Positions 1 to 64,000 of a DNA stretch of 64,000 nucleotides are shown here, piece by piece. The notes beneath the pieces are model-generated. The model saw only the letters and a list, made by a program, of their open reading frames with translations. It was not told where the DNA came from and ran no database searches. Position numbers and translations under genes: made by a program. Numbering within the stretch: position 1 is the stretch's first letter; every line of letters begins with the position of its first letter. This DNA comes from an uncultured Pelagibacteraceae bacterium. GTDB taxonomy: Bacteria; Pseudomonadota; Alphaproteobacteria; Pelagibacterales; AG-422-B15. The stretch is taken from the NCBI GenBank assembly GCA_902605215.1, contig CACLBX010000001.1, forward strand, positions 35,504 through 99,503, read 5' to 3'.

Positions 1-1794
1 TCCGTTGCACAACATAACAGTCATTCCCAAAATTGTTTTATTAGGAATAGGATCTAGTACATATTCTATGCTTTCTAGAGAAGCAGCAAAACTTCTTGTT
101 AAACCACAAACCATCGCATCAGCTTCATTAAGTGATACCATACAGGCAGCAAATACATTTCTTTCTTTGGTAAGAAGATTAAGGCAATCTTTTCTTAAAA
201 AACCCTTTCTTTGAAGCCTGTTATAAATATGTTCAGCGTACCTATCGTGCTCTGCTTTATTTCTAGTGCTGTGAATTTCTATCTTATCAAAGAAATCAAG
301 TCCCATTTCTTTCATTTTATTTTTAATTATTTCATCTCTACCAATTAGTATTGGTGTTCCCATTCCATTATTAAGGAATATTACAGCCGCTCGAATCATG
401 TCCTCTTCCTCGCCTTCAGTGAAGATAACGCGTTTTGGGTTTTCTTTTACTTCTTGAAATATTTTTTGTAACAATCCAGCTGAGGGATTAAGTCTCGCTG
501 ATAACTCATTAGAATACCTGTCCATATCCACAATTGCTTTGCGCGCAACTCCAGTATCCATAGCAGCCTTGGCAACTGCAGGTGGAACTTTGCTAATAAG
601 TCGAGGATCAAACGGAGAAGGTATAATATAATCAGGACCATACTGTGGGCGCTTCCCAGGATAAGCGTTTGCAACTTCGTCAGGTACATCCTCTTTTGCT
701 AATTCAGCTATTGCTTTTGCAGCAGCTATCTTCATTTCTAAATTAATTGTTGTAGCTCTAACATCTAACGCCCCTCTAAATATGTATGGAAATCCTAAAA
801 CATTATTTACCTGATTAGGATAGTCGGATCTTCCTGTTGCAATTATTGCATCAGATCTACATTCTTTTACATCTTCGGGAGTAATTTCAGGTTCAGGGTT
901 TGCCATAGCAAAAATAATCGGGTTATCAGCCATTGATAAGGCCATTTTTTGACTGATTATATTTCCAACTGATAAACCAAAAAAAATATCTGCACCAACC
1001 AGCGCATCCTCTAATGTCCTACAATCAGTTTTTATTGCATGAGCAGATTTCCACTGGTTCATGTTTTCTTTTCTTTCAGAGTGAATAACGCCCTTTGTAT
1101 CGCAAAGTATTGCATTATTGTTAGGCATTCCCATTGCTTTGAGAAGCTCTAAACATGCTATGCCAGCTGCACCTGCACCGTTAACAACAATTTTTGCATC
1201 ACTTATTTTTTTCCCACTAAGATCTAATGCATTTAGAAGGGCAGCTGTAGATATTATAGCAGTTCCATGCTGGTCATCATGAAATATTGGGATATCCATT
1301 AGCTCTCTTAATGTGTCTTCAATAATGAAACACTCAGGTGCTTTGATATCTTCTAAATTTATTCCTCCAAAAGATGGGCCTAAATATTTAACAGAATTAA
1401 TAAACTCGTCAGCATTTTCCGTATCAATTTCAAGATCAATTGAGTCAATGTCAGAAAACCTTTTAAACAAAACGGATTTACCTTCCATCACTGGTTTTGA
1501 GGCATGTGCGCCTAAATTACCAAGACCAAGTATAGCGGTTCCATTTGATACTACGGCAACTATATTGCCCTTACTCGTATAGTCATAGACTGCACTGGTG
1601 TCCTCTGCAATCGCATTAACTGGTGCCGCAACTCCAGGTGAATAAGCTAGAGACAAGTCCCTTTGTGTCTCAAGCGGTTTGGTTGCTTTAATTTCAATCT
1701 TTCCTGGCTTTCCCTGAGCATGAAAAACTAAAGCTTCCTTCTCACTAAAATGCTCTGCTCTATCTTTTTTCTTCATAAATCCCTTTTTGGCCAT
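1..1794 (-). CDS. maeB: NADP-dependent malic enzyme (malic-enzyme domain plus C-terminal phosphate-acetyltransferase-like domain); C-terminal end cut by window edge
   Basis: Absent from the ORF track because the frame runs off position 1. Reverse-strand translation from the ATG at complement 1792-1794 gives MAKKGFMKKKDRAEHFSEKEALVFHAQGKPGKIEIKATKPLETQRDLSLAYSPGVAAP..IFHDDQHGTAII..VVNGAGAAGIA..YIIPSPFDPR.. followed by a PTA-like part (NPKRVIFTEGEEEDMIRAA..). Start, middle and end spot-checked in frame; the frame would span 598 codons to position 1. Confidence 0.93.
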   Translation of the reverse strand, partial: MAKKGFMKKKDRAEHFSEKEALVFHAQGKPGKIEIKATKPLETQRDLSLAYSPGVAAPVNAIAEDTSAVYDYTSKGNIVAVVSNGTAILGLGNLGAHASKPVMEGKSVLFKRFSDIDSIDLEIDTENADEFINSVKYLGPSFGGINLEDIKAPECFIIEDTLRELMDIPIFHDDQHGTAIISTAALLNALDLSGKKISDAKIVVNGAGAAGIACLELLKAMGMPNNNAILCDTKGVIHSERKENMNQWKSAHAIKTDCRTLEDALVGADIFFGLSVGNIISQKMALSMADNPIIFAMANPEPEITPEDVKECRSDAIIATGRSDYPNQVNNVLGFPYIFRGALDVRATTINLEMKIAAAKAIAELAKEDVPDEVANAYPGKRPQYGPDYIIPSPFDPRLISKVPPAVAKAAMDTGVARKAIVDMDRYSNELSARLNPSAGLLQKIFQEVKENPKRVIFTEGEEEDMIRAAVIFLNNGMGTPILIGRDEIIKNKMKEMGLDFFDKIEIHSTRNKAEHDRYAEHIYNRLQRKGFLRKDCLNLLTKERNVFAACMVSLNEADAMVCGLTRSFAASLESIEYVLDPIPNKTILGMTVMLCNG

Positions 1795-1900
1795 TTATAT
1801 AGGTTTTTATCTGCGTTTCAAATTCAAAAACTATAAAATGGGAATGTATACTTAATTTTGACGATATTTAGATGAAAATAGATTAATAAACAACAATTAT

Positions 1901-3439
1901 ATGAATGTAATAAGATCATCATTTATCTATTCTTTTTTTACATCTGTAAGTCGAGTATTTGGATTCTTAAGAGATATCTTGATTGCAAATTTTTTGGGTA
2001 CAGGAATATTTGCAGATATTTTTTTTGTAGCCTTTCGTTTTCCAAATACATTTCGCAGAATATTTTCAGAAGGGGCAGTAAATTCTGCATTCGTACCAGT
2101 TTACTCAAAGTTGATAAGTGAAAAGTTTTTGGAAGATGCAAAAAAATTTGCTGGAAATATCATTGTTATTTTTACAACCATAACAGTCATTATTGTCATT
2201 ATTATTGAGATATTCATGCCGACTTTTATTTTATTCTTGGCACCAGGTTTTTCCTTGAACGATGAAAAGCTGGACGAACTAATTAATACATCAAGAATTA
2301 TATTTCCTTTTCTTGTCATAATTAGTATTGGATCAATTTATTCATCTATTCTCAATGCAAATAATAAATTTGCCTTGTCAGCTTCACTTCCAATAATTTT
2401 AAATCTCTCTATGATATTGGGAATACTATATGCTTATGTAACGAGTAATAATTTTTTACTTTTTTTATCGTGGTCTGTAATCATTGGAGGGATAATTCAA
2501 ATAATTTTTTTAATAGCTTCACTTAAAAAAAATAAAATAGAGATAACTTATTTTTCTCCACTAATTACAACAAACACAAAACGTTTCCTTAGTTTATTTT
2601 CTACAAGTTTTTTTTCCTCAGGCCTACTTCAGATAAATATTTTTATAGGAACTATAATTGCTTCATATGAAACTGGTGCAATTTCGTATTTATATTATGC
2701 AGATAGAATATATCAATTACCTCTAGCATTGATTGGGATTGCACTTGGAATAGCGTTGCTGCCATCAATTTCAAAAAAAATTCAGAAGAATTCAAAAACT
2801 GAGGTTTATAATACAATCGAGGAGACTACTAAATTTGCCGTATTATTATCACTTCCTGCAGCTGTTGGTATTTTTATTCTGCCAGAACTAATAGTTCGCA
2901 TACTGTTTGAGCGAGGTGAATTTAATATTGAATCGACAGTGCTTACAGCTCAGGCACTAAAATTTTACAGTATAGGCTTGGTTGCATTTATATTAATGAA
3001 AATTTTTACACCAATTTTTTTCGCATATGAAAATGTTAAGCCAACACTTTATGTAACTTTTTTTAATTTAGTTTTGAATACAGTATTGAGTATAATACTC
3101 TTTATTTATATAGGTTTTGTAGGAATTGCGATTGCAACAAGTATTTCAGCGTGGATAAGCGTGTTTGTTCTTTATTATTACCTTCAAAAAAACTGTTATT
3201 TTATTTTCAGTTCAAAAATAATAAAACCAACAATCTTAGTCTTGCTAGCTTCTTTTATTATAGGAATATATATTTATTTCTTTAAAGATTATTTAGATGA
3301 AATATTTATTAGCTTTTATCTTGGAGAGACTGTTTTCCTTTTATTTTTAGTCCTTTCTTCAATACTACTTTACTTATTTATAATATCTTTTTACAAGCCT
3401 TTTTCGTATACTGAAATTAAAAAAGTTTTTAATAAATGA
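1901..3439 (+). CDS. murJ: lipid II flippase MurJ (MviN)
   Basis: 512 aa polytopic membrane protein. N-terminus SRVFGFLRDILIANFLGTG..FFVAFRFPNTFRRIFSEGAVNSAFVP is the MurJ signature. Confidence 0.92.
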   Translation: MNVIRSSFIYSFFTSVSRVFGFLRDILIANFLGTGIFADIFFVAFRFPNTFRRIFSEGAVNSAFVPVYSKLISEKFLEDAKKFAGNIIVIFTTITVIIVIIIEIFMPTFILFLAPGFSLNDEKLDELINTSRIIFPFLVIISIGSIYSSILNANNKFALSASLPIILNLSMILGILYAYVTSNNFLLFLSWSVIIGGIIQIIFLIASLKKNKIEITYFSPLITTNTKRFLSLFSTSFFSSGLLQINIFIGTIIASYETGAISYLYYADRIYQLPLALIGIALGIALLPSISKKIQKNSKTEVYNTIEETTKFAVLLSLPAAVGIFILPELIVRILFERGEFNIESTVLTAQALKFYSIGLVAFILMKIFTPIFFAYENVKPTLYVTFFNLVLNTVLSIILFIYIGFVGIAIATSISAWISVFVLYYYLQKNCYFIFSSKIIKPTILVLLASFIIGIYIYFFKDYLDEIFISFYLGETVFLLFLVLSSILLYLFIISFYKPFSYTEIKKVFNK

Positions 3440-4455
3440 AAAATATAAACAAAATAGTACTCTCTGGAGTTCAACCAACTGGAGGCTTACATATCGGTAA
3501 TTATTTAGGCGCAATAAAAAATTTTGTATCAATGCAAACTGAATATGATTGTTTTTTTTGTGTAGTTGATCTTCATGCAATTACAGTAAAACAAGATCCA
3601 AAGCTTCTTAAAAATAACACTTACGAGGTAGTAGCAACTTATTTAGCTTCAGGAATTGATCCTGTCAAAAGTGTAATTTTTAATCAGAGTAATGTTTCGT
3701 CTCACTCAGAACTGGCTTGGATATTTAATTGCATCACAAGAATGGGCTGGCTCAACAGAATGACACAATTTAAAGATAAGGCAGGCAAAGATAAAGAGAA
3801 TGCTAGCTCAGGACTTTTTATTTACCCCAATTTAATGGCTGCCGATATATTACTTTACAAAGCAACACATGTTCCAGTTGGTGATGATCAAAAGCAGCAC
3901 TTAGAATTAACAAGAGATATAGCCCAAAAATTTAATCGTGATTATGAATGTGATGGTTTTTTTCCAATTCCTGAACCAATAATAGATAAAAATATCTCCA
4001 GAATAATGTCTCTCAAAAATGGAGAACAAAAAATGAGTAAATCTGATCCATCAGATTATTCAAGAATCAGTTTAACTGATAGCGCTGATCAGATAGAAAA
4101 AAAAATAAAAAAGGCTAAAACTGCTGACACACCTATGCCAGACAATAATGAGGATGTATCAAAATTACTTGAAGTTAATAACTTATTAAATATATTTTCA
4201 GGTTTTTCAGAAATAGATAAATCTGAACTAATTGAGAAATATAAAGGACAGAACTTTTCAAATTTTAAAAATAATCTTGCTGAAGTAATAATTGAGCACA
4301 TTAAACCTATATCAAAAGAAATAGATAAATTAATGAGTGATAAAACTTATTTGAATCAAATAATTTCAAGTGGAGCTGAAAAAGCTTCAGAAAAAGCGAA
4401 TGTTACAATTAAAGAAGTATATGATATAGTTGGATTTGTTAGAAATGAGACATAG
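3436..4455 (+). CDS. trpS: tryptophan--tRNA ligase
   Basis: 339 aa with class I aaRS motifs GLHIGNYLGA and KMSKS. ATGA overlap with murJ. Confidence 0.95.
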   Translation: MKNINKIVLSGVQPTGGLHIGNYLGAIKNFVSMQTEYDCFFCVVDLHAITVKQDPKLLKNNTYEVVATYLASGIDPVKSVIFNQSNVSSHSELAWIFNCITRMGWLNRMTQFKDKAGKDKENASSGLFIYPNLMAADILLYKATHVPVGDDQKQHLELTRDIAQKFNRDYECDGFFPIPEPIIDKNISRIMSLKNGEQKMSKSDPSDYSRISLTDSADQIEKKIKKAKTADTPMPDNNEDVSKLLEVNNLLNIFSGFSEIDKSELIEKYKGQNFSNFKNNLAEVIIEHIKPISKEIDKLMSDKTYLNQIISSGAEKASEKANVTIKEVYDIVGFVRNET

Positions 4456-4921
4456 ATCAAAATTTTTAGTTATAGTAGATGACTCCATTGAGTTAAGTGT
4501 TGCTATCAGATTTGCTGCACAAAGAGCTAAAAATACAAAGGGAGGTATTATCCTATTAAATATCATCGAACAATTTGATCCCCAACAATGGCAATCTGTT
4601 GAAGAGATTATTCGCCAAGAGGCAACTGATAAAGCTCAAGAAAAATTACAAAAGTGGTCTAAAGTTATTCATGATCTCGTAGACATAGTTCCTGAAGTTA
4701 TAATTAAAGAAGGCATTCCAAGCGAAAAAATTATTGAAACACTTGAATCTGATGATGCAATAAGGTTTCTAGTTTTAGCTGCAGCTGACGCTGATCAACC
4801 AGGTCCACTGGTTACATTATTAGCTGGACAAAAATCAGGTAAACTTCCAGTTCCAATTGTTGTAATACCACAAGGTTTAGAAGATGATGTTATTGATGAT
4901 TTGGCATCAAGAGCTAATTAA
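4430..4921 (+). CDS. universal stress protein family protein
   Basis: 163 aa with a Usp-like pattern (KFLVIVDDS.., C-terminal LPVPIVVIP). The true start may be the Met at 4445. Sits in the position after trpS seen in other alphaproteobacteria. Confidence 0.6.
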   Translation: MDLLEMRHRSKFLVIVDDSIELSVAIRFAAQRAKNTKGGIILLNIIEQFDPQQWQSVEEIIRQEATDKAQEKLQKWSKVIHDLVDIVPEVIIKEGIPSEKIIETLESDDAIRFLVLAAADADQPGPLVTLLAGQKSGKLPVPIVVIPQGLEDDVIDDLASRAN

Positions 4922-5010
4922 AAAATATCGTTAAATTCAGACACTTACAAAATTATCACATGAATTCTTTAAAAAAAATAGAATCTAATTATATAAATTG
5001 AATAATTATT

Positions 5011-5571
5011 ATGTTTATACAAACTGAATCAACACCTAACCCAAACTCATTGAAGTTTATTTTAGATGATCATGAAATATGTTCTGAGCCAGTTGAATAT
5101 AATGCTGGGGAAGAAAATATAAATTCAAAGCTTGCAGAAAAGTTACTTAAAATTGATGGTATTGATAAAATTTTATTTAATAAAAATTTTATTTCAATTA
5201 ACAAAAGCAAATTTACATGGGATCAATTAAAAGCAACAATCTTACACGAGATATCTGACTTCATTGGTTCAGGCATTCCGATATTAGATACAGAGAGGGA
5301 AGTTGACGAAATTAACACAGTTGAATTTGACGATGCAGATATAGAAGTTGTTAAGAATATTCATAATATTTTAGTATCAAAAATTAGACCTGCTGTTATG
5401 CAAGATGGCGGCGATATAAAATTTAAGAAATATGACGAGGGGATTGTTTCATTGGCCCTTCAAGGAAGTTGTGCTGGCTGTCCTAGCGCAACATTAACTC
5501 TTAAAAATGGAGTTGAAAATATGCTTAAACATCATATTCCCGAAGTTAAAAAAGTTGAACAAATCATATAG
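5011..5571 (+). CDS. NifU/Nfu-type Fe-S cluster assembly protein
   Basis: 186 aa. N-terminal Nfu_N-like MFIQTESTPNPNSLKF and a C-terminal NifU domain with the CAGCPS CxxC motif. Confidence 0.85.
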   Translation: MFIQTESTPNPNSLKFILDDHEICSEPVEYNAGEENINSKLAEKLLKIDGIDKILFNKNFISINKSKFTWDQLKATILHEISDFIGSGIPILDTEREVDEINTVEFDDADIEVVKNIHNILVSKIRPAVMQDGGDIKFKKYDEGIVSLALQGSCAGCPSATLTLKNGVENMLKHHIPEVKKVEQII

Positions 5572-5576
5572 ATGAT

Positions 5577-6560
5577 ATGAATTTTCTAAATTTATTTGTT
5601 ACTAAAGATAACTCTTTAATTCTTTTGTTTAGGATTTATTACTTAATAGCATTATTATTTGTTCTCACAATTTTAGCTTCTTTAATATTCAGTCAAAATG
5701 TTTACGACAAACAAATTAAAATATTATATCCAAATAATAATTCTAAAAATGAAAACTTTGATCAAATTTTAGATAAACTTTATGCCGCCAAGCTTACTGA
5801 AGAAATTTATATAAGCAAAAACGTTAATTTAGACTCAATACTAGAAACAAACTTAGTACCAAATATCATTATATCTAAACTACCATTCAATATAACAACA
5901 CTTAAATCATCTGAAAAAAGAAAAACTCTTTTTATAAAAATAGCACTGCCCATAATCATTAAAGAAAATGAAAAACTGGTACTGATGAATAATAAAATTA
6001 GAAATCTAGCAAATAGAATTGACTTTATTTCTCGCGGTGATGCTAAGTGGTTATCAAGTAAAATGAAAGAATACAAATTGAAAGAATACTCTATTGAAAA
6101 ATTATTACAAAAAGTTGACAAAATTCCAGTTTCGCTCGCTCTTGCTCAAGCGGTAATAGAGAGTGGATGGGGAACTTCTCGTTTTGCTATCGAGGGGAAT
6201 GCTTTATTTGGACAATATATATGGGACCAAAATAAGGATGGGATTGTTCCTGAAAATAGAGATCTAGGTGAAAATTATAAAATTAAATCATTTAATACCC
6301 TGAGTGACTCTGTTTCGTCATACATGAAGAATTTAAACACTAATCATCATTATGCTGAGTTTAGACTAAACAGATATATTATGAGAAACAATAATCTTCC
6401 CTTAAATGGGATTACGCTGTCTAATTATTTATATAATTATTCAATTGAAGATGACTACTCAGAGAAAATAAAGAATATTATTAAAACAAATAAATTTGAA
6501 GACTTTGAGTATCTAAAAATGGAAGATCAAAATAAAATCAAATTAACTGAAATTATTTAA
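5577..6560 (+). CDS. membrane-anchored Bax/FlgJ-type (GH73-like) glucosaminidase domain protein
   Basis: 327 aa. N-terminal TM helix; C-terminal ALAQAVIESGWGTSRFAIEGNALFG with the catalytic-Glu context of GH73 muramidase/glucosaminidase domains. Confidence 0.75.
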   Translation: MNFLNLFVTKDNSLILLFRIYYLIALLFVLTILASLIFSQNVYDKQIKILYPNNNSKNENFDQILDKLYAAKLTEEIYISKNVNLDSILETNLVPNIIISKLPFNITTLKSSEKRKTLFIKIALPIIIKENEKLVLMNNKIRNLANRIDFISRGDAKWLSSKMKEYKLKEYSIEKLLQKVDKIPVSLALAQAVIESGWGTSRFAIEGNALFGQYIWDQNKDGIVPENRDLGENYKIKSFNTLSDSVSSYMKNLNTNHHYAEFRLNRYIMRNNNLPLNGITLSNYLYNYSIEDDYSEKIKNIIKTNKFEDFEYLKMEDQNKIKLTEII

Positions 6561-7605
6561 CCAAGAACTGATATCCAAACCAGTGCCAATTATCACCAAT
6601 CTTTGAAGTGCAATTTAGTTTGCCTCTTCCAGATAAAAAATCTTCTTCTAATTTTATTTGAAACTTAAATGGAGTTATTTTGATTATTTCCTGTGAATTC
6701 CAATTTCCGCCAGGATTAGAATAACAACTTAATTCATTATTTTTTAGATCATCAATTAATGTGAGTTCAATTAATGGTCGCTTATTACTTTCTAAGAACA
6801 TATCTTCAGGACTAAATTGATTTATCTGCAAGGGGAGAGAATTTACAGCAAACTCAAAACGATCTGATGTACCAAAATTTTTGTTAAGAGAAAATCTAGG
6901 TAAATAGTAATGATTTTCATAACTTGAAATCACACCTGAATGTTGACCAAACGCATGGCCAATATTGAGTTCTTTAAGAAGCTCTATAATAGCTAAGCTC
7001 GTTTCACCGTAAGGATATGCGAAAAGCTTAGGCACGAAACCAATATTCTTTATAAAGCTTTTATGTGAATTTAATAAGTCTTCCTTTACATACTTCTTAC
7101 TGTTTAATGGCATATGAAGGTGAGTTGAAGTATGCTGACCAATAGAGCCACCATCGTCAATAAATTCCTTTATTTGAGACCAACTCATATACCCACTAGT
7201 ATTACTATCTATAATATCCGTAGAAACAAATAGAGTGACAGGTATTTTGTATTTTTTAAATACTGGCCAGGCATATTCGAAAAAAGATAAGTAAGCATCA
7301 TCAACTGAAAAAGCTATACTTTTCTCATTAAACTTTTCGTCATTTTTTAATTTACTAATAATTTTCTCTAGACTTATTACATTGATATTATTTTCAATTA
7401 TGTATTTTATATGGGACTGAAACTGTTCTTTTGTAACACTTGTCGTTGGATATCTATCTTCACCAAATCTATGATACATAAAAATTGATACTCCCAATTC
7501 ATTTTCTGCAAAGGAAAAACTAGGAATACCTACAAAGCTAATTATAAGGAATAATTTAATCAGGTATTTAGGAAAAAATAACAGAAACTTATTCATCAAA
7601 TTCAT
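6553..7605 (-). CDS. secreted polysaccharide deacetylase (CE4/NodB-homology) with extra C-terminal domain
   Basis: 350 aa. Signal-like N-terminus; NodB motifs FSVDDAY, QHTSTHLH and AYPYGE; about 90 aa of unassigned C-terminal extension. Confidence 0.75.
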   Translation of the reverse strand: MNLMNKFLLFFPKYLIKLFLIISFVGIPSFSFAENELGVSIFMYHRFGEDRYPTTSVTKEQFQSHIKYIIENNINVISLEKIISKLKNDEKFNEKSIAFSVDDAYLSFFEYAWPVFKKYKIPVTLFVSTDIIDSNTSGYMSWSQIKEFIDDGGSIGQHTSTHLHMPLNSKKYVKEDLLNSHKSFIKNIGFVPKLFAYPYGETSLAIIELLKELNIGHAFGQHSGVISSYENHYYLPRFSLNKNFGTSDRFEFAVNSLPLQINQFSPEDMFLESNKRPLIELTLIDDLKNNELSCYSNPGGNWNSQEIIKITPFKFQIKLEEDFLSGRGKLNCTSKIGDNWHWFGYQFLVK

Positions 7606-7637
7606 TTTTTAATCTATATGGTTAAAATATCAACCAT

Positions 7638-8264
7638 ATGTTTCTTTTTTTAGACTTCACAACTGATATGTCATTAACTTTAATTGGAAAGCATTCTTTT
7701 CTAAGTAAAAAGATTAAGTCTAATAAAAATATCTCGGAAATTCTAGTAATAGAAATAGAGAAAATTTTTAATAAAGAAAAAATAAATATAAAAAAACTTG
7801 ATATAATTTTTGTTATTACAGGACCTGGTAGTTTTACTGGAATAAGATCTGCTCTAACCTTTGCAAAAACAATTCAGCTTACCAATAATACTGACGTAAG
7901 AGGGATCTCAAAATTTGAGTATTTGAATTTAATTGCGAACGATAAGAACTTATTTGATTTAAGGACTATACTAATCTTCCACAGAAAAAAGCAATTTTTC
8001 ACCCAAAGGTTTAGGGGTAATACATCCATTTCTAAACCTGAAATAATTAGTTTTGAAGAAAATCAGAAAATATTTAATAAAAGAACAAGTATTCTTTGTG
8101 ATAATAATATATTAGCTAGTTTTGTTGATAAAAAATATTTTGAATTATTTAAACAGAATATACACTTTATCGATTATAATAATGAAAAATTAAAAATATT
8201 GATTAATAAAAAAAATAAATTTACCAATGATCCAAGACCGATATACATCAGCAGTAACTATTAA
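7638..8264 (+). CDS. tsaB: tRNA t6A37 biosynthesis protein TsaB (YeaZ)
   Basis: 208 aa with the motif GPGSFTGIRSALTFAKT. Confidence 0.8.
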   Translation: MFLFLDFTTDMSLTLIGKHSFLSKKIKSNKNISEILVIEIEKIFNKEKINIKKLDIIFVITGPGSFTGIRSALTFAKTIQLTNNTDVRGISKFEYLNLIANDKNLFDLRTILIFHRKKQFFTQRFRGNTSISKPEIISFEENQKIFNKRTSILCDNNILASFVDKKYFELFKQNIHFIDYNNEKLKILINKKNKFTNDPRPIYISSNY

Positions 8265-8276
8265 GCCTTATTTATT

Positions 8277-8696
8277 ATGATAGATGTAAAAAAATTGTGC
8301 AGTGAAAAAGGTTTAAGGATGACTGAACAGAGAAATACTATAGCAGATGTCATAACCAAGATGAGTGCAGAAGGACATCCTGATGTAAATGAAATTTTTT
8401 TAAATGCGAATAAAAAAGATAAAAATATCAGTATTGCCACAGTTTATAGGACAGTTAAATTATTTGAAGAATACGGGGCTATTGAAAAACTTGAATTTAA
8501 AGATGGTAGGTCTCGTTATGAGGCGATTGAAGAATCTCATCATGATCATTTAATTGATATTGAAACCGGAGAAATACACGAATTCACAAATGACGAAATA
8601 GAAACTATACAGGCTAGAGTTGCTAGCGAACTCGGTTTCAAACTTGTTGATCATCGTTTAGAGCTTTATGGAGTTAAGAAAAAAAATAAAAATTAA
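8277..8696 (+). CDS. fur: Fur-family metalloregulator (Fur/Mur type)
   Basis: 139 aa. Winged-helix N-terminus (RMTEQRNTIADVI.. ATVYRTVKLFEE) and metal-site motif EESHHDHLID. No CxxC pairs. Confidence 0.82.
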   Translation: MIDVKKLCSEKGLRMTEQRNTIADVITKMSAEGHPDVNEIFLNANKKDKNISIATVYRTVKLFEEYGAIEKLEFKDGRSRYEAIEESHHDHLIDIETGEIHEFTNDEIETIQARVASELGFKLVDHRLELYGVKKKNKN

Positions 8697-9473
8697 ATGT
8701 CAATCATAAGACTTATTTATACGTTGCTGCTACTGTCATTTTTTATAATTATATCAATTCCGATTCAAATTTTACTAAATATATTCGCTTATAAATTTAA
8801 GAATATTTACGCAATATATTTTTATAAAATAATTAAGCTTATTACTGGACTAAAAATTACTTATGATAAGAAAAATCATAACCGCAAAAAAAAAGGAACA
8901 CTTTATGTAGCAAACCATGTCTCATGGTTTGATATTATTTGCTTAGGTACTTTACTGAATGCAAGATTCATTGCAAAAAAAGAGGTTTCTAAAATGGGAA
9001 TATTTGGTTTTTTAGCAAAGCTTAGTAATACTTTCTTTATTGATAATTCTGATAAAAATAAAATTATTGAATACAATCACATCATTAATCAAAAACTAAG
9101 TAACGGTGAAAATTTTATAATCTTTCCTGAAGGAACAACTTCTGATGGAAATGGAATTAAGCAATTTAAATCATCAATGTTAGAATGTGCATTTGATGAA
9201 AAAAATCTAATACATATTCAGCCTATTTCTATATGCTATTCAAGAAAAAATAACTTACCAATGGGACTCTTCTTAAGAAGGCACATTTCTTGGGTCGGTG
9301 ATACTTCAATGGTTGATGCAATGATTAATTTTTTAAGCTCTGGGCCTGTTACAGTTGAGCTAGTATTTCATAATGAGCTTAATGCAAGTAGCTTTAATAA
9401 TAGAAAAGATTTGACCTACTATTGTGAAAATCAGATACTTCAGGGCATAAATCAAACTCTCAAAATTAACTAA
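8697..9473 (+). CDS. plsC: 1-acyl-sn-glycerol-3-phosphate acyltransferase
   Basis: 258 aa. HX4D motif NHVSWFD and FPEGTTS. The start codon directly follows the fur stop. Confidence 0.85.
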   Translation: MSIIRLIYTLLLLSFFIIISIPIQILLNIFAYKFKNIYAIYFYKIIKLITGLKITYDKKNHNRKKKGTLYVANHVSWFDIICLGTLLNARFIAKKEVSKMGIFGFLAKLSNTFFIDNSDKNKIIEYNHIINQKLSNGENFIIFPEGTTSDGNGIKQFKSSMLECAFDEKNLIHIQPISICYSRKNNLPMGLFLRRHISWVGDTSMVDAMINFLSSGPVTVELVFHNELNASSFNNRKDLTYYCENQILQGINQTLKIN

Positions 9474-9474
9474 A

Positions 9475-10782
9475 ATGCAAAACCGTTCATTTTATGTAAA
9501 ATCGTATGGCTGTCAGATGAATGTCTATGATAGTCAAAAAATAACTTCAATACTTGAGAGCAAAGGACTAAAAAATAAATTAGACCCTAAATCAGCTGAT
9601 CTAGTAATTTTTAACACATGTAATATTCGTGAAAAGGCAGCACATAAATTATACTCTGATATAGGAAGAGTAAATAAACTGGGATTAAAAAAAACAATAG
9701 CAGTCGTTGGATGTGTAGCTCAGGCTGAAAACTCTGAAATGTTTCGAAAAAATAAATCAATCGATATTGTCCTTGGGCCACAAAGCTATCATCTCCTTCC
9801 AAAGATGCTGGATGATTTAGAAAATAATTTTAAACAAATTAACACTGACTTTATAGTGAATGAAAAGTTCGATTATTTGTCTGAGCAAATGAGACCACAA
9901 GGAGTGTCTTCAATGGTAACAATCCAGGAAGGATGTGATAAATTTTGTTCTTTCTGTGTTGTTCCTTACACAAGAGGTCCTGAATATTCTCGGTCAATTA
10001 AATCCATTTGCGATGAAGTAAAATTACTATCCCAAAAAGGAGCAAAAGAGATTGTATTCCTCGGTCAGAACGTCAATGCATATAATGATAAATCATATAA
10101 TAATGATGCCAAACTATCAGATTTGATCAGAGCAATTAGCGAATTTGATAGTGTTAAAAGAATAAGGTACACAACATCTCATCCAATTAATATGGATGAA
10201 GAATTAATTCAAGAACACAAAAATAATATGAAGCTAATGCCATTTCTTCATTTACCTGTTCAATCTGGTTCAGAATCAATTTTAAAAAAAATGAACAGAA
10301 AATATGACCCTGATTTTTATCGAAGAACTATCGATCGGTTAAAGAAAGCAAAACCAGATATAGAAATATCCTCAGATTTTATTGTTGGGTACCCAGGTGA
10401 GACAGATCAAGATTTTAATGATACATTAAAACTTATTGATGATATCGAGTTTACCCAATCATATTCATTTATTTATAGCTCAAGACCTGGAACCAAGTCA
10501 TCGACAGAAGCCGATAACACTCCCATTTCAGTGAAAAAAGAAAGACTCTTAGTGTTACAAGAAAAATTAAAAAAAATTCAATACTCCTTTAATAATGAGT
10601 TCTGTAATAAAACTGTAAAAGTGTTAATTGAGAATCAAAGTTCAAGCAATCCTGAGTATTTTTTTGGAAGAACGCCATTTATGCAATCCGTTTATATCAA
10701 GTCCAATGATCTAGTGCCAGGTCATGAAAAAGATATTGATATTACGTCTTGCAACCATAAGAGTTTATATGGTACTTGTTAA
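9475..10782 (+). CDS. miaB: tRNA-i6A37 methylthiotransferase
   Basis: 435 aa. UPF0004 N-domain (YGCQMN), radical-SAM CDKFCSFCVVP and a TRAM-like C-terminus. Confidence 0.93.
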   Translation: MQNRSFYVKSYGCQMNVYDSQKITSILESKGLKNKLDPKSADLVIFNTCNIREKAAHKLYSDIGRVNKLGLKKTIAVVGCVAQAENSEMFRKNKSIDIVLGPQSYHLLPKMLDDLENNFKQINTDFIVNEKFDYLSEQMRPQGVSSMVTIQEGCDKFCSFCVVPYTRGPEYSRSIKSICDEVKLLSQKGAKEIVFLGQNVNAYNDKSYNNDAKLSDLIRAISEFDSVKRIRYTTSHPINMDEELIQEHKNNMKLMPFLHLPVQSGSESILKKMNRKYDPDFYRRTIDRLKKAKPDIEISSDFIVGYPGETDQDFNDTLKLIDDIEFTQSYSFIYSSRPGTKSSTEADNTPISVKKERLLVLQEKLKKIQYSFNNEFCNKTVKVLIENQSSSNPEYFFGRTPFMQSVYIKSNDLVPGHEKDIDITSCNHKSLYGTC

Positions 10783-11822
10783 AAATTCATTATCCGCTTA
10801 ATTTGAAAAATAAACAAATAAAACCCATATCTGAAAATAAAAAGGACCTGACATCAGGATCTTCCATAATAAATATTGATAACTTAGATGTTGTTGAGAT
10901 ATTTGGAGTTAACAATGAAAATTTAAATTTTTTTGAAGATCAGCTTCCCATTAAGGTCTTTCAAAAAGGAAATCAACTAAATATTAAAGGTGAAAAAAAA
11001 TACAGAAATATTTTGCGAAATGCAATTTTAAAAACACAACAGGATTTAAAATCTAACAGAAAAGGAAACAATATTAATTTAATGCAGGAGAATCTAAAAA
11101 TGCAATCTTTAAATGAAAATGACAAAATAAGAAACTTGACAGTTACCAAGACAGCAAAACTTGATGTCATTGGCAAAAGTAAAATGCAAAATCATTATTT
11201 AGATATTCTTCAGAAAAAGAAAATTATCTTTGCAGTCGGTCCAGCCGGAACAGGTAAAACATTTTTAGCAGTTGCTGCAGCAGTTTCTCAATTATTAGAT
11301 AATAAATTTGACAGAATAATTCTCTCTAGACCAGCAGTGGAAGCTGGAGAAAAACTTGGTTTCTTACCTGGTGATTTAAAAGAAAAAGTAGATCCTTACT
11401 TGAGACCTTTATATGACAGTCTTTATGATCTTATGCCGTCAGATATAGCCTTAAGGAAAATTGAATCTGCTGAAATTGAAATTGCTCCCTTAGCTTTCAT
11501 GAGAGGTAGAACATTAAATAATTCCTTTGTAATTTTAGACGAAGCTCAGAATGCAACTCATACGCAAATAAAAATGTTCTTAACTAGGTGTGGTAAAAAT
11601 TCTAGAATGGTCGTTACAGGCGATCCATCCCAAATAGACCTGAATAGAAAAAGTGACTCAGGATTATTAAAATCAGTTAAAATTTTAGAAAAAATTGATA
11701 ACATTGAAGTTGTTGAGCTAGGCTCAAAAGATATTGTTAGAGATGAAATGGTCACGAAAATTATAAATGCATATGATTCATACGATGACCAAATAAAAGA
11801 TCTTTTTGATAAATCATCTTAA
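10776..11822 (+). CDS. ybeZ: PhoH-like ATPase (YbeZ)
   Basis: 348 aa from a TTG start (start uncertain). Walker A GPAGTGKT, ILDEAQN, VVTGDPSQIDL. Confidence 0.9.
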   Translation: MLKIHYPLNLKNKQIKPISENKKDLTSGSSIINIDNLDVVEIFGVNNENLNFFEDQLPIKVFQKGNQLNIKGEKKYRNILRNAILKTQQDLKSNRKGNNINLMQENLKMQSLNENDKIRNLTVTKTAKLDVIGKSKMQNHYLDILQKKKIIFAVGPAGTGKTFLAVAAAVSQLLDNKFDRIILSRPAVEAGEKLGFLPGDLKEKVDPYLRPLYDSLYDLMPSDIALRKIESAEIEIAPLAFMRGRTLNNSFVILDEAQNATHTQIKMFLTRCGKNSRMVVTGDPSQIDLNRKSDSGLLKSVKILEKIDNIEVVELGSKDIVRDEMVTKIINAYDSYDDQIKDLFDKSS

Positions 11823-11827
11823 CCTTT

Positions 11828-12277
11828 ATGGTGGAAATTAGTTACAATATAAAAAGTTCAGAGTGGAATAAAAATTTGCCTTCCTATAAAAAATGTATCT
11901 CTGATTCTATTAACCAGACATTTAAAATAATAAAATTTTCTTCAAACAATGAAGTTTCTATAAGTTTTCTTCTTACATCAAATAGTGAAATTAAACTTTT
12001 AAATAAGAAATATAGAAATAAAAATAAACCTACAAATGTTTTATCATTTCCAATGAATGAGAAGATTGAAAATAAAAATTATTTAGGGGACGTTGTCATC
12101 GCTTGTGAAAAAATTATTGACGAATCTCATGAACAAAATATAAAAAAATATAAATATTTATCAAAAATGACCATACATGGTGTGCTCCACTTATTAGGCT
12201 ATAAACATGATACTGACAGCCAATTTAATAAAATGAATTCAATTGAAAAAAATATACTTGAAGAAATTTACAAATAA
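11828..12277 (+). CDS. ybeY: rRNA maturation endoribonuclease YbeY
   Basis: 149 aa with the zinc motif HGVLHLLGYKH. Confidence 0.9.
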   Translation: MVEISYNIKSSEWNKNLPSYKKCISDSINQTFKIIKFSSNNEVSISFLLTSNSEIKLLNKKYRNKNKPTNVLSFPMNEKIENKNYLGDVVIACEKIIDESHEQNIKKYKYLSKMTIHGVLHLLGYKHDTDSQFNKMNSIEKNILEEIYK

Positions 12278-12279
12278 GT

Positions 12280-13110
12280 ATGCTTAAAAACTTAATAAAT
12301 AGATTATTACCCAGTAAAAATATAAATGGTGAATCCCTCAAGGAAAGTATTGAAACAGTTTTAGAGTCTTCTCAAAAAGGCACTGAAAGTATCTCAAAGC
12401 AAGAGAGATTGATGCTTCTAAATATTCTAAAAATTGATGAAATAAGAACGATAGACATAATGATCCCAAGAGCAGACATTGGAGCAGTCGAGGTTAATGA
12501 TAGCTTTGAAAAAGTATTAGAAATATTTATCAAAGAGTCTCATTCCAGAGTTCCAGTATATGAAAATAATTTAGATAATATCATTGGGATGATACATATA
12601 AAAGATTTAGTTAAATATCAAAATGAGGGCCGAAAAGAAGATAAATTTTTGGACATTATTAAAAGAGAAGTTTTGGAAATTCCACCCTCAATGCCAGTTT
12701 TAGATCTTCTATTAAAAATGCAAATCACACAACTGCATATGGGCATAGTAATTGACGAGTATGGTTGTACTGACGGTTTAGTTACAATTGAGGATGTAAT
12801 AGAGGAAGTAATTGGAGAAATTGAAGATGAACATGATGAGAAAAATTTGCCAATGTTAATCAAAACTTCTACCAATACAATTGAAGCAAGTGCAAGAGTT
12901 GAAATAGATGAACTTCAAAAAATAACAAACATAAATTTCTTATCGAACGAAAACAGCGATGATATTGATACTCTAGGAGGTTTAATTTTTTCTATAGCTG
13001 GGCGAGTTCCTCAAAGGGGGGAAATTATTAAACATAGTTCAGGTGTGACCTTTGAAATCAATGATGCTGATCCAATGAAAATAAAATCAGTTAAAATAAA
13101 AATCATATAA
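12280..13110 (+). CDS. corC: CBS-pair/CorC_HlyC domain protein (CorC/TlyC family)
   Basis: 276 aa with a CBS pair plus C-terminal transporter-associated domain. Conserved ybeY-corC-lnt order. Confidence 0.85.
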   Translation: MLKNLINRLLPSKNINGESLKESIETVLESSQKGTESISKQERLMLLNILKIDEIRTIDIMIPRADIGAVEVNDSFEKVLEIFIKESHSRVPVYENNLDNIIGMIHIKDLVKYQNEGRKEDKFLDIIKREVLEIPPSMPVLDLLLKMQITQLHMGIVIDEYGCTDGLVTIEDVIEEVIGEIEDEHDEKNLPMLIKTSTNTIEASARVEIDELQKITNINFLSNENSDDIDTLGGLIFSIAGRVPQRGEIIKHSSGVTFEINDADPMKIKSVKIKII

Positions 13111-13116
13111 TAGTAT

Positions 13117-14562
13117 ATGTTCTCAAAAGTTTTTTTTAGTAATAAAAAACTTATGATTTATTCTTCCTCGTTTTTGCTCGGGATACTTTTATCTTTTAGC
13201 TTTGAACCCTTTAAACTGCCTTTCATGTCAGTAATTGCCGTGGGTATGTTTTTTTTAGTAAATGATTATATTTATCAAAATTTACAAAATAAGAAGAAGA
13301 TTTTTTTTCTTACAGGGTTACTTTTTGGGTTTGGATTTTTCATATCTAGTATTAATTGGATTTCAAATTCAATTTTACAATTTAATGCAGATTTATATTA
13401 CTTAATTCCAGTACCACTTTTAATACTCCCACTTGCCTTGTCGCTATTTTATGCACTTATGCAAATTATTAATTATCTTTCGTGGTCGCAGTCCACCTCA
13501 CGTATTTTTTATTTCTCGGCCAATTGGGTAATTTTTGAATTACTAAGAAGCTATATGTTTACAGGATTTCCATGGAATCTAATCGCCTACAGTTGGTCGT
13601 GGTCCATATATTTCATGCAATCTTTATCTTTGTTTGGTGTATTTGGTCTTAGCTTAATTACTGTTTTCTGCGCAACTAGTATTTTTTCTTTTAGGATAAA
13701 AAATAATAATATTATATTCCCTTTAATTGCTACTTTAGTATTACTGACAACATTTCTATTTGGGTACAATCGAGTAAGTAATTACGAGGTAAAAAAGTCT
13801 GGTATTATTTTAAGAATTGTTCACACTGAATTTAATCAAAATGAAAAGTGGAAAAAGGAGTCACACAAAAAGATTGCTGAGGTAGGCTCACAAGACTTGA
13901 TTACAGTTTTTCCAGAAACTGCGTTTGGAATGGACGGTATAGGCCCATCAAATTGGTTCATTGGTCATATTCGTAATGAAGCAGGGCTATATTACAATTC
14001 GTTATCTTTCAATGGCCACCAATACGACAAAATTAAACTAGTACCTTTTGGTGAAAAAATACCATTCTCTAATTTTCTAAAAATTTTTTTTCCGAAAAAC
14101 TCTTTATTATTAAACTCAATGAAGAGCGGTAATGAAGATCAATCATTTGAAAGTAAAATTACACCACTCATTTGTTATGAGGCTGTATTCCCTAATTTTG
14201 TTCGAAATAAAATTAATAATGAAACTGAATTACTAGTAAATATTACTAATGATGCATGGTTTGGTACTTTTAGTGGTCCAAAGCAACATTTTGTACATGT
14301 TTTGTATAGATCAGTTGAATTGGGACTACCTCTTGCGAGATCATCCAATATGGGAATATCTGCATTAATAAACCCTATTGGTCTTGTAGATGGAATGGCT
14401 AGTTCAGATAAAATATCCTTTTTAGATGCAGAAATACCTAAAAAAATCGATATGACTATTTATCGAAAGTACGGTGAATTGATGGTGTATTTTTTAATAG
14501 TTTTATTTTTTATTATTGGCTATGCTATTGATCAATTATTTTTGGGGAAAAAAAATGACTAA
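13117..14562 (+). CDS. lnt: apolipoprotein N-acyltransferase
   Basis: 481 aa. Multi-TM N-half and a CN-hydrolase half with [14 protein letters not shown] and LICYE (Glu-Lys-Cys triad contexts). Confidence 0.88.
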
Positions 14563-15712
14563 AGAATATTTATTTACAAGTGAATCCGTGTCAGAAGGCC
14601 ATCCTGACAAAGTGTGTGATATTATTTCAGATTCAATAGTTGATGATTTTTTATCACAAGAAAATCCAGAGAATGCTAGAGTCGCAATGGAAACATTGGT
14701 TACTACTAATAAAGTAGTTATTGCTGGCGAAGTTCGAGGTCCTGAAGGCTACAACTGTAACTATGAAGAGTTAGCGAGAAATGCAGTAAAAGAAATTGGA
14801 TATGAACAAGATGGATTTCATTGGAAAAACTTGTCTTTTGACTCGTCGGGTGTTCATAGTCAATCTGCAGATATAGCAATGGGTGTTGATGCATCTGGAA
14901 ATAAAGATCAAGGTGCGGGAGATCAAGGAATAATGTTTGGATATGCATGTAAAGAAACACCATCTTTAATGCCAGCACCAATATATTATTCCCATAAGAT
15001 ACTTGAGTTAATGGCATCAGAGCGAAAATCTGGAAATACTATTGGAATTCAACCTGACTCTAAAAGTCAAGTTACATTAAAATATAAAAATGGTGAGCCT
15101 GAAATTTGCACTAAAATAGTTGTTTCTACTCAACATGATACTGAGCTTGATCAGCAAGCCGTTAGTGATCTGGTAATTCCATTAATTAAAACTGTAATGC
15201 CCCAAGAATGGATGGATAATAATACTGAGATACTAATTAATCCAACTGGAAAATTTGTGATCGGTGGCCCCGATGGTGATACTGGATTAACTGGAAGAAA
15301 AATCATTGTTGATACTTATGGTGGTGCTGCTCCGCATGGTGGTGGAGCTTTTTCTGGAAAAGACCCAACAAAAGTTGACAGATCCGCAGCTTACATTTCA
15401 AGATATATAGCTAAAAATATAGTTGCGGCTGGATTAGCTGATAGATGCACACTCCAACTTGCATATGCTATTGGTGTTTCTGAACCATTATCAATTTATG
15501 TAGATACCCATGGAACATCTCGAATAAAGGACGATGATTTAATAAAAAAAATAACTGATAATATTGATTTATCTCCTAGAGGTATAAGAGATCATTTAAG
15601 TTTGCATAAGCCAATCTATAAAAAAAGTGCTGCATACGGACATTTCGGTAGAGAACCTATGACGGATGGTTCTTTCTCTTGGGAAAAATTAGATCTAGCA
15701 GAAAAATTATAA
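14555..15712 (+). CDS. metK: S-adenosylmethionine synthase
   Basis: Track ORF begins at 14516, but the conserved N-terminus [22 protein letters not shown] starts at the ATG at 14555 (8-nt overlap with the lnt stop). Motifs GAGDQG and GGGAFSGKD. Confidence 0.96.
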
Positions 15713-15716
15713 TTTA

Positions 15717-16418
15717 TTGTTAGACTTACGATCTAAATTTCCTGATTATTATCAGTATCATGGAAGAAATATTTCTAAGAAGCTTTCATTACAAAATGTA
15801 AGAATTTTAAATGATTACTTTAGTAAGTATGCATTAGATAAAAAAATATTAAATATCTCATCTAAAACAAGTACGGAGCAGCTGCTGCAATCGAACTTAT
15901 TCAAAAAAGTAATAATTGAGGTTGGTTTTGGTGATGGAGAGCATCTTATTGAAAGTGCTCTTTCTAATCCAAAAGTTTTATTTGTTGGGTCAGAGGTATA
16001 TGTTAATGGAGTTGCTAAAGTATTAAAAAAAATCTTAGAGCACGATATAAAAAATATTCGCTTATGTGGTATGAATTTTGTATATTTGCTTAACACACTT
16101 AATCAAAATAGCATTGATGAATTGAAAATTATTAATCCTGATCCGTGGCATAAAAAACGTCATTTCAAACGAAGATTAGTCAATCTAGAAAATATTATTA
16201 AGATAATTGGAATAGTAAAAAATAAATATGCCACCTACATAACGACAGATTCCGAAAGTTACTTTAATTATATTAACGAAATTTTTAGTTCAAATTCAAA
16301 GATAATTCATGAAAATAAAAATAAGATTCTATCGAATAATGACAGATTATATGGCGTGTCAAGATACCAAAGAAAAGCTATTAAAAATGGAAAGAAAATA
16401 TATCAACTAACTTTCTGA
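15717..16418 (+). CDS. trmB: tRNA (guanine46-N7)-methyltransferase
   Basis: 233 aa from a TTG start. Motifs EVGFGDGEH and NPDPWHKKRHFKRR. Confidence 0.85.
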   Translation: MLDLRSKFPDYYQYHGRNISKKLSLQNVRILNDYFSKYALDKKILNISSKTSTEQLLQSNLFKKVIIEVGFGDGEHLIESALSNPKVLFVGSEVYVNGVAKVLKKILEHDIKNIRLCGMNFVYLLNTLNQNSIDELKIINPDPWHKKRHFKRRLVNLENIIKIIGIVKNKYATYITTDSESYFNYINEIFSSNSKIIHENKNKILSNNDRLYGVSRYQRKAIKNGKKIYQLTF

Positions 16419-16439
16419 TATTGTTATATATTTAGGTAC

Positions 16440-16468
16440 TTGATTTATGAGAATTAGCAGTGTATAGA
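16440..16468 (+). promoter_or_regulatory. candidate sigma70-type promoter in the nusA leader (TTGATT-17 nt-TATAGA)
   Basis: -35 TTGATT at 16440-16445, a 17-nt spacer, -10 TATAGA at 16463-16468. Such hexamers are common in AT-rich DNA, so this is tentative. Confidence 0.35.
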
Positions 16469-16494
16469 TCTTTCAAAATATAGCTAAACCAAGC

Positions 16495-16522
16495 AAAAGT
16501 GGGTTAAGCCCACTTTTTTTTT
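16495..16522 (+). terminator. intrinsic terminator (A-tract, GTGGG/CCCAC stem, T9 tract) 20 nt upstream of nusA
   Basis: Sequence AAAAGTGGG-TTAAG-CCCACTTTTTTTTT read directly. One of very few GC-rich hairpin plus T-run structures in the window. Confidence 0.75.
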
Positions 16523-16541
16523 ATGCTAAAAGGAACAAAAG

Positions 16542-18077
16542 ATGGTTAGTGCAAATAAGATCGAAATTTTAAGAATAGCTGAAACTGTTGCTCAGGAAAA
16601 AATGATTGATAAATCAATTGTAATTTCAGCATTAGAAGAAGCAATTGAAAAAGCAGCAAAAAGTAATTACGGCGAAGAAAATGAAGTTGTTGTTGAAATA
16701 AATCAAGAGAACGGTGATATATCCATTTCTAGAAAAATGTCGGTTGTTGAAGAAGTAAAGAATAAATTTCTTGAAATAACTTTGAAATCGGCAAAAAAAA
16801 TTAATGGAGCTGCCCAGTTAGGTGACGTATTACTTGATCCATTGCCGGCAATTGACTTTGGCAGAATTGGAGCTCAAGCCGCAAAGCAAGTTATTAACTC
16901 TAAAGTTCGAGAAGCTGAAAGAGAAAGACAATACAATGAATATAAAGATAGAGTTGGAGAAATAGTAAATGGTATTGTAAAAAGATCTGAATTTGGAAAT
17001 ATTGTACTTGATTTAGGTAAAGCTGAAGGAGTGGTTAGAAAAGATCAAACTATACCAAGAGAAAATCTTAGAAATGGTGATAGGGTAAGAGCATATATAT
17101 ATGATGTTAGATCTGAACTAAAAGGCCCACAAATTTTTATGTCAAGATCTCACCCGCAATTTATGGCAAAGTTATTTATGCAGGAAGTCCCAGAAATTTA
17201 CGATGGAATCATTTCTATTAAAAGTGTTGCTAGAGATCCAGGAAGTAGAGCGAAGATAGCAGTATATACTGAAGATGGCTCAATAGATCCGGTAGGAGCC
17301 TGTGTAGGAATGCGAGGTAGCAGAGTCCAAGCGGTAGTAAATGAATTACAAGGTGAAAAAATTGATATAATAAACTGGTCCGAAAATGTTGCGAATCTTG
17401 CTATTTCTTCTCTTTCTCCAGCAGAGGTACTTAAAGTAGTTTTAGACGAAGATCAAAATAAAATAGAGGTCGTTGTCTCCGAAGAACACTTAAGTCTTGC
17501 AATTGGCAGAAGGGGACAAAACGTAAAACTTGCGACTGAGCTGACAGGTTATGAAATAGATATTTTAACTGAAGATGAGGAGTCATCAAAAAGACAAGAG
17601 GACTTCTCAACTAAAACAAATGTATTTATTGACTCACTAGATGTTGACGAAACTCTCGCGCAACTTTTAGTAAGTGAGGGATTTGGAAGCATTGAAGAGG
17701 TAATTGATGCTGAAGAAAGCGAACTTCTAGCAATTGAAGGATTCGATGAAGAAATTGCAGCTGAGTTAGTTGAGAGATCAAAGAAATATATGTCTGAGTT
17801 GGATGAAAAAAATAACAAGAAACTTGAGGAGTATAATGTTTCAAAAGATTTGATTGAATTCAGTTTTTTATCTAAAGCGATGTTAGTAAAACTTGCCGAG
17901 AATAATATAAAGACGTTGGAAGATTTTGCAGGTCTAACTACTGATGATCTAATCGGATACCTTGAAGATAGAAGTGATAAAAATTCTAGAGTTACTGGTT
18001 TATTTGAAGAATTTAATATTAACAAAGATGAAGGCGATCAATTAATTATGGAGGCAAGAAAAATATGGCTTGAATAG
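16542..18077 (+). CDS. nusA: transcription termination/antitermination factor NusA
   Basis: 511 aa with S1 and KH domains (GACVGMRGSRVQ, AIGRRGQNV) and an acidic C-terminal HhH repeat region. Confidence 0.96.
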   Translation: MVSANKIEILRIAETVAQEKMIDKSIVISALEEAIEKAAKSNYGEENEVVVEINQENGDISISRKMSVVEEVKNKFLEITLKSAKKINGAAQLGDVLLDPLPAIDFGRIGAQAAKQVINSKVREAERERQYNEYKDRVGEIVNGIVKRSEFGNIVLDLGKAEGVVRKDQTIPRENLRNGDRVRAYIYDVRSELKGPQIFMSRSHPQFMAKLFMQEVPEIYDGIISIKSVARDPGSRAKIAVYTEDGSIDPVGACVGMRGSRVQAVVNELQGEKIDIINWSENVANLAISSLSPAEVLKVVLDEDQNKIEVVVSEEHLSLAIGRRGQNVKLATELTGYEIDILTEDEESSKRQEDFSTKTNVFIDSLDVDETLAQLLVSEGFGSIEEVIDAEESELLAIEGFDEEIAAELVERSKKYMSELDEKNNKKLEEYNVSKDLIEFSFLSKAMLVKLAENNIKTLEDFAGLTTDDLIGYLEDRSDKNSRVTGLFEEFNINKDEGDQLIMEARKIWLE

Positions 18078-18102
18078 TCATATATATATCTAAAGGACTC
18101 TC

Positions 18103-20508
18103 ATGACTGAAAATAAAGAGATAAAAAAAGGAAAAAAAACGTTAAGTCTTAAGTTGGGTTCGAAACCCATCATCTCCAACAAAAGAGGGATCGAGGCAGG
18201 CAAGACAGTAATTGTAGAAAAAAAAAGGTATAAAAGAAATACTAATACAGATCAGAAGCCTGAACAGGCATCACTAAATAAAAAAGAAGTTACCAATTCA
18301 CCAAGCGTAGCAGAAGATACTATTACAGATAAGAAATCAAGATCTGGTGTAATTTTGAAACCACTTACTAAAGATGAACAAAAAAAGATTTTACAAGCTG
18401 ACAGTAAAGAGGAAAAAAATGATGCTATTGATAAAATAAGAAAAGGTAATTCAGCTGAAGATTCCATAAATGAAAAACATACAAAAATTGAGGATAATTC
18501 AGAGTCTAGCGTTGAATTAAAAGACGATAAAAAAGATACTGAAAAGAAGAAAGCTATTCAAGATAAAGAAACAGATTTTCAAGAAAAAAAGAAGCCATCT
18601 AGCACCTTTGGAAGGAAAAAAATTAGAGAGAGAAAAGTAACTATTGTCACTGCCTTGAGTGATGTAGATGAAAGAACGAGAAGTTTAGCTGCATATAAAA
18701 GAGCTAAGCAAAAGACAAGAAAGAACCTATCAGATCAAGAGCCTGCTAAAAAAATTGTAAGAGATGTTTACATTCCAGAACATTTAACAGTGAAAGAACT
18801 TGCCAATCGAATGACAGAAAAATCAGGAGATTTAATTAAATCACTAATGAAAATGGGAATGATGGCTACAATAAATGAGTCTCTAGATGCAGATACAGCT
18901 GAATTATTAGTAACTGAATTTGGCCATAACTTTAAAAGAGAAAATATTGAGGAAATAGAGAAAGATTTAATCTCTAAGGACATTGAGGCAATAAAAGAAG
19001 ACTCAAGATCACCTATTGTTACAATAATGGGTCATGTTGATCATGGAAAAACTTCTTTATTAGACAAAATAAGGAATGCAAATGTTGTTTCAGGAGAAAG
19101 TGGAGGTATTACTCAGCATATAGGCGCTTACGAAGTTGAGCATAAAGGTAGCAAAATTACTTTTATTGATACTCCTGGACATGCAGCATTTACAGATATG
19201 CGAGCAAGAGGTGCAAATGTAACTGATATAGTAATTTTAATTGTTGCTGCTGATGATGGAGTAATGCCTCAGACAAAAGAAGCAATAGCCCATGCTAAAT
19301 CTGCAAATGCCCCAATTATAGTTGCAATTAATAAGTGTGATAAGGAGGAGGCTCAACCTCAAAAAATTAAAGAACAATTATTATCAGAGGAATTAATAGT
19401 TGAAGATTTGTCTGGAGATGTACAATGTATTGAAGTGTCAGCAGAAACAGGACACAACCTTGACAAACTTCTTGATTCAATTGTTGTGCAGTCAGAGGTT
19501 TCAGAGCTAAAGACAAACAATCAAACTTTTGCTGAAGCCACTGTAATAGAGGCTAATGTTGATAAAGGCAGAGGTCCAATATGTAATATTATTATAACAA
19601 ATGGAAAACTATCTGTTGGAGATATTGCTGTTGCAGGAAGTGAATACGGTAAGGTAAGAGCGATACTTAATGATAAGGGAAAAAATTTAAAAGAGGCAAC
19701 TTCATCTATGCCTGTACAGGTCTTGGGTTTAAATAATCCTCCTGAGGCTGGAGATAGTTTTGTCACAGTTGAAAGTGACGAAAAAGCGAGAGAATTATGT
19801 GAGATTAGAAGTGAAATAAAAACTAATAAAGCGTTACCAAAGAAGATCAAAAATCTAGATGGAGATACAACATTTGGCTCATTAAATGGTAAAAGGGAAA
19901 TATTGGAAGTTGTGGTGAAATCTGATACTCGAGGATCTTCAGAAGCTATCGTCCATCAAATTGAAGGCATTGATAGTGATAAGATAAACATTAAAGTAAT
20001 TCATTCAGGTGTGGGATTTATAAATGAAAGTGATGTTGCTCTTGCGTCAGCATCTAACGCATTACTCATTTCATTTAACACGACAGCAACAAAAGAGGCA
20101 AAATCAAAGGCTAAGCTAAGTAATCTAAATATTCAAAATTTTAATATTATCTATGAACTTCTCGAATATGTTTCTGATTTTGCAAGCGGCAAACTTAAGC
20201 CTACTCTTCAAGAAAGTTTTATTGGTAAAGCAGAAGTTCTACAAATTTTCAAAGTTTCAAAAATAGGCTCAATTGCAGGTTGTATTGTTGTTGAAGGTTC
20301 GGTTAATAAAAATGCTAAAGTAAGAGTAATAAGAAATTCAGAAACCATATATGATGGTGATATTCTCAGTTTAAAACGAGAAAAAAATGAAGCAAATGAA
20401 GTTAAAGCTGGAACAGAATGTGGAATAAGTGTTAAAGAATTTAACGATTTCCAAATAGGAGATAATATAGAAGTATTTAGTGTTGAGGAAATAGCACAGT
20501 CACTGTGA
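18103..20508 (+). CDS. infB: translation initiation factor IF-2
   Basis: 801 aa. Lys/Glu-rich N-terminus and G-domain motifs [21 protein letters not shown]. Confidence 0.97.
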
Positions 20509-20894
20509 TCCTAAAAAGGAAATACGAAACCACTGATAGATCCCTAAAAGTTTCTGAAATAATTAGAAAAGCAGTAAGTGAAGTTCTTGTAAGAAATGAA
20601 TTTCCAATTAATCCATCATTTAATTTTCCATTAAGCGTTGTTAATGTTGAAATGAATAAGGATCTTAAAATTGCATATGTATATGTATTAACTCATGAAA
20701 AAATAGATAAGGATACAATAATAGAAAGACTAAAGAGTTGTAAAAAATATATTTCTCAAGAAGTAAATAAGTTAGTAGATCTTAAGTTTATTCCTAAGTT
20801 AGTATTTCGAAATGATGAGACAGTTGACCAATTAAATAATATCAACAATTTATTAAACTCTGATAAATATATTAAAGATAATAACGTAGATTAA
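20505..20894 (+). CDS. rbfA: ribosome-binding factor A
   Basis: 129 aa from a GTG start overlapping the infB stop (GTGA). Conserved infB-rbfA-truB position and RbfA-like KH pattern. Confidence 0.8.
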   Translation: MILKRKYETTDRSLKVSEIIRKAVSEVLVRNEFPINPSFNFPLSVVNVEMNKDLKIAYVYVLTHEKIDKDTIIERLKSCKKYISQEVNKLVDLKFIPKLVFRNDETVDQLNNINNLLNSDKYIKDNNVD

Positions 20895-20895
20895 G

Positions 20896-21771
20896 ATGAA
20901 AGATGGGTGGATCTTTATAGATAAACCTAAGGAGATAAGTTCATTTGAAGTTATCAGGAAACTAAGAAAAATTCTTAATATTAAAAAAATCGGTCATGCA
21001 GGAACGCTAGATCCATTTGCTACTGGGGTACTGGCAGTAGCACTAGGTGAAGCAACAAAAAGTATATCATATTTTAATGCTAGCAAATTCTATAAATTTC
21101 GAGTTTTATTTGGAATATCAAAAGACACTGACGACTCTACTGGTAAAACTCTGCAGACCTCAAATGCAATTCCATCAAAAAAAGATATTGATGTATGTCT
21201 AAAAAATTTCATTGGTTTTCAACAACAGGTCCCTCCAAGATACTCAGCAGTAAAAATAAATGGCAAAAGGGCCTATAAATTGGCAAGAGAAAACAAAACC
21301 TTTGAAATTAAGTCTAAAGAAGTAAATATTTATAATCTCAAGTGCGAAGCTAGCCAAAAAAAAGAAGAATACATATTTACTATGGAATGCTCTAGTGGAA
21401 CCTATGTAAGATCATTTGCTAGAGATCTAGGCAAAATGCTTAATACATTTGCTCATGTTTCTGAGTTAAGAAGGATCAAAATTGGAAAATTTGGTGAAAA
21501 TAATATTATTTTACTAGATAATTTAGCTGAATTAGTACATATTGGCGATCATTTTGAGATAATACATTCAATCCAAGATGTACTGGACGACATCCCGGCA
21601 GTACAACTAAATAGTGATTTAAGTAAGAAATTTCGAAATGGACTAAACTTTGATTACTTTAATGAAGATATATTTGAAGATACTTTATTAATTATATCCG
21701 ATGAAAAACTTTTAGGCATTGGCAAAGTTATAGAGGGAAAAATAAAACCTGTAAGGGTTTTCAATTTGTAA
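20896..21771 (+). CDS. truB: tRNA pseudouridine55 synthase
   Basis: 291 aa with the catalytic motif GHAGTLDPFATG. Confidence 0.93.
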   Translation: MKDGWIFIDKPKEISSFEVIRKLRKILNIKKIGHAGTLDPFATGVLAVALGEATKSISYFNASKFYKFRVLFGISKDTDDSTGKTLQTSNAIPSKKDIDVCLKNFIGFQQQVPPRYSAVKINGKRAYKLARENKTFEIKSKEVNIYNLKCEASQKKEEYIFTMECSSGTYVRSFARDLGKMLNTFAHVSELRRIKIGKFGENNIILLDNLAELVHIGDHFEIIHSIQDVLDDIPAVQLNSDLSKKFRNGLNFDYFNEDIFEDTLLIISDEKLLGIGKVIEGKIKPVRVFNL

Positions 21772-21782
21772 AAGGATAAGAG

Positions 21783-22052
21783 ATGTCGATAAAAAGTGAA
21801 AGTAAAAGTAAACTCATAAATGAGTACTCAAGATCAGAAAAAGATACAGGTTCTCCAGAAGTACAAATAGCGATTCTTACTGAGAGAATTACCAATCTAA
21901 CTGGACATTTTCAATCTCATAAAAAAGATAACCATTCTAGAACAGGACTAATGAGATTGATAAATCAAAGACGCAGTTTGCTAGCGTATTTAAAGAAAAG
22001 CAATAAAGATTCTTATGACAAGTTAATCGATAAATTAGGAATTAGAAAATAA
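21783..22052 (+). CDS. rpsO: 30S ribosomal protein S15
   Basis: 89 aa: [36 protein letters not shown]. Confidence 0.96.
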
Positions 22053-22082
22053 TAATGAACTATATTAAATTTAAAGGAATGA

Positions 22083-24158
22083 ATGAATATGAAAGAAGTG
22101 ATTTCAAGAGAAATGAACTGGGGCGACCAGAAACTAAAAATAGAAACAGGAAAAGTAGCAAAACAGGCAACAGCATCAACAATTGTTAGCTATGGTGATA
22201 CAGTTGTTATGGCAAACGTCGTAGCAGCTAAAGAGCCAAAACCAGATTTAGATTTTTTTCCACTTACAGTAAGTTATCAGGAAAAATTTTATGCTGCTGG
22301 TAAAATTCCAGGCGGTTTTTTTAAAAGAGAGGGAAGACCAACAGAGTTTGAAACTCTTACTTCAAGATTAATCGATCGTCCGATCAGGCCTCTCTTTCCA
22401 GAAGGCTTTAAAAATGAAACTCAAGTTATATTAACTGTGCTTTCGCATGATGGAGAAACCAACCCTGACATTGTTGCAATGATAGCGGCCTCAAGTGCAT
22501 TAACATTGTCTGGAGTTCCTTTTATGGGCCCGATTGGTGGATGTAGAGTGGGTTATGATGGATCAAATTATACATTGAATCCAAAAATAAATGATGATGG
22601 AGATCTTGATCTTGTCGTTGCAGGCACTAGCGACGCTGTACTAATGGTTGAATCTGAAGCGAAGCAGCTTTCAGAGGAAATAATGTTAGGAGCGGTAAAG
22701 TTTGGTCATGAGTCAATGCAAGAAGTTATAAAAATCATAATCAATCTTGCTGAGGAATGCGCAAATGACCCTTGGGAGTTCAGTCATACAATTAATGAGT
22801 CATTGTTAGATGAAATTAAAAAAACTTGTGAAGATAAAATTGCGAAGAGTTACTCAATTGTTGATAAGATGGAAAGACAAAGTTCGCTTTCTGAAATTAA
22901 GTCAAGTTTAGAGGATCAATATAAAGAAAACGAGAAATACAGCATCAACGAGGTGATGGGATATTTTAAAAAAATCGAAAAAAATGTTGTTAGATCTCAA
23001 ATATTAAATAATCAATCTAGAATTGACGGTCGAAAGTTAGATGAAGTAAGAAATATTTCGTCGGAAGTATCGTGGCTACCAAGAACGCATGGATCTGCTT
23101 TATTTACAAGAGGAGAGACTCAAGCAATTGTTGTGGCAACTTTAGGATTTGGCGAAGATGAACAAAGAATTGAGGCTTTGCAAGGATCATACAAAGAAAA
23201 TTTCATGCTTCATTATAATTTTCCGCCATATTCAGTTGGTGAAGTAGGAAGACTAGGAGCAACAGGTAGACGTGAAATTGGTCATGGAAAACTTGCATGG
23301 AGAGCTCTAAAGGCAGTTTTACCATCAAAAGATGATTTTGATTATACCATTAGATTAGTCTCAGATATTACTGAATCAAATGGATCATCTTCTATGGCAA
23401 CTGTGTGTGGTTCATCACTTGCATTAATGGATGCAGGAGTGCCTATTAAAAACGCTGTTTCAGGAATAGCAATGGGCTTAATAAAAGAAGGTGATGATTT
23501 TGCAGTTCTATCAGACATTTTGGGAGATGAAGACCACCTTGGTGACATGGACTTTAAGGTGGCAGGAACCAAGGAAGGTGTAACCTCTCTTCAAATGGAC
23601 ATTAAGATCACAGGCATCACCTATGAGATTATGGAGAAAGCACTTGAACAAGCAAAGGGTGGAAGAGACTATATTCTTAACGAAATGAACAAAGAAATTT
23701 CTGAAGCTAGAACAGAACTAGGCCCTTACACTCCTCGGAGTGAGACAATAAAAGTCAAAAGAGACAATATTGGAGAAATAATTGGTAAAGGTGGTTCTAC
23801 TATTAAAGACATAATAGAAAAATCGGGAGCAAAGATTGACATAAGTGATAACGGAAATGTAAAAATTGCCGGAACTAATAACGAAAGTATTGAGGCAGCT
23901 AAAGAACTAATCAACTCTATAATTGAAGAGCCAGAAGTGGGACAAGTTTATGAGGGTAAGGTTGTTAAGATTATGGAATTTGGTGCTTTTGTTAACTTCT
24001 TTGGAAAAAGAGATGGCCTTGTTCATATTTCTCAACTCTCTAAAGAAAGAGTTGAAAAAGTTACTGACGTAGTAAATGAGGGTGATATAGTCAAGGTAAA
24101 GGTTCTTGGTTTTGATAAGGGTAAAGTTAAATTATCAATAAAGGATACTGAAGAATAA
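22083..24158 (+). CDS. pnp: polyribonucleotide nucleotidyltransferase (PNPase)
   Basis: 691 aa. Two RNase PH domains, then KH ([10 protein letters not shown]) and S1 ([15 protein letters not shown]). Confidence 0.97.
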
Positions 24159-24174
24159 TTTTTTAAAAATTAAA

Positions 24175-25626
24175 ATGATCCAAATAGATACTTCTGAAGA
24201 TAAGCTTCATGAAGAGTGTGGTGTATTTGGTATATTCGGAAGTCCAGACGCATCAACTTTAACAGCTCTAGGATTACATGCCCTGCAGCATAGAGGGCAA
24301 GAAGGTGCGGGCATTGTCACTTTTGATGGAGAAAAATTTCACGGTGTTAGAAGACCTGGCCTAGTTGGTGACCACTTTAATAAAACAGAAGTTATAGAGA
24401 GGCTCTTAGGCAGCAACGCTATAGGCCATGTAAGATATTCTACAACTGGTAACTCAATACTAAAAAATATCCAGCCACTATATGCAGATCTATCCTCAGG
24501 TGGTTTTGCTTGTGCGCATAATGGAAATTTAACAAATGCATCTATTTTGAGGGATTCTCTTGTTAAAGATGGTGCCATATTTCAGTCAACATCTGACACA
24601 GAAACAATTCTTCAGCTTGTAGCTAAATCAAGTAGGCAGCAAACAGTTGATAAATTAATTGATGCTTTATTCAAAATTCAAGGAGCTTATTCATTAGTAA
24701 TATTAACAAATAAGAAATTAATTGGAGTAAGGGATCCTTATGGTATTCGCCCTCTCGTTCTTGGTGATCTTAATGGAGCACCCGTACTGACGTCAGAAAC
24801 TTGTGCACTAGATATTATAGGAGCGAAATATGTTAGAGATGTTGAGCATGGTGAAATAATTATTATATCTGAAGATGGCATGGAAAGTATAAAGCCATTC
24901 CCTAAAGTTCAAGAAAGGCCATGTATTTTTGAGAGAATATATTTTTCAAGACCTGATAGTATAGTTGGGGGCAAAACTGTTTACACTTATAGAAAAAGTT
25001 TAGGTCAAGAGCTTGCAAAAGAAAATAATATTGATGCTGATGTGATTATTCCAGTACCTGATTCTGGTGTGCCGGCAGCACTTGGATACTCCCAGGAGTC
25101 CAAAATCCCATTTGAATTAGGTATTATAAGAAATCACTATGTGGGCCGTACATTTATAGAGCCGTCACAATCTATTAGGCAATTTGGTGTAAAGTTAAAA
25201 CACAATGCAAACTCCTCTTATATAGAAAACAAGAAAGTTATTTTGATTGACGACTCAATAGTTAGAGGCACAACAGCAAAAAAAATTATAAAGATGGTTT
25301 ATGATGCTGGCGCTAAAGAAGTACATCTTGGAATTGCATGCCCTCCTATTAAGCACCCAGATTTTTATGGAATTGATACGCCAGATTACAATGAGTTAAT
25401 AGCGGCAAAATCCTCATTAGAGGAAATCAATAATGTCATTGGTTCAAAATCAATATTCTTTCTTTCTTTAGAGGGAACTTATAAAGCGATGGGTTATGAA
25501 AAAAGAGATAACGAAACACCCCAATTTACAGATCATTGTTTCACAGGTGATTATCCAACTAGTCTTTTAGATAGAGAACAGGGAACGGTATCAAAACAAT
25601 TTTCGCTTTTGTCCGAAAAGAATTAA
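24175..25626 (+). CDS. purF: amidophosphoribosyltransferase
   Basis: 483 aa. Propeptide then CGVFGIFG (Ntn Cys); PRPP motif VILIDDSIVRGTT. Confidence 0.95.
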   Translation: MIQIDTSEDKLHEECGVFGIFGSPDASTLTALGLHALQHRGQEGAGIVTFDGEKFHGVRRPGLVGDHFNKTEVIERLLGSNAIGHVRYSTTGNSILKNIQPLYADLSSGGFACAHNGNLTNASILRDSLVKDGAIFQSTSDTETILQLVAKSSRQQTVDKLIDALFKIQGAYSLVILTNKKLIGVRDPYGIRPLVLGDLNGAPVLTSETCALDIIGAKYVRDVEHGEIIIISEDGMESIKPFPKVQERPCIFERIYFSRPDSIVGGKTVYTYRKSLGQELAKENNIDADVIIPVPDSGVPAALGYSQESKIPFELGIIRNHYVGRTFIEPSQSIRQFGVKLKHNANSSYIENKKVILIDDSIVRGTTAKKIIKMVYDAGAKEVHLGIACPPIKHPDFYGIDTPDYNELIAAKSSLEEINNVIGSKSIFFLSLEGTYKAMGYEKRDNETPQFTDHCFTGDYPTSLLDREQGTVSKQFSLLSEKN

Positions 25627-26402
25627 ATTTCTTTCGGAACTCCCACCTTATTATACCCACAATCTACGTAATGAACTTCTCCTGTAACGCCTGAAGACAT
25701 ATCACTCAGTAAATACAGGCCTGATTTACCAACATCTTCGAGGCTAATATTTCTATTCATGAGTGAGTTTTTCTCTGACCATTTCATCATGTCTTTACCA
25801 CCTGAGATACCAGCCATTGCAAGAGTTTTCATTGGACCTGCAGAGAGAGCATTAACTCTAATGTTTGAGGGCCCTAAATCAGCCGCTAAATATCTTACGC
25901 TTGACTCCAAAGCAGCTTTTGCGACTCCCATTACATTGTAATTTCTAATATATTTCTGGGAGCCGTCATAGGTTAAGGTAAGCATTGATCCTCCATTCTT
26001 CATAAGTTTTTCAGCCTCATGAGCAACTTCAGTAAATGAAAAACATGAAATCAACATGGTGTTCGAAAAGTTATCTCTAGAAGTATTTAGATATTTACCT
26101 TTCAATTCATCTTTATTTGAGAAAGCAATAGAATGTAAAATAAAATCAATAGTTCCCCATCTTTCTTCAATGATTTTGAAAGAATCTTTTATAGAACCAT
26201 CTTTTAAGACATCACACTCAATTAAAAAATCGTTATTGATCGATTCTGCTAACGGCTTTACTCTTCTTTCTAAAGACTCACCTTGGTAAGTAAAACAGAG
26301 TTCAGCTCCCTCATAAGCAAGTTGTTGTGATATTCCCCAAGCGATCGAATGATCGTTTGCAACTCCCATTATAATACCTTTTTTACCACTCAGTGATTTC
26401 AT
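25623..26402 (-). CDS. fabI: enoyl-[acyl-carrier-protein] reductase (NADH)
   Basis: 259 aa. [12 protein letters not shown] and the Tyr/Lys region [12 protein letters not shown]. Overlaps fabB by 4 nt. Confidence 0.92.
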
Positions 26403-27610
26403 GACTCATACCTTCTAAAAACTAAAGAAGCATTAGTTCCACCAAAACCAAAACTATTACTCATTGCTGTATTAATTTTTTCATCTATACGAGAAGTCAA
26501 TATATTCATACCATTAGCATCTTCATCTAACTTTTCAATATTTGCTGACTCTGATAAAAAATTGTTATTCATCATAAGTAAAGTATAAATTGACTCGTGT
26601 ACTCCCGCTGCTCCAAGTGAATGTCCACTTAAAGATTTAGTAGAGCTTATAAATGGAACTTCATTTTTAAAAACTTCTTTAATAGCTTTTAATTCAGCCT
26701 TGTCTCCAACAGGAGTTGAGGTTCCATGGGCATTTATATAGTCAACTTTTTCTATATCCTTAGTTGCCATAAGCATGCACCTTGCCGCACCCTCTCCTGA
26801 AGGCTGAACCATATCATAGCCATCTGAAGTCGCTCCGTAGCCTACAAGTTCTGCATATATTTTAGCATTTCTTTTTATTGCAGTTTCTAGTTCCTCAAGA
26901 ACCACTACACCTCCTCCTCCAGCAATTACAAAACCGTCTCTTTGAGAGTCAAAAGCTCTCGAGGCTTTAGTTGGATCATCATTATATTTTGATGAAAGAG
27001 CTGGCATCGCATCAAATAAAGCCGATAAAGTCCAGTCAAGCTCTTCACCACCACCAGCAAAAACTCTATCTTGCTTACCTAATTGAATAAGCTCATAAGC
27101 ATTACCTATACAGTGGGCGCTCGTAGAACAAGCAGAACTAATAGAATAGTTAACTCCTTTAATTTTAAAATATGTCGATAAGGTTGCAGAGTTTGTACTG
27201 CACATAACTTTGGGAACACTAGTGGGTCCAATTTTTCTTGGGCCTTTTTCTCTTGTAATATCAAATGCTCTTAACAGACTTTTAGTTGATGGGCCACCAG
27301 ACCCCATTATTAACCCTGTTTGATTATTTGAAATTTCATCTTCACTTAAATTTGAATCACTTATAGCCTCATTCATCGCTAAATAATTGTAGCTTGCCCC
27401 ATCACCCATGAACCTTAAAAATTTTCTTTCAATTGACTCTTCTAAATTTAAATTAATTTGCCCACTAACTTGACTTCTAAATCCCATATCTTTTTGAGAC
27501 TCATCAAACACAATGCCAGATTTCGTATTAAAAAGTGAGTTATTTACTTCACTTTTATTATTTCCTAAAGATGAGACTATTCCTATTCCTGTAATTACAA
27601 CTCTTCTCAT
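26399..27610 (-). CDS. fabB: 3-oxoacyl-ACP synthase I
   Basis: 403 aa. Active-site [27 protein letters not shown]. Sits immediately after fabA. Confidence 0.92.
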
Positions 27611-28110
27611 TATTTGATTAGGCCAACTTTGAGCCCCTCTGCTGTATATATTTCCTTACCATCCACCAAAACAGAACCGTCACCAACGCCAACAATGACA
27701 CCTCTTTTTATTATTTTCTTCATGTTAATTTTATACTCAACGAGTTTAGATTCTTTTAATATTTCACCACCAAATTTCACACTCGAAGAGCCTAAAGCTC
27801 TTCCCCGTCCAGGGTTACCGATCCAACCTAAATAGAAACCCACGAGCTGCCACATTGCATCTAATCCCAAGCATCCAGGCATGACAGGATCCATCTCAAA
27901 ATGACAATCAAAAAACCAAAGATCTGGATTAATATCTAGCTCAGCAAGGATCTCTCCCTTTTCATATTTTCCACTGTCATCTGTGATTTTAGTAATGCGG
28001 TCAAACATTAACATTGGGGGCAAGGGCAGTCTTGCATTGCCAATACCAAACATAGTCCCATGAGCACATTCCAGTAATTCTTCTTTTGTAAAGCTTGATT
28101 TTTTTTCCAC
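27610..28110 (-). CDS. fabA: 3-hydroxydecanoyl-ACP dehydratase/isomerase
   Basis: 166 aa: [31 protein letters not shown]. Confidence 0.94.
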
Positions 28111-28203
28111 TAAGGTTATTTATCTCATTGTTTTATATGAAGTTTAATTAGACTAATGTATTATTATTGTAAAATACATTAAATTTTATTAAATAGTAAA
28201 ATT

Positions 28204-28596
28204 ATGAATGATATTAAGCAGTTGCTAAGATCTAATGCCTTGAGGCCAACAAAGCAAAGAATAGTTATAGCAAGCTATTTATTTGATGGTAATGATAAGC
28301 ATGTAACTGCTGAAAGCTTGTCTACGGAGCTTGCTAAAAGAAAGCACTTAATATCACTGGCCACAATTTATAATACACTTCACGATTTTTATGAAAATGG
28401 ACTTTTGAAAAAACTTACTCTTAGTGCTGATAGAGTCTATTTTGATACAAATACAGATGATCATCATCATTTCTATTCTGAAAAAGACCAATTCCTAATT
28501 GATATTAATAAGAACATAAAAGTAAATGGCTTGCCTAAGACTCCAAAAAATAAAAAAATTAATAAGATTGAAGTTATTGTACACCTCGATAAGTAA
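28204..28596 (+). CDS. irr: Fur-family iron response regulator, Irr type
   Basis: 130 aa. Winged helix (RPTKQRIVIASYLF.. ATIYNTLHDFYENG), DDHHHF triple-His motif as in rhizobial Irr, no Cys-Pro heme-regulatory motif and no CxxC. Divergent from fabA as in many alphaproteobacteria. A perfect ICE operator lies 24 nt downstream. Confidence 0.8.
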   Translation: MNDIKQLLRSNALRPTKQRIVIASYLFDGNDKHVTAESLSTELAKRKHLISLATIYNTLHDFYENGLLKKLTLSADRVYFDTNTDDHHHFYSEKDQFLIDINKNIKVNGLPKTPKNKKINKIEVIVHLDK

Positions 28597-28613
28597 TTGA
28601 TAATAGTTATCAA
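28597..28613. promoter_or_regulatory. perfect 7-N3-7 palindrome TTGATAA-TAG-TTATCAA (Fur-box-like GATAA/TTATC arms)
   Basis: Read directly. Begins at the base after the irr stop codon, 6 nt upstream of the ICE. A regulatory function is inferred only. Confidence 0.4.
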
Positions 28614-28619
28614 TATCAG

Positions 28620-28636
28620 TTTAGAATGATTCTAAA
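28620..28636. promoter_or_regulatory. iron control element (Irr operator) TTTAGAA-TGA-TTCTAAA
   Basis: Both arms are identical to the B. japonicum ICE consensus TTTAGAA-N3-TTCTAAA. Sits in the promoter region of a rubrerythrin gene next to an Irr-type gene. Confidence 0.7.
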
Positions 28637-28639
28637 GTG

Positions 28640-28667
28640 TTGACAATATTTGAATCAACCTTATATA
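28640..28667 (+). promoter_or_regulatory. candidate sigma70-type promoter of the rubrerythrin operon (TTGACA-16 nt-TATATA)
   Basis: -35 TTGACA at 28640-28645 and -10 TATATA at 28662-28667; GAGGA ribosome-binding site before the ATG at 28708. An alternative -10, TAGAAT at 28622-28627, lies inside the ICE. Confidence 0.45.
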
Positions 28668-28707
28668 GAAAAATAATCATTAATTAATTATTGTTGAGGA
28701 AGAAGAC

Positions 28708-29127
28708 ATGACTGAATTAAAAGAAAGTAAAACGCTTGATAATTTGAAAGCAGCATTCGCTGGTGAAAGTCAAGCAAACAGAAGATATTTATATTTTGCT
28801 CAAAAGGCAGACGTAGAAGGCCACAATGATGTAGCTGCAGTATTTAGGTCTACTGCCGAGGGTGAAACTGGCCATGCTCATGGTCATTTAGAATTCATGG
28901 AAGAAGTTGGCGATCCAGAGACTGGTAAACCAATTGGATCAACAGAAGATAACCTAAAAGCTGCAATCGCAGGTGAAACGCATGAGTACACGGATATGTA
29001 TCCTGGGATGGCAAAGACAGCACGAGAAGAAGGTTTTGATGAAATTGCAGACTGGTTTGAAACGTTAGCAAAAGCTGAAAAATCTCACGCAGGTAAATTC
29101 CAAAAAACACTAGACTCAATCGATTAA
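28708..29127 (+). CDS. rubrerythrin-family diiron protein without rubredoxin domain (erythrin type)
   Basis: 139 aa. Diiron ligand helices [39 protein letters not shown]. No C-terminal CxxC..CxxC domain. Confidence 0.87.
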
Positions 29128-29134
29128 GTTATTT

Positions 29135-29155
29135 GGGGCTGTAATAAACAGCCCC
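29135..29155 (+). other. GC-rich stem-loop GGGGCTGT-AATAA-ACAGCCCC between rubrerythrin and the Fe-S gene (no T-run)
   Basis: Perfect 8-bp stem read directly, 7 nt after the rubrerythrin stop and 11 nt before the next ATG. Confidence 0.55.
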
Positions 29156-29166
29156 TAACTTAAATA

Positions 29167-30507
29167 ATGGATTACAAAAAAGAAGGAAGCCTTGCTGCAC
29201 CTACTAGGGACCTAGTAGATTGGAATTCTGAAAGTTACACCAACGAAGAAGAGTTAAACGCCGAGATGAAAAGGCAGTTTGAGGTTTGTCATAGTTGTAG
29301 AAGATGTTTTAATCTCTGTGACAGCTTTCCGACGTTATTTGATTTGATTGATGACTCTCCAAATGAATCAGTTGATGACCTCACCAAGAAAGATTTTGAA
29401 GACATTACAGATAAATGTACGCTATGTGATATGTGTTTCATGACTAAATGTCCATACGTTCCACCACATGAATTTAACATTGATTTTCCTCACCTTATGT
29501 TGCGTTATAGAACTCTTCAGGATAAGCAAAATAAGTTGCCAAAAATTCCTAGAGAGCTGGCTAAAATAGATCGCAATGCTAATCTTGCCAAAATTTCTAC
29601 CAGTTTTGCAAATTGGAGTTCTGACAAAAAAAATAGTCTAACACGGCGACCACTGGAAATGATAAGTGGCATTGATAAAGACGCTGAGTTACCCAAGTTC
29701 GAAAAAAAGACATTCCACGAATTATCAGAAAAGATTGATATTAAAGTAAATGCAAATGCACCTGCTTTCGGAAGAAAAGTTGCAATTTACTCAACGTGCT
29801 ATGTCAATTTCAATAATTCAAAGGTTGGAATTGCTGCTCAAAAAGTACTAAATCATAATGGTGTTGAAACTATTTCTTCATATCCCGGATGCTGCGGTAT
29901 GCCACATTTAGAGCAAGCTCAGCATGAAAAAGTAATTAAACAGTCCGAAATTGTTTCTGATGAACTCTGCAGCTTGATAGACCAGGGATATCAAATCGTT
30001 ACTTTAACTGCGAGTTGTGGACTCATGCTTAAATTTGAATGGCCACTTCTCAATCCTAATAATAAAAATGTAAAAAAACTTTCAAAAAATGTTTTTGATA
30101 TTGATGAGTTTATCGTTGATATAAGTAAAAAAGAGGGATTAGTTGAAGGTCTTAATTCCCTTGATGGAGGAGTGACGGTTCACAATGCATGTCACGCAAG
30201 AGCTCAGAACATGGGCAATAAAGCTATGGAGATGTTAAAGAAATTACCTGATACAAAAGTTGATGTTGTAGAAAAGTGCGCAGGGCATGGAGGAACTTTT
30301 GGAGTTATGAAGAAAACTCGAAAGTCAGCAAATAAGTACGGCAAAGCAACAGCTAGACAAATTAAAAATAAGAAAAATAAGTTAATGGTTTCAGATTGCC
30401 CTCTTGCTTGCAAGCACCTTAATGAGTTTTTAAATGAAGACAAAGACTCAAATTATATTTCAATGCATCCAATAGAAGTAGTAGCTCAAGCATACAATCT
30501 CTCTTGA
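29167..30507 (+). CDS. (Fe-S)-binding oxidoreductase, GlpC/HdrD/LutA-like (2x ferredoxin-type clusters plus 2 CCG domains)
   Basis: 446 aa. CHSCRRCFNLCDSFP and CTLCDMCFMTKCPY, then the CCG-type regions STCYVNF..PGCCGMP and NACHARA..KCAGHGG..SDCPLAC. Confidence 0.75.
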   Translation: MDYKKEGSLAAPTRDLVDWNSESYTNEEELNAEMKRQFEVCHSCRRCFNLCDSFPTLFDLIDDSPNESVDDLTKKDFEDITDKCTLCDMCFMTKCPYVPPHEFNIDFPHLMLRYRTLQDKQNKLPKIPRELAKIDRNANLAKISTSFANWSSDKKNSLTRRPLEMISGIDKDAELPKFEKKTFHELSEKIDIKVNANAPAFGRKVAIYSTCYVNFNNSKVGIAAQKVLNHNGVETISSYPGCCGMPHLEQAQHEKVIKQSEIVSDELCSLIDQGYQIVTLTASCGLMLKFEWPLLNPNNKNVKKLSKNVFDIDEFIVDISKKEGLVEGLNSLDGGVTVHNACHARAQNMGNKAMEMLKKLPDTKVDVVEKCAGHGGTFGVMKKTRKSANKYGKATARQIKNKKNKLMVSDCPLACKHLNEFLNEDKDSNYISMHPIEVVAQAYNLS

Positions 30508-30538
30508 TTTTATAAAGTTAGGCACTACATAAATCCGT

Positions 30539-31132
30539 ATGACTATAGAAAATCGAAAAATTGAATCCTCTGATCTACTTGAGTATAGCGCTTATGCGAA
30601 AGAAAGAAGAAGTATAAGAAAAGAGGTAGTTCAGATGAAAAAAAATAGGAGAGTAGAACTCGGGCCTCATTCTACGTTTTACTTTGAAAATTTCTTTACT
30701 ATGAAAGCTCAAATTCAAGAGATGCTTTACATAGAAAAAGGTGGCGATGAACAACTCAAAGATGAGTTAGAGGCTTATAATCCTCTTGTACCACAAGGCT
30801 CAGAACTTGTAGCAACTTATATGTTTGAAATTGACAATCCAATCACAAGAAAAAAGGTTTTATCGTCCTTAGGAAATGTTGAGAATAAGTTATTTATAAG
30901 TATTAATGGGACAAAGCTATACGCGGCACCTGAAGAAGATGTAGATCGTACAGATAACTCAGGAAAGACTTCCTCTGTTCATTTTATTCATTTTAAATTT
31001 AGTGATAAGCAAGTTGAGGAATTTAAAAATTCAAGCAGCAAAATTGAGATTGGAACAGACCACGATAACTATCTTCATAGTACTGTGTTGTCTAAAGAAG
31101 TGAAAGAGGCCTTGGCAAAAGACTTTAGGTAA
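30539..31132 (+). CDS. DUF3501-like protein (uncharacterised, cysteine-free)
   Basis: 197 aa. From memory, the pattern KKNRRVELGPHSTFYFENFFTM..QIQEML..EAYNPLVPQGSEL..SSVHFIHFKF resembles DUF3501 proteins found next to rubrerythrin/Fe-S genes. Needs an HMM check. Confidence 0.6.
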   Translation: MTIENRKIESSDLLEYSAYAKERRSIRKEVVQMKKNRRVELGPHSTFYFENFFTMKAQIQEMLYIEKGGDEQLKDELEAYNPLVPQGSELVATYMFEIDNPITRKKVLSSLGNVENKLFISINGTKLYAAPEEDVDRTDNSGKTSSVHFIHFKFSDKQVEEFKNSSSKIEIGTDHDNYLHSTVLSKEVKEALAKDFR

Positions 31133-31135
31133 CTT

Positions 31136-31591
31136 TTATTCACCAGTAGATCCAAATCCACCTTGACCTCGAGTAGTGTCATCTAGATTGTCAACTTCTT
31201 TAAATTCTACTTTAGTGACATTTGAGAAAACCATTTGAGCAATTCTTTCTAGTGGACGAACAATAAATTTTTCTTTACTTAAATTTATTAGTATTACTTT
31301 TATTTCTCCTCTGTAATCACTATCAATGGTACCTGGTGTATTCAAAACAGTTATTCCGTATTTAAAAGCAAGTCCAGACCTTGGTCTTACCTGGGCTTCC
31401 ATGCCTGTCGGCATTGAAACTGAAATTCCACATGCAATTATTTCTTTTTCCCATGGGGGAATTGCAATATCACTTTTTATTGAGGCACATAAATCAACTC
31501 CTGAAGCCTCTTTTGATTGATACTTAGGCAATTCAAAGTCTTCAATATCAGATATTTTTTTAATGAATATAGAATTTTTTTTTGTGGACAA
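31136..31591 (-). CDS. dut: dUTP diphosphatase
   Basis: 151 aa: RPRSGLAFKYGI, GTIDSDYRGE, RGQGGFGSTG. Confidence 0.94.
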   Translation of the reverse strand: MSTKKNSIFIKKISDIEDFELPKYQSKEASGVDLCASIKSDIAIPPWEKEIIACGISVSMPTGMEAQVRPRSGLAFKYGITVLNTPGTIDSDYRGEIKVILINLSKEKFIVRPLERIAQMVFSNVTKVEFKEVDNLDDTTRGQGGFGSTGE

Positions 31592-31595
31592 GCTT

Positions 31596-32795
31596 CTAAC
31601 TTTTTAGATGCTGAACTATCTTATGAGATAATTTCTCAGCAACTTCCTCTTTTCGCATCTGTTTCCAGTTTTCAGTTTCAGATTTAGAAATAAAATGAAT
31701 CTCATTTGTATCTTTACCAATAACTTGTCCGTTTGAAACATTATTACCGAGAATCCAATCACAGCCCTTTTTTCCCAATTTAATTTTTGAATTTTCCTCT
31801 AGATTCTCAGTTTCAGCTGCAAAGCCAACCACAAGGTCTGGTCTCTTATCATTACGTTTACTTAATCTGGACAAAATATCTGGATTCTCTTCTAATGTGA
31901 TGTCTAACCTTGAACCGTTTTTCTTAATTTTGGTTTCACTTTGTTTCATAATTTTATAATCAGCAACTGCAGCAGCACAGATAGCAATATTCACAGGTAA
32001 CGCTTTATCGCATTCTAACATCATTTCATCAGCTGATGACACATGAACAACCTTATCAACATTGGGATCAGGTAATTTAGTTGGTCCAGAGATTAAAGTT
32101 GTATGAGCACCCAATGATGATAATTTTTCTGCAATTGTGTAGCCCTGCTTCCCAGAAGATTCGTTGGAAATAAATCTTACAGGGTCTATCATTTCTTTTG
32201 TTGGCCCAGATGTAACAAGAGCTGAGAAATCTCTAAGTGGTTTGAAATCTAAACTATTAATAAAATCTATTGTATATTTTATAATTTCACTCGGTTCACT
32301 CATTCGGCCTTCACCATATTCCCCACAAGCCATTTCACCATTTTCTGGTCCAACAAATTTTATGCCATCATTCCTAAGAGTTTGAATATTTCTTTGTGTC
32401 GCATTATTAAGCCACATTCTTACATTCATTGCTGGTGCAACAATTATGGGTTTATTTGTAGCCACCAAAACAGTTGATGCTAAATCGTCTGTATTCCCAT
32501 AAGCAATTTTGGACATGATATTTGCTGTTGCAGGCGCAACAAGAATGACGTCAGCTTGTCTGGAAAGTTGTATATGACCCATTTCATGTTCATCAGTTAA
32601 GTTGAATAGACCTGTAAAAACCTTATTTTCTGATAAGCTCTCAATGGATAAGGGTGTTACAAATTCTGAACCTGATTTAGTTAGAATACAAGTAACATCA
32701 ATGTTATTGGCTTTAAGACCCCTTATTATTTCAAGCGATTTATAAGCGGCTATTCCACCAGTAATAATTAACAATACCTTTTTTGTTTTATTCAT
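31596..32795 (-). CDS. coaBC: bifunctional phosphopantothenoylcysteine decarboxylase/synthetase
   Basis: 399 aa. Flavoprotein N-domain (ITGGIAAYK, PAMN) and DFP C-domain (VTSGPT..SSGKQG). Confidence 0.93.
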   Translation of the reverse strand: MNKTKKVLLIITGGIAAYKSLEIIRGLKANNIDVTCILTKSGSEFVTPLSIESLSENKVFTGLFNLTDEHEMGHIQLSRQADVILVAPATANIMSKIAYGNTDDLASTVLVATNKPIIVAPAMNVRMWLNNATQRNIQTLRNDGIKFVGPENGEMACGEYGEGRMSEPSEIIKYTIDFINSLDFKPLRDFSALVTSGPTKEMIDPVRFISNESSGKQGYTIAEKLSSLGAHTTLISGPTKLPDPNVDKVVHVSSADEMMLECDKALPVNIAICAAAVADYKIMKQSETKIKKNGSRLDITLEENPDILSRLSKRNDKRPDLVVGFAAETENLEENSKIKLGKKGCDWILGNNVSNGQVIGKDTNEIHFISKSETENWKQMRKEEVAEKLSHKIVQHLKS

Positions 32796-32855
32796 TCCGT
32801 AGAGTTATACTTTTTTGTTTATCTTGAAAAGTAAATACAATTATAAAAAAGCATT

Positions 32856-34391
32856 CTATATCAATAATATAATTAAAGCCAAGCTTGAAATTAAGACTGT
32901 TCCGCCGATTATAAAGTACTTTGTATTAGTCTTTTGGGGTGCATTATCTGAATTGCCTTCAGTGATGATATTAAAAGCTTGATCGGCTCTTGAGATAAAA
33001 TCAGGAATATCTGGCATTTTACGTGCAATACTTTGAAGTGTTTCCTGTGTTTGTTTTAATCTATTTTTTATTCCCAGTTCATCTTTAAGCCAAGTTTCTA
33101 TTTCAGGTTTAGAAACTTCCCAGAAATTTATTTCAGGATCCAGTTTTCTTGCTACGCCCTCTACAGTGATCATAGTCTTTTGCAATAAAAGAAGTTGAGG
33201 TTGTAGAAACATATTAAATTGTTCTGTTATATCAAAAAGTTGAATCAATACATTGCCCATAGAAATATTTTTTGCTTTTTGATTAATTATAGGCTCTCCA
33301 ATTGACCTCAAAGCTTGTGAAAAGTCTTCTGTAGATTGGCTTTTATCAATTAGTCCAGCTTCTTGATGAATTTTAGCTATCAAATAATAATCTTGCTTTA
33401 TAAATCCGTAAATAATTTCTGCTAGGTAAGATCTATTCTTCTTATCAAGCCTTCCCATAATTCCAAAGTCTACTGCAAGTAAATTTCCATTTTTATTTAA
33501 AAATAAATTACCTTGATGAAGATCTGCATGGAAATAGCCGTCTCTGATCGACTGTCTTAAAAAATTTACTATTAAATTCTCAGCTGATTTTTTGATATCA
33601 TAATTATTTTCATTAAGTTTTTCGATTTTATCTGCTGGGATTCCATTTATTTTCTCCATGGTAAGTATTTTTTGGGTAATTTTTTCCCAATAAACTAGTG
33701 GGACATAAAAACTCCCGTCTAATTGAGTATTCTCTCTAAGTTCTGATGCAGCTGCTGCCTCATATCTCAAGTCCAGTTCAAACTTGATCACTTCTTTTGC
33801 TTTTTTTATAATTGAATTAGGCCTTAATCTCTCAAATTCCTTAAAATTCTCCATAAAAGAAGTCAGCCATTCTAGGCGTGACATTTCTTGTTCTATGATT
33901 TTTTCAATTTGAGGTCTGAGTATTTTAACCGCTACTTCAGTTTCAACCCCATTATTATTTATTTTTGCAAAGTGAACTTGAGCTATAGATGCCGCAGCAA
34001 TTGGTTCGCTAAAATCAGTAAATACCTTATCAATAGTCGTTCCAAACTCACTTTCTACAATTTTAATTGCAATATCTTTTGAAAAAGGTGGTAAATTATC
34101 TCTTAAAATAGACAAGTCATCTGCAATAGTATTTCCAACAATGTCTGGCCGTGTTGAAATTAGCTGGCCCAATTTGACGAAAGAGGGGCCTAGCTCATTT
34201 AATGCTTTAGCAACCCTAACTCCGTCTGAGTCATTCATTAGTTCTTTATTTTTAGAAACTCCTATAGATAAAAGTTGAGTGATTATTGTGTAAATAATTC
34301 TGTATCTCACATTTTGACCTATTAGTCGTAATATGTCGTATGCTTTGAATATTCTGATTATCTTTAATAGAAAAAAAAAATTATTTATCAT
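32856..34391 (-). CDS. ubiB: ubiquinone biosynthesis protein kinase-like UbiB (ABC1 family)
   Basis: 511 aa. LGPSFVKLGQLISTRPDIVG, AAASIAQVH, VAVKILRP, HADLHQGN, C-terminal TM. ATGA overlap with ubiE. Confidence 0.9.
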   Translation of the reverse strand: MINNFFFLLKIIRIFKAYDILRLIGQNVRYRIIYTIITQLLSIGVSKNKELMNDSDGVRVAKALNELGPSFVKLGQLISTRPDIVGNTIADDLSILRDNLPPFSKDIAIKIVESEFGTTIDKVFTDFSEPIAAASIAQVHFAKINNNGVETEVAVKILRPQIEKIIEQEMSRLEWLTSFMENFKEFERLRPNSIIKKAKEVIKFELDLRYEAAAASELRENTQLDGSFYVPLVYWEKITQKILTMEKINGIPADKIEKLNENNYDIKKSAENLIVNFLRQSIRDGYFHADLHQGNLFLNKNGNLLAVDFGIMGRLDKKNRSYLAEIIYGFIKQDYYLIAKIHQEAGLIDKSQSTEDFSQALRSIGEPIINQKAKNISMGNVLIQLFDITEQFNMFLQPQLLLLQKTMITVEGVARKLDPEINFWEVSKPEIETWLKDELGIKNRLKQTQETLQSIARKMPDIPDFISRADQAFNIITEGNSDNAPQKTNTKYFIIGGTVLISSLALIILLI

Positions 34392-35071
34392 AATTCTTTC
34401 TTTTCTGCTGAATGCATTGCAACCACTCCATTAAAAAGATTACGGTAGTCAACTGTTACAAAATCTGAACTTTTAATTATTTCTAGAAACTCTTCTTGTG
34501 ATGGGAATTCTTTAATTGTTCTAGTTAAATATTTATAAGGCTCTTCATCGCCAACAATAACTTTTCCAAATATCGGAATTAATGAAGAATATAAGTTGTA
34601 TACCTTAGATAAAGTTTCATTTTTAACCTTAGAAAATTCAAGACATAGAAATCTACCACCAGGTTTCAAAACTCTTTTTGCTTCCTGCAGGGACTTTTTA
34701 AGATCACTAAAATTTCTAACACCAAAAGAAACTAAATAAGCATCAAAAGTATTATCTTCAAAAGGCAGTTCCTCAGCTGGTGCAACTACCCACTCAATAT
34801 CATTTGAATATTGCTCTATTCTTTTTCCTGCTTCAACCATATTTTCATTTGGATCACATACTATAGCCTTACCCTTTCCATTAACTCTTTTAAGGAAGCG
34901 CCTTGAAATATCTCCTGTGCCACCAGCGACATCAATTATTTTCATTTCTTCATGAGGCGAAAGCCAATCAATCATTAATTCTTTCCAATACCTATGAACG
35001 CCCATAGACATTACATCGTTCATAATATCGTATTTACTCGCAACTGAATTAAAGACTTCTTTTGTTTCCAT
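34388..35071 (-). CDS. ubiE: demethylmenaquinone/ubiquinone C-methyltransferase
   Basis: 227 aa: VASKYDIMNDVMS.GVHRYWK and the SAM motif IDVAGGTGD. Confidence 0.92.
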   Translation of the reverse strand: METKEVFNSVASKYDIMNDVMSMGVHRYWKELMIDWLSPHEEMKIIDVAGGTGDISRRFLKRVNGKGKAIVCDPNENMVEAGKRIEQYSNDIEWVVAPAEELPFEDNTFDAYLVSFGVRNFSDLKKSLQEAKRVLKPGGRFLCLEFSKVKNETLSKVYNLYSSLIPIFGKVIVGDEEPYKYLTRTIKEFPSQEEFLEIIKSSDFVTVDYRNLFNGVVAMHSAEKKEL

Positions 35072-35136
35072 CTAATAAATATTTGATAAATTAAGTATCT
35101 TTTATTTTATAACTAATAATTAATATATAAAAATAT

Positions 35137-35967
35137 ATGCCTGAGTTGCCTGAAGTTCAAACTGTAGTTAATGGGATAAAAAGTAAACTTATTGGATTAA
35201 AGATCAAAGACACAAAGGTATTTGTCAAAAAACTCAGATATCCTGTACCAATAAACCTAAAAAATAAAATTAATAAAAGCTCACTATTAGATGTTGAGAG
35301 GCGAGCAAAATACATAATTTTAAGGTTATCGAATGACTATTCTCTTATTATTCACCTCGGTATGTCCGGAAGAATAATTATTGGCAAAAAAAAAGAATTA
35401 AAATCGATTAAACATACACATTTTCAGTTATATTTTTCCAATGATTTAGTATTGCAATTTATAGATCCGCGAAGGTTTGGCTGTATATTGCTGAGAGAAA
35501 CCAGCAAGCTATTAGAAGAAAAGCTTCTTAAACATTTGGGCGTTGAACCACTTGATAAATCTTTTAATCAAAATTATTTGCATGAAATTGCTAGCAATAA
35601 AGCATCATCAATTAAGTCAATAATTATGAACCAAAAGTATATCGTAGGCGTTGGGAATATCTATGCATCTGAATCTCTATATTTATCAAAAATAAGTCCT
35701 TTTAAAATAGGTAACAAACTTACAATATCTGAAAGTGATCGACTAGTGCGATCGATTAAAAGAGTGCTGAAAAAATCAATTCAAATGGGAGGATCAAGTA
35801 TCAATGATCATACGATGATTTCTGGCAAGTTAGGCCATTATCAGAATAAACTTCAAGTATACGGACGTGATGGGCAAAAATGTAGAAATAAATCTTGTCA
35901 GTTGCCCATAATACGCATAGTAATAGCCCAGCGATCGACATTCTACTGTAGTAGCTGTCAAAAATAG
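35137..35967 (+). CDS. mutM: formamidopyrimidine-DNA glycosylase
   Basis: 276 aa. N-terminal MPELPEV and a C-terminal zinc finger C..C..YCSSCQ. Confidence 0.93.
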   Translation: MPELPEVQTVVNGIKSKLIGLKIKDTKVFVKKLRYPVPINLKNKINKSSLLDVERRAKYIILRLSNDYSLIIHLGMSGRIIIGKKKELKSIKHTHFQLYFSNDLVLQFIDPRRFGCILLRETSKLLEEKLLKHLGVEPLDKSFNQNYLHEIASNKASSIKSIIMNQKYIVGVGNIYASESLYLSKISPFKIGNKLTISESDRLVRSIKRVLKKSIQMGGSSINDHTMISGKLGHYQNKLQVYGRDGQKCRNKSCQLPIIRIVIAQRSTFYCSSCQK

Positions 35968-35982
35968 TAAACACGAAAGAAT

Positions 35983-36246
35983 ATGGCTAATACTAAATCT
36001 GCAAAAGCAAAAATAAGAGAAATATCCAAGAAAACTGACGTAAATAAGTCAGTGAGAAATAGATATCGTACCTTTATTAAAAAAGTTGAACTAAATATTG
36101 TGAGTGGTGATAAGTCGGCAGCAAAAACTGCTCTAAGATCAGCTGAGTCCGAAATGATGTCTGCCGTGTCAAAAAAGATTGTTCATAAAAACACTGCAGC
36201 AAGAAAAATTTCTCGACTATCGAATAAGATAAAATCACTAAAATAG
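35983..36246 (+). CDS. rpsT: 30S ribosomal protein S20
   Basis: 87 aa, basic, starting MANTKSAKAKIRE. Conserved rpsT-dnaA position in alphaproteobacteria. Confidence 0.9.
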   Translation: MANTKSAKAKIREISKKTDVNKSVRNRYRTFIKKVELNIVSGDKSAAKTALRSAESEMMSAVSKKIVHKNTAARKISRLSNKIKSLK

Positions 36247-36408
36247 ATTCTTCAAACTTTTTCCGTATGTTAAAGCCTTCAATGGATGTTATCTGGAAAC
36301 AACAGAGTTTAATTTCGTATTAAAATTTAGCACCAAGTAAATAATATTTTTTATTGCGATTCAATTTTAATAACGCTAAGTTTACTCAATTAAAAATAAT
36401 CATTTTAA

Positions 36409-36417
36409 TTATCCAAA
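36409..36417 (+). promoter_or_regulatory. DnaA-box-like 9-mer TTATCCAAA (one mismatch to TTATCCACA) upstream of dnaA
   Basis: Read directly. This is the only near-consensus box I found in the 322-bp rpsT-dnaA spacer. Confidence 0.35.
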
Positions 36418-36568
36418 TTATTTTTTTAGACCTGGATTCATAATTCGAATTCGGTAGGTACTTTTTGGAACAGTTTTTTCCAAATGAAAAAAAGTGCAAA
36501 AAAAAATTATGCTTTTATCTAAAATTGGATACAATTTTAATGAGTAAAATTGAGGGAGTTGATAATTA

Positions 36569-37981
36569 ATGTTTCAAGATCTAGAAAATGCACAGCCCTC
36601 AAAATCTAGCATTCGAGATCAATGGAATATTGTTTTAAAAAAACTTAATTCTGAATATGGAAATGAAATATTTAATAGCTGGATAAAAAATATATCTATA
36701 AAAAACTTAGACAACGATATTATATATTTTACAGTTCCAACAAGGTTTATCAGAGACTGGATTACTTCACATTATTTAGACAAGATTATCTATTTTTTAA
36801 ATCAAGAAAATCCCGATATTAAACGAGTAAAAATAAGCATAGATAATGCACTTACCTCAAATATGCTTAACCTTAATAAGGATATATCTTCGGGAAATAA
36901 TCATATTAAGGCTTCATTTAATTCAAATTCATCAGACGATTGGCCTTTAGATGAGAGATTCACTTTTGATAAATTCATAACGGGCCCTACCAATGAACTT
37001 GCCTTTGCATCAGCCAAGAGACTTTGCTCTGATGACACATACGAATTTAATCCACTTTATGTTTATGGTGGAGTAGGACTAGGCAAAACACATCTTCTAC
37101 ATGCTATAGCTTGGCAGATAAGTGAAGAGAAAGTAAATAGTAAAGTACTTTATCTATCAGCTGAACGATTTATGTTTCAGTTTATAAAATCACTTAGGCA
37201 AAAAGACACAATGACTTTCAAACAGAAATTTAGATCTGCTGATGTTTTAATTATAGATGACATTCAATTTATGATTGGAAAAAATTCAACTCAAGAAGAA
37301 TTTTTTCACACTTTTAACTCATTACTAGATTTGAATAAAAGAGTTATCATATCTGCTGATAGATCTCCAAGTGAACTTAGCAGTTTTGATGATCGCATGA
37401 AGTCAAGATTATCAGGAGGTTTAGTTGTTGACATAATGCCCACAACATATGAATTGAGATATTCGATAATAAAAAATAAGTATAGTGAATTAAGAGAAAA
37501 AAATAAAAATAGTATATTTGAACTTGATGAAAATATTTTAGAATTTTTAGCTAAAACAATAACATCAAATATAAGAGAATTAGAAGGTGCTTTAAATAAA
37601 GTATTCACTTTTTCAAATATATTAGGAAAAAAGATAGATATCGAATTAACAAAATCAGTTCTTAAAGATTTGCTTAAATCTAGCAATCGAAGAATAACAA
37701 TCGATGAGATTCAAAATAAAGTTGCAAGTTATTTTAATATTAAAATTGATGATCTTATTTCAAGTAGAAGGATCAGAACTTTTGCTCGACCAAGACAGGT
37801 TGCGATGTACCTTACAAAAAAACTGACCACTAGATCTTTACCAGAGATTGGTAGAAAATTTGGAGGCAGAGACCATACAACTGTAATACATGCAGTTAAA
37901 AAGATTGAAGAATTAAAACAGAATAATCCAAAATTTGATGAGGATATTAATTTAATTACCCAGATGATCACATCAGTTTAG
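36569..37981 (+). CDS. dnaA: chromosomal replication initiator protein DnaA
   Basis: 470 aa. Walker A GGVGLGKTHL, IIDDIQF, and C-terminal DNA-binding RPRQVAMYL..GGRDHTTVIHA. Confidence 0.97.
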   Translation: MFQDLENAQPSKSSIRDQWNIVLKKLNSEYGNEIFNSWIKNISIKNLDNDIIYFTVPTRFIRDWITSHYLDKIIYFLNQENPDIKRVKISIDNALTSNMLNLNKDISSGNNHIKASFNSNSSDDWPLDERFTFDKFITGPTNELAFASAKRLCSDDTYEFNPLYVYGGVGLGKTHLLHAIAWQISEEKVNSKVLYLSAERFMFQFIKSLRQKDTMTFKQKFRSADVLIIDDIQFMIGKNSTQEEFFHTFNSLLDLNKRVIISADRSPSELSSFDDRMKSRLSGGLVVDIMPTTYELRYSIIKNKYSELREKNKNSIFELDENILEFLAKTITSNIRELEGALNKVFTFSNILGKKIDIELTKSVLKDLLKSSNRRITIDEIQNKVASYFNIKIDDLISSRRIRTFARPRQVAMYLTKKLTTRSLPEIGRKFGGRDHTTVIHAVKKIEELKQNNPKFDEDINLITQMITSV

Positions 37982-38044
37982 TTATTTTCATATTATTCAA
38001 AAAATTGAAGAAATATGTTACAGTAGTAAAAATCAATTAGATTT

Positions 38045-39172
38045 ATGGAAATTAAAGCAAACAGTTCTGACCTTTTAAAAGCTCTAAATCATATACATGG
38101 CATAGTTGAGGTTAGACATACATTACCAATATTATCTAATATTGTATTATTTGCAGAAAACAATGAGCTTAGCCTATCCTCTACTAATCTAGATATTTTT
38201 TGTTCCGACAAAATAGATGCAGAAATAGTGAACTCAGGGGAAATTTCTGTTCCTGCAATAACTTTCTTTGAAATTGTTAAAAGATTGCCTTCTGGATCAG
38301 ACGTAATAATGAGTATGGGCGATGAAGACACAGAGCTAATATTAAAGTGTGGAAGGTCTAAATTTAATCTTTCCACGTTAAAGACTGAGGACTTTCCAAT
38401 ACTTTCAGACAAAGACTTATCCACTAATTTTGTAATTAGTGCTGACGAACTGAGCAGGATGATAGACAAAACAAAGTTTGCGATATCTAATGAAGAAACA
38501 AGATATTATCTAAATGGTATTTTTTTTCATAAAGCAGAAAGCAATTCTATTAAATTTTTAAGAGCTGTAGCTACTGATGGACATCGATTAGCTCAATACG
38601 ATATACCTCTTCCACAAGGCGCTGAAGAAATTACTGGAATAATCATCCCTAAGAAAACAGTTTTTGAATTAAGAAAGGTATTAGACGATGCTGATGGTGA
38701 CGTAAGCGTATCTTTAAACGAAAATAAAATTAAATTTTCATTTAATAATTTGAAAATAGTATCAAAAGTAATTGATGGTACTTTTCCTGATTATACAAAA
38801 GTTATTCCCCAAAATAATGATAAAAAGTTTAAAACAGATAATTCTGAACTTAAAAATGCTATTGATAGAGTATCAGCTGTAGCTATTAATGAGGAGACAA
38901 AATCAAAGGCAATTAAATTAACAATCGAAAATAACAAACTAAATCTTAGTGTTGAAAGTCAATCCAAGGGATCTGCAAAAGAAGAGATCGATATTAGTTA
39001 TAGTAATGAAAAAGTTGATATTGGTTTTAACTCTAGATACCTAATGGATATTTGTAATGAGGTTGATGGTGATGAGATAGATGTAAGCTTACTCGATTCA
39101 ATATCGCCTGCTATTATTTTAGATAAAACTGACGAAAATTTATTCTTTGTTTTAATGCCAATGCGTATTTGA
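38045..39172 (+). CDS. dnaN: DNA polymerase III beta sliding clamp
   Basis: 375 aa with three-domain clamp pattern (TRYYLNGIFF, ATDGHRLA, C-terminal MPMRI). Confidence 0.94.
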   Translation: MEIKANSSDLLKALNHIHGIVEVRHTLPILSNIVLFAENNELSLSSTNLDIFCSDKIDAEIVNSGEISVPAITFFEIVKRLPSGSDVIMSMGDEDTELILKCGRSKFNLSTLKTEDFPILSDKDLSTNFVISADELSRMIDKTKFAISNEETRYYLNGIFFHKAESNSIKFLRAVATDGHRLAQYDIPLPQGAEEITGIIIPKKTVFELRKVLDDADGDVSVSLNENKIKFSFNNLKIVSKVIDGTFPDYTKVIPQNNDKKFKTDNSELKNAIDRVSAVAINEETKSKAIKLTIENNKLNLSVESQSKGSAKEEIDISYSNEKVDIGFNSRYLMDICNEVDGDEIDVSLLDSISPAIILDKTDENLFFVLMPMRI

Positions 39173-43429
<4,257 letters not shown>

Positions 43430-43484
43430 AAAGAAACTATAAATTATTATACAATTATTATAACTTTTAAATTTTGAATATATT

Positions 43485-44783
43485 TTGAAAAATTCTATTG
43501 ATTTATTGCAAAATGAAGACATTGACCTACGATTAAGGACACTCAACCTTATTCGTTGGACAGCAATTCTTGGTCAATTCTCTGCTGTTGTTATAGCCTT
43601 TTTTTATTTCCAAATAGTTTTTAATATTTATATATGTATTTTATTAATCTTACTTAGCGTAACTCTTAATGTAGTAGTAAGTGTTTTGTATCCTTTTACA
43701 AAAATTCTTAATTACAATGAAACTTTTTTTTATTTAGTTTTTGATTTAATCCAATTAATCTTATTATTGTATTTAACTGGTGGACTAACAAATCCGTTCT
43801 CCGTTTTGATACTGGCACCACTTGTAATTGCAGCCACATATTTAGATTTTAGAAGAACAGTTATAATAACAGCAGTTGCTATCGTTTCTCTTAACTTTTT
43901 AGCTTATTATTACTACCCTCTTGAGAGCTCAACTCTAGGTATCGGAAAAGATGATTTTTCTGGATTTGAAATATTTTTAATATGGTCTGCTCTTGTAATC
44001 ACTTCAATTTTTATAACGGCATACTGCTTTAGAGTTGCAGATGACTCAAGGAAAACAAGAGAAGCTTTGAGACAATCACAATTATCATTATCTAACGAAG
44101 AACAAGTTTCTGCTTTAATGAGCCTCACAGCTGCAGCTGTCCATGAACTTGGAACTCCACTATCAACAATTTCAATTATCAGTAAGGAATTAGTTAATAA
44201 TAATAAAGATGGACCCTTAGGTGAGGATTTATTAGTTATTCAATCTCAACTAGAAAGGTGTAAAGAAATTTTAGAACGATTGAGATCTAATAATTTGTCT
44301 GACAAAAGTAATGAATTTATTAATCAATTAACTTTTGTTCGATTGATAAATGAAATTGTTTCATCATACGATGACTATAAAATAAAATTTAACATATTTT
44401 TTGATGACTATTTTGAGAAAGATAAAATTGTTATTCCAAGGTCTGCTGAATTAGTACATTCTCTAACTAATATTATAGATAATGCATTTAAATACGCCAT
44501 AAATTCTGTAGAAATTAGTCTAAAGAATGAAAGGGAAAAAATTATAATCGAGATTGTTGATGATGGTCCTGGTTTTGCATCAGAAATTTACCCATTTCTT
44601 GGTGAACCATATTTAAGCAATAATAGAGATAAAAATAAGGAAGGTCTTGGTTTGGGTTTATTTATCTCGAAGAACTTACTTGCAAAGTCACTTGGAGAGA
44701 TTAAATTCCTTTATAGAAAAAATAAAGGTGGGTGCGTTCAGGTAATTTTAATTAAAAGCGCCTTAGGTCTTCAAAATGAATAA
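43485..44783 (+). CDS. regB: redox-sensing histidine kinase RegB/PrrB/ActS
   Basis: 432 aa from a TTG start. Multi-TM N-half with the quinone-site heptapeptide GGLTNPF, H-box AAVHELGTPLSTI, a Cys in LERCKEIL (redox-box position) and an ATPase domain (GLGLGLFISK). Confidence 0.88.
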   Translation: MKNSIDLLQNEDIDLRLRTLNLIRWTAILGQFSAVVIAFFYFQIVFNIYICILLILLSVTLNVVVSVLYPFTKILNYNETFFYLVFDLIQLILLLYLTGGLTNPFSVLILAPLVIAATYLDFRRTVIITAVAIVSLNFLAYYYYPLESSTLGIGKDDFSGFEIFLIWSALVITSIFITAYCFRVADDSRKTREALRQSQLSLSNEEQVSALMSLTAAAVHELGTPLSTISIISKELVNNNKDGPLGEDLLVIQSQLERCKEILERLRSNNLSDKSNEFINQLTFVRLINEIVSSYDDYKIKFNIFFDDYFEKDKIVIPRSAELVHSLTNIIDNAFKYAINSVEISLKNEREKIIIEIVDDGPGFASEIYPFLGEPYLSNNRDKNKEGLGLGLFISKNLLAKSLGEIKFLYRKNKGGCVQVILIKSALGLQNE

Positions 44784-45327
44784 CATTGAAAACAATTTAA
44801 ATTTGGATAAGTCGTTATTGATACTTGATGATGATGATGTATTTAGAAATAGACTTATCACTGCCATGATAAGAAAAGGTTACGAAGCATACGGCGCTGC
44901 ATCTGTTCAAGAGGCCAAGACTTTATTATCTGAGAAATATCCAAAATATGCTGTAGTTGATCTAAGGTTAGATGATGGTAACGGTTTAGAGATTGTATCT
45001 ATACTTTCAAAACAAAGATCGGATAGTAAAATTGTTATGCTTACTGGATACGGAAATATTCCCACTGCTGTTGCAGCGGTGAAGGAAGGAGCCTGCGACT
45101 ATTTAGCTAAGCCTGCAGATGCAGACGATATTGAAGCAGCTTTAAAAGCACCTTACTCATCTAGTCCGGAACCTCCAAAGAATCCTATGTCAGCTGATAG
45201 AGTGAAATGGGAGCATATACTCAGAGTTTATGAGTTGTGCAATCGAAACGTTTCTGAGACAGCTAGAAGATTGAAAATGCATCGAAGAACACTGCAAAGA
45301 ATACTGCAGAAAAAATCACCAAAATAA
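44776..45327 (+). CDS. regA: redox response regulator RegA/PrrA/ActR
   Basis: 183 aa. Receiver domain plus the near-invariant HTH NVSETARRLKMHRRTLQRILQKKSP. Confidence 0.93.
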   Translation: MNNIENNLNLDKSLLILDDDDVFRNRLITAMIRKGYEAYGAASVQEAKTLLSEKYPKYAVVDLRLDDGNGLEIVSILSKQRSDSKIVMLTGYGNIPTAVAAVKEGACDYLAKPADADDIEAALKAPYSSSPEPPKNPMSADRVKWEHILRVYELCNRNVSETARRLKMHRRTLQRILQKKSPK

Positions 45328-45339
45328 AATTTATAGAAA

Positions 45340-46536
45340 TTAAGCTACTTTACGACCTTTATTGATTTGTTCAAGTTGTGCTAATCCTTCGTTTGCTATA
45401 TCAATTCCTGCAACTTCATCATCTTCAGCGTTAAGCTCTTCCATATTTACAAATTCAGCGTAAGTTTTTCTCGTTCTTTCAGTTATGATATTTGCTTTAA
45501 GTAACGTTTTACACAGTACTCTAAATATGTTGTTACTTTCCATCATTTCTTCGCGTATTACAGTGTCTCGGTCAATCTCTTGCATAAAATGTTTAGTTAC
45601 AAATTTATGATCTAGGCCAACGCTTTGATAGATTGCTTTCTTTTCCCAAGGATTAACAAGATTATAAAGTAAATCTTTGAAAATCATAGCCGACCAATCT
45701 TCTACCTTGTATCTTTCTGATTCTGATAGTTTTGGAACTGTTCTATCTGCCCAAATTTTACCAAACTTATGATGAAAAGCTTCATCGCTCATTGTAAATT
45801 TCAAAAGAGTTTTTAAGAGAGGATCATTTGTATCCTGGTGCGCCATTCCAAAAGCTCCCATAGCAAGTCCTTCAATCATCATTTGCATACCAACAATCTT
45901 TTTATATACAACGTCAGATGACACGATTTGCTCTAAAATTCTTCCAAGAGTTGGACCAACCGGATAAGGAGACCCCCATCTTGCCTTTATATAATTAGTG
46001 AAGCCAGTGACATGTCGAGCTTCTTCACGGGTTTGGTTAGCTGCGTATTCTTGTGCACCTGGATCTTTTAGTACATGACAAAGGCTTGCGCTTAAAGATA
46101 ATGCACCTTGCTCACCATGTAGAATTTGAGAAAGCACCCATCTAAAACTTTCGTTATTTAATTTAATTTTTTGCTTTTCAGTCAAGCTATTAGCAATTGC
46201 AGGAACTCTAAGTTCCATACAAAAGACATTAGGATCGACTATGTATTCATTTTCCATATCAAACGGTTCCTCGAAATCAATATATGACTTGTCATTAGGG
46301 TCCCAAAAATGTTTATGAGTAGCTGATATCATCTGATCAAAACTATCAACTCTTTCAATGTACCTATCTTTTTCTATCATTGGTATGAAATGGCTAGGGT
46401 TGGCGGCGTTATATGCTGGATCTTTATTCATCGCATTTTTTCCATTACGCGACATTTGCCACATTCTTTTCAATTTAAAGATCTGATCTTTTGCATATAT
46501 TTTCGCAAAATCTAATTTTTGTTGTAGTTCAGCCAT
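45340..46536 (-). CDS. ferritin-like diiron-carboxylate protein of unassigned family (possible oxygenase/desaturase-like enzyme)
   Basis: 398 aa. Ligand pattern E142 (HGEQGAL), E172-x2-H175 (REEARH), E222 (MIEGLAMG), E252-x2-H255 (SDEAFHH), with spacing 30/50/30. About 130 aa N-terminal and 140 aa C-terminal extensions have no motif I recognise. Confidence 0.5.
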   Translation of the reverse strand: MAELQQKLDFAKIYAKDQIFKLKRMWQMSRNGKNAMNKDPAYNAANPSHFIPMIEKDRYIERVDSFDQMISATHKHFWDPNDKSYIDFEEPFDMENEYIVDPNVFCMELRVPAIANSLTEKQKIKLNNESFRWVLSQILHGEQGALSLSASLCHVLKDPGAQEYAANQTREEARHVTGFTNYIKARWGSPYPVGPTLGRILEQIVSSDVVYKKIVGMQMMIEGLAMGAFGMAHQDTNDPLLKTLLKFTMSDEAFHHKFGKIWADRTVPKLSESERYKVEDWSAMIFKDLLYNLVNPWEKKAIYQSVGLDHKFVTKHFMQEIDRDTVIREEMMESNNIFRVLCKTLLKANIITERTRKTYAEFVNMEELNAEDDEVAGIDIANEGLAQLEQINKGRKVA

Positions 46537-46560
46537 GGCCTAATTATACATAGTTTGAGG

Positions 46561-46586
46561 CATGATCATAGAAATTTATGAGCATG
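46561..46586. promoter_or_regulatory. imperfect palindrome CATGATCATA-GAAATT-TATGAGCATG in the divergent spacer
   Basis: 10-bp arms with one mismatch, 25-50 nt upstream of the diiron gene start (46536). Regulatory function is inferred only. Confidence 0.35.
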
Positions 46587-46761
46587 CGTTCATTAATAAT
46601 AAAAAATAAACGATTAGATTCAGTAGTTTATAGATATCAGTAAATTATGTCATAATTTTTGCATACTCAATATAGCTGATATTTATATTAGATTATAAAA
46701 GATTTAGTTGTACAAATTAGGTTTTTTTCCATATTTTTAGCCACTATTATAAATACCCATA

Positions 46762-49446
46762 ATGTTACAAAAAATAGAAAATTGGTTTTTCAGATTCCGC
46801 CTTCCAGTTTTAGCTGCATTTGTCCTCATTACAATTGTGATGGCTTATTTTGCAGTCCAGATAAGAATGGATGCAGGTTTTGCAAAACAGTTACCTAACA
46901 GCCATTCATTTGTAAAAACATATTATGAGTATCAGGATGATCTTAGCGGAACAAATAGTATTACCATTGCTTTAAGAAAAACTGAAGGCGATATTTTTAC
47001 TAAAGAATATTTATCAAAGCTCTTTAACTTAAATAACACAATAAGATATTTACCTGGGGTTAACCAGGGATCAATGCAATCTCTATGGACTCCCAATATT
47101 AGAGTAATGAGAGTAACTGAAGAAGGCTTTGAGAGTTCTGAAGTTATACCAGGAACAGTTACTCCAGATAGTCTTACCCCAGAAATAATCGAAAGCATTA
47201 AGGAGAGAATATTAACAGGTGGTCATGTCGGGAGTATTGTGGCAAATGATTTTACTTCATCGCTTATTAAAGTTGAATTAACTGAATACAATCCCAAAAC
47301 TGGTGAAAAACTAGATTACCTCAAGCTTGGTCAAGAAATTGAATCAATAAGAGATGAGTATGAACAGGGCGACTATCGAGTTGAGATAACTGGTTTCGCT
47401 AAGATGATCTCTGACATAGCAAGTGAAGCGTATAATGTTGTCATATTTTTTGGACTTGCATTCTTTCTGACAGTTTTAGCAGTTTATTGGTACTCGAGAT
47501 CTTGGACATTAACATTCCTTCCGTTAATTTGCTCACTTACTTCTCTTATTTGGCAATTTGGAATGCTGAAAATACTTGGATTTGGATTAGATCCTCTTGC
47601 TATTTTGGTTCCATTTTTAGTTTTTGCAATAGGTGTTTCACATGGTATTCAACAGGTGAATCAGATTACTAAGGAAGTTATTGAAGGACAAACAGCTGAA
47701 TATGCTGCAAGGGCATCTTTTTCTAGACTTCTTGTGCCAGGCTCAATGGCACTAGTTACTGATTTGGTAGGATTCGGTACATTAATTTTATTGCCGATTG
47801 GAATGATCCAAGAGCTTGGCATTACAGCTTCCATTGGAGTTGCTTTTAAAATTGTAACTAACCTTATAATGCTGCCACTTGCAGCATCTTACGCAAGATA
47901 TAACAAAAGTTTTGCTACTCGAGCACAGTCTGCAATTTCTTATAGACAAAATCTAATGGGATATTTTGGAAAACTAGCAAGACCTAGAGAAGCCGTTATT
48001 ACTCTATCAGTAAGTGCGGTGTTGTTTGTGGGCGCCGCATATTTGGCAAGTGAGAGGCATGTTGGTGATTTACACGCAGGAGCTCCAGAGTTAAGGCCCG
48101 AAGCAAGGTTCAATCAAGATATAAATGAAATAACAAAAAGATATAATGTTACTACAGATGTTTTAGTTGTGATTACTGAGGCATTGAACACAGGTGGTTT
48201 AAATCCATGCAGATCTACATATGTTGTCGATGCACAAAATAATCTTCATTGGTACTTAGAAAATATTCCAGGCGTAACAAAAGTAATTTCACTTTCAAGT
48301 ATAGCAAAAAGAGCTCTCAGTGGATATGCTGAAGGTAATCTAAAATGGTCTTATCTTCCTCGTAACGCTCAAGCGCTAGGCTTCGCTACAAGCGTTGTAG
48401 ATCCATCTACTGGATTGATAAATGAAGAATGTTCTATTATGCCCATTTATGTTTTCACAGAAGACCATAAGGCTACAACTATTAGTACCGTTATAGAAAG
48501 TGTGGAAGAGTATAATACAAAGTTTCGTGAGTTAGATGACACAATAACATTCAAAACTCTAATAGCTAAGCCAGCAGAAGGAACAGACGTAATACCTTAT
48601 GTTGATAACTTAGGGGGTGAAGAAACCAATATTGAAGATTTATTAGATATTAATAACCCTAAATTATTTACTGACGATGAATTCGCTGACTTTGGATACT
48701 TGAATGGTTTTAATACAAGAAATATTATGCTTGGTCCAGGTCTTATCAATTATTACAGAGACATTGACTCATTCGATGACAATGTAAATTACATGGTGAA
48801 AGATATTAAACAATCAGAAATAACTATTAAAGAATTTTTCAAAAATAATCCTGAATTTGAGAGCATCATATTCGAGTCAGATGAAATTAAAAATAGATTA
48901 GCAAGTGGATCTGTTGGGATTCAACATGCAACCAACGAGGTTATAGAAAAAGGTGAACTACCAATGATGATAATTGTTTACATAGTAATTTTAATACTTG
49001 TATTTGTGACTTATCTTGATTGGCGGGCAACAATATGTTGTACAGTTCCGCTAACATTTGCAACGATGTTAGGCTATGCATTTATGGATCTGGCTCAAAT
49101 AGGCTTAAAGGTGTCTACTCTTCCGGTAATGGTATTAGCAGTTGGTGTTGGTGTCGATTATGCATTTTATATATACAATAGAACTCAGACACGCTTGAAA
49201 GAAGGAATGAATATAACAGAAGCCTTTGAACATACCTTTGCCAATACGGGAGCAGCAGTAGTCTTTACAGCAATTACTCTCGCAATTGGCGTTTCTACTT
49301 GGTCATTTTCGGCTTTAAAATTTCAAGCTGATATGGGATCTTTATTAACATTCATGTTCTTAATCAATATGGTTTGTGCGATGACAACGCTTCCTGCTCT
49401 TGCAGTTATATTGGATAAGCTTTTCCCAAGAAAAATTACTTCTTAG
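46762..49446 (+). CDS. RND-superfamily exporter, MMPL/HpnN-like (12-TM, two large periplasmic loops)
   Basis: 894 aa. Topology is 1 TM, loop, 5 TM (..FFGLAFFLTVLAVYWYSRSW..GVSHGIQQVNQ..), about 300-aa loop, 6 TM (..VGVGVDYAFYIYNR..), typical of COG1033/MMPL transporters. Confidence 0.75.
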   Translation: MLQKIENWFFRFRLPVLAAFVLITIVMAYFAVQIRMDAGFAKQLPNSHSFVKTYYEYQDDLSGTNSITIALRKTEGDIFTKEYLSKLFNLNNTIRYLPGVNQGSMQSLWTPNIRVMRVTEEGFESSEVIPGTVTPDSLTPEIIESIKERILTGGHVGSIVANDFTSSLIKVELTEYNPKTGEKLDYLKLGQEIESIRDEYEQGDYRVEITGFAKMISDIASEAYNVVIFFGLAFFLTVLAVYWYSRSWTLTFLPLICSLTSLIWQFGMLKILGFGLDPLAILVPFLVFAIGVSHGIQQVNQITKEVIEGQTAEYAARASFSRLLVPGSMALVTDLVGFGTLILLPIGMIQELGITASIGVAFKIVTNLIMLPLAASYARYNKSFATRAQSAISYRQNLMGYFGKLARPREAVITLSVSAVLFVGAAYLASERHVGDLHAGAPELRPEARFNQDINEITKRYNVTTDVLVVITEALNTGGLNPCRSTYVVDAQNNLHWYLENIPGVTKVISLSSIAKRALSGYAEGNLKWSYLPRNAQALGFATSVVDPSTGLINEECSIMPIYVFTEDHKATTISTVIESVEEYNTKFRELDDTITFKTLIAKPAEGTDVIPYVDNLGGEETNIEDLLDINNPKLFTDDEFADFGYLNGFNTRNIMLGPGLINYYRDIDSFDDNVNYMVKDIKQSEITIKEFFKNNPEFESIIFESDEIKNRLASGSVGIQHATNEVIEKGELPMMIIVYIVILILVFVTYLDWRATICCTVPLTFATMLGYAFMDLAQIGLKVSTLPVMVLAVGVGVDYAFYIYNRTQTRLKEGMNITEAFEHTFANTGAAVVFTAITLAIGVSTWSFSALKFQADMGSLLTFMFLINMVCAMTTLPALAVILDKLFPRKITS

Positions 49447-50365
49447 TAAGCTGAAGGAAAACGTCCTCTAAATTAGTTTCTATTATCTTCATATCTTCTA
49501 TTTGAGATCCGGACGAATTTACTGCATTAAGCATTACATTAAAATTAATTTCACTGGGTTTATAGTTAATTTGAACTTGCCTATCTCTAATTTGTATATC
49601 CAAACTTAGTTTATTTAATTCTGACAAATCAAAATTGTTATCATAATAGTCAACTATTACTGTCATTTTATCCAAAAAGGATTTTATATTTTTTGTAGTA
49701 TCATGAGCTATTAATTTGCCTTCATTAATAATAGCTATTTCATTACAGAGTTCTTCTGCTTCATGCAAATAATGGGTGGTAATAATTACAGTTTTTCCAT
49801 TTTGATTTAGTTTATGAATATTCTCCCATAAGTTACTTCTAAGTTCTACATCAACACCTGCCGTTGGTTCGTCTAGAATCAATATTTCAGGATCATGAAC
49901 CATTGCTTTGGCAATAAGAAGACGTCTCCTCATTCCTCCAGACAAAGTTCTTGCATAGGCTTTGGCTTTATCTTCTAATGCAAGCAGTCGCAGAATTTCC
50001 ATTGTTTTTCTATCTTTCTTTCTAATGCCATATAAGCCTGCCTGTATCTCTAAAAGTTCGTAAGGAGTAAAAAAAGGATCGATGTTTAATTCTTGAGGTA
50101 CTATGCCCATAAGCCTCTTAGCATCTATTAAATTATTTTCGTGATTGATATTTAGTACTTCAATTTTGCCAGAAGTTTTTTTTGCTAAATCCGCTAGTAT
50201 ATTAATGAATGTAGACTTCCCAGCTCCATTAGGTCCAAGTAAGCCAAATATTGAACCTTTCTTTATACTTAAAGAAATATTATCTAATGCAAGTTTTGCA
50301 TTATCTGAACTTGATTTGTAAACTTTACTTAAATTGTTAACGGCTATTGCTAATTCACTAGTCAT
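49436..50365 (-). CDS. ABC transporter ATP-binding protein (ABC-2/YadG-DrrA type) with C-terminal accessory domain
   Basis: 309 aa. Walker A GPNGAGKST, signature LSGGMRRR, Walker B ILILDEPT. The 3-prime end overlaps the MMPL gene by 11 nt (convergent). Confidence 0.87.
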   Translation of the reverse strand: MTSELAIAVNNLSKVYKSSSDNAKLALDNISLSIKKGSIFGLLGPNGAGKSTFINILADLAKKTSGKIEVLNINHENNLIDAKRLMGIVPQELNIDPFFTPYELLEIQAGLYGIRKKDRKTMEILRLLALEDKAKAYARTLSGGMRRRLLIAKAMVHDPEILILDEPTAGVDVELRSNLWENIHKLNQNGKTVIITTHYLHEAEELCNEIAIINEGKLIAHDTTKNIKSFLDKMTVIVDYYDNNFDLSELNKLSLDIQIRDRQVQINYKPSEINFNVMLNAVNSSGSQIEDMKIIETNLEDVFLQLTKK

Positions 50366-50426
50366 ATTTTTTATTAATTAAGAGAATATATAGTTTTTCA
50401 AAGTAATTTCTTGTATCATTCAGATT

Positions 50427-50603
50427 ATGAATTCTCCAGAAATAAAAAATAATCAAGATGAAAACATTGAGTTAGTTTCATCAAAAAAAGTTAGCTGTAA
50501 TGGCCCTGATGGCCCTCTTGGACACCCTAAAGTTTATTTAGATATGGGAGATAATGAAAGTGTAGTTTGTCCTTACTGCAGTAAAATATTTAAATTGATT
50601 TAA
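50427..50603 (+). CDS. zf-CHCC zinc-finger protein (NDUFS6-like, COG4391-like), 58 aa
   Basis: Not in the ORF track (under 60 aa). My translation: MNSPEIKNNQDENIELVSSKKVSCNGPDGPLGHPKVYLDMGDNESVVCPYCSKIFKLI. The C-x8-H..C-x2-C motif and GHPKVY match the NDUFS6-type zinc knuckle. The stop TAA (50601-50603) directly abuts the polA GTG. Confidence 0.7.
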   Translation: MNSPEIKNNQDENIELVSSKKVSCNGPDGPLGHPKVYLDMGDNESVVCPYCSKIFKLI

Positions 50604-53405
50604 GTGAAAAGCAATAATCACCTATTTTTAGTTGACGGCTCAGGATATATTTTTAGGGCATATTATGCATTACCGCCATTATACAGAAAGAGTGATGGCC
50701 TGCCAACCGGCGCAGTAAACGGCTTCTGTAATATGCTTTACAAACTAATTGAAGATACCAATAAAAGCATTGGGCCAACGCATTTAGCAGTAATCTTTGA
50801 TAGTGCACGAAAAACTTTTAGGAATGAAATTTACAAAGATTACAAGGCAAATAGAGGCGATCCACCAGAAGATTTAATACCACAATTTAAAATTATTAAG
50901 GATGCAGTAAGCGCTTTTGGTATCCAGTCAATTGAATCTAGTGGATTCGAGGCAGATGATATTATAGCTACATATGCCTATGCTGCTGAAAAAAAGGATT
51001 GGCAAGTTTCCATCGTATCCTCAGATAAAGATTTAATGCAATTGGTCTCAAAAAAAATCAGTCTTGTTGATACAATGAAAAATAAAAATATTGGACCAAA
51101 AGAAGTTGAAGAAAAATTTGGCGTAGGACCAGATAAGGTAATCGATGTTCAGGCTCTTGCTGGAGATAGTTCAGATAATGTTCCTGGAGCACCTGGCATT
51201 GGAATAAAGACAGCAGCTCAACTAATAAATGAATTTGGAAATCTTGAAAAATTATTAGAAAAGTGTGGAGATATTAAACAAGAAAAAAGAAGAGATAATA
51301 TTCAAAATAATAAAGAGCAAATAATAATTAGTAAGGAGTTAGTAACTTTAAAGAAAGACGTAAAAGATATTCCATTACTTGCAGATCTAAAAAATAAAAA
51401 TTTAGCAATAACAAAATTAGTTCCGTTTCTAGAAAATCTTGAACTGAAGAAATTAGCAGATCGTATTAGAAAAAAAAATCCAGAAGTAAAATTTGAAAAT
51501 AAAAATATTGAGGAATCAATAACTGAAAAAAAGGATTCAGGTAACACAAGTAGTGATAAAGAAATTACAGCTAAAAATATAAATACTAAATATATACTTG
51601 TTGATGACATAGAATATATTGAGGAATTAAAATCAAAAATCTACGAGATAGGCCATTTCGTTTACGATGTAGAAACTGATTCTTTAAATACATTAGAAGC
51701 CAATCTTATTGGTATATCAATTTGTTATGGCTTAGAAACTTCTTACTATATTCCGTTTAATCACATTGATGAACTTAATCAAAGAATAAAAAAGCAAATT
51801 AAAATCGAAGAGTTTCTCAAAATATTTAAGCCGATAATGGAAGACTCATCAATTATTAAAATTGGACACAATATAAAATATGATAATGCTATATTAAAGA
51901 AATATGGTATCGGTGTGATCGGCTATGATGATACTATGTTAATGTCATTCATTTCTGATGCAGGGATCAATCGCCATGGAATGGATGATCTTGCAAAGAT
52001 ACATCTCAACAAAGAAACAATAAAATATAAAGAAGTCGTTGGAAGTGGTAAATCTCAGATCACATTTGATAAAGTTGACTTAAAGAACGCATTAAAATAT
52101 GCGGCTGAGGATGCAGATATTACTTACAAACTCTATTTATTTTTTAAGAAAAGGATCAATCATGAAAAAAATAATTATATTTATTCCAATATTGAAAAGC
52201 CCTTAATTGATTGCATCCAAACTATGGAATTAAATGGTATAAAGGTTGATAAAGAATACTTAAAAAAGCTATCAACAGATTTTTCAAAAAGAATATTAAA
52301 ATTAGAAAGTAAGATATACAAGGATACTGGTACAGAGTTTAATATTGCATCACCAAAGCAGCTATCTGAAGTATTATTTGATAAACTCAAACTCAAACCG
52401 CCAAAAAAAACAAGAACAGGAGAAAAGTCTACTGGAATAGAGGTGCTTGAAGATCTCGCATACAGAGGGAATAAAGTTGCTGAAACCATTATAGAATGGA
52501 GACAGCTATCAAAGCTAAAGAATACTTATACAGAGGCCCTACAAACTCATATTGTTAAATCTACAGGAAGAATACATACTTCATATGCAATGGCTTCAAC
52601 CAGCACTGGTAGACTTGCATCCTCTGATCCAAATTTGCAAAATATTCCAATAAGAACAGAAGAAGGTAGATCAATTCGTAAGGCATTCATTCCAGATAAA
52701 GATCAAACAATCTTTGCGGCAGACTACAGCCAGATAGAACTAAGAGTATTGGCTCATATGGCTGATGTATCTCAACTCAAAGATGCATTCAATAATAATG
52801 AGGATATACATCAATTAACTGCGTCAGAGATTTTTAATGTCAAACAAAAAGATGTCAGCAAAGATTTACGCAGAAAAGCAAAAGCTGTTAATTTTGGAAT
52901 AATTTATGGAATTTCTGCATTTGGACTAGCAAAACAGTTATCAATATCAAATTATGAAGCAAGTGATTTTATTAAAGAATATTTTAAAAAGTTTTCTGGA
53001 ATAAAAGAATATATGGAAAATACGAAAGAGCTTTGTAGAAAAAATGGTTATGTTGAAACACTATGTGGGAGAAAGTGTTTTTTCCCAAGAATAAAAGATA
53101 AAAATTTTGCTTTAAGGTCATTTCAAGAAAGAGCTGCTATAAACGCCCCAATTCAGGGGACTGCAGCAGATATAATAAAGTTAGCTATGATAAAGATTAA
53201 TGATAAAATAAAATCTACTAATGAATGCAAGATGCTTCTTCAAGTTCACGATGAACTCATTTTTGAAATAAAAAAAGATAAACTTGAAAAATTTAGAAAA
53301 CTAATTGTGGCCGAAATGGAAAATGCATTAAAACCAAAGTTCGATCTCTCTGTACCACTTTCCGTTGATAGTAATAATGCAGATAATTGGAGTGATGCTC
53401 ATTAA
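50604..53405 (+). CDS. polA: DNA polymerase I
   Basis: 933 aa from a GTG start. 5-prime nuclease N-domain (LFLVDGSGYIFRAYYA), 3-5 exo region, and pol motifs DYSQIELRVLAH and LLQVHDEL. Confidence 0.97.
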   Translation: MKSNNHLFLVDGSGYIFRAYYALPPLYRKSDGLPTGAVNGFCNMLYKLIEDTNKSIGPTHLAVIFDSARKTFRNEIYKDYKANRGDPPEDLIPQFKIIKDAVSAFGIQSIESSGFEADDIIATYAYAAEKKDWQVSIVSSDKDLMQLVSKKISLVDTMKNKNIGPKEVEEKFGVGPDKVIDVQALAGDSSDNVPGAPGIGIKTAAQLINEFGNLEKLLEKCGDIKQEKRRDNIQNNKEQIIISKELVTLKKDVKDIPLLADLKNKNLAITKLVPFLENLELKKLADRIRKKNPEVKFENKNIEESITEKKDSGNTSSDKEITAKNINTKYILVDDIEYIEELKSKIYEIGHFVYDVETDSLNTLEANLIGISICYGLETSYYIPFNHIDELNQRIKKQIKIEEFLKIFKPIMEDSSIIKIGHNIKYDNAILKKYGIGVIGYDDTMLMSFISDAGINRHGMDDLAKIHLNKETIKYKEVVGSGKSQITFDKVDLKNALKYAAEDADITYKLYLFFKKRINHEKNNYIYSNIEKPLIDCIQTMELNGIKVDKEYLKKLSTDFSKRILKLESKIYKDTGTEFNIASPKQLSEVLFDKLKLKPPKKTRTGEKSTGIEVLEDLAYRGNKVAETIIEWRQLSKLKNTYTEALQTHIVKSTGRIHTSYAMASTSTGRLASSDPNLQNIPIRTEEGRSIRKAFIPDKDQTIFAADYSQIELRVLAHMADVSQLKDAFNNNEDIHQLTASEIFNVKQKDVSKDLRRKAKAVNFGIIYGISAFGLAKQLSISNYEASDFIKEYFKKFSGIKEYMENTKELCRKNGYVETLCGRKCFFPRIKDKNFALRSFQERAAINAPIQGTAADIIKLAMIKINDKIKSTNECKMLLQVHDELIFEIKKDKLEKFRKLIVAEMENALKPKFDLSVPLSVDSNNADNWSDAH

Positions 53406-54181
53406 TGACTGAAACTATTATACTTGTTACGGGAGGATTTGATCCTATTCACAGCGGACATATTGCTTACTTTAAGGATGCAAAAAAGTTAGGAAACAAG
53501 CTTGTAGTTGGTGTTAATTCAGATAATTGGTTGATAAAAAAAAAAGGTAGTGCGTTTCTTCCCATTCAAGAGAGAATAGAAATTGTTTCGAATTTAGCTG
53601 TAGTTGATGCTGCTATTGAATTTGAAGATGATGAGAACCAATCTGCGTCAAATGCAATTCAAAAAGTTTTAGAAATTTATCCAGATGATAAAATAATTTT
53701 TGCAAATGGTGGTGATAGAAATCAAGCCAATATTCCTGAAATGGATAAATTTGTGAATAATGAAAGAGTAAGTTTTGAGTTTGGAGTTGGAGGAGATTTT
53801 AAAAAAAATTCGTCTAGTTGGATATTAAAAAACTGGAAAGTGCCAGTTGAACATCGGCCGTGGGGTTGGTATAGAGTTTTAGATGATAGTGATGATCACA
53901 AAGTGAAAGAGATAGAAGTCAATCCTAAGTCAAGATTAAGTTACCAATCACATTCTAAAAGATCTGAAGTCTGGACTGTGATTAATGGAGAAGCCTTGGT
54001 TACAATTGATGATAAAACAACAGAGTTAAAAATCAACGAGTCAATATTTATTCCAGTTAATTCTAAGCACCGGTTAGAAAATAAGTCGGATATGAAATTA
54101 AATATTATTGAAATTCAAACAGGATCATATTTTGGTGAGGATGACATAGAAAGATATGAAGATGATTACAATCGATCGTAA
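53405..54181 (+). CDS. fusion protein: cytidylyltransferase-like (HIGH-type nucleotidyltransferase) N-domain plus type II mannose-6-phosphate-isomerase-like cupin C-domain
   Basis: 258 aa. N-domain TGGFDPIHSGHIAYFKDAKKLGNKLVVGVNSD (RfaE-II/TagD-like). C-domain HRPWGWY..LSYQSHSKRSEVWTV..IPVNSKHRLEN..IEIQTGSYFGEDDIERYEDDY (ManC C-terminal cupin pattern). TAATG overlap with the polA stop. Confidence 0.6.
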   Translation: MTETIILVTGGFDPIHSGHIAYFKDAKKLGNKLVVGVNSDNWLIKKKGSAFLPIQERIEIVSNLAVVDAAIEFEDDENQSASNAIQKVLEIYPDDKIIFANGGDRNQANIPEMDKFVNNERVSFEFGVGGDFKKNSSSWILKNWKVPVEHRPWGWYRVLDDSDDHKVKEIEVNPKSRLSYQSHSKRSEVWTVINGEALVTIDDKTTELKINESIFIPVNSKHRLENKSDMKLNIIEIQTGSYFGEDDIERYEDDYNRS

Positions 54182-54184
54182 TAT

Positions 54185-55453
54185 ATGAAAGTTAACTACC
54201 CATATCTTTATTTAGCTTTTTTTTTACTACTTAATATATTTAATTTTGTAGATAGAAATCTTCTTATAGCTTTTGCTCCTCAAATAAAGTCTGAGTTTAA
54301 TCTTACAAATGTGCAATGGGGACTCCTGACAGGCGTTTATTTTCTCTTTTTTTATTCAGTTTTTGGCATATTTATGGGCGTGCTTGGAGACAAATTTAGT
54401 AGAATGAAAATTGCTGCAGCGGGAGTATTTTTATGGAGCTTAATGACTGCTTTTACTGGCGTTGCTAAAAATTTCTCACACTTAATTTTCGCCAGAGCTC
54501 TTATTGGTGTTGGAGAATCTGCATTAACTCCTAATGCAATATCAATGCTATCTGATCTTTTCAAACAAAATCAAAGAGGGACTGCTTCTGCTATTTATTA
54601 TTTAGGCATACCTCTGGGTGTTGGATTCGGAATGTTAATCGCAGCTTTTTTTGGACCAGTTTTTGGATGGCGAGCGGTATTTATCACATTAGGTTTGATT
54701 GGAATGGGACTTGGAATAGTAACTTATTTTCTTTTTGAACCGAGACGTGGTCAACTAGATAAATCTTTTAATCAAGATAGTAAATCCGCAAGCATTAGAG
54801 AAATTATAAGTATGACAAAATCTGCTCTTTATAATTCTAAATGTCTAACATTTGTAATTATTGGTAGTATTTTTTTGCACATACCACTAGGCGCAGGAAA
54901 CTTTGAAGTTTTATGGGCTGTAAATGAAAGAGGTTTTACCGCAAGCTCATATAATTCTCTGTTTGGGATTTTTTTTATATTAGGTGGTACTGTTGGAGCA
55001 GTCCTAGGTGGTGTTCTATCTGATCGCATAAGTCATTACTTTAAAGGAGGTGTAATGACCTTTTTAGTTATATCTTATTTAATTTTAACACCCTTAACTA
55101 TTAGTTATCGATTTATTAGTCCTGAAACAAACTTTTTCTATTTAACTTTATTTTTTGTTTCATTTAACGTTACCTTTTTTTATGGGCCAGTTTTTGCCTC
55201 AGTGCAAGAATTAACTCCAGTTAAAGTTAGGTCAACGATGGTTGCCGTATTTATATTGGGAGTAAATATTATTGGAATGGGAGTAGGTAGTTTCTTTACA
55301 GGCTACCTTATTGATTACGTATTTAATGATTTTTCATCTCCATATACATTTTCTCTAATTACAATTGGGCTTACAGGACTTATAGCAATCATTTGTTATT
55401 ATATTGCCAGTTTTAGCTACAAAGAGGACATTGAGAGAGTAAATAAATCTTAA
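54185..55453 (+). CDS. MFS transporter
   Basis: 422 aa, about 12 TM, with MFS motif [13 protein letters not shown]. Confidence 0.8.
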
Positions 55454-57054
55454 TTAGCAATAGGACCTGAAGCCTTTACATTCTCTTCAACATCAGATTC
55501 AAACTTAGTAAAATTACTAATGAACATTTGCACTAATTTTTTAGCTTGCGCATCATAATCAGATTCACTTTGCCAAGTTTTTTTTGGATCCAATATCTGT
55601 TCATTAATTCCATCAACTTTGACTGGAACTGAAAAGCCAAAATTTGGATCTTTTCTCATTTCGGTATTAGCGAGCTTGCCTGAAAGGGCAGCATTCAGTA
55701 ATGTTCTAGTATTTTTAATTGATATTCTTTCACCAACTCCATAAACACCACCAGACCAACCTGTGTTTACAAGCCAGCAGTCTACCTCATGATCTGATAT
55801 CTTTTTTTTAAGTAAATTTCCGTACTCTATTGGATTTCTTGGCATAAATGGTGCACCAAAACATGTTGAAAATGTTGCCTGAGGTTCGTTTGAAAGACCA
55901 ATTTCAGTACCTGCAACTTTTGCTGTATAGCCTGATAGAAAATGATACATCGCCTGATCTGCAGAAAGTTTAGCAATAGGAGGTAATACACCAAATGCAT
56001 CAGCAGTTAGCATAATAATATTTTTTGGGTGACCAGTTTTTCCAGATTCGGTAACGCCTGGAATATAGTCTAAAGGATAAGCCCCCCTCGTATTTTCTGT
56101 CAAGGAATTGTCATCTAGATCTAAAGTTCCGTCATCTTTCATGACAGCATTTTCAATAACTGTACCTTTCATTTGAGTAGTAGCATAAATTTCTGGCTCT
56201 GCTTCTTCAGATAGTCTTATGAGTTTTGCGTAGCATCCACCTTCAAAATTAAAAAGACCCTCATCTGACCATCCATGCTCATCATCTCCAAGGAGTGATC
56301 TTTTAGGATCCGCACTTAATGTAGTTTTACCCGTACCGGATAAACCAAAGAAGATTGCAGCATCACCATTTTCACCAGTATTAACAGAACAATGCATTGG
56401 CATAATATTTTTCTCAGGAAGCAAGAAATTTAAAAGAGTAAATACAGATTTTTTTGTCTCGCCTGCGTACTCAGTACCAGCTATTAAAATTATTTTTTCA
56501 GCGAGATTAACAGCTATTACAGTTTCACTATTAGTACCATGAATGCTCGGATCCATTTTCAAACTTGGAAAGTTCACAATAGTATACTCTGGATTAAAAT
56601 GCTCAAGCTCATCAGCGTTTGGTCTAACAAGTAAATGTCTAGCAAATAATCCATGCCAAGCATATTCTGTTATTATTGAAACATTTAACGAATGATTACG
56701 ATCTGCTCCGCCCATTAAGTTATGTAAGTATAATGATTTATCCTTCGAGAAATCTATAAATGCATCGGCAATTTTTGTATAATATTCTTCTGAGATAGGC
56801 ACGTTTGTTTCACCCCAATGGATTTTTTGATCATTTAAATTTTCTTTAACAAAAAATTTATCATTAGCTGACCTACCTGTATGCTGACCTGTTTTAACAA
56901 CTAAAGCTCCATGCAATGATAGTTTACCTTCGCCAGAGGTGTAAGCAATTTCATACAGTTCTTCAGAGTTTAGGTCGTTTTTAATTGAAGAAGCATTTTG
57001 TATAATGCTGCTTTTTATTGAATTTTGCATATTTTGTGGTCGTGATAAAAACAT
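55450..57054 (-). CDS. pckA: phosphoenolpyruvate carboxykinase (ATP)
   Basis: 534 aa: TGRSANDKF, kinase-1a [23 protein letters not shown]. Confidence 0.96.
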
Positions 57055-57175
57055 ATAATAACATGTATGTTAAGTGCTAATATCTAAATAAATGAAAAAA
57101 ACTGTTAGTTAAATTATGCAATATTTCTGCCATTTTGTGGTCATACAATACTTTAAAATATAATGAAAATTTGAA

Positions 57176-57874
57176 ATGAAACACCTTATTGCCCTCGTAG
57201 ATGATGATCGAAATATTTTAATTTCTCTTGAAGAGTTGCTTAAAAAAGAGGAATTTGAAATCCATACGTATAGCGACGGTCAGTCAGCATTAATCGGCAT
57301 GTCTAGGTATCCTCCAGAATTAGCAGTGATTGATATAAAAATGCCAAAAATGGATGGATACGAATTATTCAAAAAAATAAGAGAAAAAACTGAAATACCT
57401 GTGATCTTTCTGACATCAAAAGACCAAGAGGCCGATAGATTGAAAGGCTTAATGCATGGTGTTGATAGCTATGTAACAAAAAGCGGAAATTTTTCAAAAG
57501 AAATCTTAATAGAAACAATTAAAAATACGCTCAATAGAAAAAATATCGAGAAAGAAAATTCTGAAAAAAAACAAATTATTATACTGGGAAATCTCAGGTT
57601 AGACTGTTTGAGATACGAATGTGAATGGAAGGAGAAATCACTTTTAGAACCTCTAACTACTACTGAATTTAAAATAATAAAGGAATTGGTTGAAAGACCA
57701 GGCATTGTTAAATCAAGAGATAGATTAATGGAAATTGCTTACAGAGATGAATTAGATGTTGATGATAGAACAATTGACAGTCATATAAAGAGGATCAGAA
57801 AAAAATTTAGAAAAATCGATCCTGAGTTTAAATCCATAAATACTTTATACGGATCAGGATATAAATGGAAATAA
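57176..57874 (+). CDS. chvI: OmpR-family response regulator ChvI
   Basis: 232 aa, closely parallel to rhizobial ChvI (IALVDDDRNIL.., IDIKMP.MDG, PVIFLTSKD, RPG.VKSRD.LM..AY.....VDDRTIDSHIKR.RKKF, TLYG.GY). Divergent from pckA as in Agrobacterium, Sinorhizobium and Brucella. Confidence 0.88.
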   Translation: MKHLIALVDDDRNILISLEELLKKEEFEIHTYSDGQSALIGMSRYPPELAVIDIKMPKMDGYELFKKIREKTEIPVIFLTSKDQEADRLKGLMHGVDSYVTKSGNFSKEILIETIKNTLNRKNIEKENSEKKQIIILGNLRLDCLRYECEWKEKSLLEPLTTTEFKIIKELVERPGIVKSRDRLMEIAYRDELDVDDRTIDSHIKRIRKKFRKIDPEFKSINTLYGSGYKWK

Positions 57875-57887
57875 TACAGTATACAAC

Positions 57888-59420
57888 TTGAACAGCCTAT
57901 TTAGAAAATTTTTATTGTACAACTTTGTTGGATTACTAATTTTAATAGTTAGTGCAATATTTATAATTATTTTCCTTAATAACTATCAACTTAATAAAAG
58001 ACTTAAACAAATCGATAACCAGTCATTGATTATTTATAATTTCTTAAAAACCTCAAATTTGCTCAGAGATATACAAACACAACTATCAACGGAGGTTATT
58101 CTCTCTAAGCTAGAAATCAAAAATCTTTCTATTATAATTATGGATGAGAACATGAGTATCTTGTTAGATACGAAAGGCTATGACTTAGAAAGTAGTTCTT
58201 TTTCAAATCAGTCTGCTGCAGAAGTTGAGATCATAGATAAAAATAGTTCAACAATTACTTCTAGCTTAGATCAAAAAGAAAACTTAGCTAATAGAGATTT
58301 TTTAAATCACCCAACATTCCTGACTAATTTTAAAAATTTAGAAAAAGGGACTCAGAAAAATTTTTCAATTGAGTTGAATAATAATAAACTTGAATTGGTC
58401 TCAATCTTTCCCATTAGTTATGATGACATTTATTACTATATCGTTGCGCATGAAGATAATACCAACATTCAAAATGTAAATAATCAAATACAACTAAATG
58501 TATTACTAACAGGTTTAGTTATTGGAGGTTGCTTAATATTATTTTCATTTTTTTTAAATTTTATAATCCTTAAACCTATTAGAAACTTAGCAAATGCTGC
58601 TGAAAAAGTCCAAATGGACTATAAAACAAAACCTCTTATTTCTGGACTGGATAGAAGAGATGACGAAATTGGTCAACTATCTAAGATCATTAATGAAATG
58701 TTAAATAGTTTATATAATAAAATTGATAATGCTGAAAATAATTCAGCTGATTTGATGCATGAAATCCGAAATCCTCTTGCCTCAATTAAAATGGCTTCAG
58801 AGGTTATTACGGATGAGATGAGTGATAGTCAAAAAAAATTCCTAAATCTTATTCAGAATGATATTTCAAGAATTGAAAGTATCATTACTGATTATTCAGT
58901 GATGATTAAAAATGAGGTAAATTTGTATAAAAGCCAATTGCAAAAATTTGAAATTAAATCCTTACTACATGAGATCATAGAAGACGTTCAAAAAATATTA
59001 CCTGATCAAATCCAAATAAAATTTTTATACGATCAAGATAATCAAGAGGATATTTTTGTTGATGGCCAGAAGAAATTTTTTTCACAAGCTATCAAAAATA
59101 TTATAGATAATGCAATTTCTTTTTCTCCAAAGCCTGGAATTATAAAAGTCCTTTTATCATCGACCAGTAACTACCTGAGTATAGCAATTGTTGACGAAGG
59201 ACCGGGTATTAAGGAGCCTGATATGAAAAGAATTTTTGAGCGTTTTTACTCCTTAAGAGAAGAAGATAATAAATCACATTCTGGACTTGGATTAAATATT
59301 GCCAAACAGATTATTGATGCACATGAAGGCTCAATTTCTGTAGATAATCTTATAGAAGAAAATGATATTAAGGGTGCGAAGTTCATCGTCAACTTACCCC
59401 AAGTAAATATTAATAAATAA
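57888..59420 (+). CDS. chvG: sensor histidine kinase ChvG/ExoS type
   Basis: 510 aa from a TTG start. Two TM flanking a periplasmic domain, H-box LMHEIRNPLASI, ATPase region GLGLNIAKQI. Immediately downstream of chvI. Confidence 0.75.
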   Translation: MNSLFRKFLLYNFVGLLILIVSAIFIIIFLNNYQLNKRLKQIDNQSLIIYNFLKTSNLLRDIQTQLSTEVILSKLEIKNLSIIIMDENMSILLDTKGYDLESSSFSNQSAAEVEIIDKNSSTITSSLDQKENLANRDFLNHPTFLTNFKNLEKGTQKNFSIELNNNKLELVSIFPISYDDIYYYIVAHEDNTNIQNVNNQIQLNVLLTGLVIGGCLILFSFFLNFIILKPIRNLANAAEKVQMDYKTKPLISGLDRRDDEIGQLSKIINEMLNSLYNKIDNAENNSADLMHEIRNPLASIKMASEVITDEMSDSQKKFLNLIQNDISRIESIITDYSVMIKNEVNLYKSQLQKFEIKSLLHEIIEDVQKILPDQIQIKFLYDQDNQEDIFVDGQKKFFSQAIKNIIDNAISFSPKPGIIKVLLSSTSNYLSIAIVDEGPGIKEPDMKRIFERFYSLREEDNKSHSGLGLNIAKQIIDAHEGSISVDNLIEENDIKGAKFIVNLPQVNINK

Positions 59421-59463
59421 TCATATTGAATATTAATCTATTTAACCCTATATTTTAAAAATT

Positions 59464-60756
59464 ATGGCAATAGAAGATTTTAAAGTAGCGGATATAGAAC
59501 AAGCTGAATTTGGCAGGAAAGAAATATCCCTTGCTGAGACAGAGATGCCAGGCCTAATGGCCTTAAGAGATGAGTATAAAGGCCAGAAACCTCTAGATGG
59601 CGCAAGAATAGTCGGCTGTCTTCATATGACTATCCAAACTGCAGTTTTAATTGAAACTTTGGTAGAATTAGGAGCTGACGTGAGATGGTCATCCTGTAAT
59701 ATTTTTTCAACACAAGATCATGCTGCCGCTGCAATAGCTAAAGCAGGTATTCCGGTTTATGCCTGGAAAGGGGAAACAGAAGAAGAGTATTGGTGGTGTG
59801 TTCGACAAACTATTGAAGGAAAAGAAGGGTGGAAACCTAATTTAATATTAGATGATGGTGGAGACCTTACAGGGCTCATGCATAAAGAATATAAGGAGCT
59901 GCTCCACGATGTAAAAGGTTTATCTGAAGAAACTACTACTGGGGTTTTAGCGCTCAAAAAAATGGAAATTGATGGAACTCTTATGGTACCAGCAATAAAT
60001 GTGAATGACTCCGTAACTAAATCTAAGTTTGATAATCTCTATGGATGCAGAGAGAGTTTAGTGGACGGTATTAAAAGAGCAACAGATGTAATGATGTCAG
60101 GAAAGGTTGCAATCGTTGCTGGTTTTGGAGATGTTGGGAAAGGAAGCGCTGCTTCATTACGTCAAAGTGGGGCAAGAGTAATGGTTACTGAAGCAGATCC
60201 TATATGTGCATTGCAAGCAGCAATGGAGGGTTATGAGGTTGTTACAATGGATGATATGATAAAAGAAGCAGACATTGTCGTTACTGCTACAGGTAACAAG
60301 GATATTGTAACCGCTGATCATATGAGAGAAATGAAGGATAGAGCAATATTATGTAATATTGGTCACTTCGATAACGAAATTCAAGTTGAGGCTCTTAAAA
60401 ACTATAAATGGGATGAAATTAAACCTCAGGTTCACGAAATTACTCTTCCTAGTGAAAAGAGAATTATTTTACTTGCTGAAGGTAGATTGGTTAACCTCGG
60501 CTGTGCAACAGGTCATCCTAGTTTTGTTATGAGTGCATCATTTACAAACCAGGTTACTGCTCAGATTGAACTTTGGAACAATCCTGAAAAGTATGAGAAA
60601 AAAGTGTACGTACTTCCAAAGCATTTAGATGAAAAGGTTGCAAGACTTCATTTGGAAAAAGTAGGTGCAAAACTTACGAAATTATCTAAAGAACAAGCAG
60701 ATTATATAAGTGTCACTCCTGAAGGACCTTATAAGCCTGAAGCTTATAGATACTAA
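59464..60756 (+). CDS. ahcY: adenosylhomocysteinase
   Basis: 430 aa: [20 protein letters not shown] motif [16 protein letters not shown]. Short form without the roughly 40-aa insertion. Confidence 0.96.
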
Positions 60757-60783
60757 ATCATATTTTTAAGATATTATTTTTTC

Positions 60784-61227
60784 ATGCTTCTGAAGAATGA
60801 AGGTGATACAGAAAAACTCGCTAAAAGATTGGTTAAACTATCTAAAAAAGGCAATGCAGTTATTTGTTTAAATGGGGATTTAGGTTCAGGAAAAACAACA
60901 TTCACAAGATATTTTATTAGAAATTTTTTCAAGAGTTTAGAAATTAAAGAAATTCCAAGCCCAACGTTTACTCTATTGCAAGTTTATGAGCATGAAGGCC
61001 ATACAATAAATCATTATGACTTTTATCGGTTAAAAAATTCTAGTGAACTTTTTGAACTTAATTTTGGTGAGGCAGTAACGGATGATGTCTGCTTGATTGA
61101 ATGGTCAGATAAGTTTGAAGAAATATTACCAAATGATCGTATCGAAATTAATTTTCAAATTAAAAGTAAGGTTTCAAGAAGTGTACAAATCACTTTAAGA
61201 GGCAAATTTAAAAATCAAAAGTATTAG
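60784..61227 (+). CDS. tsaE: tRNA t6A37 biosynthesis ATPase TsaE (YjeE)
   Basis: 147 aa: LNGDLGSGKTTFTR, PSPTFTL.., HYDFYRL. Confidence 0.85.
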   Translation: MLLKNEGDTEKLAKRLVKLSKKGNAVICLNGDLGSGKTTFTRYFIRNFFKSLEIKEIPSPTFTLLQVYEHEGHTINHYDFYRLKNSSELFELNFGEAVTDDVCLIEWSDKFEEILPNDRIEINFQIKSKVSRSVQITLRGKFKNQKY

Positions 61228-62208
61228 ATGGATAATCGAGATTTAAACCTTCATAGATTTGTTATCAATTGTGGGTTTAAAAAGGAAGATATTATTTCTA
61301 TTAAAAACGATGCCTCCTTTAGAAAATATTATCGTATCAAAAATAAAAATTTAATTGTTATGGATGCACCTCCTGAGAAAGGAGAGTCAGTTGAACAATT
61401 TAAAACTGTAGCTGATATAATTCATGCCTTTAATCTAAGTGCACCACAAATAATATCTTTTGATACAAAACATGGATTTATGTTACTAGAAGATTTTGGG
61501 CAAACATCATTTTCGCACATTCTTAATAAAGATAACGAGAGTGAACTATACAAAAAAGCTATTGAAGTATTAATAGAAATAAATCGACAATCAAAAAGTA
61601 AAGAAAAACAACTTAGTAAATTAAAAAGCTATTCTATAGAATTACTAGTAAATGAGTCATTGTTATTTATAGATTGGTATCTAGAAAAAAGAGAAGGTGT
61701 GTTGATTAGTAGTGATCAAAAAAAAGAGTTCATTCACATTTTAAATGATTTTTATAAAAATATAAAACCACAATCATCGACTTTGGTATTAAGAGACTAT
61801 CACGTAGATAATTTATTTTATTTAAGTAATCAAAAGTCTTTAAAGCAGGTTGGTTTAATTGATTTCCAAGATGCCGTAATTGGATCCTCCATATATGATT
61901 TAGTGTCCTTACTTGAGGATGTAAGAAGGCCACTCAAGACAGATTTACAAAACGAATTGTTAGAATTTTACATAAAAGGTATAAACATTAAAGTTCAGGA
62001 TGTAGAGCGCGAAATAAAGTTCTTTTCAATACAGAGAAATTTAAAAATATTAGGTATTTTTTATAGACTTTCCATAAGAGATAAAAAAGATAGTTATCTA
62101 AAATATTTGCCAAATGCAGTAAAACTTATAAGAAAAAATTTACAAGATCCATTTTTTATTAATCTTGTAAATTGGCTAAAGCAATTTAAAAATCACGAAC
62201 TAATATGA
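61228..62208 (+). CDS. aminoglycoside-phosphotransferase-fold kinase, AmgK-like (anomeric MurNAc/GlcNAc kinase candidate)
   Basis: 326 aa. Catalytic loop LRDYHVDNLFY and metal site LIDFQDA. Conserved tsaE-kinase-nucleotidyltransferase order. Confidence 0.65.
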   Translation: MDNRDLNLHRFVINCGFKKEDIISIKNDASFRKYYRIKNKNLIVMDAPPEKGESVEQFKTVADIIHAFNLSAPQIISFDTKHGFMLLEDFGQTSFSHILNKDNESELYKKAIEVLIEINRQSKSKEKQLSKLKSYSIELLVNESLLFIDWYLEKREGVLISSDQKKEFIHILNDFYKNIKPQSSTLVLRDYHVDNLFYLSNQKSLKQVGLIDFQDAVIGSSIYDLVSLLEDVRRPLKTDLQNELLEFYIKGINIKVQDVEREIKFFSIQRNLKILGIFYRLSIRDKKDSYLKYLPNAVKLIRKNLQDPFFINLVNWLKQFKNHELI

Positions 62209-62900
62209 TTGATACTGCAATAATTCTAGCTGCAGGCCTTGGGAAAAGAATGAGAGAATTTGATCCTGTTATTCCTAAACCATTAATTAAGGTCAAAAAT
62301 AAGCCATTCATCCAATACGCAATCGATTTACTTAATGAAATTAGAGCCAAAAAAATAATCATAAACGTTCACTATAAGTCAGATGAGATACTGAAATTTA
62401 TAAAAAACTTAAGTCAAAATAATATCATAGTCTCCGATGAGTCAGATTTACTTTTAGATACTGGAGGCGGTATAAAGAAAATATTTGATAAATATAATAT
62501 TAACAAATCTCTGGTTCTGAATAGCGATGTTATATGGAGTGATTCAGATAAGGAATTAATTGTAGATATGATAAATAGCTATCCGAAAGAAGCTGAAGCA
62601 TTCATAGGTTTGGTGCCTAAAAAAAATATTAGAGGGTTCAAAGGTAAAGGTGATTTTTGTATATTAAAGAACAATAATTTAATAAGATATGATGCAAGTT
62701 CTGAGCCATATATTTATATCGGCGCTCAAATTATCAGTAAAAATGCATTTAACGGCATAGAAAAAGATGTATTTTCCGTTAATGAAGCTTGGAACTCATG
62801 TATTAATAAAAAAACCCTGAAGGGATACCAATTTAATACAAATGCACTACATTTAGGAACAGCTGAATTATTAAAAGAATATTTAATAGATGATAAATAA
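62205..62900 (+). CDS. sugar-1-phosphate nucleotidyltransferase, MurU-like
   Basis: 231 aa with N-terminal AIILAAGLGKRMRE..PKPLI. ATGA overlap with the kinase gene. Confidence 0.65.
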   Translation: MIDTAIILAAGLGKRMREFDPVIPKPLIKVKNKPFIQYAIDLLNEIRAKKIIINVHYKSDEILKFIKNLSQNNIIVSDESDLLLDTGGGIKKIFDKYNINKSLVLNSDVIWSDSDKELIVDMINSYPKEAEAFIGLVPKKNIRGFKGKGDFCILKNNNLIRYDASSEPYIYIGAQIISKNAFNGIEKDVFSVNEAWNSCINKKTLKGYQFNTNALHLGTAELLKEYLIDDK

Positions 62901-63492
62901 ATTATTTCAAACAACTGTAGTACTAATATTATTTTTTAATGTATTCAGTATTAGCTTCGCTGAAGATGATCAAAACCTAGCAAGTTTCATCATAAGAAAT
63001 TATGACACTGCAGCCCTTCCTACAGTTGGAAGTAGTGAAGCGGATTATACAATTATAGAGTTTTTTGATTATAGATGTGGATACTGTTCAAAGCAGGCCA
63101 ATGATTTTCAGAAGCTCTTAAACAATACAAATAATGTTAAAATTATTTATATGGAATGGCCAATATTTGGAGATATATCTGATACAGCCGCCAAGATTGC
63201 CCTTATTGTTTGGCAAAGATATCCCAATTTGTATTTTGAAGTCCATAATCAGTTTATGCAGCTTGGCCCAAAGATGAAAAAAGTAAGTATAGTCGATATA
63301 CTTAATAAGAATGAATTAAATGGTGAAGAAATATTTCAAGAGGCAATCAGTCAAAAGTCAAATGACATCATTGAGGCAAATATGAAATTAGCAAAGAGTC
63401 TTGGGCTTCGCGGAACACCTGCTTCGATTGTAAATGATTCTATCTACCCCGGTTATCTTCAATATAAGACGTTAGAAACATTAATTAAGTAA
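62890..63492 (+). CDS. DsbA-family thiol:disulfide oxidoreductase
   Basis: 200 aa. Signal-like N-terminus, thioredoxin active site FFDYRCGYCSKQ, and C-terminal GTPA (cis-Pro loop context). Confidence 0.72.
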   Translation: MINKLFQTTVVLILFFNVFSISFAEDDQNLASFIIRNYDTAALPTVGSSEADYTIIEFFDYRCGYCSKQANDFQKLLNNTNNVKIIYMEWPIFGDISDTAAKIALIVWQRYPNLYFEVHNQFMQLGPKMKKVSIVDILNKNELNGEEIFQEAISQKSNDIIEANMKLAKSLGLRGTPASIVNDSIYPGYLQYKTLETLIK

Positions 63493-63520
63493 TTATCAAA
63501 TATATTGTTTTAAGAACATA

Positions 63521-63549
63521 CTTGAAAATATCTGAGAATATACTTATTC
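63521..63549 (+). promoter_or_regulatory. candidate RpoH (sigma32)-type promoter CTTGAA-16 nt-CTTATTC upstream of hspQ
   Basis: Perfect -35 CTTGAAA at 63521-63527. The -10-like CTTATTC at 63543-63549 resembles the alphaproteobacterial CYTATNT element. I recall the spacing rule only approximately. Confidence 0.35.
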
Positions 63550-63558
63550 TTTTCTATA

Positions 63559-63885
63559 ATGATTAATAAAGCAAAATTTCAAATTGGTTCGATTGTAAAA
63601 CACAAGTATTTCGATTTTCGTGGTGTTATATTTGATGTTGATCCAGAATTTAATAACACTGAAGAATGGTATCAGTCAATACCTATGCAAGTTCGTCCAA
63701 GAAAAGATCAGCCATTTTATCATTTACTCGCTGAAGCCCCAAGTCAACCATCTTATGTTGCATACGTTTCTCAACAAAACTTATTAGTTGATGAGTCAGA
63801 CGACCCCGTAACACATCCATTATTAGAAGAGATGTTTGAGGGTATTAAAAACGGAAAATATATTTCCAAAGCGAAACATAATTAA
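63559..63885 (+). CDS. hspQ: heat shock protein HspQ (YccV, hemimethylated-DNA-binding domain)
   Basis: 108 aa: KFQIGSIVKHKYFDFRGVIFDVDPEF..QPFYHLLAE. Confidence 0.8.
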   Translation: MINKAKFQIGSIVKHKYFDFRGVIFDVDPEFNNTEEWYQSIPMQVRPRKDQPFYHLLAEAPSQPSYVAYVSQQNLLVDESDDPVTHPLLEEMFEGIKNGKYISKAKHN

Positions 63886-63897
63886 AATTATATCTAT

Positions 63898-64000
63898 ATG
63901 CGTGGTTCCTTAAAACAAGTATTTGAGCTCGGACCTTTAGTTGTATTCTTTTACTTTTTTATTAAAACAGGACAAATTCAAGAAGCTATACTTCCTTTGA
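63898..64000 (+). CDS. yciB: intracellular septation protein A (YciB/IspZ), N-terminal fragment cut by window edge
   Basis: My translation from the ATG at 63898 is MRGSLKQVFELGPLVVFFYFFIKTGQIQEAILPL. The ELGPLVVFF start is typical of YciB. Only 34 codons are visible. Confidence 0.55.
   Translation, partial: MRGSLKQVFELGPLVVFFYFFIKTGQIQEAILPL

Follow-up and report, generated by a model that had tools for sequence, protein, structure and literature searches.

The locus described here raises the question of whether a 17-nt palindrome lying between irr, the gene of a Fur-family iron response regulator, and rbr, the gene of a rubrerythrin, is an operator of the adjacently encoded regulator, and in which direction it would act on the genes that follow. 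An earlier note on this DNA had singled out the palindrome as an iron control element (ICE, or Irr box). The window, by which we mean the whole stretch of 64,000 nt that was analyzed, is SAR11 (Pelagibacteraceae) DNA of ~28-36% GC, and its nearest genomic relatives, with Irr proteins up to 96% identical, are Pelagibacteraceae single-cell genomes.

Part of the answer has been anticipated. The main text of Rodionov et al. (2006; PMC1698941) reports a scan of alphaproteobacterial genomes with an ICE profile, in which the rubrerythrin gene of Candidatus Pelagibacter ubique (P. ubique) was placed in a minimal Irr/ICE regulon by prediction. The ICE of the window is the orthologue, in another SAR11 genome, of that predicted site. 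The link between ICE and rubrerythrin is thus a confirmation and not a discovery, because it was predicted for P. ubique in 2006. The site at SAR11_0399 of P. ubique HTCC1062 (PMC1698941) and that of the window have the lineage, the regulator, the target, and the idea of a minimal regulon in common. The promoter geometry, the swapping of the downstream gene, and a second palindrome next to the ICE (Box A, see below) are not mentioned in the main text of that paper. What we add is a phylogenetic footprint in numbers, a spacing between ICE and -35 that stays fixed in very different genomes, unrelated peroxidases that replace one another under a constant operator, and a candidate Fur-type second input in SAR11. 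We also offer a simple promoter model, which could explain why rbr mRNA rises slightly, and does not fall, in iron-limited P. ubique. How SAR11 sets its few peroxide defences against its iron supply bears on ecology in iron-poor, high-light surface waters.

Genes of the locus

The features discussed below are collected in Table 1. The irr gene is divergent from fabA-fabB-fabI, and the fabA-irr synteny was present in nearly all related loci. Its product, already called Irr-type in the earlier note, matched the Pfam FUR model with 64.5 bits and the NCBIfam IrrA model with 151.6 bits against a cut-off of 150. The protein has its haem motif, HHH, at residues 87-89; the DNA-reading helix (SLATIYNTLHDF) contains Asn57, and the regulatory position is occupied by an Asp of the PerR/Irr type (Asp100). 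In our alignment the helix was nearly invariant from SAR11 Irr to rhizobial-type IrrA. CxxC motifs and an N-terminal haem regulatory motif were both absent from the product. These features support the assignment of the ORF as an Irr orthologue. An Asn in helix H4 together with an Asp at the regulatory site sets PerR, as well as Irr, apart from Fur (PMC8638967); no Irr structure has been solved, and PerR is the closest solved structure to the Irr of the window. The presence of this PerR-type pair in the alignments fits a role for Irr as a regulator of peroxide defence.

Table 1. Genes and sequence elements of the irr-rbr region and the second Fur-family gene, with positions in the window.
Feature	Position	Strand	Remarks
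fur, 139 aa	8277..8696	+	Second Fur-family gene of the window, flanked by same-strand genes
irr	28204..28596	+	Fur-family iron response regulator, 130 aa
Box A, ATTGATAA-TAG-TTATCAAT	28596..28614	.	Perfect 8-N3-8 palindrome directly after the irr stop
ICE (iron control element, Irr box), TTTAGAA-TGA-TTCTAAA = TTTAGAATGATTCTAAA	28620..28636	.	Perfect 7-N3-7 inverted repeat
-35 hexamer TTGACA of the rbr promoter	28640..28645	+	3 nt 3' of the ICE
Predicted -10 TATATA	28662..28667	+	16-nt spacer after TTGACA
Ribosome-binding site GAGGAAG	28696..28702	+	5 nt 5' of the rbr ATG; GAGGA/AAGGA core conserved (alignment)
rbr	28708..29127	+	Aerobic-type rubrerythrin, 139 aa
Hairpin GGGGCTG-TAATAAA-CAGCCCC	29135..29155	+	Between rbr and the RFO gene
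CCG-domain Fe-S oxidoreductase (RFO)	29167..30507	+	Pfam CCG; NCBIfam GlpC-like below cut-off; PMC5114695
DUF3501 protein, 197 aa	30539..31132	+	Third gene of the cluster; Pfam DUF3501, 209 bits; PMC5114695

The identification of the downstream gene as a rubrerythrin gene also held, as residues 11-134 of its product matched Pfam Rubrerythrin (PF02915) with 108 bits. The protein consists of the di-iron four-helix bundle alone, with the rubredoxin domain and the VIT1 domain both missing, and was 80-99% identical throughout the related loci. By Pfam domain matches and the definition of Cardenas et al. (2016; PMC5114695), rbr and the two genes that follow it correspond exactly to the RBR-RFO-DUF3501 cluster of the aerobic type. 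A term search of that paper gave no mention of Irr, and the cluster is apparently not linked to this regulator there.

A single consensus ICE in the window

The 17-mer TTTAGAATGATTCTAAA proved to be what had been claimed, a perfect repeat that agrees at every position with the degenerate ICE consensus TTTRGAAYNRTTCYAAA from the literature (PMC1698941). Its palindrome can be extended to 11-nt arms with one mismatch (CAGTTTAGAAT/ATTCTAAAGTG). The spacing given in the earlier note was likewise correct, in that the ICE begins at the 24th nucleotide past the irr stop (23 nt lie between) and ends 3 nt 5' of TTGACA, which places it 71 nt 5' of the rbr ATG.

We compared the window with dinucleotide-preserving shuffles of its own sequence. 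For exact matches to TTTAGAANNNTTCTAAA the shuffles gave an expectation of 0.01 per 64-kb window, and matches with up to 3 mismatches numbered 21 against 27 expected. Only the perfect copy is therefore notable, since the degenerate versions are no more common than chance. As had been seen by eye, the window holds no second good copy. The only other matches to TTTRGAAYNRTTCYAAA, at 45731 and 60572, have 2 mismatches each and both lie within long ORFs, and we rejected them as further ICEs. An ICE upstream of irr, as would suit autoregulation, was absent from the window, though one is present in a sister AT-rich clade.

Conservation of the ICE among irr loci

To define the footprint we used 30 SAR11 loci from a genome collection, five found via Irr homologues, and 80 from metagenomes, with a footprint total of 116 Irr loci and 484 kb. 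The ICEs with at most 1 mismatch were confined to the immediate surroundings of irr: 81 lay within 200 nt downstream of the gene, 11 just upstream, and 0 elsewhere in the 116 loci. With up to 2 mismatches allowed, an ICE was found in 70 of the 73 loci in which rubrerythrin comes next after irr, which include SAR11 and many other Alphaproteobacteria; the remaining three carried 3-mismatch variants at the equivalent position. The suggestion that regulator, operator, and target form a conserved triad is borne out by these counts. The site was conserved in genomes of up to 65% GC.

The same comparison showed which genes the ICE keeps company with. It was present in all nine loci with katG after irr and in the one locus with a peroxiredoxin gene there, and in none of the 23 loci with some other gene in that place. 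One of the KatG proteins (locus L105) was confirmed at 1019 bits and the remaining katG loci were assigned by tblastn to it. Across the loci sampled, then, the ICE was shown to accompany irr solely where a gene predicted to encode a peroxidase (rubrerythrin, KatG, or peroxiredoxin) comes next.

Exchange of the downstream gene can be followed within SAR11 itself. Locus L034 encodes an Irr 62-63% identical to that of the window and has fabA upstream and dUTPase and DFP genes downstream; a dUTPase gene lies downstream in the window too. In L034 a peroxiredoxin gene stands in place of the rbr-RFO-DUF3501 cassette, and AATAATAATAATTCTCATTATCAG-TTTAGAATGATTCTAAA-GTA-TTGACT is kept after the irr stop. 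In other AT-rich marine lineages katG fills the slot, and in some SAR11-like loci (L041-L044) both the cargo gene and the ICE are missing after irr. With the cargo exchanged under a retained operator, selection therefore acts on control of an adjacent peroxide scavenger by Irr, and not on rubrerythrin specifically.

Between SAR11 clades, 42-46 positions were identical in the block of 49 nt that runs from the irr stop through the -35 hexamer. Four-fold degenerate codon positions in the same clades were only 35-54% identical, and the region from the -10 to the ribosome-binding site had diverged, with indels. These alignments show strong purifying selection on the 49-nt block.

These results also dispose of the simplest competing account, in which TTTAGAATGATTCTAAA would either have arisen by chance in intergenic DNA rich in A and T or work at the RNA level, as a hairpin or terminator of irr. 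The low GC content of the genome (28-36%) and the chance frequency of motif versions with up to 3 mismatches speak for it. However, the exact-match expectation of 0.01 and conservation of the site, exclusively beside irr, in genomes of up to 65% GC speak against it. As to RNA, the ICE and Box A palindromes gave a fold z-score of -1.1 against shuffles, with no terminator-like site and no Rfam match, and a hairpin or terminator role for them was rejected on these grounds. We regard this account as refuted by the conservation data, with next to no chance of being right. The 17-mer is confirmed, by comparative evidence, as a real and strongly conserved operator site of Irr before the rubrerythrin operon, far beyond chance, at which Irr binding is predicted.

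Promoter architecture

The geometry between the ICE and the promoter is close to constant. The gap from ICE to -35 was 3 nt in 63 of the 70 loci (31 of 37 distinct sequences), in genomes of 27-62% GC, and 2, 4, or 5 nt in the remaining seven. The -35 itself was the consensus TTGAC(A/T) across genomes of 27-65% GC. The linker between the two follows the pattern (C/G/T)-T-(A/G) and, in many lineages, completes a 21-bp palindrome (AGTTTAGAA...TTCTAAACT), so that the operator effectively ends 1 nt short of the -35.

The predicted -10, TATATA, was missed by a generic promoter scan because the scan requires a T at position 6. A TAT at the identical 16-nt spacing was found in three divergent SAR11 clades (TATATA, TATCTT, and TATTTA). 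From these elements, rbr transcription is predicted to start near 28673-28675, which would put the ICE centre at about -46 and leave a 5' UTR of ~34 nt. The alternative -10 that had been proposed inside the ICE, TAGAAT, does not stand up. The letters are there, but they would need a 19-nt spacer from TTGATA, and a sister SAR11 clade has TAGAAC instead.

Two related arrangements were found outside the window. In the sister AT-rich clade the order is ICE1-N3-TTGACT-N4/5-ICE2, with the right arm of ICE2 (TTATAAA) serving as the -10 and a further ICE 5' of irr. In katG promoters the ICE overlaps the spacer and the -10, for example in TTGACT-17-TATAAA with TTTAGAATTATTATAAA. We asked whether the spacer and -10 of the window, too, carry a second ICE, as TTTGAATCA at 28649-28657 resembles a half-site. 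The full 17-mer there has ~6 mismatches and the other SAR11 clades do not have it, and the candidate was rejected; TTTGAATCA is probably what decay has left of a second ICE like that of the sister clade.

Box A, a second palindrome upstream of the ICE

Directly upstream of the ICE lies Box A, a palindrome resembling a Fur box, which the earlier note had overlooked. Read as a 7-1-7 box, TGATAAT-A-GTTATCA (28598-28612), it has 1 mismatch to the Fur consensus TGATAATNATTATCA, and on the minus strand positions 28599-28617 agree at 16 of 19 with the E. coli Fur box consensus GATAATGATAATCATTATC. It was the sole match in the window to GATAATGATAATCATTATC at up to 3 mismatches, where 0.17 are expected, and neither the 19-mer nor the 7-1-7 search found another Fur-like box in the window. 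Its centre lies at about -69 from the predicted start and 23 bp from the ICE centre.

A Fur-like box (15-16 of 19) occurred at this position throughout the SAR11 clades sampled, with conservation equal to that of the ICE. The variant TGATAAT-A-ATTCTCA, found in the clade with 74% Irr identity and in the peroxiredoxin lineage, keeps the Fur-type pattern. At the equivalent position in irr-rbr loci outside SAR11 Box A was absent, with the exception of one weak, AT-rich match (L051).

An HMM search of the window's ORFs found a second Fur-family gene, fur, whose top NCBIfam matches were Fur models, with scores below their cut-offs. In the alignment its product has Arg in the DNA-reading helix H4 (SIATVYRTVKLF) and Glu at the regulatory position. 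Positions 2 and 14 are G and C in Box A, as in Fur boxes, and T and A in the ICE. Under the rule set out in PMC8638967, an Arg in Fur and an Asn in Irr would fit them to different boxes, Fur to the G/C of Box A and Irr to the T/A of the ICE. This makes the product of fur the candidate to act in trans on Box A. To the reading in which Box A serves as a Fur operator, with Fur and Irr integrated at the rbr promoter, we would give slightly less than an even chance. Rodionov et al. (PMC1698941) have the fbp operon as the sole predicted Fur target in P. ubique, and Box A accordingly appears to be unreported. No sfu/fbp iron-uptake locus was identified in the window or in the compared loci.

Alternatively, Box A and the ICE could form one extended Irr region, occupied by two dimers or an oligomer, with Fur uninvolved. 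The 23 bp between the palindrome centres are about two helical turns, both palindromes are of the Fur-family 7-1-7 type with a common AAT-N-ATT core, other lineages carry two ICEs in the rbr promoter, and haem at a second site of R. leguminosarum Irr alters its oligomeric state in vitro (PMC7762939). However, the half-sites of Box A (TGATAA) and the ICE (TTAGAA) differ at just the positions that discriminate Fur from PerR/Irr, the Asn of Irr disfavours the Fur-type G, and ICEs outside SAR11 occur without a Box A-like sequence, L051 again being the one weak case. On balance we consider an extended Irr region rather unlikely.

Repression or activation by Irr

In the reading we favour, the ICE is the operator through which the adjacently encoded Irr represses the promoter of the rbr-RFO-DUF3501 peroxide-defence operon; we put its probability at roughly 0.6. 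When iron or haem is low, Irr is free of haem and would then bind the ICE as a dimer, and the ICE with its conserved flanks, from about -56 to -36, would bring the protein within about 1 nt of TTGACA. There it may block sigma-70 region 4 and the alpha C-terminal domains, which would keep the iron-costly rubrerythrin operon low. Haem at the HHH site, or haem- or metal-dependent oxidation, would then inactivate Irr, the protein would leave, and the strong promoter would fire. This logic would be PerR-like, in an Irr that has the Asn and Asp that separate PerR from Fur. In what is the least certain step, the Fur encoded at 8277-8696 probably contributes a further, Fe(II)-dependent input through Box A.

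The background for such a model comes from other Alphaproteobacteria. Apo-Irr binds the ICE and, in Irr of the R. leguminosarum type, haem at the HXH motif abolishes binding (PMC7762939). Both mbfA and ccpA are under repression by Irr, and loss of irr makes cells more resistant to peroxide (PMC3413700). The Bradyrhizobium ICE mediates activation or repression according to its location (PMC7762939).

Several observations lead us to favour repression. The -35 is of the consensus type in every lineage, which is not usual where a promoter depends on an activator, and in sister lineages the Irr site covers the -10 of the same or equivalent promoters. The known peroxide-related targets of Irr, mbfA and ccpA, are repressed, irr mutants from three genera withstand peroxide better (PMC3413700), and a di-iron rubrerythrin is a sensible protein to spare when iron is low. 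The iron-sparing rationale is weakened by the fact that peroxiredoxin, the cargo of one SAR11 lineage, needs no iron. A further counterpoint is the position of the ICE, which is upstream of the -35 and leaves both core hexamers free.

That same position would also suit an activator. Irr at the ICE, centred at about -46, could activate the rbr promoter at low iron or haem through a class-II-like contact with RNA polymerase, leaving the core promoter uncovered. Direct activation is comparatively common for Irr (PMC7762939), the 3-nt gap between ICE and -35 is kept in 63 of 70 loci, and the rise of rbr mRNA in iron-limited P. ubique (PMC2864753) has the right sign. However, an activator should be superfluous at a promoter whose -35 is consensus and whose -10 is fair. 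Some lineages also tolerate a gap of 2 to 5 nt, which is easier to square with occlusion than with activation that depends on phase. The second ICE over the -10 in the sister clade and the ICE over the -10 of katG are repressor arrangements with the same regulator and similar genes, and the peroxide-related targets known for Irr are repressed ones (PMC3413700). Activation at this promoter therefore strikes us as rather unlikely, though a serious rival.

For repression by Irr, the sole relevant expression datum is an awkward one. The rbr gene of P. ubique (SAR11_0399) was upregulated 1.57-fold (P = 0.025) under iron limitation (PMC2864753), the opposite of what a simple low-iron repressor would do. 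Loss of Fe(II)-Fur from Box A at low iron could account for such a small rise despite repression by Irr. In sulfur-limited stationary phase, P. ubique rbr mRNA was down to 0.17-fold (PMC5069961).

Comparison with known Irr and PerR systems

In Bradyrhizobium japonicum, Irr binds the ICEs of blr7895 and bfr (bll6680) and represses these genes (Rudolph, 2006; Sangwan, 2008; both as cited in PMC3413700). The likeness to the window extends to the 17-bp palindrome consensus, to a Fur-family Irr with an HXH/HHH haem motif, and, for blr7895, to a target with a di-iron ferritin-like domain tied to oxidative stress. The earlier note had named blr7895 as a rubrerythrin-like target of the ICE, and as far as a rubrerythrin-like gene and a proven Irr/ICE target go (PMC3413700), this was right. 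The protein groups, however, with MbfA, which joins a ferritin-like domain to a VIT1-type membrane exporter (PMC3413700, PMC7762939), whereas the target in the window is a soluble 139-aa rubrerythrin with RFO and DUF3501 partners that lacks the combination of ferritin-like and C-terminal VIT1-type membrane domains marking the MbfA/blr7895 type. The two targets are thus analogous and not orthologous. The Irr of B. japonicum also differs in having a haem regulatory motif and being degraded; SAR11 Irr does not have that motif.

The Irr of R. sphaeroides (PMC3413700) is comparable in having a minimal regulon of peroxide and iron-detoxification genes (mbfA, ccpA), in being a repressor, and in that the irr mutant is more peroxide resistant. 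Its target genes differ from those of the window, and so do the positions of its boxes. The 5' end of mbfA, the homologue of blr7895, lies inside the Irr box (PMC3413700), whereas the ICE of the window abuts the -35; at ccpA the Irr box is ~40 nt upstream of the 5' end. Affinity in vitro is low in R. sphaeroides (PMC3413700).

B. subtilis PerR, which represses katA, ahpCF, and mrgA, is likewise a Fur-family repressor with Asn in H4 and the regulatory-site Asp. Its boxes, of the 7-1-7 type, lack the Fur-type G, and its targets are catalase, peroxiredoxin, and ferritin-like genes. Unlike PerR, which senses H2O2 directly via an Fe(II) site, Irr senses haem. The structural Zn(Cys)4 site of PerR is missing in Irr, and the box sequences are different.

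A broader picture may be drawn, which we offer tentatively and as a possibility that may well prove wrong. The place directly after irr may be a peroxidase slot in SAR11 and many other marine Alphaproteobacteria, in which an ICE, 3 nt, and TTGACA drive the scavenger that each lineage happens to have, be it aerobic-type rubrerythrin, KatG, or peroxiredoxin. Irr would, in such streamlined genomes, be essentially a PerR-like regulator of peroxide defence and not of iron uptake. SAR11 alone would have added a Fur-type operator, with two Fur-family paralogues integrating Fe(II) and haem or oxidant signals.

A minor feature of the operon is the hairpin between rbr and the RFO gene, which we do not call a terminator because the T run is missing after its stem. 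In the gap between these genes, other SAR11 clades have different stems, with a T run after some of them, and the hairpin of the window is possibly a partial terminator or an mRNA stabiliser.

Candidate regulatory sites around irr

The iron control element (ICE, or Irr box) between irr and the rubrerythrin gene rbr is accompanied by a palindrome of the Fur-box type, Box A, a candidate Fur operator that matches the Fur box at 16 of 19 positions and has a single mismatch when read as a 7-1-7 box. Box A was kept in every SAR11 clade sampled, and no comparable box was found at its position in irr-rbr loci outside SAR11.

Features of the irr region and the additional Fur-family gene (window positions)
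Feature	Description	Position	Location
Inverted repeat	Perfect, 9 bp, TAATGTATT-N10-AATACATTA	28154-28181	fabA-irr divergent intergenic region
Box A	Perfect palindrome, ATTGATAA-TAG-TTATCAAT	28596-28617	Immediately past irr stop, 5 nt upstream of ICE
Hairpin	GGGGCTG-TAATAAA-CAGCCCC	29135-29155	Between rbr and Fe-S oxidoreductase gene
Second Fur-family gene	Fur-like, without CxxC motifs	8277-8696	

We also compared the intergenic regions on both sides of irr in a sister AT-rich clade (loci L065, L066, L070, L080, L081, L083, L086, L088, L089, L093, L094, L096, L098, L100, L107, and L109). The rbr promoter of this clade has its -35 element between two ICEs (ICE1-N3-TTGACT-N4/5-ICE2), with the right arm of ICE2 serving as the -10 element. 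A third ICE lies 43-85 nt upstream of irr, implying that irr is autoregulated in these genomes. Both ICE2 and the third ICE are absent from the window, where the fabA-irr intergenic region holds no ICE. In every SAR11 clade, even where rbr is missing, the core of the inverted repeat in that region, GTATTATTATTGTAAAATAC, is nearly invariant; the repeat may be the irr promoter (with TTGTAA as its -35 element), an operator of irr or fabA, or both.

Variation in the gene downstream of irr

The place after irr is occupied by a peroxiredoxin gene in one SAR11 lineage (L034:1231-1888, JGI 3300032006 Ga0310344_10040402) and by katG in other AT-rich marine alphaproteobacterial lineages (L085, L092, L097, L099, L105, and L116; L090, L095, and L106). 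An ICE still precedes each of these swapped genes, overlapping the -10 element in the katG promoters. Four SAR11-like loci (L041-L044, with Irr 52-57% identical) retain fabA-irr, followed by a convergent gene. Both a peroxidase gene and an ICE are missing downstream of irr in these loci. Elsewhere in their genomes there must be another target for Irr.

Across all compared loci (L001-L117, from genomes of 27-65% GC), the rubrerythrin protein was 80-99% identical to that of the window, but identity was only 43-96% for Irr and 49-98% for the Fe-S oxidoreductase. This pattern reflects unusually strong conservation or, possibly, recent horizontal spread of rbr.

Other features of the window

The Fur-like gene lies on the same strand as the ORF before it and starts 12 nt past that ORF; the next ORF begins right at the stop of the Fur-like gene. 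This gene lacks a separate upstream intergenic region, so it probably does not regulate itself through a promoter of its own.

In the gap that holds the hairpin, other SAR11 clades have differing stems (AGGGACTG..CAGTCCCT, AGGGGCT..AGCCCCT) followed by T runs, which suggests a partial terminator; rbr would then be more abundant than the two genes downstream.

Follow-up and report, generated by a model that had tools for sequence, protein, structure and literature searches.

A ferritin-like protein of SAR11 bacteria and their phages with a predicted dimetal-carboxylate site and a neighbouring HAE3-type RND transporter gene

The T locus and the encoded protein

The 64-kb window (the whole stretch of SAR11 DNA that was analysed) carries a gene for a 398-residue protein, predicted to be of the ferritin-like dimetal-carboxylate type, for which we use the working name T (Table 1). 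The open reading frame had been put forward in an initial annotation of this DNA and was borne out, beginning with ATG. T is transcribed divergently from a gene for an HAE3-type (MMPL/Patched-like) RND inner-membrane transporter of 894 residues, and the two share a 225-bp intergenic region; the best NCBIfam match of the RND protein is the HAE3 family model TIGR00921 (E = 6e-56, under the cut-off). On its other side T converges, across a 12-bp gap, with the gene for an ActR/PrrA/RegA redox response regulator, which is accompanied by the gene for its partner, an ActS/PrrB/RegB redox-sensing histidine kinase. The wider surroundings comprise dnaA, dnaN, recF, gyrB, regBA, the RND gene and polA and hold no catabolic genes.

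Table 1. Features of the T locus, in window coordinates
Feature	Position	Strand	Basis or remark
ActS/PrrB/RegB redox-sensing histidine kinase, RegA partner	43485..44783	+	NF033792, 389 bits vs 350 cut-off
ActR/PrrA/RegA redox response regulator	44776..45327	+	NF033791, 280.6 bits vs 250 cut-off
T gene, 398-aa predicted ferritin-like dimetal-carboxylate protein	45340..46536	-	ORF, ATG start
Four-helix core with predicted metal ligands, residues 120-292	45661..46179	-	Model helices and ADO alignment
D251-E252-A-F-H255 codons, second ExxH with preceding Asp	45772..45786	-	Motif position
T248 codon, place of the third AurF histidine	45793-45795	-	Motif comparison (PMC12101540)
E222 codon, predicted third-helix carboxylate (MIEGLAMGAF)	45871..45873	-	Invariant
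F179 codon, four residues past H175	46000..46002	-	Nearly invariant in 34-sequence alignment
E172-A-R-H175 codons, first ExxH	46012..46023	-	E171 before; invariant R174 inside
E142 codon, predicted first carboxylate ligand (LHGEQGA)	46111..46113	-	Invariant in 34-sequence alignment
Divergent intergenic region, 225 bp, common to T and the RND gene	46537..46761		ORF boundaries
Imperfect palindrome, candidate operator	46579..46592		43-56 bp upstream of T start codon
HAE3-type (MMPL/Patched-like) RND inner-membrane transporter, 894 aa	46762..49446	+	Pfam MMPL, ACR_tran, Patched

An imperfect palindrome in the intergenic region, TGAGCATGCGTTCA, is a candidate operator and, with one mismatch, the sole match in the 64-kb window. 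The exact form TGAAC-N4-GTTCA, which may resemble PsrA or DesT operators, occurs once per locus and at the same place in eight SAR11 loci. It was rejected as a general operator: loci outside SAR11, and those of another SAR11 subclade, lack it upstream of T. A scan for promoters and terminators around T gave no excess over the shuffled expectation.

T is predicted to be soluble, as a hydropathy scan found no transmembrane segment in it (19-residue maximum 1.37). An AlphaFold2 model (pLDDT 79.8, pTM 0.80) places four long, consecutive core helices at residues 120–155, 159–186, 210–235 and 239–269. The initial annotation had recognised nothing in the flanks of this core, a statement that holds in part: the Pfam AurF match reaches over residues 69–310, and residues 36–118 and 310–395 form strongly conserved extensions that are specific to the family. 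Residues 1–35 constitute an extra helix (residues 2–30 in the model) found in SAR11, in phages and in a few other clades.

The predicted dimetal site and its remote relatives

From the sequence, the initial annotation had read a ligand set consisting of E142 (LHGEQGA), E172 and H175 (REEARH), E222 (MIEGLA), and E252 and H255 (SDEAFHH). All of these residues are exact, and their positions confirm the proposed 30/50/30 spacing; in the model, the E/ExxH/E/ExxH pattern falls on the four consecutive long helices. Two ExxH motifs arose in 23% of shuffled T sequences, and the full spaced pattern in only 0.3%, so that chance alone does not explain it. Conservation is the stronger argument. In an alignment of 34 sequences with identity down to 24%, eight columns are invariant, namely the six ligands, Q168 and R174, and the ligands are kept in every representative subfamily, one degenerate member being the exception. 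In addition, profile alignments (5k52_A, 4rc6_A) match the six positions residue for residue with GE..A / E.RH / E..A / DE..H of ADO, which we take to be the ADO metal ligands. As judged from the alignments and the model, T is shown to carry a predicted canonical 2-His/4-Glu site in a four-helix core of the R2/AurF/ADO type. Ligand invariance, the ADO alignment, AurF Pfam matches and the R2-fold proteins retrieved by Foldseek together argue for T being a dimetal enzyme.

That T belongs to no characterised family, as the initial annotation held, is upheld by the database searches. The sole above-threshold Pfam match is a threshold-level one to PF11583 (AurF; 30.1 bits against a cut-off of 29.6, E = 3.6e-7), no NCBIfam model matched T, and a PDB sequence search with T alone returned nothing (best E = 1.5). 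Foldseek with the T model yielded distant R2 proteins, with RNR β subunits at the top in both PDB and BFVD (TM 0.41–0.47). Thus none of the Pfam, NCBIfam, PDB and Foldseek searches linked T with confidence to a characterised family whose substrate is known. In profile searches T is about equally distant from ADO, R2lox, R2 and AurF, and the solved relatives nearest to the family profile are ADO (E = 3e-6 to 1e-4) and R2lox homologue II (E = 1.2e-6). Homologues are named at best "ferritin-like domain-containing protein" and otherwise "hypothetical", apart from one "P-aminobenzoate N-oxygenase AurF", and we found no paper on the family in the literature. On these sequence comparisons, T is the founder of a large uncharacterised family of the predicted ferritin-like dimetal-carboxylate type, comprising >6,000 clusters at 90% identity, mainly from Alphaproteobacteria. 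Among the enzymes with which T had been compared at the outset, AurF and ADO turned out to be true remote relatives; the soluble acyl-ACP desaturase family did not, as PF03405 matched neither T (E ≤ 10) nor any of 34 relatives and the structure of mycobacterial DesA2 scored insignificantly against the family profile (E = 0.17). Reasonable as they were, none of these comparisons amounts to membership.

The PF11583 match raises the question of whether T is an arylamine N-oxygenase of the AurF/CmlI type, which would convert an aromatic amine to a nitro compound. PF11583 also matches 27 of the 34 family members (E ≤ 0.01), one homologue bears the corresponding name, and the acidic residues that precede the ExxH motifs of AurF, D135 and D226, correspond to E171 and D251 of T (PMC12101540). 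However, the PF11583 score exceeds the cut-off by just 0.5 bit, the AurF structure reaches only E = 0.065 against the family profile, behind ADO and R2lox, and T resides among housekeeping genes of a streamlined genome, and on phage contigs, rather than in an aminoarene/nitroarene cluster. Moreover, AurF has a 3-His/4-carboxylate site with its third histidine, H223, in an HxxDExxH motif (PMC12101540); this histidine is absent from T, and position 248 is Thr, Val or Ile in all 39 family sequences examined. We therefore regard N-oxygenation as extremely unlikely.

The CylC/NocO dimetal halogenases are distant AurF-like enzymes that act on FAAL-supplied, ACP-tethered fatty acyl chains (PMC8406957, PMC12101540). 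The CylC family is marked by the motifs QExxH and HxxDExxH and by a 3-His/3-Glu site with an open coordination position (PMC12101540), whereas T has EExxH, (T/V)xxDExxH and the full 2-His/4-Glu set and is told apart by the published descriptions of the CylC motifs. Indeed, E171, which stands in place of the Gln of QExxH, is conserved in the 39 T-family sequences checked, and the numbering of NocO (Q128, E252, D282) implies a far longer spacing between helices 2 and 3 than the 50 residues of T.

ADO acts on fatty aldehydes with a long aliphatic chain and has, like T, a four-helix ferritin-like core and the six aligned 2-His/4-Glu positions. As an ADO-like deformylating oxygenase, T would turn a fatty aldehyde into an alkane or alkene plus formate, and the RND transporter would export the hydrocarbon. 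ADO is among the best natural solved profile matches, the Pfam model Ald_deCOase matches 17 of 34 T relatives (best E = 3.9e-6, under the cut-off), and the adjoining pump is of a hydrophobe-transporting type. On the other hand, the ADO scores lie far under family thresholds, and neither PF11266 (E ≤ 10) nor TIGR04059 matches T itself. ADO chains have about 215–265 residues, whereas T is about 170 residues longer and has conserved N- and C-terminal modules. Among the annotated window neighbours we saw no acyl-ACP or acyl-CoA reductase that would form an aldehyde, and the sulfotransferase of one FAAL-linked cluster (see below) would need a hydroxylated product. Taken together, deformylation appears improbable.

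R2lox, with its Mn/Fe cofactor and Tyr–Val ether cross-link, binds a long-chain fatty acid, and T could also be R2-like, either as a radical/oxidant-generating subunit (as RNR β) or as an R2lox-like Mn/Fe ligand-binding oxidase. Such a role would agree with the RNR β subunits heading the Foldseek results, with the R2lox homologue II alignment, which includes an N-terminal FWDP motif common to both proteins, with sub-threshold matches of remote T relatives to R2lox NCBIfam models (23–38 bits against cut-offs of at least 194), and with RNR subunits being classic phage cargo. Likewise, F179 presumably occupies the position of the radical tyrosine of class Ia/Ib RNR R2, and we take a Phe at this place to be as in class Ic R2 (R2c) and R2lox. 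However, the structural resemblance is weak (E about 1e-4, rmsd 7–17 Å), T is matched by neither the Ribonuc_red_sm Pfam model nor the R2lox NCBIfam models, and its C-terminus (…INKGRKVA, …AAE in other lineages) is, in our estimation, unlike the R1-binding tail of R2 proteins. No nrdA gene adjoins T at cell loci or on phage contigs. An R2-like function is thus quite unlikely.

Gene context in SAR11 and other Alphaproteobacteria

The divergent RND–T pair is present at all 19 SAR11 genome loci and at 6 non-SAR11 alphaproteobacterial loci, where T identity is 58%; the RND homologues adjoining T in Parvibaculum and other Alphaproteobacteria are 43–50% identical to the SAR11 protein. Parvibaculum-type loci show small ORFs between the two genes, which were judged spurious and dropped. 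Between SAR11 and Parvibaculum-type loci, T and GyrB are about equally conserved (about 58% each), and strong purifying selection acts on T. RegA lies near T at 19 of 19 SAR11 loci and at 7 other loci; in an abundant SAR11 subclade it has shrunk to a 75-residue remnant, and the RND–T pair is kept. RegA is a syntenic neighbour of T, which does not necessarily imply a functional partnership. ACP, FAAL, reductase or ferredoxin genes do not adjoin T in SAR11.

Outside SAR11, T contexts are heterogeneous. An RND or DUF1302/DUF1329/BNR gene lies within 8 kb of T at only 14 of 63 non-SAR11 genome loci, and other loci adjoin signalling genes: RegBA, a response-regulator–HPt–response-regulator set in Parvibaculaceae and a CHASE2 cyclase at 17 Rhizomicrobium-type loci. 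These signalling genes, together with Fur and TonB receptors near T at one locus, would suit a ferritin-like protein that senses iron, O2 or redox state or stores iron, in concert with signalling proteins. However, the signalling neighbours vary by lineage and are lost while T stays, and their counts are not independent, because a few closely related lineages (Rhizomicrobium, Parvibaculaceae) account for many of the loci. In addition, a 398-residue protein with an AurF/ADO-like core is unlike 24-mer ferritins and hemerythrin sensors, and the FAAL/ACP coupling and phage capture described below suit an enzyme better. A sensing or storage role is therefore very unlikely.

Same-strand DUF1302–DUF1329–BNR–T–T clusters occur at at least five loci, and components of this system adjoin T in eight; none of the three genes was found in the 64-kb window, the RND gene alone adjoining T in SAR11. 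AmeABCD or DUF1302–DUF1329–BNR–HAE3 systems have been implicated in handling monoterpenes, fatty esters and lipids of the envelope (10.1101/072470; 10.1101/2020.07.04.188060; PMC6394551), and the literature available to us links no dimetal or ferritin-like protein to DUF1302/DUF1329/HAE3 systems. The AmeABCD-type tetrapartite systems and HpnN represent transport partners, not relatives of T; an HAE3-type pump is what they share with the T locus.

At other loci, genes for acyl-CoA synthetase, TetR, enoyl-CoA hydratase and acyl-CoA dehydrogenase (ACAD) lie near T, all but TetR recurrently. The ACAD pairs beside T might be heteromeric ACADs of the steroid type, an idea that was upheld only in part; at locus L063, the "pair" consists of one generic ACAD and an Rv3094c-type flavin monooxygenase. 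These neighbours bear on a possible catabolic role, in which T would oxygenate an exogenous hydrophobe (a hydrocarbon, terpenoid, sterol-like molecule or ester) and feed the product into β-oxidation, with RND and DUF1302/DUF1329 serving in uptake or tolerance. Many T hosts are Parvibaculum or Rhizomicrobium, AmeABCD-type systems have been tied to growth on monoterpenes and fatty esters, and a phage-linked ACAD has its best solved match in 4x28_A (see below). In SAR11, however, the catabolic repertoire is minimal and T sits among dnaA, gyrB and polA; conservation about like that of GyrB suits a core function better than niche catabolism, and the entry enzyme of a catabolic route would be unusual phage cargo. 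We consider a catabolic role rather unlikely.

[quoted passage not shown] The combination of FAAL, ACP and diiron genes known from CylC systems thus recurs in this subfamily, but not near the T gene of the window, and the FAAL-linked enzymes may have a substrate different from that of T.

Phage-borne copies and a proposed function

Intact T homologues are carried by uncultured T4-like pelagimyophages, on 24 IMG/VR contigs, where they lie between capsid and tail-tube genes in the order gp21–gp22–gp23–T–tail tube–UvsY–UvsW; the T-bearing cassette is the TATAAATA cassette. The capsid protein of these contigs shares 74.5% identity with its counterpart in Pelagibacter phage Mosig. The phage copies of T retain all ligands and second-shell residues, and as intact versions of a host gene in genuine phage genomes they qualify as auxiliary metabolic genes. 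A second type of phage has a T homologue directly followed by an ACAD gene, the product of which has 4x28_A as its best solved match (E = 2.8e-56), presumably the cholesterol side-chain ACAD ChsE4–ChsE5. T has thus been captured at least twice by SAR11-infecting viruses.

Cyanophages carry lipid desaturases, and phage-carried lipid desaturases are membrane-bound histidine-box enzymes. The lipid desaturase genes of marine phages are, like phage T, host-derived O2-dependent diiron genes in T4-like marine phages; T, in contrast, is ferritin-like and predicted to be soluble. For freshwater pelagimyophages, fabF and a stearoyl-CoA desaturase gene have been reported (PMC7029224). T is absent from that report (PMC7029224), from PHROGs and from 50,697 GenBank phage records, and in the literature we found no AurF-like genes listed as viral auxiliary metabolic genes. 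Intact phage copies suggest that one polypeptide suffices for activity, the host supplying reductant and substrate, and that infection profits from this activity; the retention of all ligands and second-shell residues speaks for functional autonomy.

We infer the substrate class of T from gene context and remote homology, on which basis T probably oxidises a fatty or lipid-like chain. Several observations point to an aliphatic or acyl substrate: the nearest profile relatives are ADO and R2lox homologue II; a divergent subfamily shows FAAL overlap, fusion and an accompanying ACP; the HAE3 RND–T pair is conserved and persists where regBA has decayed; DUF1302–DUF1329–BNR genes form clusters with T; acyl-CoA synthetase, enoyl-CoA hydratase and ACAD genes recur nearby; and one type of phage copy directly precedes an ACAD gene. 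We therefore tentatively favour, giving it close to even weight, T as a SAR11 dimetal oxidase or oxygenase acting on an aliphatic acyl or lipid chain, with the substrate or product handled by the HAE3 RND transporter.

In the reaction that we envisage for such an oxidase, the six ligands of T would hold two Fe(II) ions, or Mn/Fe, which would be reduced by a host electron donor; O2 would convert the reduced cluster into a peroxo or high-valent intermediate, which would abstract hydrogen from an unactivated C–H bond of a long aliphatic chain, leading to hydroxylation or desaturation. The sequence does not discriminate between hydroxylation, desaturation and deformylation. As substrate we envisage a chain of fatty-acyl or lipid-like nature that is probably either linked to a carrier, as acyl-ACP or acyl-CoA, or built into a membrane lipid. 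Substrate or product would be handled by the HAE3 RND transporter encoded divergently from T, a role that may fall in other Alphaproteobacteria to the outer-membrane and periplasmic DUF1302/DUF1329/BNR partners of RND transporters.

A further-reaching proposal, which we hold to be possible though somewhat doubtful, is that T represents a new class of soluble diiron (or Mn/Fe) enzymes catalysing an undescribed acyl or lipid modification for HAE3 lipid trafficking, encoded by a gene that pelagiphages captured at least twice. SAR11 and many other Alphaproteobacteria would then depend on this modification for the trafficking of envelope lipids, and pelagiphages would have captured T to sustain the reaction in infected cells.

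SAR11, the ocean's most abundant heterotroph, keeps only a small set of genes, and an O2-activating enzyme among them is therefore likely to be physiologically important. The phage copies represent an apparently undescribed auxiliary metabolic gene of pelagimyophages, implying that the T reaction limits phage production. The pairing with HAE3 RND offers an experimental handle on stand-alone HAE3 transporters and on DUF1302/DUF1329/BNR systems, both of which are poorly understood. The T family would constitute a 2-His/4-Glu branch between AurF, ADO and R2lox, and its >6,000 clusters and natural FAAL/ACP-coupled variants make it a good hunting ground for new C–H oxidation chemistry.

A conserved 2-His/4-Glu dimetal-carboxylate protein

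The 398-aa reading frame called by the initial annotation (protein T) is present on the minus strand, and all of its proposed ligands were recovered exactly, namely E142 (LHGEQGA), E172 and H175 (REEARH), E222 (MIEGLA), and E252 and H255 (SDEAFHH), with the 30/50/30 spacing put forward there. Among shuffled T sequences, 23% contained two ExxH motifs and only 0.3% the full, spaced E/ExxH/E/ExxH pattern. Conservation is the stronger evidence for this pattern: an alignment of 34 T sequences, reaching down to 24% identity, has only eight invariant columns, six of which are the proposed ligands, the other two being Q168 and R174. In an AlphaFold2 model (pLDDT 79.8, pTM 0.80), four long helices in succession carry the predicted ligands. 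T is a conserved 2-His/4-Glu dimetal-carboxylate protein, in which a hydropathy scan detected no transmembrane segment.

The sole Pfam match of T was AurF (PF11583; residues 69–310, 0.5 bit over threshold); no NCBIfam model matched it, and the single sequence matched no solved structure. AurF-type N-oxygenases bear a third histidine in HxxDExxH, and CylC/NocO halogenases combine QExxH with HxxDExxH in a 3-His/3-Glu site (PMC12101540). In contrast, T/V/I replaces this third histidine in all T sequences checked, which carry EExxH and (T/V/I)xxDExxH and retain the canonical 2-His/4-Glu set. Motif features that define these two groups thus fail outright in T. In addition, the AurF structure matched the T-family profile only at E 0.065, and we consider it highly improbable that T acts as an AurF-type N-oxygenase, even though AurF was matched by 27/34 family members when these were scanned singly against Pfam. 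The same scan returned Ald_deCOase (17/34), DUF455 (9/34), R2 (7/34) and the methane/phenol hydroxylase family (4/34).

Foldseek searches of the PDB with the T model retrieved only ribonucleotide reductase R2 proteins (TM 0.35–0.47, E ~1e-4), BFVD gave the same picture, and the best natural matches of the family profile among solved structures included R2lox homologue II (E 1.2e-6). Four residues past H175, T bears a nearly invariant Phe at the radical tyrosine site of class Ia/Ib R2; class Ic R2 and R2lox likewise have Phe at this position. We nevertheless regard an R2- or R2lox-like role as unlikely. The profile also matched many structures of aldehyde-deformylating oxygenase (ADO; E 3e-6 to 1e-4), with all six ligand positions aligned, but ADO-like deformylation seems a doubtful function as well. 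NCBIfam matches of remote T relatives to R2lox and ADO were all sub-threshold. On this basis, T forms a distinct family placed between AurF, ADO and R2/R2lox. Ferritin-like O2-activating dimetal proteins, to which it belongs, are a known kind of enzyme; the family itself is new and uncharacterised, with its own architecture, gene context and phage distribution.

Homologues of T form more than 6,000 clusters at 90% identity. When 1.84 billion representatives were searched exhaustively with a profile, 1,633 proteins scored E<=1e-3 and 198 of them scored E<=1e-30; at least 583 stretches of GTDB genomes encode relatives. The best 80 of these fall in Pelagibacterales, Parvibaculum/Parvibaculaceae, Rhizomicrobium/Micropepsaceae, Rhodobiaceae and Sneathiella; the gene also occurs in Phenylobacterium and Caulobacteraceae. 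Three longer members (P0129, P0153 and P0168; 550–564 aa) carry an additional N-terminal extension of ~195 aa that lacks a Pfam match. Several ligands are substituted in P0168 (E172 to G, H175 to Q, E252 to K), which is therefore probably a non-catalytic paralogue.

Gene neighbourhood in SAR11 and other Alphaproteobacteria

T lies within the dnaA-dnaN-recF-gyrB region of a Pelagibacterales (SAR11) genome, and T and its neighbours are 97–99% identical to SAR11 single-cell genomes. Cumulative GC skew climbs almost monotonically through the window, so that T lies in the origin-proximal part of the chromosome. Along the plus strand follow a YgjP-like gene, the redox two-component system RegB/RegA (NCBIfam equivalogs scoring above cut-offs), T, 225 bp of intergenic DNA, the gene for an 894-aa HAE3-type RND transporter, an ABC ATPase gene and polA; T is convergent with regA and divergent from the RND gene. 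The YgjP-like and RegB ORFs, which lie on opposite strands, share 62 bp, so that one of their start codons was probably called too early.

Coordinates of features at the T locus and at compared loci (L numbers)
Feature	Location	Strand	Remark
dnaA-dnaN-recF-gyrB cluster	window 36569-42719		
YgjP-like ORF	window 42716-43546	-	
RegB ORF	window 43485-44783	+	called from TTG start
T gene	window 45340-46536	-	
Palindrome TGAAC-N4-GTTCA	window 46579-46592		one mismatch; upstream of T
RND gene	window 46762-49446	+	
Exact palindrome	L011-L018, about 7944-7957		eight SAR11 loci
regA remnant	L112-L114 8232-8459		
Tandem T pair	L063 5416-7670		
Second "acyl-CoA dehydrogenase"	L063 10395-11546		
Sulfotransferase-FAAL-T-monooxygenase genes	L084 7487-12545		
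Phage T homologue, example	L090 5996-7182		between gp23 and tail tube
Cassette before phage T	L090 5940-5998		same region of L087-L108
T-acyl-CoA dehydrogenase genes	L085 5965-8482		

The palindrome TGAAC-N4-GTTCA, exact in eight SAR11 loci, occurs once per locus and always 43–57 bp upstream of the T start. It is absent at T loci outside SAR11 and in the SAR11 subclade of protein P0040, which has a different palindrome, TGATATATATCA.

ORF clustering and tblastn were used to compare 84 loci. T and the HAE3 RND gene are adjacent and divergent in 19/19 SAR11 genome loci and in six other alphaproteobacterial loci, usually with RegA/RegB on the opposite side of T. An abundant SAR11 subclade (L112–L114) has no regB and keeps only a 75-aa HTH remnant of regA, yet its RND-T pair is intact; RND-T is therefore the conserved unit. 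HAE3-type transport genes are conserved partners of T. We find it improbable that T serves as a sensor or storage protein. This subclade has also lost the ABC ATPase gene and retains polA and gyrB with RND-T; 149 indexed blocks of the collection contain its T protein. Between SAR11 and Parvibaculum-type loci, identity is 58% for T, ~58% for GyrB, 47% for the RND protein and 34% for RegB.

Beyond SAR11, contexts are heterogeneous, and only 14/63 genome loci have an RND or Ame-type gene less than 8 kb from T. DUF1302, DUF1329 and BNR/Ycf48-like genes adjoin T in eight loci; in five with callable ORFs (L034, L036, L063, L064 and L070), tandem T duplicates follow DUF1302-DUF1329-BNR on the same strand. 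The paired copies are 73% identical and 18–20 bp apart, pointing to a heterodimer, or else to two specificities, in the lineages concerned. In AmeABCD-type systems, HAE3 pumps have DUF1302, DUF1329 and BNR proteins as their outer-membrane and periplasmic partners. Such systems have been implicated in tolerance of monoterpenes (PMC6394551), in growth on Tween 20 and butyl stearate (10.1101/2020.07.04.188060) and in the export of an envelope component (10.1101/072470). T could also be a catabolic oxygenase acting on hydrophobic compounds of exogenous origin, though we hold this to be rather unlikely. Parvibaculaceae show a response regulator-HPt-response regulator set, then T, then TetR, acyl-CoA synthetase and acyl-CoA dehydrogenase genes; Rhizomicrobium has a CHASE2 cyclase and an enoyl-CoA hydratase beside T. 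A second "acyl-CoA dehydrogenase" beside T in L063 was rejected as such, being closest to Rv3094c/HsaA-type flavin-dependent monooxygenases (E 4e-70).

Two phage captures of T

In IMG/VR, 26 viral contigs encode T (63–75% identity), 24 of them in a fixed order: portal, gp21 protease, gp22 scaffold, gp23 major capsid, T, tail tube, UvsY and UvsW. The homologues on these 24 contigs, from uncultured T4-like pelagimyophages (L087–L110), are intact and 63–69% identical to the window protein. The capsid protein of the T-carrying phages shares 74.5% identity with its counterpart in Pelagibacter phage Mosig, 71% with those of OM43 Melnitz phages and 69% with that of HTVC008M, cultured relatives that lack a T gene. 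As the Mosig tail-tube gene directly follows the capsid gene, T is an insertion. A conserved cassette starts after the capsid stop with a GC-rich hairpin, whose stem and loop show compensatory changes, and a run of eight thymines; next comes TATAAATA in 14/21 loci or a CTAAATA variant in 7/21, and the ATG of T lies five bases further on. TATAAATA is the consensus of T4 late promoters, and the cassette resembles a terminator with a nearly leaderless T4-type late promoter behind it.

A neighbour-joining tree groups the myophage copies in a single clade that is sister to the one of SAR11; phage copies keep every ligand and second-shell residue. A second, recent capture is represented by the other two of the 26 IMG/VR contigs, L085 and L086, by L116 and by related metagenome contigs, in which a 403-aa acyl-CoA dehydrogenase (best solved match 4x28_A, E 2.8e-56) directly follows T. 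T of the L085/L086 type is ~90% identical to cellular SAR11 T beside polA and the RND gene. Genes around T on these contigs, including L121, gave strong PHROG matches to a ClpA-like ATPase, peptide deformylase, 2OG oxygenase and cytidyltransferase; no phage structural genes were seen in the examined stretches. T is absent from 50,697 GenBank phage records, has no PHROG family, and is not mentioned in a pelagimyophage survey or its supplements (PMC7029224); the survey does note fabF and a stearoyl-CoA desaturase in freshwater pelagimyophages.

Acyl-chain links and proposed function

[quoted passage not shown] Subfamily proteins bear a TubC-type docking domain, and one is a FAAL-docking-T fusion. 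This sister subfamily is coupled to FAAL and ACP. The clusters are assembly-line-like, with overlapping sulfotransferase, FAAL, T and luciferase-like monooxygenase genes (L084, the P0291 contig and P0143). No ACP, FAAL or reductase gene is adjacent to T in SAR11.

The chemistry set out here is our inference. In our favoured, still tentative reading, T would activate O2 at a diiron or Mn/Fe site and, by hydroxylation or desaturation, oxidise C-H bonds of a long and probably carrier-bound aliphatic chain. The RND system would traffic its substrate or product, T would act alone with reductant supplied by the host, and phages may keep T because its step limits infection.

T occurs in a highly abundant organism and in viruses that infect it, its links to HAE3 and DUF1302/DUF1329 systems can be tested, and its phage copies add an apparently undescribed auxiliary metabolic gene.
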